From Auanema rhodensis (lineage: Eukaryota; Animalia; Nematoda), in contig OZ059895.1 of NCBI GenBank assembly GCA_964057225.1, positions 806,001 through 870,000 of the forward strand: a DNA stretch of 64,000 nt, read 5' to 3'. Below, piece by piece: positions 1-64,000 of the stretch. A program made the translations under genes and the position numbers. Under the pieces are notes generated by a model, which was not told the origin of the DNA, ran no database searches, and saw nothing but the letters and a program-made list of their open reading frames with translations. The stretch's first letter is position 1. Each line of letters begins with the position of its first letter.

Positions 1-3000
1 AATGCACTATACTACATTGAGAAACGCTTAATACAAAAATTAGTTATGATCGTTTGAAAAATGATGCATTAGTGTATGTTGAGTTTCCATGTACACTCAA
101 CATTGCTTCCAAAAACATTTTGACAAAAATTTTTTCGAAAAATTTCAAAATAATTTAGCAAAAAGTAGATGTTTTTAGATTTCATTTTTCAAGGCAAAGA
201 CGATAGACAATGTTATTCAACGAAAAAATTAATTCTTCAGGGTGAAAATCGAGGATATAAGTGTGAACTTATATCAATTGATATCTCGGTGCATTTTTAA
301 GCTAGCGCAAATCTGATAACACAGATCGACGCAGCTTAAAAATCCGCATCGAATGCACTATACTACATTGAGAAACGCTTAATACAAAAATTTGTTATGA
401 TCGTTTGAAAAATGATGCATTAGTGTATGTTGAGTTTCCATGTACACTCAACATTGCTTCCAAAAACATTTTGACAAAAATTTTTTCGAAACATTTCAAA
501 ATAATTTAGCAAAAAGTAGATGTTTTTAGATTCCTTTTTTCAAGGCAAAGACGATGGACAATGTTATTCAACGAAAAAATCAATTCTTCAGGGTGAAAAT
601 CGAGGATATAAGTGTGAACTTATATCAGTTGATATCTCGGTCCATTTTTAAGCTAGCGCAAATCTGATAACACAGATCGACGCAGCTTAAAAATCCGCAT
701 CGAATGCACTATACTACATTGAGAAACGCTTAATACAAAAAATAGTTATGATCGTTTGAAAAATGATGCATTAGTGTATGTTGAGTTTCCATGTACACTC
801 AACATTGCTTCCGAAAACATTTTGACAAAAATTTTTTCGAAAAATTTCAAAATAATTTAGCAAAAAGTAGATGTTTTTAGATTTCATTTTTCAAGGCAAA
901 GACGATAGACAATGTTATTCAACGAAAAAATTAATTCTTCAGGGTGAAAATCGAGGATATAAGTGTGAACTTATATCAGTTGATATCTCGGTGCATTTTT
1001 AAGTTAGCGCAAATCTGATAACACAGATCGACGCAGCTTAAAAATTCGGATCGAATGCACTATACTACATTGAGAAACGCTTAATACAAAAATTAGTTAT
1101 GATCGTTTGAAAAATGATGCATTAGTGTATGTTGAGTTTCCATGTACACTCAACATTGCTTCCGAAAACATTTTGACAAAAATTTTTTCGAAAAATTTCA
1201 AAATAATTTAGCAAAAAGTAGATGTTTTTAGATTTCATTTTTCAAGGCAAAGACGATAGACAATGTTATTCAACGAAAAAATTAATTCTTCAGGGTGAAA
1301 ATCGAGGATATAAGTGTGAACTTATATCAGTTGATATCTCGGTGCATTTTTAAGTTAGCGCAAATCTGATAACACAGATCGACGCAGCTTAAAAATTCGG
1401 ATCGAATGCACTATACTACATTGAGAAACGCTTAATACAAAAATTAGTTATGATCGTTTGAAAAATGATGCATTAGTGTATGTTGAGTTTCCATGTACAC
1501 TCAACATTGCTTCCAAAAACATTTTGACAAAAATTTTTTCGAAAAATTTCAAAATAATTTAGCAAAAAGTAGATGTTTTTAGATTCCATTTTTCAAGGCA
1601 AAGACAATGGACAATGTTATTCAACGAAAAAAATGATTCTTCAGGGTGAAAATCGAGGATATAAGTGTGAACTTATATCAGTTGATATCTCGGTGCATTT
1701 TTAAGCTAGCGTAAATATGATAACACAGATCGACGCAGCTTAAAAATCCGCATCGAATGCACTATACTACATTGAGAAACGCTTAATACAAAAATTTGTT
1801 ATGATCGTTTGAAAAATGATGCATTAGTGTATGTTGAGTTTCCATGTACACTCAACATTGCTTCCAAAAACATTTTGACAAAAATTTTTTCGAAAAATTT
1901 CAAAATAATTTAGCAAAAAGTAGATGTTTTTAGATTTCATTTTTCAAGGCAAAGACGATAGACAATGTTATTCAACGAAAAAATTAATTCTTCAGGGTGA
2001 AAATCGAGGATATAAGTGTGAACTTATATCAATTGATATCTCGGTGCATTTTTAAGCTAGCGCAAATCTGATAACACAGATCGACGCAGCTTAAAAATCC
2101 GCATCGAATGCACTATACTACATTGAGAAACGCTTAATACAAAAATTTGTTATGATCGTTTGAAAAATGATGCATTAGTGTATGTTGAGTTTCCATGTAC
2201 ACTCAACATTGCTTCCAAAAACATTTTGACAAAAATTTTTTCGAAACATTTTAAAATAATTTAGCAAAAAGTAGATGTTTTTAGATTCCTTTTTTCAAGG
2301 CAAAGACGATGGACAATGTTATTCAACGAAAAAATTAATTCTTCAGGGTGAAAATCGAGGATATAAGTGTGAACTTATATCAGTTGATATCTCGGTCCAT
2401 TTTTAAGCTAGCGCAAATCTGATAACACAGATCGACGCAGCTTAAAAATCCGCATCGAATGCACTATACTACATTGAGAAACGCTTAATACAAAAAATAG
2501 TTATGATCGTTTGAAAAATGATGCATTAGTGTATGTTGAGTTTCCATGTACACTCAACATTGCTTCCGAAAACATTTTGACAAAAATTTTTTCGAAAAAT
2601 TTCAAAATAATTTAGCAAAAAGTAGATGTTTTTAGATTTCATTTTTCAAGGCAAAGACGATAGACAATGTTATTCAACGAAAAAATTAATTCTTCAGGGT
2701 GAAAATCGAGGATATAAGTGTGAACTTATATCAGTTGATATCTCGGTGCATTTTTAAGTTAGCGCAAATCTGATAACACAGATCGACGCAGCTTAAAAAT
2801 TCGGATCGAATGCACTATACTACATTGAGAAACGCTTAATACAAAAATTAGTTATGATCGTTTGAAAAATGATGCATTAGTGTATGTTGAGTTTCCATGT
2901 ACACTCAACATTGCTTCCGAAAACATTTTGACAAAAATTTTTTCGAAAAATTCCAAAATAATTTAGCAAAAAGTAGATGTTTTTAGATTTCATTTTTCAA

Positions 3001-6000
3001 GGCAAAGACGATAGACAATGTTATTCAACGAAAAAATTAATTCTTCAGGGTGAAAATCGAGGATATAAGTGTGAACTTATATCAGTTGATATCTCGGTGC
3101 ATTTTTAAGTTAGCGCAAATCTGATAACACAGATCGACGCAGCTTAAAAATTCGGATCGAATGCACTATACTACATTGAGAAACGCTTAATACAAAAATT
3201 AGTTATGATCGTTTGAAAAATGATGCATTAGTGTATGTTGAGTTTCCATGTACACTCAACATTGCTTCCAAAAACATTTTGACAAAAATTTTTTCGAAAA
3301 ATTTCAAAATAATTTAGCAAAAAGTAGATGTTTTTAGATTCCATTTTTCAAGGCAAAGACAATGGACAATGTTATTCAACGAAAAAAATGATTCTTCAGG
3401 GTGAAAATCGAGGATATAAGTGTGAACTTATATCAGTTGATATCTCGGTGCATTTTTAAGCTAGCGTAAATATGATAACACAGATCTACGCAGCTTAAAA
3501 ATCCGCATCGAATGCACTATACTACATTGAGAAACGCTTAATACAAAAATTTGTTATGATCGTTTGAAAAATGATGCATTAGTGTATGTTGAGTTTCCAT
3601 GTACACTCAACATTGCTTCCAAAAACATTTTGACAAAAATTTTTTCGAAACATTTCAAATTAATTTAGCAAAAAGTAGATGTTTTTAGATTCCTTTTTTC
3701 AAGGCAAAGACGATGGACAATGTTATTCAACGAAAAAATTAATTCTTCAGGGTAAAAATCGAGGATATAAGTGTGAACTTATATCAGTTGATATCTCGGT
3801 GCATTTTTAAGCTAGCGTAAATATGATAACACAGATCGACGCAGCTTAAAAATCCGCATCGAATGCACTATACTACATTGAGAAACGCTTAATACAAAAA
3901 TTTGTTATGATCGTTTGAAAATGATGCATTAGTGTATGTTGAGTTTCCATGTACACTCAACATTGCTTCCAAAAACATTTTGACAAAAATTTTTTCGAAA
4001 CATTTCAAATTAATTTAGCAAAAAGTAGATGTTTTTAGATTCCTTTTTTCAAGGCAAAGACGATGGACAATGTTATTCAACGAAAAAATTAATTCTTCAG
4101 GGTAAAAATCGAGGATATAAGTGTGAACTTATATCAGTTGATATCTCGGTGCATTTTTAAGCTAGCGCAAATCTGATAACACAAATCGACGCAGCTTAAA
4201 AATCCGCATCGAATGCACTATACTACATTGAGAAACGCTTAATACAAAAATTAGTTATGATCGTTTGAAAAATGATGCATTAGTGTATGTTGAGTTTCCA
4301 TGTACACTCAACATTGCTTCCAAAAACATTTTGACAAAAATTTTTTCGAAAAATTTCAAAATAATTTAGCAAAAAGTAGATGTTTTTAGATTTCATTTTT
4401 CAAGGCAAAGACGATAGACAATGTTATTCAACGAAAAAATTAATTCTTCAGGGTGAAAATCGAGGATATAAGTGTGAACTTATATCAGTTGATATCTCGG
4501 TGCATTTTTAAGCTAGCGCAAATCTGATAACACAAATCGACGCAGCTTAAAAATCCGCATCGAATGCACTATACTACATTGAGAAACGCTTAATACAAAA
4601 ATTAGTTATGATCGTTTGAAAAATGATGCATTAGTGTATGTTGAGTTTCCATGTACACTCAACATTGCTTCCAAAAACATTTTGACAAAAATTTTTTCGA
4701 AAAATTTCAAAATAATTTAGCAAAAAGTAGATGTTTTTAGATTTCATTTTTCAAGGCAAAGACGATAGACAATGTTATTCAACGAAAAAATTAATTCTTC
4801 AGGGTGAAAATCGAGGATATAAGTGTGAACTTATATCAATTGATATCTCGGTGCATTTTTAAGCTAGCGCAAATCTGATAACACAGATCGACGCAGCTTA
4901 AAAATCCGCATCGAATGCACTATACTACATTGAGAAACGCTTAATACAAAAATTTGTTATGATCGTTTGAAAAATGATGCATTAGTGTATGTTGAGTTTC
5001 CATGTACACTCAACATTGCTTCCAAAAACATTTTGACAAAAATTTTTTCGAAACATTTCAAAATAATTTAGCAAAAAGTAGATGTTTTTAGATTCCTTTT
5101 TTCAAGGCAAAGACGATGGACAATGTTATTCAACGAAAAAATCAATTCTTCAGGGTGAAAATCGAGGATATAAGTGTGAACTTATATCAGTTGATATCTC
5201 GGTCCATTTTTAAGCTAGCGCAAATCTGATAACACAGATCGACGCAGCTTAAAAATCCGCATCGAATGCACTATACTACATTGAGAAACGCTTAATACAA
5301 AAAATAGTTATGATCGTTTGAAAAATGATGCATTAGTGTATGTTGAGTTTCCATGTACACTCAACATTGCTTCCGAAAACATTTTGACAAAAATTTTTTC
5401 GAAAAATTTCAAAATAATTTAGCAAAAAGTAGATGTTTTTAGATTTCATTTTTCAAGGCAAAGACGATAGACAATGTTATTCAACGAAAAAATTAATTCT
5501 TCAGGGTGAAAATCGAGGATATAAGTGTGAACTTATATCAGTTGATATCTCGGTGCATTTTTAAGTTAGCGCAAATCTGATAACACAGATCGACGCAGCT
5601 TAAAAATTCGGATCGAATGCACTATACTACATTGAGAAACGCTTAATACAAAAATTAGTTATGATCGTTTGAAAAATGATGCATTAGTGTATGTTGAGTT
5701 TCCATGTACACTCAACATTGCTTCCGAAAACATTTTGACAAAAATTTTTTCGAAAAATTTCAAAATAATTTAGCAAAAAGTAGATGTTTTTAGATTTCAT
5801 TTTTCAAGGCAAAGACGATAGACAATGTTATTCAACGAAAAAATTAATTCTTCAGGGTGAAAATCGAGGATATAAGTGTGAACTTATATCAGTTGATATC
5901 TCGGTGCATTTTTAAGTTAGCGCAAATCTGATAACACAGATCGACGCAGCTTAAAAATTCGGATCGAATGCACTATACTACATTGAGAAACGCTTAATAC

Positions 6001-9000
6001 AAAAATTAGTTATGATCGTTTGAAAAATGATGCATTAGTGTATGTTGAGTTTCCATGTACACTCAACATTGCTTCCAAAAACATTTTGACAAAAATTTTT
6101 TCGAAAAATTTCAAAATAATTTAGCAAAAAGTAGATGTTTTTAGATTCCATTTTTCAAGGCAAAGACAATGGACAATGTTATTCAACGAAAAAAATGATT
6201 CTTCAGGGTGAAAATCGAGGATATAAGTGTGAACTTATATCAGTTGATATCTCGGTGCATTTTTAAGCTAGCGTAAATATGATAACACAGATCGACGCAG
6301 CTTAAAAATCCGCATCGAATGCACTATACTACATTGAGAAACGCTTAATACAAAAATTTGTTATGATCGTTTGAAAAATGATGCATTAGTGTATGTTGAG
6401 TTTCCATGTACACTCAACATTGCTTCCAAAAACATTTTGACAAAAATTTTTTCGAAACATTTCAAATTAATTTAGCAAAAAGTAGATGTTTTTAGATTCC
6501 TTTTTTCAAGGCAAAGACGATGGACAATGTTATTCAACGAAAAAATTAATTCTTCAGGGTAAAAATCGAGGATATAAGTGTGAACTTATATCAGTTGATA
6601 TCTCGGTGCATTTTTAAGCTAGCGCAAATCTGATAACACAAATCGACGCAGCTTAAAAATCCGCATCGAATGCACTATACTACATTGAGAAACGCTTAAT
6701 ACAAAAATTAGTTATGATCGTTTGAAAAATGATGCATTAGTGTATGTTGAGTTTCCATGTACACTCAACATTGCTTCCAAAAACATTTTGACAAAAATTT
6801 TTTCGAAAAATTTCAAAATAATTTAGCAAAAAGTAGATGTTTTTAGATTTCATTTTTCAAGGCAAAGACGATAGACAATGTTATTCAACGAAAAAATTAA
6901 TTCTTCAGGGTGAAAATCGAGGATATAAGTGTGAACTTATATCAGTTGATATCTCGGTGCATTTTTAAGCTAGCGCAAATCTGATAACACAAATCGACGC
7001 AGCTTAAAAATCCGCATCGAATGCACTATACTACATTGAGAAACGCTCAATACAAAAATTAGTTATGATCGTTTGAAAAATGATGCATTAGTGTATGTTG
7101 AGTTTCCATGTACACTCAACATTGCTTCCAAAAACATTTTGACAAAAATTTTTTCGAAAAATTTCAAAATAATTTAGCAAAAAGTAGATGTTTTTAGATT
7201 TCATTTTTCAAGGCAAAGACGATAGACAATGTTATTCAACGAAAAAATTAATTCTTCAGGGTGAAAATCGAGGATATAAGTGTGAACTTATATCAATTGA
7301 TATCTCGGTGCATTTTTAAGCTAGCGCAAATCTGATAACACAGATCGACGCAGCTTAAAAATCCGCATCGAATGCACTATACTACATTGAGAAACGCTTA
7401 ATACAAAAATTAGTTATGATCGTTTGAAAAATGATGCATTAGTGTATGTTGAGTTTCCATGTACACTCAACATTGCTTCCAAAAACATTTTGACAAAAAT
7501 TTTTTCGAAAAATTTCAAAATAATTTAGCAAAAAGTAGATGTTTTTAGATTTCATTTTTCAAGGCAAAGACGATAGACAATGTTATTCAACGAAAAAATT
7601 AATTCTTCAGGGTGAAAATCGAGGATATAAGTGTGAACTTATATCAGTTGATATCTCGGTGCATTTTTAAGCTAGCGCAAATCTGATAACACAAATCGAC
7701 GCAGCTTAAAAATCCGCATCGAATGCACTATACTACATTGAGAAACGCTCAATACAAAAATTAGTTATGATCGTTTGAAAAATGATGCATTAGTGTATGT
7801 TGAGTTTCCATGTACACTCAACATTGCTTCCAAAAACATTTTGACAAAAATTTTTTCGAAAAATTTCAAAATAATTTAGCAAAAAGTAGATGTTTTTAGA
7901 TTTCATTTTTCAAGGCAAAGACGATAGACAATGTTATTCAACGAAAAAATTAATTCTTCAGGGTGAAAATCGAGGATATAAGTGTGAACTTATATCAATT
8001 GATATCTCGGTGCATTTTTAAGCTAGCGCAAATCTGATAACACAGATCGACGCAGCTTAAAAATCCGCATCGAATGCACTATACTACATTGAGAAACGCT
8101 TAATACAAAAATTTGTTATGATCGTTTGAAAAATGATGCATTAGTGTATGTTGAGTTTCCATGTACACTCAACATTGCTTCCAAAAACATTTTGACAAAA
8201 ATTTTTTCGAAACATTTCAAAATAATTTAGCAAAAAGTAGATGTTTTTAGATTCCTTTTTTCAAGGCAAAGACGATGGACAATGTTATTCAACGAAAAAA
8301 TTAATTCTTCAGGGTGAAAATCGAGGATATAAGTGTGAACTTATATCAGTTGATATCTCGGTCCATTTTTAAGCTAGCGCAAATCTGATAACACAGATCG
8401 ACGCAGCTTAAAAATCCGCATCGAATGCACTATACTACATTGAGAAACGCTTAATACAAAAAATAGTTATGATCGTTTGAAAAATGATGCATTAGTGTAT
8501 GTTGAGTTTCCATGTACACTCAACATTGCTTCCAAAAACATTTTGACAAAAATTTTTTCGAAAAATTTCAAAATAATTTAGCAAAAAGTAGATGTTTTTA
8601 GATTTCATTTTTCAAGGCAAAGACGATAGACAATGTTATTCAACGAAAAAATTAATTCTTCAGGGTAAAAATCGAGGATATAAGTGTGAACTTATATCAG
8701 TTGATATCTCGGTGCATTTTTAAGTTAGCGCAAATCTGATAACACAGATCGACGCAGCTTAAAAATTCGGATCGAATGCACTATACTACATTGAGAAACG
8801 CTTAATACAAAAATTAGTTATGATCGTTTGAAAAATGATGCATTAGTGTATGTTGAGTTTCCATGTACACTCAACATTGCTTCCGAAAACATTTTGACAA
8901 AAATTTTTTCGAAAAATTTCAAAATAATTTAGCAAAAAGTAGATGTTTTTAGATTTCATTTTTCAAGGCAAAGACGATAGACAATGTTATTCAACGAAAA

Positions 9001-12000
9001 AATTAATTCTTCAGGGTGAAAATCGAGGATATAAGTGTGAACTTATATCAGTTGATATCTCGGTGCATTTTTAAGTTAGCGCAAATCTGATAACACAGAT
9101 CGACGCAGCTTAAAAATTCGGATCGAATGCACTATACTACATTGAGAAACGCTTAATACAAAAATTAGTTATGATCGTTTGAAAAATGATGCATTAGTGT
9201 ATGTTGAGTTTCCATGTACACTCAACATTGCTTCCAAAAACATTTTGACAAAAATTTTTTCGAAAAATTTCAAAATAATTTAGCAATAAGTAGATGTTTT
9301 TAGATTCCATTTTTCAAGGCAAAGACAATGGACAATGTTATTCAACGAAAAAAATGATTCTTCAGGGTGAAAATCGAGGATATAAGTGTGAACTTATATC
9401 AGTTGATATCTCGGTGCATTTTTAAGCTAGCGTAAATATGATAACACAGATCGACGCAGCTTAAAAATCCGCATCGAATGCACTATACTACATTGAGAAA
9501 CGCTTAATACAAAAATTTGTTATGATCGTTTGAAAAATGATGCATTAGTGTATGTTGAGTTTCCATGTACACTCAACATTGCTTCCAAAAACATTTTGAC
9601 AAAAATTTTTTCGAAACATTTCAAATTAATTTAGCAAAAAGTAGATGTTTTTAGATTCCTTTTTTCAAGGCAAAGACGATGGACAATGTTATTCAACGAA
9701 AAAATTAATTCTTCAGGGTAAAAATCGAGGATATAAGTGTGAACTTATATCAGTTGATATCTCGGTGCATTTTTAAGCTAGCGCAAATCTGATAACACAA
9801 ATCGACGCAGCTTAAAAATCCGCATCGAATGCACTATACTACATTGAGAAACGCTTAATACAAAAATTAGTTATGATCGTTTGAAAAATGATGCATTAGT
9901 GTATGTTGAGTTTCCATGTACACTCAACATTGCTTCCAAAAACATTTTGACAAAAATTTTTTCGAAAAATTTCAAAATAATTTAGCAAAAAGTAGATGTT
10001 TTTAGATTTCATTTTTCAAGGCAAAGACGATAGACAATGTTATTCAACGAAAAAATTAATTCTTCAGGGTGAAAATCGAGGATATAAGTGTGAACTTATA
10101 TCAGTTGATATCTCGGTGCATTTTTAAGCTAGCGCAAATCTGATAACACAGATCGACGCAGCTTAAAAATCCGCATCGAATGCACTATACTACATTGAGA
10201 AACGCTTAATACAAAAATTTGTTATGATCGTTTGAAAAATGATGCATTAGTGTATGTTGAGTTTCCATGTACACTCAACATTGCTTCCAAAAACATTTTG
10301 ACAAAAATTTTTTCGAAACATTTCAAAATAATTTAGCAAAAAGTAGATGTTTTTAGATTCCTTTTTTCAAGGCAAAGACGATGGACAATGTTATTCAACG
10401 AAAAAATTAATTCTTCAGGGTGAAAATCGAGGATATAAGTGTGAACTTATATCAGTTGATATCTCGGTCCATTTTTAAGCTAGCGCAAATCTGATAACAC
10501 AGATCGACGCAGCTTAAAAATCCGCATCGAATGCACTATACTACATTGAGAAACGCTTAATACAAAAATTAGTTATGATCGTTTGAAAAATGATGCATTA
10601 GTGTATGTTGAGTTTCCATGTACACTCAACATTGCTTCCGAAAACATTTTGACAAAAATTTTTTCGAAAAATTTCAAAATAATTTAGCAAAAAGTAGATG
10701 TTTTTAGATTTCATTTTTCAAGGCAAAGACGATAGACAATGTTATTCAACGAAAAAATTAATTCTTCAGGGTGAAAATCGAGGATATAAGTGTGAACTTA
10801 TATCAGTTGATATCTCGGTGCATTTTTAAGTTAGCGCAAATCTGATAACACAGATCGACGCAGCTTAAAAATTCGGATCGAATGCACTATACTACATTGA
10901 GAAACGCTTAATACAAAAATTAGTTATGATCGTTTGAAAAATGATGCATTAGTGTATGTTGAGTTTCCATGTACACTCAACATTGCTTCCAAAAACATTT
11001 TGACAAAAATTTTTTCGAAAAATTTCAAAATAATTTAGCAAAAAGTAGATGTTTTTAGATTCCATTTTTCAAGGCAAAGACAATGGACAATGTTATTCAA
11101 CGAAAAAAATGATTCTTCAGGGTGAAAATCGAGGATATAAGTGTGAACTTATATCAGTTGATATCTCGGTGCATTTTTAAGCTAGCGTAAATATGATAAC
11201 ACAGATCGACGCAGCTTAAAAATCCGCATCGAATGCACTATACTACATTGAGAAACGCTTAATACAAAAATTTGTTATGATCGTTTGAAAAATGATGCAT
11301 TAGTGTATGTTGAGTTTCCATGTACACTCAACATTGCTTCCAAAAACATTTTGACAAAAATTTTTTCGAAACATTTCAAATTAATTTAGCAAAAAGTAGA
11401 TGTTTTTAGATTCCTTTTTTCAAGGCAAAGACGATGGACAATGTTATTCAACGAAAAAATTAATTCTTCAGGGTAAAAATCGAGGATATAAGTGTGAACT
11501 TATATCAGTTGATATCTCGGTGCATTTTTAAGCTAGCGCAAATCTGATAACACAAATCGACGCAGCTTAAAAATCCGCATCGAATGCACTATACTACATT
11601 GAGAAACGCTTAATACAAAAATTAGTTATGATCGTTTGAAAAATGATGCATTAGTGTATGTTGAGTTTCCATGTACACTCAACATTGCTTCCAAAAACAT
11701 TTTGACAAAAATTTTTTCGAAAAATTTCAAAATAATTTAGCAAAAAGTAGATGTTTTTAGATTTCATTTTTCAAGGCAAAGACGATAGACAATGTTATTC
11801 AACGAAAAAATTAATTCTTCAGGGTGAAAATCGAGGATATAAGTGTGAACTTATATCAGTTGATATCTCGGTGCATTTTTAAGTTAGCGCAAATCTGATA
11901 ACACAGATCGACGCAGCTTAAAAATTCGGATCGAATGCACTATACTACATTGAGAAACGCTTAATACAAAAATTTGTTATGATCGTTTGAAAAATGATGC

Positions 12001-12594
12001 ATTAGTGTATGTTGAGTTTCCATGTACACTCAACATTGCTTCCAAAAACATTTTGACAAAAATTTTTTCGAAAAATTTCAAAATAATTTAGCAAAAAGTA
12101 GATGTTTTTAGATTCCTTTTTTCAAGGCAAAGACGATGGACAATGTTATTCAACGAAAAAATTAATTCTTCAGGGTGAAAATCGAGGATATAAGTGTGAA
12201 CTTATATCAGTTGATATCTCGGTGCATTTTTAAGCTAGCGCAAATCTGATAACACAAATCGACGCAGCTTAAAAATCCGCATCGAATGCACTATACTACA
12301 TTGAGAAACGCTTAATACAAAAATTAGTTATGATCGTTTGAAAAATGATGCATTAGTGTATGTTGAGTTTCCATGTACACTCAACATTGCTTCCGAAAAC
12401 ATTTTGACAAAAATTTTTTCGAAAAATTTCAAAATAATTTAGCAAAAAGTAGATGTTTTTAGATTTCATTTTTCAAGGCAAAGACGATAGACAATGTTAT
12501 TCAACGAAAAAATTAATTCTTCAGGGTGAAAATCGAGGATATAAGTGTGAACTTATATCAGTTGATATCTCGGTGCATTTTTAAGCTAGCGCAA
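1..12594. repeat. 351-bp tandem satellite array, left block (~36 monomers, open at window start)
   Basis: AATGCACTATACTACATTGAG recurs at 1, 352, 703, 1054 and so on, every 351 bp (one 1-bp deletion near 3920). Copies are near-identical and differ by a few recurrent substitutions. The last monomer stops at ...TTAAGCTAGCGCAA (12594). Confidence 0.99.
12591..12594. repeat. Left copy of apparent target-site duplication GCAA
   Basis: The satellite reads ...CTAGC-GCAA-ATCTG. GCAA is present on both sides of the element (12591-12594 and 20213-20216). Its CAA also matches LTR bases 4-6, so the exact boundary is ambiguous. Confidence 0.75.
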
Positions 12595-12968
12595 GAATAT
12601 GGCTATAGATACTAAAATGAATAGTATAAATAAAGATAAATATATAATATAATTTATATAAAATATTAAGATAACAATTATTCATGAAAAAATTAAATAA
12701 AATGAATAATTTGAATAAAATGACCCATTGATAAAACAATCCATAGTAATCGCGCTCCATTTAGAGATTGTTGGTAAACAGTGAACTGTTGATAATCAAC
12801 TACCGTAATCTGATTAAAACAATATTTAGTTGTTTTTTTGTCCTAAAATTATTGTGATAAGGAATTTTTTTATATTTTTTTCAGTTTGGAATTTTCTCTT
12901 GAATTTTTTTGTATTTTTTTTTGTTTTTTTAAATAAATCTTTTTCTTTTTATTTTTCGTTCTTTGATT
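12592..12968 (+). repeat. 5' LTR (377 bp; lacks the first TGT of the 3' LTR)
   Basis: Matches 19836-20212 except C12758 vs T20002 (by eye). Ends ...CGTTCTTTGATT immediately before the PBS. Confidence 0.97.
12932..12937 (+). promoter_or_regulatory. Candidate polyadenylation signal AATAAA in LTR (copy at 20176-20181)
   Basis: AATAAA lies ~30 nt before the LTR end and is followed by U-rich sequence. The LTR is AT-rich and has other AATAAA hexamers, so the assignment is positional only. Confidence 0.4.
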
Positions 12969-12983
12969 TGGGGGCCGAACCGG
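12969..12983 (+). promoter_or_regulatory. Primer-binding site complementary to tRNA-Pro 3' end
   Basis: TGGGGGCCGAACCGG sits directly after the 5' LTR. Its reverse complement CCGGTTCGGCCC-CCA matches the C. elegans-type tRNA-Pro acceptor end as I recall it. Confidence 0.92.
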
Positions 12984-13397
12984 TCTTCACTATTTTATTG
13001 TTTGGGTTGAGCTAATTGCTCATATAACCCTGTTTGAAAGCTCGAATAGAGTTTGGTGAAAAAGTCACTGCTACCTGAATAGGGTTCTGTTTGTATTCAT
13101 TCAATTTTGTTTGGTATTTGCCGAATAAAAGTGAAGTTTACAGAACAATTATCATTTGACAGTGTTGGTAACAACAGTGTCTCTTGGTTTATTGTTGTAC
13201 GGTTGTTTTTGGTTAAAGTGTTTACTTTTAAACACTTTTTCTGATTTCTTCCGCTGTGAACTACATTCAGAACTTGGGTAGTAGTAACTAATATCAAGTA
13301 AATTCAATTTTCTTGATATAAGTGCTTGTTTGATTCTTTCAAATAGCAATAAATTAGTAGAGGAATTTCTAGTAATTTTTTTTCATTGATAGGTGAA

Positions 13398-14090
13398 ATG
13401 TCATTTGTGAATGAATTGCTCGATATGGACTTCGAGAGCGCATTTGAAGAGGTAATGTTGAATTCATTCATCTCTGAAATATTATCGGCTATTGAGCCGT
13501 TGAATGATTGTTTACGTAAAGATTTTACGGAAAAAATCAGAAATTCTGCTGAGAAAAGGAGAGCAGAGCAGAAAGTTGCTAATTTGATAAACTCAATGAA
13601 GCAAAATTTAGCTAGTGAATTGCGAAAAGGGCAAAATTGGAGATTTATCCAGTCCATTATTACAGTAATGAACAAGAGTGGGCTCAAAAAGCCTTCAGAG
13701 TTGGGTAATACTCTGAAGTTAGCTGATAAACGAGCGGAAACAACTAAATTCATTTGTGAGATTTTCCAACTCAATGAAAGTGAGATAGTGGACGAGATGA
13801 GGGCGATTAATAGTACTATGAAAGATTTATGCGATTTTTTCAAATGTGATAAAAAATCTTTGAAGCATGAAATATTTAATAGTTTTAATTTGCAGAGATC
13901 AGCAGCTATCGAGAGCCAAGCGCAATTAGCTATGGCGGATATGATGATTGATGACAAAGCAGCAGGTAAAATAGAAGAGGAAAATTCTGAAATTGAATAT
14001 ATTTTACAGTTGCATCGACAGAAGGAGTTGAGAACAACTCAGAAATGGTTGACGGATGTTCAACAGGAACAGGAAAAAAAGAGGAATTAG
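13398..14090 (+). CDS. ORF1, 230-aa alpha-helical/coiled-coil-like protein; probable N-terminal (matrix-like) part of Gag
   Basis: Open frame from ATG 13398 (the track starts at TTG 13386) to TAG 14088-14090. It is E/K/L/M-rich and almost free of Pro and Gly. It is the first long ORF after the PBS and overlaps ORF2, which lies in the -1 frame. Confidence 0.8.
   Translation: MSFVNELLDMDFESAFEEVMLNSFISEILSAIEPLNDCLRKDFTEKIRNSAEKRRAEQKVANLINSMKQNLASELRKGQNWRFIQSIITVMNKSGLKKPSELGNTLKLADKRAETTKFICEIFQLNESEIVDEMRAINSTMKDLCDFFKCDKKSLKHEIFNSFNLQRSAAIESQAQLAMADMMIDDKAAGKIEEENSEIEYILQLHRQKELRTTQKWLTDVQQEQEKKRN
13966..14009 (+). other. Predicted 44-nt spliceosomal intron joining ORF1 to ORF2 (spliced CDS 13398-13965 + 14010-19687, 2081 aa)
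   Basis: CAG|GTAAAA donor, TATATTTTACAG|T acceptor, AT-rich, 44 nt. Removal switches ORF1 into the ORF2 frame and deletes that frame's last stop (TGA 13994-13996). Confidence 0.65.
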
Positions 14091-17000
14091 ACTCCAAGGG
14101 TGAGTCATCTTTGCCTTTTAATGGACTCAGCGCGCAGAATGAAGCGTTTTTGGACATAATGCGAGCGCAATTGCTGCCTGATGTTCCAAGTTTTTCGAGT
14201 GGGTCGTTCGAGAAATGGAACCATTTTGTAGAAGGGTTTCACCTGAAATACCCAAAAAGCACGTTGTCGGCAAGCGGCCGCAGAACGCTGTTTGTAGAAA
14301 AATTAAGAGGAGAGGCGAGAGATAGGTATGATGAGTTGCCTGAAATAATCAGAAACAGTTCGCTCGACAAAATAATAGAGGAACTGAATAAGCAACATGA
14401 GTATTCTAAGAGAGCAAGTAGGTTAGATGCCATAGCTGCTCTTAAATCTTTGAAGTTTGACAACAATAGCAATCTAATAAGCTTTTGTAAGAAACTAGAA
14501 GAAACTTCTAGGAAGGCTTACCCCGGATTGTCTATGTCAAAGTTATCGTTCACAAGAGCTCAAGTCTTGTATGAGGTACTCAGAGAATGTACTTGTGCAT
14601 TACAAGTACTTGAGACAATAGAGACTAGTGAAGAAGGGGAGGTGTATGAGAAAGTGAAAGAGGTCGCTTTACGTTGTGAAAGAAATAAGCGCATTCACTA
14701 CAATCAGCATAGAAAGGACAGAATACCTGAAGTAAACCTGCCCAGGCTGAGATTTTTGAAGCAGAATAATACTGCTAGTGGTCAACACATGACCAATCGT
14801 GACAGTTACGTAACTGAAAAGGTTCGTAATTTTCCACAGAGAAAAGAAGTTATTTGTTACATATGTAACAGAAGTGGTCATATAGCAACACATTGTGCTG
14901 AAAGAAAACGACCATCAGACAATTCTAAAAGAATTGAACAAGAACAGAACAATATGGGTTCTGTTATGAATAAGCAAGCTGTTGCATGGAACAAAACTAT
15001 CAAAACATGCAACAACAGCTATGATGCAAAATTGATTGGTGAGCAGAGTTTACTACCTATGTTAATCTGCAGCATGAGAAATAAAAAAGTTCTTATTGAC
15101 ACGGGATCGCAAATATCAGTGATGTCGTCACAAGCTCTAGTTAATTTGATGAATGAAGGGGTTGACTTAGATAGAAGTGTAACTCAACTTCCTTGGAATG
15201 GAGATAAGTTCATAGCGAATGCCTCGGGTACGCGAATGAATTTTGTTGGAGCAATAAGCTGTGAAGTTTATTGCTCAGAAAGTAAAAAAACTGCACAAGT
15301 ATGTTTTTTGGTGAGAAAAAGTAGAGATGATTCTATACTTATTGGTACGAATGCCCTGAAAGATTTGGGCATATCTTTGAAGTTTTATAGAAAGGAGGCC
15401 ATAGCCTTACAGAGAGTTTATATACCTGCGAATAAAAGTAGAACGTTACAAATCTCATGTGACGAGCAGAAAGATAGCTTACTGGTATCCCATAGGAGTG
15501 ATATACTCACGGGAATATGTAAAGTGGACACCAATAGTTCCACTACAGTGATTGTGGCTAACATGACATGCCAGCCAACCACGATAAAGAAAGGAGAGAT
15601 TGTCGGTAAATGGGAGTCCGAGAATTGGACTGAAAAGCTGACTGCACTGAATGACGAATTGAAAACCGAATCAATTGATGTGTTAGAGATGCGTATGTTA
15701 GATCAATACGCTAAACCAACAGATCCGGTTGGAAGAGCAGAAAAAGTCATTGCTGTCTTAGAAGAGAAAAGTGGTGTAACCTTTGATCCAAAGGTCAAGG
15801 ACCTTTTAGAAGAATATTCATCGATATTTGCGTTGGTTGATGCTGATCTGCAACAAACAAATATTGTCACTATGAATATTGATACGGGAGATGCGAGTCC
15901 TATTCGTCAAAAAGTACGACCAGTGCCGTTTGGTATAAAAAATGAGTTTAGAGGTATTATAAAAGACCTATTACAAAGAGGGGTTATAGAACCTAGCCAA
16001 AGCGCATGGGCAAGCCCTGTAGTCTTAGTAGAGAAAAAAGACAAATCTATCAGACTCTGTATAGATTATAGAGAATTGAATAAGGTCCTGAAACTAGATG
16101 CTTATCCAATACCAACGATAGATATCATTCTTAGATCGATGAACGGGAAGAAAATATTTTCCACATTTGATCTATCGTCGGGGTTTTGGCAAATAAAACT
16201 TTCCGAAGAAGATAAAGAAAAAACATCTTTCGTGACCAGCGAAGGATCTTTTCAATTTGTGGTATGTCCTTTTGGCTTAGCAACTAGTCCACCAACATTC
16301 CAAAGAATGATGGACAAAGCTCTGGGAGATTTACTCAAAAGTAATGAAGTTTTTCTTTATATAGACGATATAATGATTGCAACAGATACTTTCGAAAGAC
16401 ATTTTGAAGTTATGAAGAATGTTTTTGAAGCGCTGAAACAAGCAAATTTATCGTTGAAAGCGGTTAAGTGTAAACTTTTACAAAACGAAGTGGATTATTT
16501 GGGCCACAAAGTAAACGGAGAAGGTATTCACGCCGATCCGAATAAAATTGAGGCAATTTTAAAATATCCCTTACCAAATACGATTGCTGAATTAAGAACA
16601 TTCTTGGGAATGGCGTCGTATTACAGAAAATTTGTGCTAAATTTCGCTGCTATTGCTAAACCAATGCACGAAATGACAAGTGAAAAAAGTAAATGGGAAT
16701 GGACCCAAGAGAGAAAAGAGGCTTTTGAAGTTCTAAAGAAAAAGCTTACTCAAGCTCCTGTACTAATACAGCCTGACTGGGAAGGTGCAAATAGCGGTAA
16801 AAACCCATATATTATATACACTGATGCGTGTGCATCTGGTGTAGGAGCGGTGTTATGTCAAAAAGCAAAAGATAATTTTTTACACCCGATTGCCTTCGTT
16901 TCTAAAGGTTTGTCAAAAGCGGAAAAAAATTATCATGTAACAGATTTAGAAGCTCTGGCTATTGTATTTGCGCTAGAGAAGTTTCAATATTACATTTATA

Positions 17001-19687
17001 ATACTGAAAAAACAGTTGTGAAAACTGATCATCAACCATTGACATGTCTGTTCAAGAAGACAGCAAGTGGGAGAATGTTGAGATGGAGCCTGATTGTACA
17101 GCGATACAGAATAACTATTGAGTACGTCAAAGGAAAAGGAAATGTTATAGCGGATGCATTATCGCGAGGTGTTCCAGTCCAAGATAATTTTGATCTTGAA
17201 AGTGACTCAGATATAAAATATATTTGTTCGTTACAAATGAGAGATAATATAGCTGAATTGATGATGGATGAAAATTACAAAAATATTATCAATCTCAGAA
17301 GTGATGAAAAACTCACAGAGAGAATTTTTCTGCCAAAACTGGCACATAAACTATTTGTCGGTGATTTTCTAATTTCAAAAGAAAACTTGTATTATATCAA
17401 CGAGAAGGGTGAGAAATTATTAGTCATTCCTCCGTCAAAAAGATATGACATATATAAAGAAGCTCATGAAGGATTATTTGGAGCTCATTTTGGACCGAAA
17501 AAAATTATACGTTCTCTAAAGAGACAATTTTTTTGGGACGGTCTGGATTCAGATGTACGGAAATGGCATAGTGAGTGCAAAAAGTGTTTTTTAGCAAATA
17601 GTCGAACGAGTCCAGTTCCACTATTACAGCCTTATAGAACGGAAAAACCATTCGAATTGGTTGGGATTGATGTGATGGATCTGGGTCGAACAACATCAAA
17701 CAATCGTTATGTTGTTGCTATAATAGATCACTTCAGTAAATGGTTAGGTGCATATGCTGTACCAGACAAATCAGCAGCAACTATAGCAAATGTGATAGTT
17801 GTAAAATGGATTTGTGAAGGGGCGAAATGGCCTAAGAAATTTTTATCCGATAAAGGAACTGAATTTTTGAACAAAGTAGTAGATGAAATAAAAAGAATCA
17901 CAAATATTGAATGGATTACTACTATGGGTTATAACCCAAGGGAAAATGGTATAACTGAACGAGTTAATCAGACTATTCAAAGAGCGTTGAAAAAAGCAGG
18001 TAATAGTCCTTCAGAATGGGATAAACTTTTACCATTTGTGACGTATGCTTACAACACAACGCCTCATGAAGCAACAGGCGAATCCCCATTTTTCATTTTA
18101 CATGGGTTTGAACCTTATCTAGTGTCTAACATTGTCGAACCTGACAAACCAAAACTAGTAGAATATGAACTGGATGAATACAAAGTAGATCTTCTAGAAG
18201 GGTTTCGGTTATCAAGGAAACTCGCCATTGAAAAAAATGATCAGGAACGCGAAAAGTTCAAAATGTATTATGATTCTAAGAAAAGTAAACAACAAATGGT
18301 TTTCCACATCGGAGATAGAGTTTACTTAAAAATTATCAATGAAAAACATAAGCATGTTAATAAAAAATTGGTAAATAATTTACGAGGTCCATATCGGATT
18401 ATTGAGTGTTATAAGACATCTGCTCTTATAACAGAATTAACAGGGAAAAATGAACCCATAAAAATTCAGTATGATTTGTTAGTGAAACTCCCTAGTGCAA
18501 TAGATGACATACCAGTTGAGACTAAAAAGAAAAGGAAACAGACCAAAATTAATGAGCTCTATTGCAGGAATATCACCATCACTCATAAAGACGCTTGTCA
18601 CCCTTTATATGAGTGTGATGGAAAATACGTGATGCCTGATGGAAACCATCAAATGTGCTCCTTTAAAACTGCTACGTATGGCGATATATTGGATAACAGA
18701 TGTCCAACATTATTGAGAGGAATCAGAGTAAAGAACACGTTTCGTCTAGCGCAGTTTTTATGCATCATGAAAGATCCAAGAATTTGGATATCCGAAAAGA
18801 TTAATTTTATCAATAGGATGAACGTACATCCGGATGCGGAAAGCATGGCTGAAGCGATCTTAATTCAAAAAAAATTTTGTTTACATGCAAAAGTCAATTT
18901 CTCGGTAATCGAGAATTTTCATATCTCTTGTTCAAATAACGTTGAATTTAATATGTCAGCAGATGACATTTCCAAAGCTTTTTTGTTGGCTGCTGAAAAA
19001 ATAGCCCGTGTTGTAAAACCTTCTAAAAAAGATGTGCTTTTTGTACCGAAAAGAATGAACGCGGTAAACGACTTATACTTTCCATTTGGTGACTGTATAG
19101 TCTATGAAAATTTGACTGGAGAAGTCATCCCTAAGTTGTTGAATTATAATAATGTTAGGTATGTATTGGTTGTAGTGCCTGTGATTTGTGAAGAAGATGA
19201 GATTAGTAAGATAACAAAACAGTTGGGGAGATTAGGATGTGCCCTAGAATCCCAGATTTTGTTAATAAGTCCTATCGCAAGATATGACGATAATAAATTT
19301 TTTGAAAGTATGAGAACGTGGCAGAAGGTCCATGAAATGTTCGCAGCTGAGAGCGCTACTCTTAATAATAAATTGTGGGTCCAGTACATAGGGTGTCGAG
19401 GAGACGATCTTGCGCTTGTTACTAACTACTGGTTTGCCGGTGGGCCGTTACCATATCAGAAATCTTCTGATCGTATTTTGTTTGAGCATGTAAAAAGTTT
19501 TTTTGCAATGCTACAAAAAAAATTGCTATCTGTGGGTGTCGCATCTATGCTAAATAGAATTGAAAGGCGGAAACAAAAGCCAGCGACAAATATAAAGCCA
19601 TATGAGAAATTCTCTTATAAGAAGAATTCTGCGAATTTGCACAAAACCCATAAGCCTCAACAACAGTTTAAAAAAACAGCACCATAA
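14045..19687 (+). CDS. pol: Gag-Pol polyprotein (capsid, zinc knuckle, aspartic protease, RT, RNase H, integrase, C-terminal extension); frame open from 13997
   Basis: 1880-aa uninterrupted ORF. Motifs: LRGEARDRY capsid-like, CYICNRSGHIATHC, LIDTGS, WASPVVLV..RLCIDYRELN, YIDD, YTDAC..G and TDHQPL (RNase H), H-x6-H..CKKC, D..D(35)E, RGPY. Confidence 0.97.
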   Translation: MVDGCSTGTGKKEELDSKGESSLPFNGLSAQNEAFLDIMRAQLLPDVPSFSSGSFEKWNHFVEGFHLKYPKSTLSASGRRTLFVEKLRGEARDRYDELPEIIRNSSLDKIIEELNKQHEYSKRASRLDAIAALKSLKFDNNSNLISFCKKLEETSRKAYPGLSMSKLSFTRAQVLYEVLRECTCALQVLETIETSEEGEVYEKVKEVALRCERNKRIHYNQHRKDRIPEVNLPRLRFLKQNNTASGQHMTNRDSYVTEKVRNFPQRKEVICYICNRSGHIATHCAERKRPSDNSKRIEQEQNNMGSVMNKQAVAWNKTIKTCNNSYDAKLIGEQSLLPMLICSMRNKKVLIDTGSQISVMSSQALVNLMNEGVDLDRSVTQLPWNGDKFIANASGTRMNFVGAISCEVYCSESKKTAQVCFLVRKSRDDSILIGTNALKDLGISLKFYRKEAIALQRVYIPANKSRTLQISCDEQKDSLLVSHRSDILTGICKVDTNSSTTVIVANMTCQPTTIKKGEIVGKWESENWTEKLTALNDELKTESIDVLEMRMLDQYAKPTDPVGRAEKVIAVLEEKSGVTFDPKVKDLLEEYSSIFALVDADLQQTNIVTMNIDTGDASPIRQKVRPVPFGIKNEFRGIIKDLLQRGVIEPSQSAWASPVVLVEKKDKSIRLCIDYRELNKVLKLDAYPIPTIDIILRSMNGKKIFSTFDLSSGFWQIKLSEEDKEKTSFVTSEGSFQFVVCPFGLATSPPTFQRMMDKALGDLLKSNEVFLYIDDIMIATDTFERHFEVMKNVFEALKQANLSLKAVKCKLLQNEVDYLGHKVNGEGIHADPNKIEAILKYPLPNTIAELRTFLGMASYYRKFVLNFAAIAKPMHEMTSEKSKWEWTQERKEAFEVLKKKLTQAPVLIQPDWEGANSGKNPYIIYTDACASGVGAVLCQKAKDNFLHPIAFVSKGLSKAEKNYHVTDLEALAIVFALEKFQYYIYNTEKTVVKTDHQPLTCLFKKTASGRMLRWSLIVQRYRITIEYVKGKGNVIADALSRGVPVQDNFDLESDSDIKYICSLQMRDNIAELMMDENYKNIINLRSDEKLTERIFLPKLAHKLFVGDFLISKENLYYINEKGEKLLVIPPSKRYDIYKEAHEGLFGAHFGPKKIIRSLKRQFFWDGLDSDVRKWHSECKKCFLANSRTSPVPLLQPYRTEKPFELVGIDVMDLGRTTSNNRYVVAIIDHFSKWLGAYAVPDKSAATIANVIVVKWICEGAKWPKKFLSDKGTEFLNKVVDEIKRITNIEWITTMGYNPRENGITERVNQTIQRALKKAGNSPSEWDKLLPFVTYAYNTTPHEATGESPFFILHGFEPYLVSNIVEPDKPKLVEYELDEYKVDLLEGFRLSRKLAIEKNDQEREKFKMYYDSKKSKQQMVFHIGDRVYLKIINEKHKHVNKKLVNNLRGPYRIIECYKTSALITELTGKNEPIKIQYDLLVKLPSAIDDIPVETKKKRKQTKINELYCRNITITHKDACHPLYECDGKYVMPDGNHQMCSFKTATYGDILDNRCPTLLRGIRVKNTFRLAQFLCIMKDPRIWISEKINFINRMNVHPDAESMAEAILIQKKFCLHAKVNFSVIENFHISCSNNVEFNMSADDISKAFLLAAEKIARVVKPSKKDVLFVPKRMNAVNDLYFPFGDCIVYENLTGEVIPKLLNYNNVRYVLVVVPVICEEDEISKITKQLGRLGCALESQILLISPIARYDDNKFFESMRTWQKVHEMFAAESATLNNKLWVQYIGCRGDDLALVTNYWFAGGPLPYQKSSDRILFEHVKSFFAMLQKKLLSVGVASMLNRIERRKQKPATNIKPYEKFSYKKNSANLHKTHKPQQQFKKTAP
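14855..14896 (+). other. CCHC zinc knuckle (nucleocapsid)
   Basis: C-YI-C-NRSG-H-IATH-C = CX2CX4HX4C. Confidence 0.95.
15098..15109 (+). other. Aspartic protease active site DTGS
   Basis: VLIDTGSQISVM, with downstream ILIGTNAL. Confidence 0.93.
16358..16369 (+). other. Reverse transcriptase catalytic motif YIDD
   Basis: FLYIDDIMI, preceded by PFGLATSPPTFQRMM and FDLSSGFWQI. Confidence 0.96.
17465..18394 (+). other. Integrase: HHCC zinc finger, DDE core and GPY/F motif
   Basis: H17465/H17486..CKKC. Catalytic D17669, D17849 and E17957 show D-35-E spacing. GPY at 18386-18394. Confidence 0.93.
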
Positions 19688-19819
19688 CTATTTTCTTGTT
19701 GAAATTTGAATTTTCTCATGTATGTTGTAAATGTTTATTTTTAGTGTTCTTTTTAATGAAACTGTTAAACTATTGAATAAATAGTAATAAGAAGAATTTT
19801 TTCTCGGGACGAGAAATTT

Positions 19820-19832
19820 GAGAGGCCGGGGA
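19820..19832 (+). promoter_or_regulatory. Polypurine tract (plus-strand primer)
   Basis: GAGAGGCCGGGGA immediately before the TGT start of the 3' LTR. Confidence 0.85.
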
Positions 19833-20212
19833 TGTCAAGAATATGGCTATAGATACTAAAATGAATAGTATAAATAAAGATAAATATATAATATAATTTA
19901 TATAAAATATTAAGATAACAATTATTCATGAAAAAATTAAATAAAATGAATAATTTGAATAAAATGACCCATTGATAAAACAATCCATAGTAATCGCGCT
20001 CTATTTAGAGATTGTTGGTAAACAGTGAACTGTTGATAATCAACTACCGTAATCTGATTAAAACAATATTTAGTTGTTTTTTTGTCCTAAAATTATTGTG
20101 ATAAGGAATTTTTTTATATTTTTTTCAGTTTGGAATTTTCTCTTGAATTTTTTTGTATTTTTTTTTGTTTTTTTAAATAAATCTTTTTCTTTTTATTTTT
20201 CGTTCTTTGATT
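19833..20212 (+). repeat. 3' LTR (380 bp, TGTCAAG...CTTTGATT)
   Basis: Starts with TGT right after the PPT. Direct repeat of 12592-12968. The satellite resumes at 20213. Confidence 0.97.
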
Positions 20213-20216
20213 GCAA
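20213..20216. repeat. Right copy of apparent target-site duplication GCAA
   Basis: The satellite resumes GCAA-ATCTGATAAC, repeating the four bases that ended the left flank. Confidence 0.75.
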
Positions 20217-23200
20217 ATCTGATAACACAGATCGACGCAGCTTAAAAATCCGCATCGAATGCACTATACTACATTGAGAAACGCTTAATACAAAAATTTG
20301 TTATGATCGTTTGAAAAATGATGCATTAGTGTATGTTGAGTTTCCATGTACACTCAACATTGCTTCCAAAAACATTTTGACAAAAATTTTTTCGAAACAT
20401 TTCAAAATAATTTAGCAAAAAGTAGATGTTTTTAGATTCCTTTTTTCAAGGCAAAGACGATGGACAATGTTATTCAACGAAAAAATTAATTCTTCAGGGT
20501 GAAAATCGAGGATATAAGTGTGAACTTATATCAGTTGATATCTCGGTGCATTTTTAAGCTAGCGCAAATCTGATAACACAGATCGACGCAGCTTAAAAAT
20601 CCGCATCGAATGCACTATACTACATTGAGAAACGCTTAATACAAAAATTAGTTATGATCGTTTGAAAAATGATGCATTAGTGTATGTTGAGTTTCCATGT
20701 ACACTCAACATTGCTTCCAAAAACATTTTGACAAAAATTTTTTCGAAAAATTTCAAAATAATTTAGCAAAAAGTAGATGTTTTTAGATTTCATTTTTCAA
20801 GGCAAAGACGATAGACAATGTTATTCAACGAAAAAATTAATTCTTCAGGGTGAAAATCGAGGATATAAGTGTGAACTTATATCAGTTGATATCTCGGTGC
20901 ATTTTTAAGCTAGCGCAAATCTGATAACACAGATCGACGCAGCTTAAAAATCCGCATCGAATGCACTATACTACATTGAGAAACGCTTAATACAAAAATT
21001 AGTTATGATCGTTTGAAAAATGATGCATTAGTGTATGTTGAGTTTCCATGTACACTCAACATTGCTTCCAAAAACATTTTGACAAAAATTTTTTCGAAAA
21101 ATTTCAAAATAATTTAGCAAAAAGTAGATGTTTTTAGATTCCTTTTTTCAAGGCAAAGACGATGGACAATGTTATTCAACGAAAAAATTAATTCTTCAGG
21201 GTAAAAATCGAGGATATAAGTGTGAACTTATATCAGTTGATATCTCGGTGCATTTTTAAGCTAGCGCAAATCTGATAACACAAATCGACGCAGCTTAAAA
21301 ATCCGCATCGAATGCACTATACTACATTGAGAAACGCTTAATACAAAAATTAGTTATGATCGTTTGAAAAATGATGCATTAGTGTATGTTGAGTTTCCAT
21401 GTACACTCAACATTGCTTCCAAAAACATTTTGACAAAAATTTTTTCGAAAAATTTCAAAATAATTTAGCAAAAAGTAGATGTTTTTAGATTTCATTTTTC
21501 AAGGCAAAGACGATAGACAATGTTATTCAACGAAAAAATTAATTCTTCAGGGTAAAAATCGAGGATATAAGTGTGAACTTATATCAGTTGATATCTCGGT
21601 GCATTTTTAAGCTAGCGCAAATCTGATAACACAAATCGACGCAGCTTAAAAATCCGCATCGAATGCACTATACTACATTGAGAAACGCTTAATACAAAAA
21701 TTAGTTATGATCGTTTGAAAAATGATGCATTAGTGTATGTTGAGTTTCCATATACACTTAACATTGCTTCCAAAAACATTTTGACAAAAATTTTTTCGAA
21801 AAATTTCAAAATAATTTAGCAAAAAGTAGATGTTTTTAGATTTCATTTTTCAAGGCAAAGACGATAGACAATGTTATTCAACGAAAAAATTAATTCTTCA
21901 GGGTGAAAATCGAGGATATAAGTGTGAACTTATATCAGTTGATATCTCGGTGCATTTTTAAGCTAGCGCAAATCTGATAACACAGATCGACGCAGCTTAA
22001 AAATCCGCATCGAATGCACTATACTACATTGAGAAACGCTTAATACAAAAATTTGTTATGATCGTTTGAAAAATGATGCATTAGTGTATGTTGAGTTTCC
22101 ATGTACACTCAACATTGCTTCCAAAAACATTTTGACAAAAATTTTTTCGAAAAATTTCAAAATAATTTAGCAAAAAGTAGATGTTTTTAGATTTCATTTT
22201 TCAAGGCAAAGACGATAGACAATGTTATTCAACGAAAAAATTAATTCTTCAGGGTGAAAATCGAGGATATAAGTGTGAACTTATATCAGTTGATATCTCG
22301 GTGCATTTTTAAGCTAGCGCAAATCTGATAACACAGATCGACGCAGCTTAAAAATCCGCATCGAATGCACTATACTACATTGAGAAACGCTTAATACAAA
22401 AATTTGTTATGATCGTTTGAAAAATGATGCATTAGTGTATGTTGAGTTTCCATGTACACTCAACATTGCTTCCAAAAACATTTTGACAAAAATTTTTTCG
22501 AAACATTTCAAAATAATTTAGCAAAAAGTAGATGTTTTTAGATTCCTTTTTTCAAGGCAAAGACGATGGACAATGTTATTCAACGAAAAAATTAATTCTT
22601 CAGGGTGAAAATCAAGGATATAAGTGTGAACTTATATCAGTTGATATCTCGGTGCATTTTTAAGCTAGCGCAAATCTGATAACACAGATCGACGCAGCTT
22701 AAAAATCCGCATCGAATGCACTATACTACATTGAGAAACGCTTAATACAAAAATTAGTTATGATCGTTTGAAAAATGATGCATTAGTGTATGTTGAGTTT
22801 CCATGTACACTCAACATTGCTTCCAAAAACATTTTGACAAAAATTTTTTCGAAAAATTTCAAAATAATTTAGCAAAAAGTAGATGTTTTTAGATTTAATT
22901 TTTCAAGGCAAAGACGATAGACAATGTTATTCAACGAAAAAATTAATTCTTCAGGGTGAAAATCGAGGATATAAGTGTGAACTTATATCAGTTGATATCT
23001 CGGTGCATTTTTAAGCTAGCGCAAATCTGATAACACAGATCGACGCAGCTTAAAAATCCGCATCGAATGCACTATACTACATTGAGAAACGCTTAATACA
23101 AAAATTAGTTATGATCGTTTGAAAAATGATGCATTAGTGTATGTTGAGTTTCCATGTACACTCAACATTGCTTCCAAAAACATTTTGACAAAAATTTTTT

Positions 23201-26200
23201 CGAAAAATTTCAAAATAATTTAGCAAAAAGTAGATGTTTTTAGATTCCTTTTTTCAAGGCAAAGACGATGGACAATGTTATTCAACGAAAAAATTAATTC
23301 TTCAGGGTAAAAATCGAGGATATAAGTGTGAACTTATATCAGTTGATATCTCGGTGCATTTTTAAGCTAGCGCAAATCTGATAACACAAATCGACGCAGC
23401 TTAAAAATCCGCATCGAATGCACTATACTACATTGAGAAACGCTTAATACAAAAATTAGTTATGATCGTTTGAAAAATGATGCATTAGTGTATGTTGAGT
23501 TTCCATGTACACTCAACATTGCTTCCAAAAACATTTTGACAAAAATTTTTTCGAAAAATTTCAAAATAATTTAGCAAAAAGTAGATGTTTTTAGATTTCA
23601 TTTTTCAAGGCAAAGACGATAGACAATGTTATTCAACGAAAAAATTAATTCTTCAGGGTGAAAATCGAGGATATAAGTGTGAACTTATATCAGTTGATAT
23701 CTCGGTGCATTTTTAAGCTAGCGCAAATCTGATAACACAGATCGACGCAGCTTAAAAATCCGCATCGAATGCACTATACTACATTGAGAAACGCTTAATA
23801 CAAAAATTAGTTATGATCGTTTGAAAAATGATGCATTAGTGTATGTTGAGTTTCCATGTACACTCAACATTGCTTCCAAAAACATTTTGACAAAAATTTT
23901 TTCGAAAAATTTCAAAATAATTTAGCAAAAAGTAGATGTTTTTAGATTCCTTTTTTCAAGGCAAAGACGATGGACAATGTTATTCAACGAAAAAATTAAT
24001 TCTTCAGGGTAAAAATCGAGGATATAAGTGTGAACTTATATCAGTTGATATCTCGGTGCATTTTTAAGCTAGCGCAAATCTGATAACACAAATCGACGCA
24101 GCTTAAAAATCCGCATCGAATGCACTATACTACATTGAAAAACGCTTAATACAAAAATTAGTTATGATCGTTTGAAAAATGATGCATTAGTGTATGTTGA
24201 GTTTCCATGTACACTCAACATTGCTTCCAAAAACATTTTGACAAAAATTTTTTCGAAAAATTTCAAAATAATTTAGCAAAAAGTAGATGTTTTTAGATTT
24301 CATTTTTCAAGGCAAAGACGATAGACAATGTTATTCAACGAAAAAATTAATTCTTCAGGGTGAAAATCGAGGATATAAGTGTGAACTTATATCAGTTGAT
24401 ATCTCGGTGCATTTTTAAGCTAGCGCAAATCTGATAACACAAATCGACGCAGCTTAAAAATCCGCATCGAATGCACTATACTACATTGAGAAACGCTTAA
24501 TACAAAAATTAGTTATGATCGTTTGAAAAATGATGCATTAGTGTATGTTGAGTTTCCATGTACACTCAACATTGCTTCCAAAAACATTTTGACAAAAATT
24601 TTTTCGAAAAATTTCAAAATAATTTAGCAAAAAGTAGATGTTTTTAGATTTCATTTTTCAAGGCAAAGACGATAGACAATGTTATTCAACGAAAAAATTA
24701 ATTCTTCAGGGTGAAAATCGAGGATATAAGTGTGAACTTATATCAGTTGATATCTCGGTGCATTTTTAAGCTAGCGCAAATCTGATAACACAAATCGACG
24801 CAGCTTAAAAATCCGCATCGAATGCACTATACTACATTGAGAAACGCTTAATACAAAAATTAGTTATGATCGTTTGAAAAATGATGCATTAGTGTATGTT
24901 GAGTTTCCATGTACACTCAACATTGCTTCCGAAAACATTTTGACAAAAATTTTTTCGAAAAATTTCAAAATAATTTAGCAAAAAGTAGATGTTTTTAGAT
25001 TTCATTTTTCAAGGCAAAGACGATAGACAATGTTATTCAACGAAAAAATTAATTCTTCAGGGTGAAAATCGAGGATATAAGTGTGAACTTATATCAGTTG
25101 ATATCTCGGTGCATTTTTAAGCTAGCGCAAATCTGATAACACAGATCGACGCAGCTTAAAAATCCGCATCGAATGCACTATACTACATTGAGAAACGCTT
25201 AATACAAAAATTTGTTATGATCGTTTGAAAAATGATGCATTAGTGTATGTTGAGTTTCCATGTACACTCAACATTGCTTCCAAAAACATTTTGACAAAAA
25301 TTTTTTCGAAACATTTCAAAATAATTTAGCAAAAAGTAGATGTTTTTAGATTCCTTTTTTCAAGGCAAAGACGATGGACAATGTTATTCAACGAAAAAAT
25401 TAATTCTTCAGGGTGAAAATCGAGGATATAAGTGTGAACTTATATCAGTTGATATCTCGGTGCATTTTTAAGCTAGCGCAAATCTGATAACACAAATCGA
25501 CGCAGCTTAAAAATCCGCATCGAATGCACTATACTACATTGAGAAACGCTTAATACAAAAATTAGTTATGATCGTTTGAAAAATGATGCATTAGTGTATG
25601 TTGAGTTTCCATGTACACTCAACATTGCTTCCAAAAACATTTTGACAAAAATTTTTTCGAAAAATTTCAAAATAATTTAGCAAAAAGTAGATGTTTTTAG
25701 ATTTCATTTTTCAAGGCAAAGACGATAGACAATGTAATTCAACGAAAAAATTAATTCTTCAGGGTGAAAATCGAGGATATAAGTGTGAACTTATATCAGT
25801 TGATATCTCGGTGCATTTTTAAGTTAGCGCAAATCTGATAACACAGATCGACGCAGCTTAAAAATCCGCATCGAATGCACTATACTACATTGAGAAACGC
25901 TTAATACAAAAATTTGTTATGATCGTTTGAAAAATGATGCATTAGTGTATGTTGAGTTTCCATGTACACTCAACATTGCTTCCAAAAACATTTTGACAAA
26001 AATTTTTTCGAAACATTTCAAAATAATTTAGCAAAAAGTAGATGTTTTTAGATTCCTTTTTTCAAGGCAAAGACGATGGACAATGTTATTCAACGAAAAA
26101 ATTAATTCTTCAGGGTGAAAATCGAGGATATAAGTGTGAACTTATATCAGTTGATATCTCGGTGCATTTTTAAGCTAGCGCAAATCTGATAACACAGATC

Positions 26201-29200
26201 GACGCAGCTTAAAAATCCGCATCGAATGCACTATACTACATTGAGAAACGCTTAATACAAAAATTAGTTATGATCGTTTGAAAAATGATGCATTAGTGTA
26301 TGTTGAGTTTCCATGTACACTCAACATTGCTTCCAAAAACATTTTGACAAAAATTTTTTCGAAAAATTTCAAAATAATTTAGCAAAAAGTAGATGTTTTT
26401 AGATTTCATTTTTCAAGGCAAAGACGATAGACAATGTTATTCAACGAAAAAATTAATTCTTCAGGGTGAAAATCGAGGATATAAGTGTGAACTTATATCA
26501 GTTGATATCTCGGTGCATTTTTAAGCTAGCGCAAATCTGATAACACAGATCGACGCAGCTTAAAAATCCGCATCGAATGCACTATACTACATTGAGAAAC
26601 GCTTAATACAAAAATTAGTTATGATCGTTTGAAAAATGATGCATTAGTGTATGTTGAGTTTCCATGTACACTCAACATTGCTTCCAAAAACATTTTGACA
26701 AAAATTTTTTCGAAAAATTTCAAAATAATTTAGCAAAAAGTAGATGTTTTTAGATTTCATTTTTCAAGGCAAAGACGATAGACAATGTTATTCAACGAAA
26801 AAATTAATTCTTCAGGGTGAAAATCGAGGATATAAGTGTGAACTTATATCAGTTGATATCTCGGTGCATTTTTAAGCTAGCGCAAATCTGATAACACAAA
26901 TCGACGCAGCTTAAAAATCCGCATCGAATGCACTATACTACATTGAGAAACGCTTAATACAAAAATTAGTTATGATCGTTTGAAAAATGATGCATTAGTG
27001 TATGTTGAGTTTCCATGTACACTCAACATTGCTTCCAAAAACATTTTGACAAAAATTTTTTCGAAACATTTCAAAATAATTTAGCAAAAAGTAGATGTTT
27101 TTAGATTCCTTTTTTCAAGGCAAAGACGATGGACAATGTTATTCAACGAAAAAATTAATTCTTCAGGGTGAAAATCGAGGATATAAGTGTGAACTTATAT
27201 CAGTTGATATCTCGGTGCATTTTTAAGCTAGCGCAAATCTGATAACACAGATCGACGCAGCTTAAAAATCCGCATCGAATGCACTATACTACATTGAGAA
27301 ACGCTTAGTACAAAAATTAGTTATGATCGTTTGAAAAATGATGCATTAGTGTATGTTGAGTTTCCATGTACACTCAACATTGCTTCCAAAAACATTTTGA
27401 CAAAAATTTTTTCGAAAAATTTCAAAATAATTTAGCAAAAAGTAGATGTTTTTAGATTTCATTTTTCAAGGCAAAGACGATAGACAATGTTATTCAACGA
27501 AAAAATTAATTCTTCAGGGTGAAAATCGAGGATATAAGTGTGAACTTATATCAGTTGATATCTCGGTGCATTTTTAAGCTAGCGCAAATCTGATAACACA
27601 GATCGACGCAGCTTAAAAATCCGCATCGAATGCACTATACTACATTGAGAAACGCTTAATACAAAAATTAGTTATGATCGTTTGAAAAATGATGCATTAG
27701 TGTATGTTGAGTTTCCATGTACACTCAACATTGCTTCCAAAAACATTTTGACAAAAATTTTTTCGAAAAATTTCAAAATAATTTAGCAAAAAGTAGATGT
27801 TTTTAGATTTCATTTTTTAAGGCAAAGACGATAGACAATGTTATTCAACGAAAAAATTAATTCTTCAGGGTGAAAATCGAGGATATAAGTGTGAACTTAT
27901 ATCAGTTGATATCTCGGAGCATTTTTAAGCTAGCGCAAATCTGATAACACAGATCGACGCAGCTTAAAAATCCGCATCGAATGCACTATACTACATTGAG
28001 AAACGCTTAATACAAAAATTTGTTATGATCATTTGAAAAATGATGCATTAGTGTATGTTGAGTTTCCATGTACACTCAACATTGCTTCCAAAAACATTTT
28101 GACAAAAATTTTTTCGAAACATTTCAAAATAATTTAGCAAAAAGTAGATGTTTTTAGATTCCTTTTTTCAAGGCAAAGACGATGGACAATGTTATTCAAC
28201 GAAAAAATCAATTCTTCAGGGTGAAAATCGAGGATATAAGTGTGAACTTATATCAGTTGATATCTCGGTGCATTTTTAAGCTAGCGCAAATCTGATAACA
28301 CAGATCGACGCAGCTTAAAAATCCGCATCGAATGCACTATACTACATTGAGAAACGCTTAATACAAAAATTAGTTATGATCGTTTGAAAAATGATGCATT
28401 AGTGTATGTTGAGTTTCCATGTACACTCAACATTGCTTCCAAAAACATTTTGACAAAAATTTTTTCGAAAAATTTCAAAATAATTTAGCAAAAAGTAGAT
28501 GTTTTTAGATTTCATTTTTCAAGGCAAAGACGATAGACAATGTTATTCAACGAAAAAATTAATTCTTCAGGGTGAAAATCGAGGATATAAGTGTGAACTT
28601 ATATCAGTTGATATCTCGGTGCATTTTTAAGCTAGCGCAAATCTGATAACACAGATCGACGCAGCTTAAAAATCCGCATCGAATGCACTATACTACATTG
28701 AGAAACGCTTAATACAAAAATTAGTTATGATCATTTGAAAAATGATGCATTAGTGTATGTTGAGTTTCCATGTACACTCAACATTGCTTCCAAAAACATT
28801 TTGACAAAAATTTTTTCGAAAAATTTCAAAATAATTTAGCAAAAAGTAGATGTTTTTAGATTTCATTTTTCAAGGCAAAGACGATAGACAATGTTATTCA
28901 ACGAAAAAATTAATTCTTCAGGGTAAAAATCGAGGATATAAGTGTGAACTTATATCAGTTGATATCTCGGTGCATTTTTAAGCTAGCGCAAATCTGATAA
29001 CACAGATCGACGCAGCTTAAAAATCCGCATCGAATGCACTATACTACATTGAGAAACGCTTAATACAAAAATTAGTTATGATCGTTTGAAAAATGATGCA
29101 TTAGTGTATGTTGAGTTTCCATGTACACTCAACATTGCTTCCAAAAACATTTTGACAAAAATTTTTTCGAAAAATTTCAAAATAATTTAGCAAAAAGTAG

Positions 29201-32200
29201 ATGTTTTTAGATTTCATTTTTCAAGGCAAAGACGATAGACAATGTTATTCAACGAAAAAATTAATTCTTCAGGGTGAAAATCGAGGATATAAGTGTGAAC
29301 TTATATCAGTTGATATCTCGGTGCATTTTTAAGCTAGCGCAAATCTGATAACACAAATCGACGCAGCTTAAAAATCCGCATCGAATGCACTATACTACAT
29401 TGAGAAACGCTTAATACAAAAATTAGTTATGATCGTTTGAAAAATGATGCATTAGTGTATGTTGAGTTTCCATGTACACTCAACATTGCTTCCAAAAACA
29501 TTTTGACAAAAATTTTTTCGAAACATTTCAAAATAATTTAGCAAAAAGTAGATGTTTTTAGATTCCTTTTTTCAAGGCAAAGACGATGGACAATGTTATT
29601 CAACGAAAAAATTAATTCTTCAGGGTGAAAATCGAGGATATAAGTGTGAACTTATATCAGTTGATATCTCGGTGCATTTTTAAGCTAGCGCAAATCTGAT
29701 AACACAGATCGACGCAGCTTAAAAATCCGCATCGAATGCACTATACTACATTGAGAAACGCTTAATACAAAAATTTGTTATGATCGTTTGAAAAATGATG
29801 CATTAGTGTATGTTGAGTTTCCATGTACACTCAACATTGCTTCCAAAAACATTTTGACAAAAATTTTTTCGAAACATTTCAAAATAATTTAGCAAAAAGT
29901 AGATGTTTTTAGATTCCTTTTTTCAAGGCAAAGACGATGGACAATGTTATTCAACGAAAAAATTAATTCTTCAGGGTGAAAATCGAGGATATAAGTGTGA
30001 ACTTATATCAGTTGATATCTCGGTGCATTTTTAAGCTAGCGCAAATCTGATAACACAGATCGACGCAGCTTAAAAATCCGCATCGAATGCACTATACTAC
30101 ATTGAGAAACGCTTAATACAAAAATTTGTTATGATCGTTTGAAAAATGATGCATTAGTGTATGTTGAGTTTCCATGTACACTCAACATTGCTTCCAAAAA
30201 CATTTTGACAAAAATTTTTTCGAAACATTTCAAAATAATTTAGCAAAAAGTAGATGTTTTTAGATTCCTTTTTTCAAGGCAAAGACGATGGACAATGTTA
30301 TTCAACGAAAAAATTAATTCTTCAGGGTGAAAATCGAGGATATAAGTGTGAACTTATATCAGTTGATATCTCGGTGCATTTTTAAGCTAGCGCAAATCTG
30401 ATAACACAAATCGACGCAGCTTAAAAATCCGCATCGAATGCACTATACTACATTGAGAAACGCTTAATACAAAAATTAGTTATGATCGTTTGAAAAATGA
30501 TGCATTAGTGTATGTTGAGTTTCCATGTACACTCAACATTGCTTCCAAAAACATTTTGACAAAAATTTTTTCGAAACATTTCAAAATAATTTAGCAAAAA
30601 GTAGATGTTTTTAGATTCCTTTTTTCAAGGCAAAGACGATGGACAATGTTATTCAACGAAAAAATTAATTCTTCAGGGTGAAAATCGAGGATATAAGTGT
30701 GAACTTATATCAGTTGATATCTCGGTGCATTTTTAAGCTAGCGCAAATCTGATAACACAAATCGACGCAGCTTAAAAATCCGCATCGAATGCACTATACT
30801 ACATTGAGAAATGCTTAATACAAAAATTAGTTATGATCGTTTGAAAAATGATGCATTAGTGTATGTTGAGTTTCCATGTACACTCAACATTGCTTCCAAA
30901 AACATTTTGACAAAAATTTTTTCGAAAAATTTCAAAATAATTTAGCAAAAAGTAGATGTTTTTAGATTTCATTTTTCAAGGCAAAGACGATAGACAATGT
31001 TATTCAACGAAAAAATTAATTCTTCAGGGTGAAAATCGAGGATATAAGTGTGAACTTATATCAGTTGATATCTCGGTGCATTTTTAAGCTAGCGCAAATC
31101 TGATAACACAGATCGACGCAGCTTAAAAATCCGCATCGAATGCACTATACTACATTGAGAAACGCTTAATACAAAAATTTGTTATGATCGTTTGAAAAAT
31201 GATGCATTAGTGTATGTTGAGTTTCCATGTACACTCAACATTGCTTCCAAAAACATTTTGACAAAAATTTTTTCGAAACATTTCAAAATAATTTAGCAAA
31301 AAGTAGATGTTTTTAGATTCCTTTTTTCAAGGCAAAGACGATGGACAATGTTATTCAACGAAAAAATTAATTCTTCAGGGTGAAAATCGAGGATATAAGT
31401 GTGAACTTATATCAGTTGATATCTCGGTGCATTTTTAAGCTAGCGCAAATCTGATAACACAAATCGACGCAGCTTAAAAATCCGCATCGAATGCACTATA
31501 CTACATTGAGAAACGCTTAATATAAAAATTGGTTATGATCGTTTGAAAAATGATGCATTAGTGTATGTTGAGTTTCCATGTACACTCAACATTGCTTCCA
31601 AAAACATTTTGACAAAAATTTTTTCGAAAAATTTCAAAATAATTTAGCAAAAAGTAGATGTTTTTAGATTTCATTTTTCAAGGCAAAGACGATAGACAAT
31701 GTTATTCAACGAAAAAATTAATTCTTCAGGGTGAAAATCGAGGATATAAGTGTGAACTTATATCAGTTGATATCTCGGTGCATTTTTAAGCTAGCGCAAA
31801 TCTGATAACACAGATCGACGCAGCTTAAAAATCCGCATCGAATGCACTATACTACATTGAGAAACGCTTAATACAAAAATTTGTTGTGATCGTTTGAAAA
31901 ATGATGCATTAGTGTATGTTGAGTTTCCATGTACACTCAACATTGCTTCCAAAAACATTTTGACAAAAATTTTTTCGAAACATTTCAAAATAATTTAGCA
32001 AAAAGTAGATGTTTTTAGATTCCTTTTTTCAAGGCAAAGACGATGGACAATGTTATTCAACGAAAAAATTAATTCTTTAGGGTGAAAATCGAGGATATAA
32101 GTGTGAACTTATATCAGTTGATATCTCGGTGCATTTTTAAGCTAGCGCAAATCTGATAACACAAATCGACGCAGCTTAAAAATCCGCATCGAATGCACTA

Positions 32201-35200
32201 TACTACATTGAGAAACGCTTAATACAAAAATTAGTTATGATCGTTTGAAAAATGATGCATTAGTGTATGTTGAGTTTCCATGTACACTCAACATTGCTTC
32301 CAAAAACATTTTGACAAAAATTTTTTCGAAACATTTCAAAATAATTTAGCAAAAAGTAGATGTTTTTAGATTCCTTTTTTCAAGGCAAAGACGATGGACA
32401 ATGTTATTCAACGAAAAAATTAATTCTTCAGGGTGAAAATCGAGGATATAAGTGTGAACTTATATCAGTTGATATCTCGGTGCATTTTTAAGCTAGCGCA
32501 AATCTGATAACACAAATCGACGCAGCTTAAAAATCCGCATCGAATGCACTATACTACATTGAGAAACGCTTAATAAAAAAAATTAGTTATGATCGTTTGA
32601 AAAATGATGCATTAGTGTATGTTGAGTTTCCATGTACACTCAACATTGCTTCCAAAAACATTTTGACAAAAATTTTTTCGAAAAATTTCAAAATAATTTA
32701 GCAAAAAGTAGATGTTTTTAGATTTCATTTTTCAAGGCAAAGACGATAGACAATGTTATTCAACGAAAAAATTAATTCTTCAGGGTGAAAATCGAGGATA
32801 TAAGTGTGAACTTATATCAGTTGATATCTCGGTGCATTTTTAAGCTAGCGCAAATCTGATAACACAAATCGACGCAGCTTAAAAATCCGCATCGAATGCA
32901 CTATACTACATTGAGAAACGCTTAATACAAAAATTTGTTATGATCGTTTGAAAAATGATGCATTAGTGTATGTTGAGTTTCCATGTACACTCAACATTGC
33001 TTCCAAAAACATTTTGACAAAAATTTTTTCGAAACATTTCAAAATAATTTAGCAAAAAGTAGATGTTTTTAGATTCCTTTTTTCAAGGCAAAGACGATGG
33101 ACAATGTTATTCAACGAAAAAATTAATTCTTCAGGGTGAAAATCGAGGATATAAGTGTGAACTTATATCAGTTGATATCTCGGTGCATTTTTAAGCTAGC
33201 GCAAATCTGATAACACAGATCGACGCAGCTTAAAAATCCGCATCGAATGCACTATACTACATCGAGAAACGCTTAATACAAAAATTTGTTATGATCGTTT
33301 GAAAAATGATGCATTAGTGTATGTTGAGTTTCCATGTACACTCAACATTGCTTCCAAAAACATTTTGACAAAAATTTTTTCGAAACATTTCAAAATAATT
33401 TAGCAAAAAGTAGATGTTTTTAGATTCCTTTTTTCAAGGCAAAGACGATGGACAATGTTATTCAACGAAAAAATTAATTCTTCAGGGTGAAAATCGAGGA
33501 TATAAGTGTGAACTTATATCAGTTGATATCTCGGTGCATTTTTAAGCTAGCGCAAATCTGATAACACAAATCGACGCAGCTTAAAAATCCGCATCGAATG
33601 CACTATACTACATTGAGAAACGCTTAATACAAAAATTAGTTATGATCGTTTGAAAAATGATGCATTAGTGTATGTTGAGTTTCCATGTACACTCAACATT
33701 GCTTCCAAAAACATTTTGACAAAAATTTTTTCGAAACATTTCAAAATAATTTAGCAAAAAGTAGATGTTTTTAGATTCCTTTTTTCAAGGCAAAGACGAT
33801 GGACAATGTTATTCAACGAAAAAATTAATTCTTCAGGGTGAAAATCGAGGATATAAGTGTGAACTTATATCAGTTGATATCTCGGTGCATTTTTAAGCTA
33901 GCGCAAATCTGATAACACAAATCGACGCAGCTTAAAAATCCGCATCGAATGCACTATACTACATTGAGAAATGCTTAATACAAAAATTAGTTATGATCGT
34001 TTGAAAAATGATGCATTAGTGTATGTTGAGTTTCCATGTACACTCAACATTGCTTCCAAAAACATTTTGACAAAAATTTTTTCGAAAAATTTCAAAATAA
34101 TTTAGCAAAAAGTAGATGTTTTTAGATTTCATTTTTCAAGGCAAAGACGATAGACAATGTTATTCAACGAAAAAATTAATTCTTCAGGGTGAAAATCGAG
34201 GATATAAGTGTGAACTTATATCAGTTGATATCTCGGTGCATTTTTAAGCTAGCGCAAATCTGATAACACAGATCGACGCAGCTTAAAAATCCGCATCGAA
34301 TGCACTATACTACATTGAGAAACGCTTAATACAAAAATTTGTTATGATCGTTTGAAAAATGATGCATTAGTGTATGTTGAGTTTCCATGTACACTCAACA
34401 TTGCTTCCAAAAACATTTTGACAAAAATTTTTTCGAAACATTTCAAAATAATTTAGCAAAAAGTAGATGTTTTTAGATTCCTTTTTTCAAGGCAAAGACG
34501 ATGGACAATGTTATTCAACGAAAAAATTAATTCTTCAGGGTGAAAATCGAGGATATAAGTGTGAACTTATATCAGTTGATATCTCGGTGCATTTTTAAGC
34601 TAGCGCAAATCTGATAACACAAATCGACGCAGCTTAAAAATCCGCATCGAATGCACTATACTACATTGAGAAACGCTTAATATAAAAATTGGTTATGATC
34701 GTTTGAAAAATGATGCATTAGTGTATGTTGAGTTTCCATGTACACTCAACATTGCTTCCAAAAACATTTTGACAAAAATTTTTTCGAAAAATTTCAAAAT
34801 AATTTAGCAAAAAGTAGATGTTTTTAGATTTCATTTTTCAAGGCAAAGACGATAGACAATGTTATTCAACGAAAAAATTAATTCTTCAGGGTGAAAATCG
34901 AGGATATAAGTGTGAACTTATATCAGTTGATATCTCGGTGCATTTTTAAGCTAGCGCAAATCTGATAACACAGATCGACGCAGCTTAAAAATCCGCATCG
35001 AATGCACTATACTACATTGAGAAACGCTTAATACAAAAATTTGTTGTGATCGTTTGAAAAATGATGCATTAGTGTATGTTGAGTTTCCATGTACACTCAA
35101 CATTGCTTCCAAAAACATTTTGACAAAAATTTTTTCGAAACATTTCAAAATAATTTAGCAAAAAGTAGATGTTTTTAGATTCCTTTTTTCAAGGCAAAGA

Positions 35201-38200
35201 CGATGGACAATGTTATTCAACAAAAAAATTAATTCTTTAGGGTGAAAATCGAGGATATAAGTGTGAACTTATATCAGTTGATATCTCGGTGCATTTTTAA
35301 GCTAGCGCAAATCTGATAACACAAATCGACGCAGCTTAAAAATCCGCATCGAATGCACTATACTACATTGAGAAACGCTTAATACAAAAATTAGTTATGA
35401 TCGTTTGAAAAATGATGCATTAGTGTATGTTGAGTTTCCATGTACACTCAACATTGCTTCCAAAAACATTTTGACAAAAATTTTTTCGAAACATTTCAAA
35501 ATAATTTAGCAAAAAGTAGATGTTTTTAGATTCCTTTTTTCAAGGCAAAGACGATGGACAATGTTATTCAACGAAAAAATTAATTCTTCAGGGTGAAAAT
35601 CGAGGATATAAGTGTGAACTTATATCAGTTGATATCTCGGTGCATTTTTAAGCTAGCGCAAATCTGATAACACAAATCGACGCAGCTTAAAAATCCGCAT
35701 CGAATGCACTATACTACATTGAGAAACGCTTAATAAAAAAAATTAGTTATGATCGTTTGAAAAATGATGCATTAGTGTATGTTGAGTTTCCATGTACACT
35801 CAACATTGCTTCCAAAAACATTTTGACAAAAATTTTTTCGAAAAATTTCAAAATAATTTAGCAAAAAGTAGATGTTTTTAGATTTCATTTTCCAAGGCAA
35901 AGACGATAGACAATGTTATTCAACGAAAAAATTAATTCTTCAGGGTGAAAATCGAGGATATAAGTGTGAACTTATATCAGTTGATATCTCGGTGCATTTT
36001 TAAGCTAGCGCAAATCTGATAACACAGATCGACGCAGCTTAAAAATCCGCATCGAATGCACTATACTACATTGAGAAACGCTTAATACAAAAATTAGTTA
36101 TGATCGTTTGAAAAATGATGCATTAGTGTATGTTGAGTTTCCATGTACACTCAACATTGCTTCCAAAAACATTTTGACAAAAATTTTTTCGAAACATTTC
36201 AAAATAATTTAGCAAAAAGTAGATGTTTTTAGATTCCTTTTTTCAAGGCAAAGACGATGGACAATGTTATTCAACGAAAAAATTAATTCTTCAGGGTGAA
36301 AATCGAGGATATAAGTGTGAACTTATATCAGTTGATATCTCGGTGCATTTTTAAGCTAGCGCAAATCTGATAACACAAATCGACGCAGCTTAAAAATCCG
36401 CATCGAATGCACTATACTACATTGAGAAACGCTTAATAAAAAAAATTAGTTATGATCGTTTGAAAAATGATGCATTAGTGTATGTTGAGTTTCCATGTAC
36501 ACTCAACATTGCTTCCAAAAACATTTTGACAAAAATTTTTTCGAAAAATTTCAAAATAATTTAGCAAAAAGTAGATGTTTTTAGATTTCATTTTCCAAGG
36601 CAAAGACGATAGACAATGTTATTCAACGAAAAAATTAATTCTTCAGGGTGAAAATCGAGGATATAAGTGTGAACTTATATCAGTTGATATCTCGGTGCAT
36701 TTTTAAGCTAGCGCAAATCTGATAACACAAATCGACGCAGCTTAAAAATCCGCATCGAATGCACTATACTACATTGAGAAACGCTTAATACAAAAATTTG
36801 TTATGATCGTTTGAAAAATGATGCATTAGTGTATGTTGAGTTTCCATGTACACTCAACATTGCTTCCAAAAACATTTTGACAAAAATTTTTTCGAAACAT
36901 TTCAAAATAATTTAGCAAAAAGTAGATGTTTTTAGATTCCTTTTTTCAAGGCAAAGACGATGGACAATGTTATTCAACGAAAAAATTAATTCTTCAGGGT
37001 GAAAATCGAGGATATAAGTGTGAACTTATATCAGTTGATATCTCGGTGCATTTTTAAGCTAGCGCAAATCTGATAACACAGATCGACGCAGCTTAAAAAT
37101 CCGCATCGAATGCACTATACTACATTGAGAAACGCTTAATACAAAAATTAGTTATGATCGTTTGAAAAATGATGCATTAGTGTATGTTGAGTTTCCATGT
37201 ACACTCAACATTGCTTCCAAAAACATTTTGACAAAAATTTTTTCGAAAAATTTCAAAATAATTTAGCAAAAAGTAGATGTTTTTAGATTTCATTTTTCAA
37301 GGCAAAGACGATAGACAATGTTATTCAACGAAAAAATTAATTCTTCAGGGTGAAAATCGAGGATATAAGTGTGAACTTATATCAGTTGATATCTCGGTGC
37401 ATTTTTAAGCTAGCGCAAATCTGATAACACAGATCGACGCAGCTTAAAAATCCGCATCGAATGCACTATACTACATTGAGAAACGCTTAATACAAAAATT
37501 TGTTATGATCGTTTGAAAAATGATGCATTAGTGTATGTTGAGTTTCCATGTACACTCAACATTGCTTCCAAAAACATTTTGACAAAAATTTTTTCGAAAC
37601 ATTTCAAAATAATTTAGCAAAAAGTAGATGTTTTTAGATTCCTTTTTTCAAGGCAAAGACGATGGACAATGTTATTCAACGAAAAAATTAATTCTTCAGG
37701 GTGAAAATCGAGGATATAAGTGTGAACTTATATCAGTTGATATCTCGGTGCATTTTTAAGCTAGCGCAAATCTGATAACACAAATCGACGCAGCTTAAAA
37801 ATCCGCATCGAATGCACTATACTACATTGAGAAACGCTTAATACAAAAATTAGTTATGATCGTTTGAAAAATGATGCATTAGTGTATGTTGAGTTTCCAT
37901 GTACACTCAACATTGCTTCCAAAAACATTTTGACAAAAATTTTTTCGAAAAATTTCAAAATAATTTAGCAAAAAGTAGATGTTTTTAGATTTCATTTTTC
38001 AAGGCAAAGACGATAGACAATGTTATTCAACGAAAAAATTAATTCTTCAGGGTGAAAATCGAGGATATAAGTGTGAACTTATATCAGTTGATATCTCGGT
38101 GCATTTTTAAGCTAGCGCAAATCTGATAACACAGATCGACGCAGCTTAAAAATCCGCATCGAATGCACTATACTACATTGAGAAATGCTTAATACAAAAA

Positions 38201-41200
38201 TTTGTTATGATCGTTTGAAAAATGATGCATTAGTGTATGTTGAGTTTCCATGTACACTCAACATTGCTTCCAAAAACATTTTGACAAAAATTTTTTCGAA
38301 ACATTTCAAAATAATTTAGCAAAAAGTAGATGTTTTTAGATTCCTTTTTTCAAGGCAAAGACGATGGACAATGTTATTCAACGAAAAAATTAATTCTTCA
38401 GGGTGAAAATCGAGGATATAAGTGTGAACTTATATCAGTTGATATCTCGGTGCATTTTTAAGCTAGCGCAAATCTGATAACACAGATCGACGCAGCTTAA
38501 AAATCCGCATCGAATGCACTATACTACATTGAGAAACGCTTAATACAAAAATTTGTTATGATCGTTTGAAAAATGATGCATTAGTGTATGTTGAGTTTCC
38601 ATATACACTCAACATTGCTTCCAAAAACATTTTGACAAAAATTTTTTCGAAACATTTCAAAATAATTTAGCAAAAAGTAGATGTTTTTAGATTCCTTTTT
38701 TCAAGGCAAAGACGATGGACAATGTTATTCAACGAAAAAATTAATTCTTCAGGGTGAAAATCGAGGATATAAGTGTGAACTTATATCAGTTGATATCTCG
38801 GTGCATTTTTAAGCAAGCGCAAATCTGATAACACAGATCGACGCAGCTTAAAAATCCGCATCGAATGCACTATACTACATTGAGAAACGCTTAATACAAA
38901 AATTAGTTATGATCGTTTGAAAAATGATGCATTAGTGTATGTTGAGTTTCCATGTACACTCAACATTGCTTCCAAAAACATTTTGACAAAAAGTTTTTCG
39001 AAAAATTTCAAAATAATTTAGCAAAAAGTAGATGTTTTTAGATTCCTTTTTTCAAGGCAAAGACGATGGACAATGTTATTCAACGAAAAAATTAATTCTT
39101 CAGGGTGAAAATCGAGGATATAAGTGTGAACTTATATCAGTTGATATCTCGGTGCATTTTTAAGCTAGCGCAAATCTGATAACACAAATCGACGCAGCTT
39201 AAAAATCCGCATCGAATGCACTATACTACATTGAGAAACGCTTAATACAAAAATTAGTTATGATCGTTTGAAAAATGATGCATTAGTGTATGTTGAGTTT
39301 CCATGTACACTCAACATTGCTTCCAAAAACATTTTGACAAAAATTTTTTCGAAAAATTTCAAAATAATTTAGCAAAAAGTAGATGTTTTTAGATTTCATT
39401 TTTCAAGGCAAAGACGATAGACAATGTTATTCAACGAAAAAATTAATTCTTCAGGGTGAAAATCGAGGATATAAGTGTGAACTTATATCAGTTGATATCT
39501 CGGTGCATTTTTAAGCTAGCGCAAATCTGATAACACAGATCGACGCAGCTTAAAAATCCGCATCGAATGCACTATACTACATTGAGAAATGCTTAATACA
39601 AAAATTTGTTATGATCGTTTGAAAAATGATGCATTAGTGTATGTTGAGTTTCCATGTACACTCAACATTGCTTCCAAAAACATTTTGACAAAAATTTTTT
39701 CGAAACATTTCAAAATAATTTAGCAAAAAGTAGATGTTTTTAGATTCCTTTTTTCAAGGCAAAGACGATGGACAATGTTATTCAACGAAAAAATTAATTC
39801 TTCAGGGTGAAAATCGAGGATATAAGTGTGAACTTATATCAGTTGATATCTCGGTGCATTTTTAAGCTAGCGCAAATCTGATAACACAGATCGACGCAGC
39901 TTAAAAATCCGCATCGAATGCACTATACTACATTGAGAAACGCTTAATACAAAAATTTGTTATGATCGTTTGAAAAATGATGCATTAGTGTATGTTGAGT
40001 TTCCATGTACACTCAACATTGCTTCCAAAAACATTTTGACAAAAATTTTTTCGAAACATTTCAAAATAATTTAGCAAAAAGTAGATGTTTTTAGATTCCT
40101 TTTTTCAAGGCAAAGACGATGGACAATGTTATTCAACGAAAAAATTAATTCTTCAGGGTGAAAATCGAGGATATAAGTGTGAACTTATATCAGTTGATAT
40201 CTCGGTGCATTTTTAAGCAAGCGCAAATCTGATAACACAGATCGACGCAGCTTAAAAATCCGCATCGAATGCACTATACTACATTGAGAAACGCTTAATA
40301 CAAAAATTAGTTATGATCGTTTGAAAAATGATGCATTAGTGTATGTTGAGTTTCCATGTACACTCAACATTGCTTCCAAAAACATTTTGACAAAAAGTTT
40401 TTCGAAAAATTTCAAAATAATTTAGCAAAAAGTAGATGTTTTTAGATTTCTTTTTTCAAGGCAAAGACGATGGACAATGTTATTCAACGAAAAAATTAAT
40501 TCTTCAGGGTGAAAATTGAGGATATAAGTGTGAACTTATATCAGTTGATATCTCGGTGCATTTTTAAGCTAGCGCAAATCTGATAACACAAATCGACGCA
40601 GCTTAAAAATCCGCATCGAATGCACTATACTACATTGAGAAACGCTTAATACAAAAATTAGTTATGATCGTTTGAAAAATGATGCATTAGTGTATGTTGA
40701 GTTTCCATGTACACTCAACATTGCTTCCAAAAACATTTTGACAAAAATTTTTTCGAAAAATTTCAAAATAATTTAGCAAAAAGTAGATGTTTTTAGATTT
40801 CATTTTTCAAGGCAAAGACGATAGACAATGTTATTCAACGAAAAAATTAATTCTTCAGGGTGAAAATCGAGGATATAAGTGTGAACTTATATCAGTTGAT
40901 ATCTCGGTGCATTTTTAAGCTAGCGCAAATCTGATAACACAGATCGACGCAGCTTAAAAATCCGCATCAAATGCACTATACTACATTGAGAAACGCTTAA
41001 TACAAAAATTTGTTATGATCGTTTGAAAAATGATGCATTAGTGTATGTTGAGTTTCCATGTACACTCAACATTGCTTCCAAAAACATTTTGACAAAAATT
41101 TTTTCGAAACATTTCAAAATAATTTAGCAAAAAGTAGATGTTTTTAGATTCCTTTTTTCAAGGCAAAGACGATGGACAATGTTATTCAACGAAAAAATTA

Positions 41201-44200
41201 ATTCTTCAGGGTGAAAATCGAGGATATAAGTGTGAACTTATATCAGTTGATATCTCGGTGCATTTTTAAGCTAGCGCAAATCTGATAACACAGATCGACG
41301 CAGCTTAAAAATCCGCATCGAATGCACTATACTACATTGAGAAACGCTTAATACAAAAATTAGTTATGATCGTTTGAAAAATGATGCATTAGTGTATGTT
41401 GAGTTTCCATGTACACTCAACATTGCTTCCAAAAATATTTTGACAAAAAGTTTTTCGAAAAATTTCAAAATAATTAAGCAAAAAGTAGATGTTTTTAGAT
41501 TTCTTTTTTCAAGGCAAAGACGATGGACAATGTTATTCAACGAAAAAATTAATTCTTCAGGGTGAAAATCGAGGATATAAGTGTGAACTTATATCAGTTG
41601 ATATCTCGGTGCATTTTCAAGCTAGCGCAAATCTGATAACACAGATCGACGCAGCTTAAAAATTCGCATCGAGTGCACTATACTACATTGAGAAACGCTT
41701 AATACAAAAATTAGTTATGATCGTTTGAAAAATGATGCATTAGTGTATGTTGAGTTTCCATGTACACTCAACATTGCTTCCAAAAACATTTTGACAAAAA
41801 TTTTTTCGAAAAATTTCAAAATAATTTAGCAAAAAGTAGATGTTTTTAGATTCCATTTTTCAAAGCAAAGACGATGGACAATGTTATTCAACGAAAAAAT
41901 TAATTCTTCAGGGTGAAAATCGAGGATATAAGTGTGAACTTATATCAGTTGATATCTCGGGGCACTTTTAAGCTAGCGCAAATCTGATAACACAAATCGA
42001 CGCAGCTTAAAAATCCGCATCGAATGCACTATACTACATTGAGAAACGCTTAATACAAAAATTAGTTATGATCGTTTGAAAAATGATGCATTAGTGTATG
42101 TTGAGTTTCCATGTACACTCAACATTGCTTCCAAAAACATTTTGACAAAAATTTTTTCGAAACATTTCAAAATAATTTAGCAAAAAGTAGATGTTTTTAG
42201 ATTCCTTTTTTTGAGGCAAAGACGATGGACAATGTTATTCAACGAAAAAATTAATTCTTCAGGGTGAAAATTGAGGATATAAGTGTGAACTTATATCAGT
42301 TGATATCTCGGTGCATTTTTAAGCTAGCGCAAATCTGATAACACAAATCGACGCAGCTTAAATATCCGCATCGAATGCACTATACTACATTGAGAAACGC
42401 TTAATACAAAAATTAGTTATGATCGTTTGAAAAATGATGCATTAGTGTATGTTGAGTTTCCATGTACACTCAACATTGCTTCCAAAAACATTTTGACAAA
42501 AATTTTTTCGAAAAATTTCAAAATAATTTAGCAAAAAGTAGATGTTTTTAGATTCCATTTTTCAAGGCAAAGACAATGGACAATGTTATTCAACGAAAAA
42601 AATGATTCTTCAGGGTGAAAATCGAGGATATAAGTGTGAACTTATATCAGTTGATATCTCGGTGCATTTTTAAGCTAGCGCAAATATGATAACACAGATC
42701 GACGCAGCTTAAAAATCCGCATCGAATGCACTATACTACATTGAGAAACGCTTAATACAAAAATTTGTTATGATCGTTTGAAAAATGATGCATTAGTGTA
42801 TGTTGAGTTTCCATGTACACTCAACATTGCTTCCAAAAACATTTTGACAAAAATTTTTTCGAAACATTTCAAAATAATTTAGCAAAAAGTAGATGTTTTT
42901 AGATTCCTTTTTTCAAGGCAAAGACGATGGACAATGTTATTCAACGAAAAAATTAATTCTTCAGGGTGAAAATCGAGGATATAAGTGTGAACTTATATCA
43001 GTTGATATCTCGGTGCATTTTTAAGCTAGCGCAAATCTGATAACACAAATCGACGCAGCTTAAAAATCCGCATCGAATGCACTATACTACATTGAGAAAC
43101 GCTTAATACAAAAATTAGTTATGATCGTTTGAAAAATGATGCATTAGTGTATGTTGAGTTTCCATGTACACTCAACATTGCTTCCAAAAACATTTTGACA
43201 AAAATTTTTTCGAAACATTTCAAAATAATTTAGCAAAAAGTAGATGTTTTTAGATTCCTTTTTTCAAGGCAAAGACGATGGACAATGTTATTCAACGAAA
43301 AAATTAATTCTTCAGGGTGAAAATCGAGGATATAAGTGTGAACTTATATCAGTTGATATCTCGGTGCATTTTTAAGCTAGCGCAAATCTGATAACACAAA
43401 TCGACGCAGCTTAAAAATCCGCATCGAATGCACTATACTACATTGAGAAACGCTTAATATAAAAATTGGTTATGATCGTTTGAAAAATGATGCATTAGTG
43501 TATGTTGAGTTTCCATGTACACTCAACATTGCTTCCAAAAACATTTTGACAAAAATTTTTTCGAAAAATTTCAAAATAATTTAGCAAAAAGTAGATGTTT
43601 TTAGATTTCATTTTTCAAGGCAAAGACGATAGACAATGTTATTCAACGAAAAAATTAATTCTTCAGGGTGAAAATCGAGGATATAAGTGTGAACTTATAT
43701 CAGTTGATATCTCGGTGCATTTTTAAGCTAGCGCAAATCTGATAACACAGATCGACGCAGCTTAAAAATCCGCATCGAATGCACTATACTACATTGAGAA
43801 ACGCTTAATACAAAAATTTGTTGTGATCGTTTGAAAAATGATGCATTAGTGTATGTTGAGTTTCCATGTACACTCAACATTGCTTCCAAAAACATTTTGA
43901 CAAAAATTTTTTCGAAACATTTCAAAATAATTTAGCAAAAAGTAGATGTTTTTAGATTCCTTTTTTCAAGGCAAAGACGATGGACAATGTTATTCAACGA
44001 AAAAATTAATTCTTTAGGGTGAAAATCGAGGATATAAGTGTGAACTTATATCAGTTGATATCTCGGTGCATTTTTAAGCTAGCGCAAATCTGATAACACA
44101 AATCGACGCAGCTTAAAAATCCGCATCGAATGCACTATACTACATTGAGAAACGCTTAATACAAAAATTAGTTATGATCGTTTGAAAAATGATGCATTAG

Positions 44201-47200
44201 TGTATGTTGAGTTTCCATGTACACTCAACATTGCTTCCAAAAACATTTTGACAAAAATTTTTTCGAAACATTTCAAAATAATTTAGCAAAAAGTAGATGT
44301 TTTTAGATTCCTTTTTTCAAGGCAAAGACGATGGACAATGTTATTCAACGAAAAAATTAATTCTTCAGGGTGAAAATCGAGGATATAAGTGTGAACTTAT
44401 ATCAGTTGATATCTCGGTGCATTTTTAAGCTAGCGCAAATCTGATAACACAAATCGACGCAGCTTAAAAATCCGCATCGAATGCACTATACTACATTGAG
44501 AAACGCTTAATAAAAAAAATTAGTTATGATCGTTTGAAAAATGATGCATTAGTGTATGTTGAGTTTCCATGTACACTCAACATTGCTTCCAAAAACATTT
44601 TGACAAAAATTTTTTCGAAAAATTTCAAAATAATTTAGCAAAAAGTAGATGTTTTTAGATTTCATTTTTCAAGGCAAAGACGATAGACAATGTTATTCAA
44701 CGAAAAAATTAATTCTTCAGGGTGAAAATCGAGGATATAAGTGTGAACTTATATCAGTTGATATCTCGGTGCATTTTTAAGCTAGCGCAAATCTGATAAC
44801 ACAAATCGACGCAGCTTAAAAATCCGCATCGAATGCACTATACTACATTGAGAAACGCTTAATACAAAAATTTGTTATGATCGTTTGAAAAATGATGCAT
44901 TAGTGTATGTTGAGTTTCCATGTACACTCAACATTGCTTCCAAAAACATTTTGACAAAAATTTTTTCGAAACATTTCAAAATAATTTAGCAAAAAGTAGA
45001 TGTTTTTAGATTCCTTTTTTCAAGGCAAAGACGATGGACAATGTTATTCAACGAAAAAATTAATTCTTCAGGGTGAAAATCGAGGATATAAGTGTGAACT
45101 TATATCAGTTGATATCTCGGTGCATTTTTAAGCTAGCGCAAATCTGATAACACAGATCGACGCAGCTTAAAAATCCGCATCGAATGCACTATACTACATT
45201 GAGAAACGCTTAATACAAAAATTAGTTATGATCGTTTGAAAAATGATGCATTAGTGTATGTTGAGTTTCCATGTACACTCAACATTGCTTCCAAAAACAT
45301 TTTGACAAAAATTTTTTCGAAAAATTTCAAAATAATTTAGCAAAAAGTAGATGTTTTTAGATTTCATTTTTCAAGGCAAAGACGATAGACAATGTTATTC
45401 AACGAAAAAATTAATTCTTCAGGGTGAAAATCGAGGATATAAGTGTGAACTTATATCAGTTGATATCTCGGTGCATTTTTAAGCTAGCGCAAATCTGATA
45501 ACACAGATCGACGCAGCTTAAAAATCCGCATCGAATGCACTATACTACATTGAGAAACGCTTAATACAAAAATTTGTTATGATCGTTTGAAAAATGATGC
45601 ATTAGTGTATGTTGAGTTTCCATGTACACTCAACATTGCTTCCAAAAACATTTTGACAAAAATTTTTTCGAAACATTTCAAAATAATTTAGCAAAAAGTA
45701 GATGTTTTTAGATTCCTTTTTTCAAGGCAAAGACGATGGACAATGTTATTCAACGAAAAAATTAATTCTTCAGGGTGAAAATCGAGGATATAAGTGTGAA
45801 CTTATATCAGTTGATATCTCGGTGCATTTTTAAGCTAGCGCAAATCTGATAACACAAATCGACGCAGCTTAAAAATCCGCATCGAATGCACTATACTACA
45901 TTGAGAAACGCTTAATACAAAAATTAGTTATGATCGTTTGAAAAATGATGCATTAGTGTATGTTGAGTTTCCATGTACACTCAACATTGCTTCCAAAAAC
46001 ATTTTGACAAAAATTTTTTCGAAAAATTTCAAAATAATTTAGCAAAAAGTAGATGTTTTTAGATTTCATTTTTCAAGGCAAAGACGATAGACAATGTTAT
46101 TCAACGAAAAAATTAATTCTTCAGGGTGAAAATCGAGGATATAAGTGTGAACTTATATCAGTTGATATCTCGGTGCATTTTTAAGCTAGCGCAAATCTGA
46201 TAACACAGATCGACGCAGCTTAAAAATCCGCATCGAATGCACTATACTACATTGAGAAATGCTTAATACAAAAATTTGTTATGATCGTTTGAAAAATGAT
46301 GCATTAGTGTATGTTGAGTTTCCATGTACACTCAACATTGCTTCCAAAAACATTTTGACAAAAATTTTTTCGAAACATTTCAAAATAATTTAGCAAAAAG
46401 TAGATGTTTTTAGATTCCTTTTTTCAAGGCAAAGACGATGGACAATGTTATTCAACGAAAAAATTAATTCTTCAGGGTGAAAATCGAGGATATAAGTGTG
46501 AACTTATATCAGTTGATATCTCGGTGCATTTTTAAGCTAGCGCAAATCTGATAACACAGATCGACGCAGCTTAAAAATCCGCATCGAATGCACTATACTA
46601 CATTGAGAAACGCTTAATACAAAAATTTGTTATGATCGTTTGAAAAATGATGCATTAGTGTATGTTGAGTTTCCATGTACACTCAACATTGCTTCCAAAA
46701 ACATTTTGACAAAAATTTTTTCGAAACATTTCAAAATAATTTAGCAAAAAGTAGATGTTTTTAGATTCCTTTTTTCAAGGCAAAGACGATGGACAATGTT
46801 ATTCAACGAAAAAATTAATTCTTCAGGGTGAAAATCGAGGATATAAGTGTGAACTTATATCAGTTGATATCTCGGTGCATTTTTAAGCAAGCGCAAATCT
46901 GATAACACAGATCGACGCAGCTTAAAAATCCGCATCGAATGCACTATACTACATTGAGAAACGCTTAATACAAAAATTAGTTATGATCGTTTGAAAAATG
47001 ATGCATTAGTGTATGTTGAGTTTCCATGTACACTCAACATTGCTTCCAAAAACATTTTGACAAAAATTTTTTCGAAAAATTTCAAAATAATTTAGCAAAA
47101 AGTAGATGTTTTTAGATTTCATTTTTCAAGGCAAAGACGATAGACAATGTTATTCAACGAAAAAATTAATTCTTCAGGGTGAAAATCGAGGATATAAGTG

Positions 47201-50200
47201 TGAACTTATATCAGTTGATATCTCGGTGCATTTTTAAGCTAGCGCAAATCTGATAACACAGATCGACGCAGCTTAAAAATCCGCATCGAATGCACTATAC
47301 TACATTGAGAAATGCTTAATACAAAAATTTGTTATGATCGTTTGAAAAATGATGCATTAGTGTATGTTGAGTTTCCATGTACACTCAACATTGCTTCCAA
47401 AAACATTTTGACAAAAATTTTTTCGAAACATTTCAAAATAATTTAGCAAAAAGTAGATGTTTTTAGATTCCTTTTTTCAAGGCAAAGACGATGGACAATG
47501 TTATTCAACGAAAAAATTAATTCTTCAGGGTGAAAATCGAGGATATAAGTGTGAACTTATATCAGTTGATATCTCGGTGCATTTTTAAGCTAGCGCAAAT
47601 CTGATAACACAGATCGACGCAGCTTAAAAATCCGCATCGAATGCACTATACTACATTGAGAAACGCTTAATACAAAAATTTGTTATGATCGTTTGAAAAA
47701 TGATGCATTAGTGTATGTTGAGTTTCCATGTACACTCAACATTGCTTCCAAAAACATTTTGACAAAAATTTTTTCGAAACATTTCAAAATAATTTAGCAA
47801 AAAGTAGATGTTTTTAGATTCCTTTTTTCAAGGCAAAGACGATGGACAATGTTATTCAACGAAAAAATTAATTCTTCAGGGTGAAAATCGAGGATATAAG
47901 TGTGAACTTATATCAGTTGATATCTCGGTGCATTTTTAAGCAAGCGCAAATCTGATAACACAGATCGACGCAGCTTAAAAATCCGCATCGAATGCACTAT
48001 ACTACATTGAGAAACGCTTAATACAAAAATTAGTTATGATCGTTTGAAAAATGATGCATTAGTGTATGTTGAGTTTCCATGTACACTCAACATTGCTTCC
48101 AAAAACATTTTGACAAAAAGTTTTTCGAAAAATTTCAAAATAATTAAGCAAAAAGTAGATGTTTTTAGATTTCTTTTTTCAAGGCAAAGACGATGGACAA
48201 TGTTATTCAACGAAAAAATTAATTCTTCAGGGTGAAAATCGAGGATATAAGTGTGAACTTATATCAGTTGATATCTCGGTGCATTTTCAAGCTAGCGCAA
48301 ATCTGATAACACAGATCGACGCAGCTTAAAAATTCGCATCGAGTGCACTATACTACATTGAGAAACGCTTAATACAAAAATTAGTTATGATCGTTTGAAA
48401 AATGATGCATTAGTGTATGTTGAGTTTCCATGTACACTCAACATTGCTTCCAAAAACATTTTGACAAAAATTTTTTCGAAAAATTTCAAAATAATTTAGC
48501 AAAAAGTAGATGTTTTTAGATTCCATTTTTCAAAGCAAAGACGATGGACAATGTTATTCAACGAAAAAATTAATTCTTCAGGGTGAAAATCGAGGATATA
48601 AGTGTGAACTTATATCAGTTGATATCTCGGGGCACTTTTAAGCTAGCGCAAATCTGATAACACAAATCGACGCAGCTTAAAAATCCGCATCGAATGCACT
48701 ATACTACATTGAGAAACGCTTAATACAAAAATTAGTTATGATCGTTTGAAAAATGATGCATTAGTGTATGTTGAGTTTCCATGTACACTCAACATTGCTT
48801 CCAAAAACATTTTGACAAAAATTTTTTCGAAACATTTCAAAATAATTTAGCAAAAAGTAGATGTTTTTAGATTCCTTTTTTTGAGGCAAAGACGATGGAC
48901 AATGTTATTCAACGAAAAAATTAATTCTTCAGGGTGAAAATTGAGGATATAAGTGTGAACTTATATCAGTTGATATCTCGGTGCATTTTTAAGCTAGCGC
49001 AAATCTGATAACACAAATCGACGCAGCTTAAATATCCGCATCGAATGCACTATACTACATTGAGAAACGCTTAATACAAAAATTAGTTATGATCGTTTGA
49101 AAAATGATGCATTAGTGTATGTTGAGTTTCCATGTACACTCAACATTGCTTCCAAAAACATTTTGACAAAAATTTTTTCGAAAAATTTCAAAATAATTTA
49201 GCAAAAAGTAGATGTTTTTAGATTCCATTTTTCAAGGCAAAGACAATGGACAATGTTATTCAACGAAAAAAATGATTCTTCAGGGTGAAAATCGAGGATA
49301 TAAGTGTGAACTTATATCAGTTGATATCTCGGTGCATTTTTAAGCTAGCGCAAATATGATAACACAGATCGACGCAGCTTAAAAATCCGCATCGAATGCA
49401 CTATACTACATTGAGAAACGCTTAATACAAAAATTTGTTATGATCGTTTGAAAAATGATGCATTAGTGTATGTTGAGTTTCCATGTACACTCAACATTGC
49501 TTCCAAAAACATTTTGACAAAAATTTTTTCGAAACATTTCAAAATAATTTAGCAAAAAGTAGATGTTTTTAGATTCCTTTTTTCAAGGCAAAGACGATGG
49601 ACAATGTTATTCAACGAAAAAATTAATTCTTCAGGGTGAAAATCGAGGATATAAGTGTGAACTTATATCAGTTGATATCTCGGTGCATTTTTAAGCTAGC
49701 GCAAATCTGATAACACAAATCGACGCAGCTTAAAAATCCGCATCGAATGCACTATACTACATTGAGAAACGCTTAATACAAAAATTAGTTATGATCGTTT
49801 GAAAAATGATGCATTAGTGTATGTTGAGTTTCCATGTACACTCAACATTGCTTCCAAAAACATTTTGACAAAAAGTTTTTCGAAAAATTTCAAAATAATT
49901 TAGCAAAAAGTAGATGTTTTTAGATTTCTTTTTTCAAGGCAAAGACGATGGACAATGTTATTCAACGAAAAAATTAATTCTTCAGGGTGAAAATCGAGGA
50001 TATAAGTGTGAACTTATATCAGTTGATATCTCGGTGCATTTTCAAGCTAGCGCAAATCTGATAACACAGATCGACGCAGCTTAAAAATTCGCATCGAGTG
50101 CACTATACTACATTGAGAAACGCTTAATACAAAAATTAGTTATGATCGTTTGAAAAATGATGCATTAGTGTATGTTGAGTTTCCATGTACACTCAACATT

Positions 50201-53200
50201 GCTTCCAAAAACATTTTGACAAAAATTTTTTCGAAACATTTCAAAATAATTTAGCAAAAAGTAGATGTTTTTAGATTCCTTTTTTCAAGGCAAAGACGAT
50301 GGACAATGTTATTCAACGAAAAAATTAATTCTTCAGGGTGAAAATCGAGGATATAAGTGTGAACTTATATCAGTTGATATCTCGGTGCATTTTTAAGCTA
50401 GCGCAAATCTGATAACACAAATCGACGCAGCTTAAAAATCCGCATCGAATGCACTATACTACATTGAGAAACGCTTAATACAAAAATTAGTTATGATCGT
50501 TTGAAAAATGATGCATTAGTGTATGTTGAGTTTCCATGTACACTCAACATTGCTTCCAAAAACATTTTGACAAAAAGTTTTTCGAAAAATTTCAAAATAA
50601 TTTAGCAAAAAGTAGATGTTTTTAGATTTCTTTTTCCAAGGCAAAGACGATGGACAATGTTATTCAACGAAAAAATTAATTCTTCAGGGTGAAAATCGAG
50701 GATATAAGTGTGAACTTATATCAGTTGATATCTCGGTGCATTTTCAAGCTAGCGCAAATCTGATAACACAGATCGACGCAGCTTAAAAATTCGCATCGAG
50801 TGCACTATACTACATTGAGAAACGCTTAATACAAAAATTAGTTATGATCGTTTGAAAAATGATGCATTAGTGTATGTTGAGTTTCCATGTACACTCAACA
50901 TTGCTTCCAAAAACATTTTGACAAAAATTTTTTCGAAAAATTTCAAAATAATTTAGCAAAAAGTAGATGTTTTTAGATTCCATTTTTCAAAGCAAAGACG
51001 ATGGACAATGTTATTCAACGAAAAAATTAATTCTTCAGGGTGAAAATCGAGGATATAAGTGTGAACTTATATCAGTTGATATCTCGGGGCACTTTTAAGC
51101 TAGCGCAAATCTGATAACACAAATCGACGCAGCTTAAAAATCCGCATCGAATGCACTATACTACATTGAGAAACGCTTAATACAAAAATTAGTTATGATC
51201 GTTTGAAAAATGATGCATTAGTGTATGTTGAGTTTCCATGTACACTCAACATTGCTTCCAAAAACATTTTGACAAAAATTTTTTCGAAACATTTCAAAAT
51301 AATTTAGCAAAAAGTAGATGTTTTTAGATTCCTTTTTTTGAGGCAAAGACGATGGACAATGTTATTCAACGAAAAAATTAATTCTTCAGGGTGAAAATTG
51401 AGGATATAAGTGTGAACTTATATCAGTTGATATCTCGGTGCATTTTTAAGCTAGCGCAAATCTGATAACACAAATCGACGCAGCTTAAATATCCGCATCG
51501 AATGCACTATACTACATTGAGAAACGCTTAATACAAAAATTAGTTATGATCGTTTGAAAAATGATGCATTAGTGTATGTTGAGTTTCCATGTACACTCAA
51601 CATTGCTTCCAAAAACATTTTGACAAAAATTTTTTCGAAAAATTTCAAAATAATTTAGCAAAAAGTAGATGTTTTTAGATTTCATTTTTCAAGGCAAAGA
51701 CGATAGACAATGTTATTCAACGAAAAAATTAATTCTTCAGGGTGAAAATCGAGGATATAAGTGTGAACTTATATCAGTTGATATCTCGGTGCATTTTTAA
51801 GCTAGCGCAAATCTGATAACACAGATCGACGCAGCTTAAAAATCCGCATCGAATGCACTATACTACATTGAGAAACGCTTAATACAAAAATTTGTTATGA
51901 TCGTTTGAAAAATGATGCATTAGTGTATGTTGAGTTTCCATGTACACTCAACATTGCTTCCAAAAACATTTTGACAAAAATTTTTTCGAAACATTTCAAA
52001 ATAATTCAGCAAAAAGTAGATGTTTTTAGATTCTTTTTTTCAAGGCAAAGACGATGGACAATGTTATTCAACGAAAAAATTAATTCTTCAGGGTGAAAAT
52101 CGAGGATATAAGTGTGAACTTATATCAGTTGATATCTCGGTTCATTTTTAAGCTAGCGCAAATCTGATAACACAAATCGACGCAGCTTAAATATCCGCAT
52201 CGAATGCACTATACTACATTGAGAAACGCTTAATACAAAAATTAGTTATGATCGTTTGAAAAATGATGCATTAGTGTATGTTGAGTTTCCATGTACACTC
52301 AACATTGCTTCCAAAAACATTTTGACAAAAATTTTTTCGAAAAATTTCAAAATAATTTAGCAAAAAGTAGATGTTTTTAGATTTCATTTTTCAAGGCAAA
52401 GACGATAGACAATGTTATTCAACGAAAAAATTAATTCTTCAGGGTGAAAATCGAGGATATAAGTGTGAACTTATATCAGTTGATATCTCGGTGCATTTTT
52501 AAGCTAGCGCAAATCTGATAACACAGATCGACGCAGCTTAAAAATCCGCATCGAATGCACTATACTACATTGAGAAACGCTTAATACAAAAATTTGTTAT
52601 GATCGTTTGAAAAATGATGCATTAGTGTATGTTGAGTTTCCATGTACACTCAACATTGCTTCCAAAAACATTTTGACAAAAATTTTTTCGAAACATTTCA
52701 AAATAATTCAGCAAAAAGTAGATGTTTTTAGATTCTTTTTTTCAAGGCAAAGACGATGGACAATGTTATTCAACGAAAAAATTAATTCTTCAGGGTGAAA
52801 ATCGAGGATATAAGTGTGAACTTATATCAGTTGATATCTCGGTTCATTTTTAAGCTAGCGCAAATCTGATAACACAGATCGACGCAGCTTAAAAATCCGC
52901 ATCGAATGCACTATACTACATTGAGAAACGCTTAATACAAAAATTAGTTATGATCGTTTGAAAAATGATGCATTAGTGTATGTTGAGTTTCCATGTACAC
53001 TCAACATTGCTTCCAAAAACATTTTGACAAAAAGTTTTTCGAAAAATTTCAAAATAATTTAGCAAAAAGTAGATGTTTTTAGATTCCTTTTTTTGAGGCA
53101 AAGACGATGGACAATGTTATTCAACGAAAAAATTAATTCTTCAGGGTGAAAATTGAGGATATAAGTGTGAACTTATATCAGTTGATATCTCGGTGCATTT

Positions 53201-56200
53201 TTAAGCTAGCGCAAATCTGATAACACAAATCGACGCAGCTTAAATATCCGCATCGAATGCACTATACTACATTGAGAAACGCTTAATACAAAAATTAGTT
53301 ATGATCGTTTGAAAAATGATGCATTAGTGTATGTTGAGTTTCCATGTACACTCAACATTGCTTCCAAAAACATTTTGACAAAAATTTTTTCGAAAAATTT
53401 CAAAATAATTTAGCAAAAAGTAGATGTTTTTAGATTTCATTTTTCAAGGCAAAGACGATAGACAATGTTATTCAACGAAAAAATTAATTCTTCAGGGTGA
53501 AAATCGAGGATATAAGTGTGAACTTATATCAGTTGATATCTCGGTGCATTTTTAAGCTAGCGCAAATCTGATAACACAGATCGACGCAGCTTAAAAATCC
53601 GCATCGAATGCACTATACTACATTGAGAAACGCTTAATACAAAAATTTGTTATGATCGTTTGAAAAATGATGCATTAGTGTATGTTGAGTTTCCATGTAC
53701 ACTCAACATTGCTTCCAAAAACATTTTGACAAAAATTTTTTCGAAACATTTCAAAATAATTCAGCAAAAAGTAGATGTTTTTAGATTCTTTTTTTCAAGG
53801 CAAAGACGATGGACAATGTTATTCAACGAAAAAATTAATTCTTCAGGGTGAAAATCGAGGATATAAGTGTGAACTTATATCAGTTGATATCTCGGTTCAT
53901 TTTTAAGCTAGCGCAAATCTGATAACACAAATCGACGCAGCTTAAATATCCGCATCGAATGCACTATACTACATTGAGAAACGCTTAATACAAAAATTAG
54001 TTATGATCGTTTGAAAAATGATGCATTAGTGTATGTTGAGTTTCCATGTACACTCAACATTGCTTCCAAAAACATTTTGACAAAAATTTTTTCGAAAAAT
54101 TTCAAAATAATTTAGCAAAAAGTAGATGTTTTTAGATTTCATTTTTCAAGGCAAAGACGATAGACAATGTTATTCAACGAAAAAATTAATTCTTCAGGGT
54201 GAAAATCGAGGATATAAGTGTGAACTTATATCAGTTGATATCTCGGTGCATTTTTAAGCTAGCGCAAATCTGATAACACAGATCGACGCAGCTTAAAAAT
54301 CCGCATCGAATGCACTATACTACATTGAGAAACGCTTAATACAAAAATTTGTTATGATCGTTTGAAAAATGATGCATTAGTGTATGTTGAGTTTCCATGT
54401 ACACTCAACATTGCTTCCAAAAACATTTTGACAAAAATTTTTTCGAAACATTTCAAAATAATTCAGCAAAAAGTAGATGTTTTTAGATTCTTTTTTTCAA
54501 GGCAAAGACGATGGACAATGTTATTCAACGAAAAAATTAATTCTTCAGGGTGAAAATCGAGGATATAAGTGTGAACTTATATCAGTTGATATCTCGGTTC
54601 ATTTTTAAGCTAGCGCAAATCTGATAACACAGATCGACGCAGCTTAAAAATCCGCATCGAATGCACTATACTACATTGAGAAACGCTTAATACAAAAATT
54701 AGTTATGATCGTTTGAAAAATGATGCATTAGTGTATGTTGAGTTTCCATGTACACTCAACATTGCTTCCAAAAACATTTTGACAAAAAGTTTTTCGAAAA
54801 ATTTCAAAATAATTTAGCAAAAAGTAGATGTTTTTAGATTTCTTTTTTCAAGGCAAAGACGATGGACAATGTTATTCAACGAAAAAATTAATTCTTCAGG
54901 GTGAAAATCGAGGATATAAGTGTGAACTTATATCAGTTGATATCTCGGTTCATTTTTAAGCTAGCGCAAATCTGATAACACAGATCGACGCAGCTTAAAA
55001 ATCCGCATCGAATGCACTATACTACATTGAGAAACGCTTAATACAAAAATTAGTTATGATCGTTTGAAAAATGATGCATTAGTGTATGTTGAGTTTCCAT
55101 GTACACTCAACATTGCTTCCAAAAACATTTTGACAAAAAGTTTTTCGAAAAATTTCAAAATAATTTAGCAAAAAGTAGATGTTTTTAGATTCCTTTTTTT
55201 GAGGCAAAGACGATGGACAATGTTATTCAACGAAAAAATTAATTCTTCAGGGTGAAAATTGAGGATATAAGTGTGAACTTATATCAGTTGATATCTCGGT
55301 GCATTTTTAAGCTAGCGCAAATCTGATAACACAAATCGACGCAGCTTAAATATCCGCATCGAATGCACTATACTACATTGAGAAACGCTTAATACAAAAA
55401 TTAGTTATGATCGTTTGAAAAATGATGCATTAGTGTATGTTGAGTTTCCATGTACACTCAACATTGCTTCCAAAAACATTTTGACAAAAATTTTTTCGAA
55501 AAATTTCAAAATAATTTAGCAAAAAGTAGATGTTTTTAGATTTCATTTTTCAAGGCAAAGACGATAGACAATGTTATTCAACGAAAAAATTAATTCTTCA
55601 GGGTGAAAATCGAGGATATAAGTGTGAACTTATATCAGTTGATATCTCGGTGCATTTTTAAGCTAGCGCAAATCTGATAACACAGATCGACGCAGCTTAA
55701 AAATCCGCATCGAATGCACTATACTACATTGAGAAACGCTTAATACAAAAATTTGTTATGATCGTTTGAAAAATGATGCATTAGTGTATGTTGAGTTTCC
55801 ATGTACACTCAACATTGCTTCCAAAAACATTTTGACAAAAATTTTTTCGAAACATTTCAAAATAATTCAGCAAAAAGTAGATGTTTTTAGATTCTTTTTT
55901 TCAAGGCAAAGACGATGGACAATGTTATTCAACGAAAAAATTAATTCTTCAGGGTGAAAATCGAGGATATAAGTGTGAACTTATATCAGTTGATATCTCG
56001 GTTCATTTTTAAGCTAGCGCAAATCTGATAACACAAATCGACGCAGCTTAAATATCCGCATCGAATGCACTATACTACATTGAGAAACGCTTAATACAAA
56101 AATTAGTTATGATCGTTTGAAAAATGATGCATTAGTGTATGTTGAGTTTCCATGTACACTCAACATTGCTTCCAAAAACATTTTGACAAAAATTTTTTCG

Positions 56201-59200
56201 AAAAATTTCAAAATAATTTAGCAAAAAGTAGATGTTTTTAGATTTCATTTTTCAAGGCAAAGACGATAGACAATGTTATTCAACGAAAAAATTAATTCTT
56301 CAGGGTGAAAATCGAGGATATAAGTGTGAACTTATATCAGTTGATATCTCGGTGCATTTTTAAGCTAGCGCAAATCTGATAACACAGATCGACGCAGCTT
56401 AAAAATCCGCATCGAATGCACTATACTACATTGAGAAACGCTTAATACAAAAATTTGTTATGATCGTTTGAAAAATGATGCATTAGTGTATGTTGAGTTT
56501 CCATGTACACTCAACATTGCTTCCAAAAACATTTTGACAAAAATTTTTTCGAAACATTTCAAAATAATTCAGCAAAAAGTAGATGTTTTTAGATTCTTTT
56601 TTTCAAGGCAAAGACGATGGACAATGTTATTCAACGAAAAAATTAATTCTTCAGGGTGAAAATCGAGGATATAAGTGTGAACTTATATCAGTTGATATCT
56701 CGGTTCATTTTTAAGCTAGCGCAAATCTGATAACACAGATCGACGCAGCTTAAAAATCCGCATCGAATGCACTATACTACATTGAGAAACGCTTAATACA
56801 AAAATTAGTTATGATCGTTTGAAAAATGATGCATTAGTGTATGTTGAGTTTCCATGTACACTCAACATTGCTTCCAAAAACATTTTGACAAAAAGTTTTT
56901 CGAAAAATTTCAAAATAATTTAGCAAAAAGTAGATGTTTTTAGATTTCTTTTTTCAAGGCAAAGACGATGGACAATGTTATTCAACGAAAAAATTAATTC
57001 TTCAGGGTGAAAATCGAGGATATAAGTGTGAACTTATATCAGTTGATATCTCGGTGCATTTTTAAGCTAGCGCAAATCTGATAACACAGATCGACGCAGC
57101 TTAAAAATCCGCATCGAGTGCACTATACTACATTGAGAAACGCTTAATACAAAAATTAGTTATGATCGTTTGAAAAATGATGCATTAGTGTATGTTGAGT
57201 TTCCATGTACACTCAACATTGCTTCCAAAAACATTTTGACAAAAATTTTTTCGAAAAATTTCAAAATAATTTAGCAGAAAGTAGATGTTTTTAGATTCCA
57301 TTTTTCAAAGCAAAGACGATGGACAATGTTATTGAACGAAAAAATTAATTCTTCAGGGTGAAAATCGAGGATATAAGTGTGAACTTATATCAGTTGATAT
57401 CTCGGTGCATTTTTAAGTTAGCGCAAATCTGATAACACAGATCGACGCAGCTTAAAAATCCGCATCGAATGCACTATACTACATTGAGAAACGCTTAATA
57501 CAAAAATTAGTTATGATCGTTTGAAAAATGATGCATTAGTGTATGTTGAGTTTCCATGTACACTCAACATTGCTTCCAAAAACATTTTGACAAAAATTTT
57601 TTCGAAACATTTCAAAATAATTTAGCAAAAAGTAGATGTTTTTAGATTCCTTTTTTTGAGGCAAAGACGATGGACAATGTTATTCAACGAAAAAATTAAT
57701 TCTTCAGGGTGAAAATTGAGGATATAAGTGTGAACTTATATCAGTTGATATCTCGGTGCATTTTTAAGCTAGCGCAAATCTGATAACACAAATCGACGCA
57801 GCTTAAAAATCCGCATCGAATGCACTATACTACATTGAGAAACGCTTAATACAAAAATTTGTTATGATCGTTTGAAAAATGATGCATTAGTGTATGTTGA
57901 GTTTCCATGTACACTCAACATTGCTTCCAAAAACATTTTGACAAAAATTTTTTCGAAACATTGCAAAATAATTCAGCAAAAAGTAGATGTTTTTAGATTC
58001 CTTTTTTCAAGGCAAAGACGATGGACAATGTTATTCAACGAAAAAATTAATTCTTCAGGGTGAAAATCGAGGATATAAGTGTGAACTTATATCAGTTGAT
58101 ATCTCGGTGCATTTTTAAGCTAGCGCAAATCTGATAACACAGATCGACGCAGCTTAAAAATCCGCATTGAATGCACTATACTACATTGAGAAACGCTTAA
58201 TACAAAAATTAGTTATGATCGTTTGAAAAATGATGCATTAGTGTATGTTGAGTTTCCATGTACACTCAACATTGCTTCCAAAAACATTTTGACAAAAAGT
58301 TTTTCGAAAAATTTCAAAATAATTTAGCAAAAAGTAGATGTTTTTAGATTTCTTTTTTCAAGGCAAAGACGATGGACAATGTTATTCAACGAAAAAATTA
58401 ATTCTTCAGGGTGAAAATCGAGGATATAAGTGTGAACTTATATCAGTTGATATCTCGGTGCATTTTTAAGCTAGCGCAAATCTGATAACACAGATCGACG
58501 CAGCTTAAAAATCCGCATCGAGTGCACTATACTACATTGAGAAACGCTTAATACAAAAATTAGTTATGATCGTTTGAAAAATGATGCATTAGTGTATGTT
58601 GAGTTTCCATGTACACTCAACATTGCTTCCAAAAACATTTTGACAAAAATTTTTTCGAAAAATTTCAAAATAATTTAGCAAAAAGTAGATGTTTTTAGAT
58701 TCCATTTTTCAAAGCAAAGACGATGGACAATGTTATTCAACGAAAAAATTAATTCTTCAGGGTGAAAATCGAGGATATAAGTGTGAACTTATATCAGTTG
58801 ATATCTCGGTGCATTTTTAAGTTAGCGCAAATCTGATAACACAGATCGACGCAGCTTAAAAATCCGCATCGAATGCACTATACTACATTGAGAAACGCTT
58901 AATACAAAAATTAGTTATGATCGTTTGAAAAATGATGCATTAGTGTATGTTGAGTTTCCATGTACACTCAACATTGCTTCCAAAAACATTTTGACAAAAA
59001 TTTTTTCGAAAAATTTCAAAATAATTTAGCAGAAAGTAGATGTTTTTAGATTCCATTTTTCAAAGCAAAGACGATGGACAATGTTATTGAACGAAAAAAT
59101 TAATTCTTCAGGGTGAAAATCGAGGATATAAGTGTGAACTTATATCAGTTGATATCTCGGTGCATTTTTAAGTTAGCGCAAATCTGATAACACAGATCGA

Positions 59201-62200
59201 CGCAGCTTAAAAATCCGCATCGAATGCACTATACTACATTGAGAAACGCTTAATACAAAAATTAGTTATGATCGTTTGAAAAATGATGCATTAGTGTATG
59301 TTGAGTTTCCATGTACACTCAACATTGCTTCCAAAAACATTTTGACAAAAATTTTTTCGAAACATTTCAAAATAATTTAGCAAAAAGTAGATGTTTTTAG
59401 ATTCCTTTTTTTGAGGCAAAGACGATGGACAATGTTATTCAACGAAAAAATTAATTCTTCAGGGTGAAAATTGAGGATATAAGTGTGAACTTATATCAGT
59501 TGATATCTCGGTGCATTTTTAAGCTAGCGCAAATCTGATAACACAAATCGACGCAGCTTAAAAATCCGCATCGAATGCACTATACTACATTGAGAAACGC
59601 TTAATACAAAAATTTGTTATGATCGTTTGAAAAATGATGCATTAGTGTATGTTGAGTTTCCATGTACACTCAACATTGCTTCCAAAAACATTTTGACAAA
59701 ATTTTTTTCGAAACATTGCAAAATAATTCAGCAAAAAGTAGATGTTTTTAGATTCCTTTTTTCAAGGCAAAGACGATGGACAATGTTATTCAACGAAAAA
59801 ATTAATTCTTCAGGGTGAAAATCGAGGATATAAGTGTGAACTTATATCAGTTGATATCTCGGTGCATTTTTAAGCTAGCGCAAATCTGATAACACAGATC
59901 GACGCAGCTTAAAAATCCGCATTGAATGCACTATACTACATTGAGAAACGCTTAATACAAAAATTAGTTATGATCGTTTGAAAAATGATGCATTAGTGTA
60001 TGTTGAGTTTCCATGTACACTCAACATTGCTTCCAAAAACATTTTGACAAAAAGTTTTTCGAAAAATTTCAAAATAATTTAGCAAAAAGTAGATGTTTTT
60101 AGATTTCTTTTTTCAAGGCAAAGACGATGGACAATGTTATTCAACGAAAAAATTAATTCTTCAGGGTGAAAATCGAGGATATAAGTGTGAACTTATATCA
60201 GTTGATATCTCGGTGCATTTTTAAGCTAGCGCAAATCTGATAACACAGATCGACGCAGCTTAAAAATCCGCATCGAGTGCACTATACTACATTGAGAAAC
60301 GCTTAATACAAAAATTAGTTATGATCGTTTGAAAAATGATGCATTAGTGTATGTTGAGTTTCCATGTACACTCAACATTGCTTCCAAAAACATTTTGACA
60401 AAAATTTTTTCGAAAAATTTCAAAATAATTTAGCAGAAAGTAGATGTTTTTAGATTCCATTTTTCAAAGCAAAGACGATGGACAATGTTATTGAACGAAA
60501 AAATTAATTCTTCAGGGTGAAAATCGAGGATATAAGTGTGAACTTATATCAGTTGATATCTCGGTGCATTTTTAAGTTAGCGCAAATCTGATAACACAGA
60601 TCGACGCAGCTTAAAAATCCGCATCGAATGCACTATACTACATTGAGAAACGCTTAATACAAAAATTAGTTATGATCGTTTGAAAAATGATGCATTAGTG
60701 TATGTTGAGTTTCCATGTACACTCAACATTGCTTCCAAAAACATTTTGACAAAAATTTTTTCGAAACATTTCAAAATAATTTAGCAAAAAGTAGATGTTT
60801 TTAGATTCCTTTTTTTGAGGCAAAGACGATGGACAATGTTATTCAACGAAAAAATTAATTCTTCAGGGTGAAAATTGAGGATATAAGTGTGAACTTATAT
60901 CAGTTGATATCTCGGTGCATTTTTAAGCTAGCGCAAATCTGATAACACAAATCGACGCAGCTTAAAAATCCGCATCGAATGCACTATACTACATTGAGAA
61001 ACGCTTAATACAAAAATTTGTTATGATCGTTTGAAAAATGATGCATTAGTGTATGTTGAGTTTCCATGTACACTCAACATTGCTTCCAAAAACATTTTGA
61101 CAAAATTTTTTTCGAAACATTGCAAAATAATTCAGCAAAAAGTAGATGTTTTTAGATTCCTTTTTTCAAGGCAAAGACGATGGACAATGTTATTCAACGA
61201 AAAAATTAATTCTTCAGGGTGAAAATCGAGGATATAAGTGTGAACTTATATCAGTTGATATCTCGGTGCATTTTTAAGCTAGCGCAAATCTGATAACACA
61301 GATCGACGCAGCTTAAAAATCCGCATTGAATGCACTATACTACATTGAGAAACGCTTAATACAAAAATTAGTTATGATCGTTTGAAAAATGATGCATTAG
61401 TGTATGTTGAGTTTCCATGTACACTCAACATTGCTTCCAAAAACATTTTGACAAAAAGTTTTTCGAAAAATTTCAAAATAATTTAGCAAAAAGTAGATGT
61501 TTTTAGATTTCTTTTTTCAAGGCAAAGACGATGGACAATGTTATTCAACGAAAAAATTAATTCTTCAGGGTGAAAATCGAGGATATAAGTGTGAACTTAT
61601 ATCAGTTGATATCTCGGTGCATTTTTAAGCTAGCGCAAATCTGATAACACAGATCGACGCAGCTTAAAAATCCGCATCGAGTGCACTATACTACATTGAG
61701 AAACGCTTAATACAAAAATTAGTTATGATCGTTTGAAAAATGATGCATTAGTGTATGTTGAGTTTCCATGTACACTCAACATTGCTTCCAAAAACATTTT
61801 GACAAAAATTTTTTCGAAAAATTTCAAAATAATTTAGCAAAAAGTAGATGTTTTTAGATTCCATTTTTCAAAGCAAAGACGATGGACAATGTTATTCAAC
61901 GAAAAAATTAATTCTTCAGGGTGAAAATCGAGGATATAAGTGTGAACTTATATCAGTTGATATCTCGGTGCATTTTTAAGTTAGCGCAAATCTGATAACA
62001 CAGATCGACGCAGCTTAAAAATCCGCATCGAATGCACTATACTACATTGAGAAACGCTTAATACAAAAATTAGTTATGATCGTTTGAAAAATGATGCATT
62101 AGTGTATGTTGAGTTTCCATGTACACTCAACATTGCTTCCAAAAACATTTTGACAAAAATTTTTTCGAAACATTTCAAAATAATTTAGCAAAAAGTAGAT

Positions 62201-64000
62201 GTTTTTAGATTCCTTTTTTTGAGGCAAAGACGATGGACAATGTTATTCAACGAAAAAATTAATTCTTCAGGGTGAAAATTGAGGATATAAGTGTAAACTT
62301 ATATCAGTTGATATCTCGGTGCATTTTTAAGCTAGCGCAAATCTGATAACACAAATCGACGCAGCTTAAAAATCCGCATCGAATGCACTATACTACATTG
62401 AGAAACGCTTGATACAAAAATTAGTTATGATCGTTTGAAAAATGATGCATTAGTGTATGTTGAGTTTCCATGTACACTCAACATTGCTTCCAAAAACATT
62501 TTGACAAAAATTTTTTCGAAAAATTTCAAAATAATTTAGCAGAAAGTAGATGTTTTTAGATTCCATTTTTCAAAGCAAAGACGATGGACAATGTTATTCA
62601 ACGAAAAAATTAATTCTTCAGGGTGAAAATCGAGGATATAAGTGTGAACTTATATCAGTTGATATCTCGGTGCATTTTTAAGTTAGCGCAAATCTGATAA
62701 CACAGATCGACGCAGCTTAAAAATCCGCATCGAATGCATTATACTACATTGAGAAACGCTTAATACAAAAATTAGTTATGATCGTTTGAAAAATGATGCA
62801 TTAGTGTATGTTGAGTTTCCATGTACACTCAACATTGCTTCCAAAAACATTTTGACAAAAATTTTTTCGAAACATTTCAAAATAATTTAGCAAAAAGTAG
62901 ATGTTTTTAGATTCCTTTTTTTGAGGCAAAGACGATGGACAATGTTATTCAACGAAAAAATTAATTCTTCAGGGTGAAAATTGAGGATATAAGTGTGAAC
63001 TTATATCAGTTGATATCTCGGTGCATTTTTAAGCTAGCGCAAATCTGATAACACAAATCGACGCAGCTTAAAAATCCGCATCGAATGCACTATACTACAT
63101 TGAGAAACGCTTAATACAAAAATTTGTTATGATCGTTTGAAAAATGATGCATTAGTGTATGTTGAGTTTCCATGTACACTCAACATTGCTTCCAAAAACA
63201 TTTTGACAAAAATTTTTTCGAAACATTGCAAAATAATTCAGCAAAAAGTAGATGTTTTTAGATTCCTTTTTTCAAGGCAAAGACGATGGACAATGTTATT
63301 CAACGAAAAAATTAATTCTTCAGGGTGAAAATCGAGGATATAAGTGTGAACTTATATCAGTTGATATCTCGGTGCATTTTTAAGCTAGCGCAAATCTGAT
63401 AACACAGATCGACGCAGCTTAAAAATCCGCATCGAATGCACTATACTACATTGAGAAACGCTTAATACAAAAATTAGTTATGATCGTTTGAAAAATGATG
63501 CATTAGTGTATGTTGAGTTTCCATGTACACTCAACATTGCTTCCAAAAACATTTTGACAAAAAGTTTTTCGAAAAATTTCAAAATAATTTAGCAAAAAGT
63601 AGATGTTTTTAGATTTCTTTTTTCAAGGCAAAGACGATGGACAATGTTATTCAACGAAAAAATTAATTCTTCAGGGTGAAAATCGAGGATATAAGTGTGA
63701 ACTTATATCAGTTGATATCTCGGTGCATTTTTAAGCTAGCGCAAATCTGATAACACAGATCGACGCAGCTTAAAAATCCGCATCGAGTGCACTATACTAC
63801 ATTGAGAAACGCTTAATACAAAAATTAGTTATGATCGTTTGAAAAATGATGCATTAGTGTATGTTGAGTTTCCATGTACACTCAACATTGCTTCCAAAAA
63901 CATTTTGACAAAAATTTTTTCGAAAAATTTCAAAATAATTTAGCAAAAAGTAGATGTTTTTAGATTCCATTTTTCAAAGCAAAGACGATGGACAATGTTA
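20213..64000. repeat. 351-bp tandem satellite array, right block (~125 monomers, open at window end)
   Basis: Same monomer and orientation with 351-bp period. Occasional +1 indels (TAATAAAAAAAATT near 32575, 35735, 36438, 44512). No non-satellite interruption seen. Confidence 0.99.

What the first reader, a model, noticed from the sequence alone, without database searches (positions are those of the whole stretch)
13960..14047. 44-nt intron that fuses ORF1 to Gag-Pol: a candidate splicing switch between genome RNA and mRNA
Seen: CAG|GTAAAATAGAAGAGGAAAATTCTGAAATTGAATATATTTTACAG|TTG (13966-14009). Removing it joins G13965 to T14010-T14011 (GTT) and enters the ORF2 frame. It also deletes that frame's last stop (TGA 13994-13996), giving one 2081-aa protein (...DDKAA-V-ASTEGVENNSE-MVDG...). 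Established: nematode introns peak near 45-50 nt with such sites, and reverse transcription of spliced RNA erases introns. Inference: the intron survives in a freshly transposed copy only if unspliced RNA is the packaged genome (encoding just ORF1). Capsid and all enzymes would then need splicing, which inverts the usual retroelement logic and gives the host a possible control point.
Basis: partly seen in the sequence, partly recalled or inferred. Interest (0 to 1): 0.85.

Follow-up and report, generated by a model that had tools for sequence, protein, structure and literature searches.

The report
Intron of a Cer1-like worm retrotransposon
The 44-base intron is real and is cut out in a sequenced transcript, but it likely belongs to the spliced accessory message of a Cer1-like nematode retrotransposon, whose protein would help export the unspliced genome RNA, and its apparent role in making Gag-Pol likely comes from a one-base frame break in this particular copy.

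Summary
The intron (13966-14009) is real. One contig, in 1 of 3 runs laid, shows exactly this junction. The same contig removes a second intron (13452-13895), starts with the end of the nematode SL1 leader 5 nt before the ORF1 ATG, and stops just before a GTGAG donor at 14100.

This matches C. elegans Cer1: identical tRNA-Pro primer site; unspliced RNA read as one Gag-Pol frame; an SL1-spliced mRNA with one alternative-frame exon that jumps to a post-integrase domain to make the export factor CERV. Here that domain's low-confidence model best matches Rag GTPases and also matches the RRS1 TIR domain, as CERV's does.

The contig's copy differs from the window in the length of the A-run at 14074-14080. 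By phase arithmetic it has no ORF1/ORF2 break, and its spliced form does not enter Gag-Pol. The claimed inversion of retroelement logic is therefore likely an effect of a broken copy. The final splice was not seen, and the RNA evidence is one contig. The scan noted Cer1-like accessory genes in other genomes' gypsy elements, not this one.

The parts
12595..12968 (+). 5' LTR (374 bp; may start up to 3 nt earlier)
   Evidence: 1 mismatch in 374 against the 3' LTR; left edge ambiguous
12969..12982 (+). Primer-binding site, tRNA-Pro type
   Evidence: 14 of 14 nt identical to the Cer1 PBS printed in PMC3315495; directly after the LTR, single occurrence in the window
13375..13392 (+). SL1 trans-splice acceptor (U-rich tract plus AG at 13391-13392)
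   Evidence: The 8 loose 5' letters of the contig plus this AG equal the last 10 nt of the SL1 primer in PMC3315495; those 8 letters occur 0 times in the window
13393..13451 (+). Exon 1 of the spliced mRNA (ATG at 13398, 18 codons, gag frame)
   Evidence: contig piece 1; phases
13398..14090 (+). ORF1 (230 aa), likely the helical N-terminal part of Gag, cut off in this copy by the frame break
   Evidence: parallel with the coiled-coil N-terminus of Cer1 GAG; no homologues found
13452..13895 (+). Intron A, 444 nt, in-frame within ORF1 (GAG|GTAATG...TTTGCAG|AG)
   Evidence: joint 'skips 444, GT..AG'; sites
13896..13965 (+). Exon 2 (70 nt, gag frame)
13966..14009 (+). Intron B, 44 nt (the finding); switches the spliced mRNA out of the gag frame
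14010..14099 (+). Exon 3, dual-coding; read in an alternative frame in the spliced mRNA (3' end inferred)
   Evidence: contig covers it and ends at 14099; the only GT/GC in 14059-14103 is at 14100
14074..14080 (+). A-run: likely site of this copy's frame break between ORF1 and ORF2; also forms an A_AAA_AAG heptamer (14075-14081) in the ORF1 frame
   Evidence: the contig's copy differs in run length here (table 4)
14100..14105 (+). Predicted donor GTGAGT (intron C)
   Evidence: the donor of Cer1's fourth, alternative-frame exon is also gtgag
13997..19687 (+). ORF2 (1896 codons stop to stop): capsid-like region, one CCHC, protease motif, RT, RNase H, integrase, post-integrase domain
   Evidence: Pfam RVT_1 2.9e-36, RT_RNaseH 3.6e-33, Integrase_H2C2 2.6e-14, rve 7.6e-08; weak DUF1759, Retrotrans_gag and zf-CCHC below cut-off; DTGS and YIDD motifs
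18562..18567 (+). Predicted acceptor TTGCAG at the start of the post-integrase domain (junction not observed)
   Evidence: only TTnYAG between 18198 and 19174; its phase fits the contig's copy, not the window copy
18568..19687 (+). Post-integrase domain, likely a CERV C-terminal equivalent: Cys-rich part, then an alpha/beta 'G-like' domain at about 19010-19546
   Evidence: model pLDDT 48; VIA-align best hits Rag GTPases Z 8.5, 7.7, 7.5, and RRS1 TIR 4c6t_A Z 7.4
19820..19832 (+). Purine-rich tract before the 3' LTR
   Evidence: sequence
19833..20212 (+). 3' LTR (starts TG; ends GATT)

Best explanation
This is a recently inserted Ty3/gypsy retrotransposon of a nematode whose RNA is SL1 trans-spliced and loses two introns, including the 44-nt one, and it likely works like C. 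elegans Cer1: unspliced RNA would be both the genome and the single-frame Gag-Pol message, while the spliced RNA would encode a Rev-like export protein (CERV-like). Shown: SL1 addition at 13392/13393, removal of introns 13452-13895 and 13966-14009, the Cer1-type primer site, the Ty3/gypsy domain order. Inferred: after exon 3 (alternative frame) the mRNA splices from 14100 to about 18568, skipping capsid and pol, to give a protein of about 440 aa; that protein promotes nuclear export of unspliced RNA; and the ORF1/ORF2 split in the window copy is a one-base homopolymer lesion that makes intron B look like a Gag-Pol switch.
For: 1. One contig carries the SL1 end and both GT-AG joints. 2. The PBS is 14/14 identical to Cer1's and abuts the LTR. 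3. Cer1's spliced mRNA has 5' exons in the gag frame, one exon in a unique frame with a gtgag donor, then a last exon after integrase; the same layout is seen or predicted here. 4. The contig's copy differs in A-run length. By arithmetic that one difference puts ORF1 and ORF2 in a single frame and also puts exon 3 in phase with the only TTnYAG acceptor in the ~1 kb around the integrase/post-integrase border (phase match has 1-in-3 odds by chance). 5. Across 13966-14073 the ORF1 frame has a coding-type GC pattern (0.50/0.22/0.36; ORF2 body 0.44/0.34/0.32), whereas the ORF2-frame reading is G/S/T/N-rich. 6. The post-integrase domain model has five strands alternating with helices and matches Rag GTPases (8fw5_E Z 8.5, rmsd 3.5, 128 aligned; 6nzd_G Z 7.7) and 4c6t_A (Z 7.4, rmsd 3.3, 119 aligned); Sun 2023 reports a Rag GTPase and 4c6t-A for CERV's G domain.
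Against: RNA evidence is a single 230-nt contig at depth 5.62, in 1 of 3 runs whose RNA status is only guessed; it comes from a different copy or allele (5 other letters plus 1 gap, positions of the letters not listed). The 14099-to-18568 junction was not seen. A branch-caused contig end would be expected to include the G shared by 14100 and 18568, so the end at 14099 does not by itself point to that acceptor. A weaker AG at 18482 is in phase for the window copy. The fold model is low-confidence (pLDDT 48; whole domain 37), and Z of 7-8 is typical of common folds, with SDR and GDSL folds tied. There is no CxC motif or S/T-P in the Cys-rich part, unlike the Cer1 M domain, one CCHC instead of three, and no Cer1 sequence was available for direct comparison. 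The assembly looks accurate in homopolymers, so the break is probably real DNA in a copy young enough to have 373/374 identical LTR bases.
Confidence: 0.8

Rival explanations
1. One reading: the family design is ORF1 on the unspliced genome RNA, and Gag-Pol is made only after removal of the 44-nt intron.
For: In the window copy the splice does fuse ORF1 to ORF2 by arithmetic (2081 codons). The junction is used. The copy is young and the assembly seems accurate. Splice-dependent Pol has a precedent in foamy viruses (PMC3705302 passages).
Against: In the one transcript seen, the copy's A-run length takes the spliced frame out of Gag-Pol. That transcript also drops 444 nt of ORF1 and ends at a strong donor. 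Cer1 uses the same layout with an unspliced Gag-Pol message.
Confidence: 0.07
2. ORF1 and ORF2 are joined in this family by programmed -1 ribosomal frameshifting, or transcriptional slippage, at A_AAA_AAG (14075-14081); the splicing is still Cer1-like.
For: A perfect X_XXY_YYZ heptamer lies in the ORF1 frame 6 nt before its stop, and ORF2 is in the -1 frame.
Against: There is no stimulatory structure downstream (z -0.51, -0.05, +1.10). The shift would fall upstream of capsid, which is needed in bulk (established knowledge of gag-pol frameshifts). The contig's copy differs in run length, so it would need no shift. Cer1 is a single ORF. Leaky slippage in this one copy is not excluded.
Confidence: 0.09
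3. The frame break is an assembly error and the real locus is an intact Cer1-like element (a variant of the best explanation).
For: The break sits in a 7-nt homopolymer, and the only independent sequence covering it differs there.
Against: Only 5 of 158 satellite spacings differ from 351 bp, 4 of them at one shared site. Seven A/T runs of 6-9 nt match in length between the two LTRs. The contig is from another copy.
Confidence: 0.12

Closest known systems
Cer1 and its CERV protein, C. elegans (PMC3315495 passages; PMC10309623 abstract, passages, sections 7, 9, 10 part 1, 28 parts 1-2)
   Same: tRNA-Pro PBS next to the 5' LTR; SL1 trans-splicing before the ATG; 5' exons in the gag frame followed by one alternative-frame exon with a gtgag donor; long helical Gag N-terminus before the capsid-like domain; non-Env domain after integrase, with a predicted alpha/beta fold resembling Rag GTPases and the RRS1 TIR domain; a TTGCAG acceptor as in the C. 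latens exon 5.
   Different: Two gag-frame 5' exons here against three; one CCHC against three; about 2,100 aa of coding capacity against 2272; predicted accessory product about 440 aa against 517; no CRC loop or S214-P equivalent visible; frame broken in this copy; inserted in a 351-bp satellite; last splice not observed; sequence identity to Cer1 not measured.
Foamy virus spliced pol mRNA (PMC3705302 passages)
   Different: In foamy viruses Gag comes from unspliced RNA and Pol has its own start; here the observed spliced RNA does not enter Gag-Pol.
HIV Rev-type export factors (as compared in PMC3315495, passage read)
   Same: A protein from a multiply spliced mRNA enabling export of unspliced genome RNA (inferred here by analogy to CERV).
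   Different: No sequence or structural relation was tested; CERV is reported to be unlike retroviral proteins.

Membership tests
Ty3/gypsy LTR retrotransposon | LTRs, PBS, PPT and domain order PR-RT-RH-IN | tested here: met
Cer1 family (criteria of PMC10309623 S1 legend) | Flanked by direct repeats over 100 bp | tested here: met
   374-bp LTRs, 1 mismatch
Cer1 family (criteria of PMC10309623 S1 legend) | tRNA-Pro PBS adjacent to the 5' LTR | tested here: met
   14/14 match at 12969
Cer1 family (criteria of PMC10309623 S1 legend) | Significant homology to the Cer1 POL domain | not testable with these tools
   No Cer1 sequence came back from any search (39 hits, none named as a nematode element); the paper's alignments are image files
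Cer1/CERV expression scheme | SL1-led spliced mRNA with gag-frame 5' exons and one alternative-frame exon | tested here: met
   one contig, 1 of 3 runs
Cer1/CERV expression scheme | Last splice skips capsid and pol to the post-integrase ORF | tested here: inconclusive
   donor and phase-matched acceptor present; junction not covered by any contig
Cer1/CERV expression scheme | Single uninterrupted gag-pol frame on unspliced RNA | tested here: inconclusive
   broken in the window copy; not broken at that place in the contig's copy by arithmetic; no other full copy available
Cer1/CERV expression scheme | G domain: five-stranded alpha/beta fold resembling GTPases | tested here: inconclusive
   pLDDT 48 model; Rag GTPases Z 8.5-7.3 and 4c6t_A Z 7.4, tied with other Rossmann-like folds
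C. elegans Cer1 traits (not among the three family criteria) | M-domain CRC loop with S214-P; three CCHC fingers | tested here: not met
   Cys positions show no CxC; the only S/T-P in the post-integrase domain lies in the G-like part; one CCHC
Cer1/CERV expression scheme | Accessory protein required for genome-RNA export | not testable with these tools
   needs experiments in the host
Programmed -1 frameshift element | Slippery heptamer plus a downstream stimulatory structure | tested here: inconclusive
   heptamer present; no fold beyond shuffles; pseudoknot stems only 5-9 bp

The most novel reading that the evidence does not exclude
The A-run at 14074-14080 is a designed, length-variable switch. 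Copies or transcripts with one length make Gag-Pol from unspliced RNA and the CERV-like factor from spliced RNA. Those with the window's length make Gag-Pol only through the 44-nt splice or by slippage, so one homopolymer toggles which RNA class encodes the capsid. A milder and likelier novelty (about 0.6): this is a highly diverged Cer1/CERV system with transcript evidence for the cerv-type splicing outside C. elegans.
Probability: 0.1. Interest if true: 0.75.

Novelty: new member of a known kind. Interest (0 to 1): 0.35.

Why it matters
[quoted passage not shown] An element with the same primer site, SL1 and alternative-frame exon layout and a similar predicted fold, yet lacking the motifs thought essential (CRC loop, S214-P), would show that the Rev-like export strategy is old and conserved in architecture, not in sequence. 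It would also be a natural comparison for mapping what CERV needs. It is a caution too: one homopolymer indel in a young copy can mimic a novel splice-dependent or frameshift-dependent Gag-Pol scheme.

Tried and rejected
Own-genome search for other copies: no genome held. Sequencing runs: no RNA holder listed; three same-species runs were offered; X1 and X3 gave nothing at 85% or 80% likeness, and no contig covered 14653-20212. These blanks are not evidence. Homologue searches: 39 generic gypsy-type hits for ORF2, none aligning to ORF1 or the post-integrase domain at E up to 1; ORF1 against longer proteins, 0 of 1426 candidates; post-integrase domain, 0 hits among 1.84 billion representatives and 0 of 1195 candidates; no Pfam family. 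The ESM Atlas did not answer. Related loci by RT: none among 137 metagenome and 10 viral pattern matches. BFVD fold search: no match at E up to 0.001. Rfam and tRNA scans: nothing significant. Rejected: that the contig's 3' tail comes from another exon (no GT/GC in 14059-14099); that the 5' loose end is a cis exon of the element (0 matches). Literature searches listed no title describing Cer1-type splicing outside C. elegans; most were seen as listings only, and subscription papers are not covered. The image supplements of the Cer1 papers (alignments) could not be seen and bear on the homology claim.

Full report
Setting. The window is a 351-bp satellite array (160 anchors; 153 spacings of 351, 4 of 352, 1 of 350, and one 7973-bp gap), interrupted by one LTR retrotransposon. 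Its LTRs (12595-12968 and 19839-20212) differ at 1 of 374 positions. Only three stop-to-stop frames of 150 aa or more exist: ORF1 (ATG 13398, stop 14088-14090, 230 aa), ORF2 (13997-19687), and an antisense frame over ORF1. ORF2 carries a weak capsid-like signal, one CCHC knuckle, a protease motif, RT, RNase H and integrase in Ty3/gypsy order, followed by about 370 aa with no Pfam match.

Observation check. The 44-nt GT-AG segment, its phase, the stop at 13994 and the 2081-codon arithmetic are all correct. A comparable short intron arose in 2.15% of 2000 codon shuffles. No run was on record as an RNA holder, but three same-species runs were offered. In 1 of the 3 (X2) a 230-nt contig, depth 5.62, joins 13965 to 14010 exactly. 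The intron is used.

What else the contig shows. It also joins 13451 to 13896 (444 nt, GT-AG, in frame within ORF1). Its 8 unaligned 5' letters plus the AG at 13391-13392 equal the last 10 nt of the SL1 primer printed in PMC3315495, and those 8 letters are absent from the window. So this is an SL1 trans-spliced nematode mRNA starting 5 nt before the ORF1 ATG (inference from these matches). It ends at 14099, immediately before GTGAGT. It has 5 other letters relative to the window and a one-base length difference in the A-run at 14074-14080, so it comes from another copy or allele. A second contig (14484-14652, no differences, depth 2.36) lies in the capsid region and may be unspliced RNA or DNA.

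By phase arithmetic, the contig's copy does not have the break between ORF1 and ORF2 when unspliced. When spliced, it leaves the Gag-Pol frame and would meet a stop inside the donor at 14101-14103 unless it is spliced again there. That lesion is probably real DNA: the satellite has few length slips, and seven A/T runs of 6-9 nt agree between the LTRs.

The known system. The primer site at 12969 is identical over 14 nt to the tRNA-Pro site of C. elegans Cer1, which PMC10309623 uses as a family criterion. In Cer1 an unspliced 8-kb RNA encodes GAG-POL as one frame and is not SL1-spliced. A 2.4-kb spliced RNA, found with and without SL1, uses three gag-frame exons, a fourth exon in a unique frame whose donor is gtgag, and a fifth exon after integrase, making CERV, which is needed for genome-RNA export. 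Here there are two gag-frame exons, then an alternative-frame exon ending at GTGAG. The only TTnYAG between 18198 and 19174 is TTGCAG at 18567, at the start of the post-integrase domain, and its phase fits the contig's copy. The predicted product is about 440 aa (Cer1: 517). A single-sequence model of 19010-19546 (pLDDT 48) has five strands alternating with helices. It aligns best to Rag GTPases (8fw5_E Z 8.5, rmsd 3.5, 128 aligned; 6nzd_G 7.7; 8yl2_A 7.5) and also to the RRS1 TIR chain 4c6t_A (Z 7.4). A Rag GTPase and 4c6t-A are the matches reported for CERV's G domain.

Results against this reading. The RNA evidence is one low-depth contig from another copy, and the positions of its 5 other letters were not listed. 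The last junction was not seen. A contig ending at a splice branch should have included the G shared by 14100 and 18568. A weaker AG at 18482 is in phase for the window copy. The fold Z-scores are in the range of common folds, tied with SDR and GDSL proteins, and the whole-domain model reached only pLDDT 37. The Cer1 CRC loop, S214-P and three CCHC fingers are not visible. Homology to Cer1 POL could not be measured, and no relative with flanks was found.

Rivals. Splice-made Gag-Pol has a partial precedent in foamy virus Pol but conflicts with the only transcript (0.07). A programmed -1 frameshift has a heptamer at 14075-14081 but no downstream structure (z -0.51 to +1.10) and would sit upstream of capsid (0.09). 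An assembly error at an otherwise intact Cer1-like locus is a variant of the main reading (0.12).

Papers seen. PMC10309623: abstract, passages, sections 7, 9, 10 (part 1 of 2) and 28 (parts 1-2 of 3). PMC3315495 and PMC3705302: passages. All others: search listings only; none of the titles describes cerv-type splicing outside C. elegans. Image supplements were not visible. Earlier scan notes describe Cer1-like spliced accessory genes in three other gypsy elements, none at this place or on similar sequence; I reached the Cer1 reading before seeing them.

Verdict. The intron is real and was correctly spotted, but it is most likely part of a known scheme: a diverged Cer1-like element with a cerv-type spliced mRNA, read from a copy with a frame break. 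New member of a known kind; interest 0.35.

Noticed in passing
window 12592-12595, 12968, 19833-19839, 20212-20216: LTR ends are atypical. The 3' LTR starts with TG after the purine tract, but the 5' LTR lacks its first 3-6 nt. Both LTRs end in GATT rather than CA, with the PBS directly following. The target duplication is ambiguous (1-4 bp, at most GCAA).
   Followed up: partly
window 1-12594 and 20213-64000: A very homogeneous 351-bp satellite (mostly 97-100% identical units, 31% GC); no tRNA gene in the window and no significant Rfam match in the units scanned. Four units share a one-base insertion at the same site.
   Followed up: partly
window 13304-14038 (- strand): A 244-codon stop-free antisense frame overlaps almost all of ORF1; possibly a by-product of codon usage.
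   Followed up: no
window 18521-18541: A basic stretch (KKKRK) at the end of integrase, just upstream of the predicted 18567 acceptor; a candidate nuclear localisation signal of integrase.
   Followed up: no
window 15390 and 14326, 14422, 18000: Further splice-like sites inside gag-pol: a strong-looking acceptor at 15390 just after the protease, in the same phase as 18567, and several AG|GT donors. They could give other spliced RNAs.
   Followed up: no
window 19776-19781 and 12750-12755: An AATAAA lies 89 nt after the ORF2 stop, upstream of the 3' LTR. The single LTR mismatch is at LTR position 164, just after a TCGCGC motif reminiscent of the E2F site noted for Cer1 LTRs.
   Followed up: no
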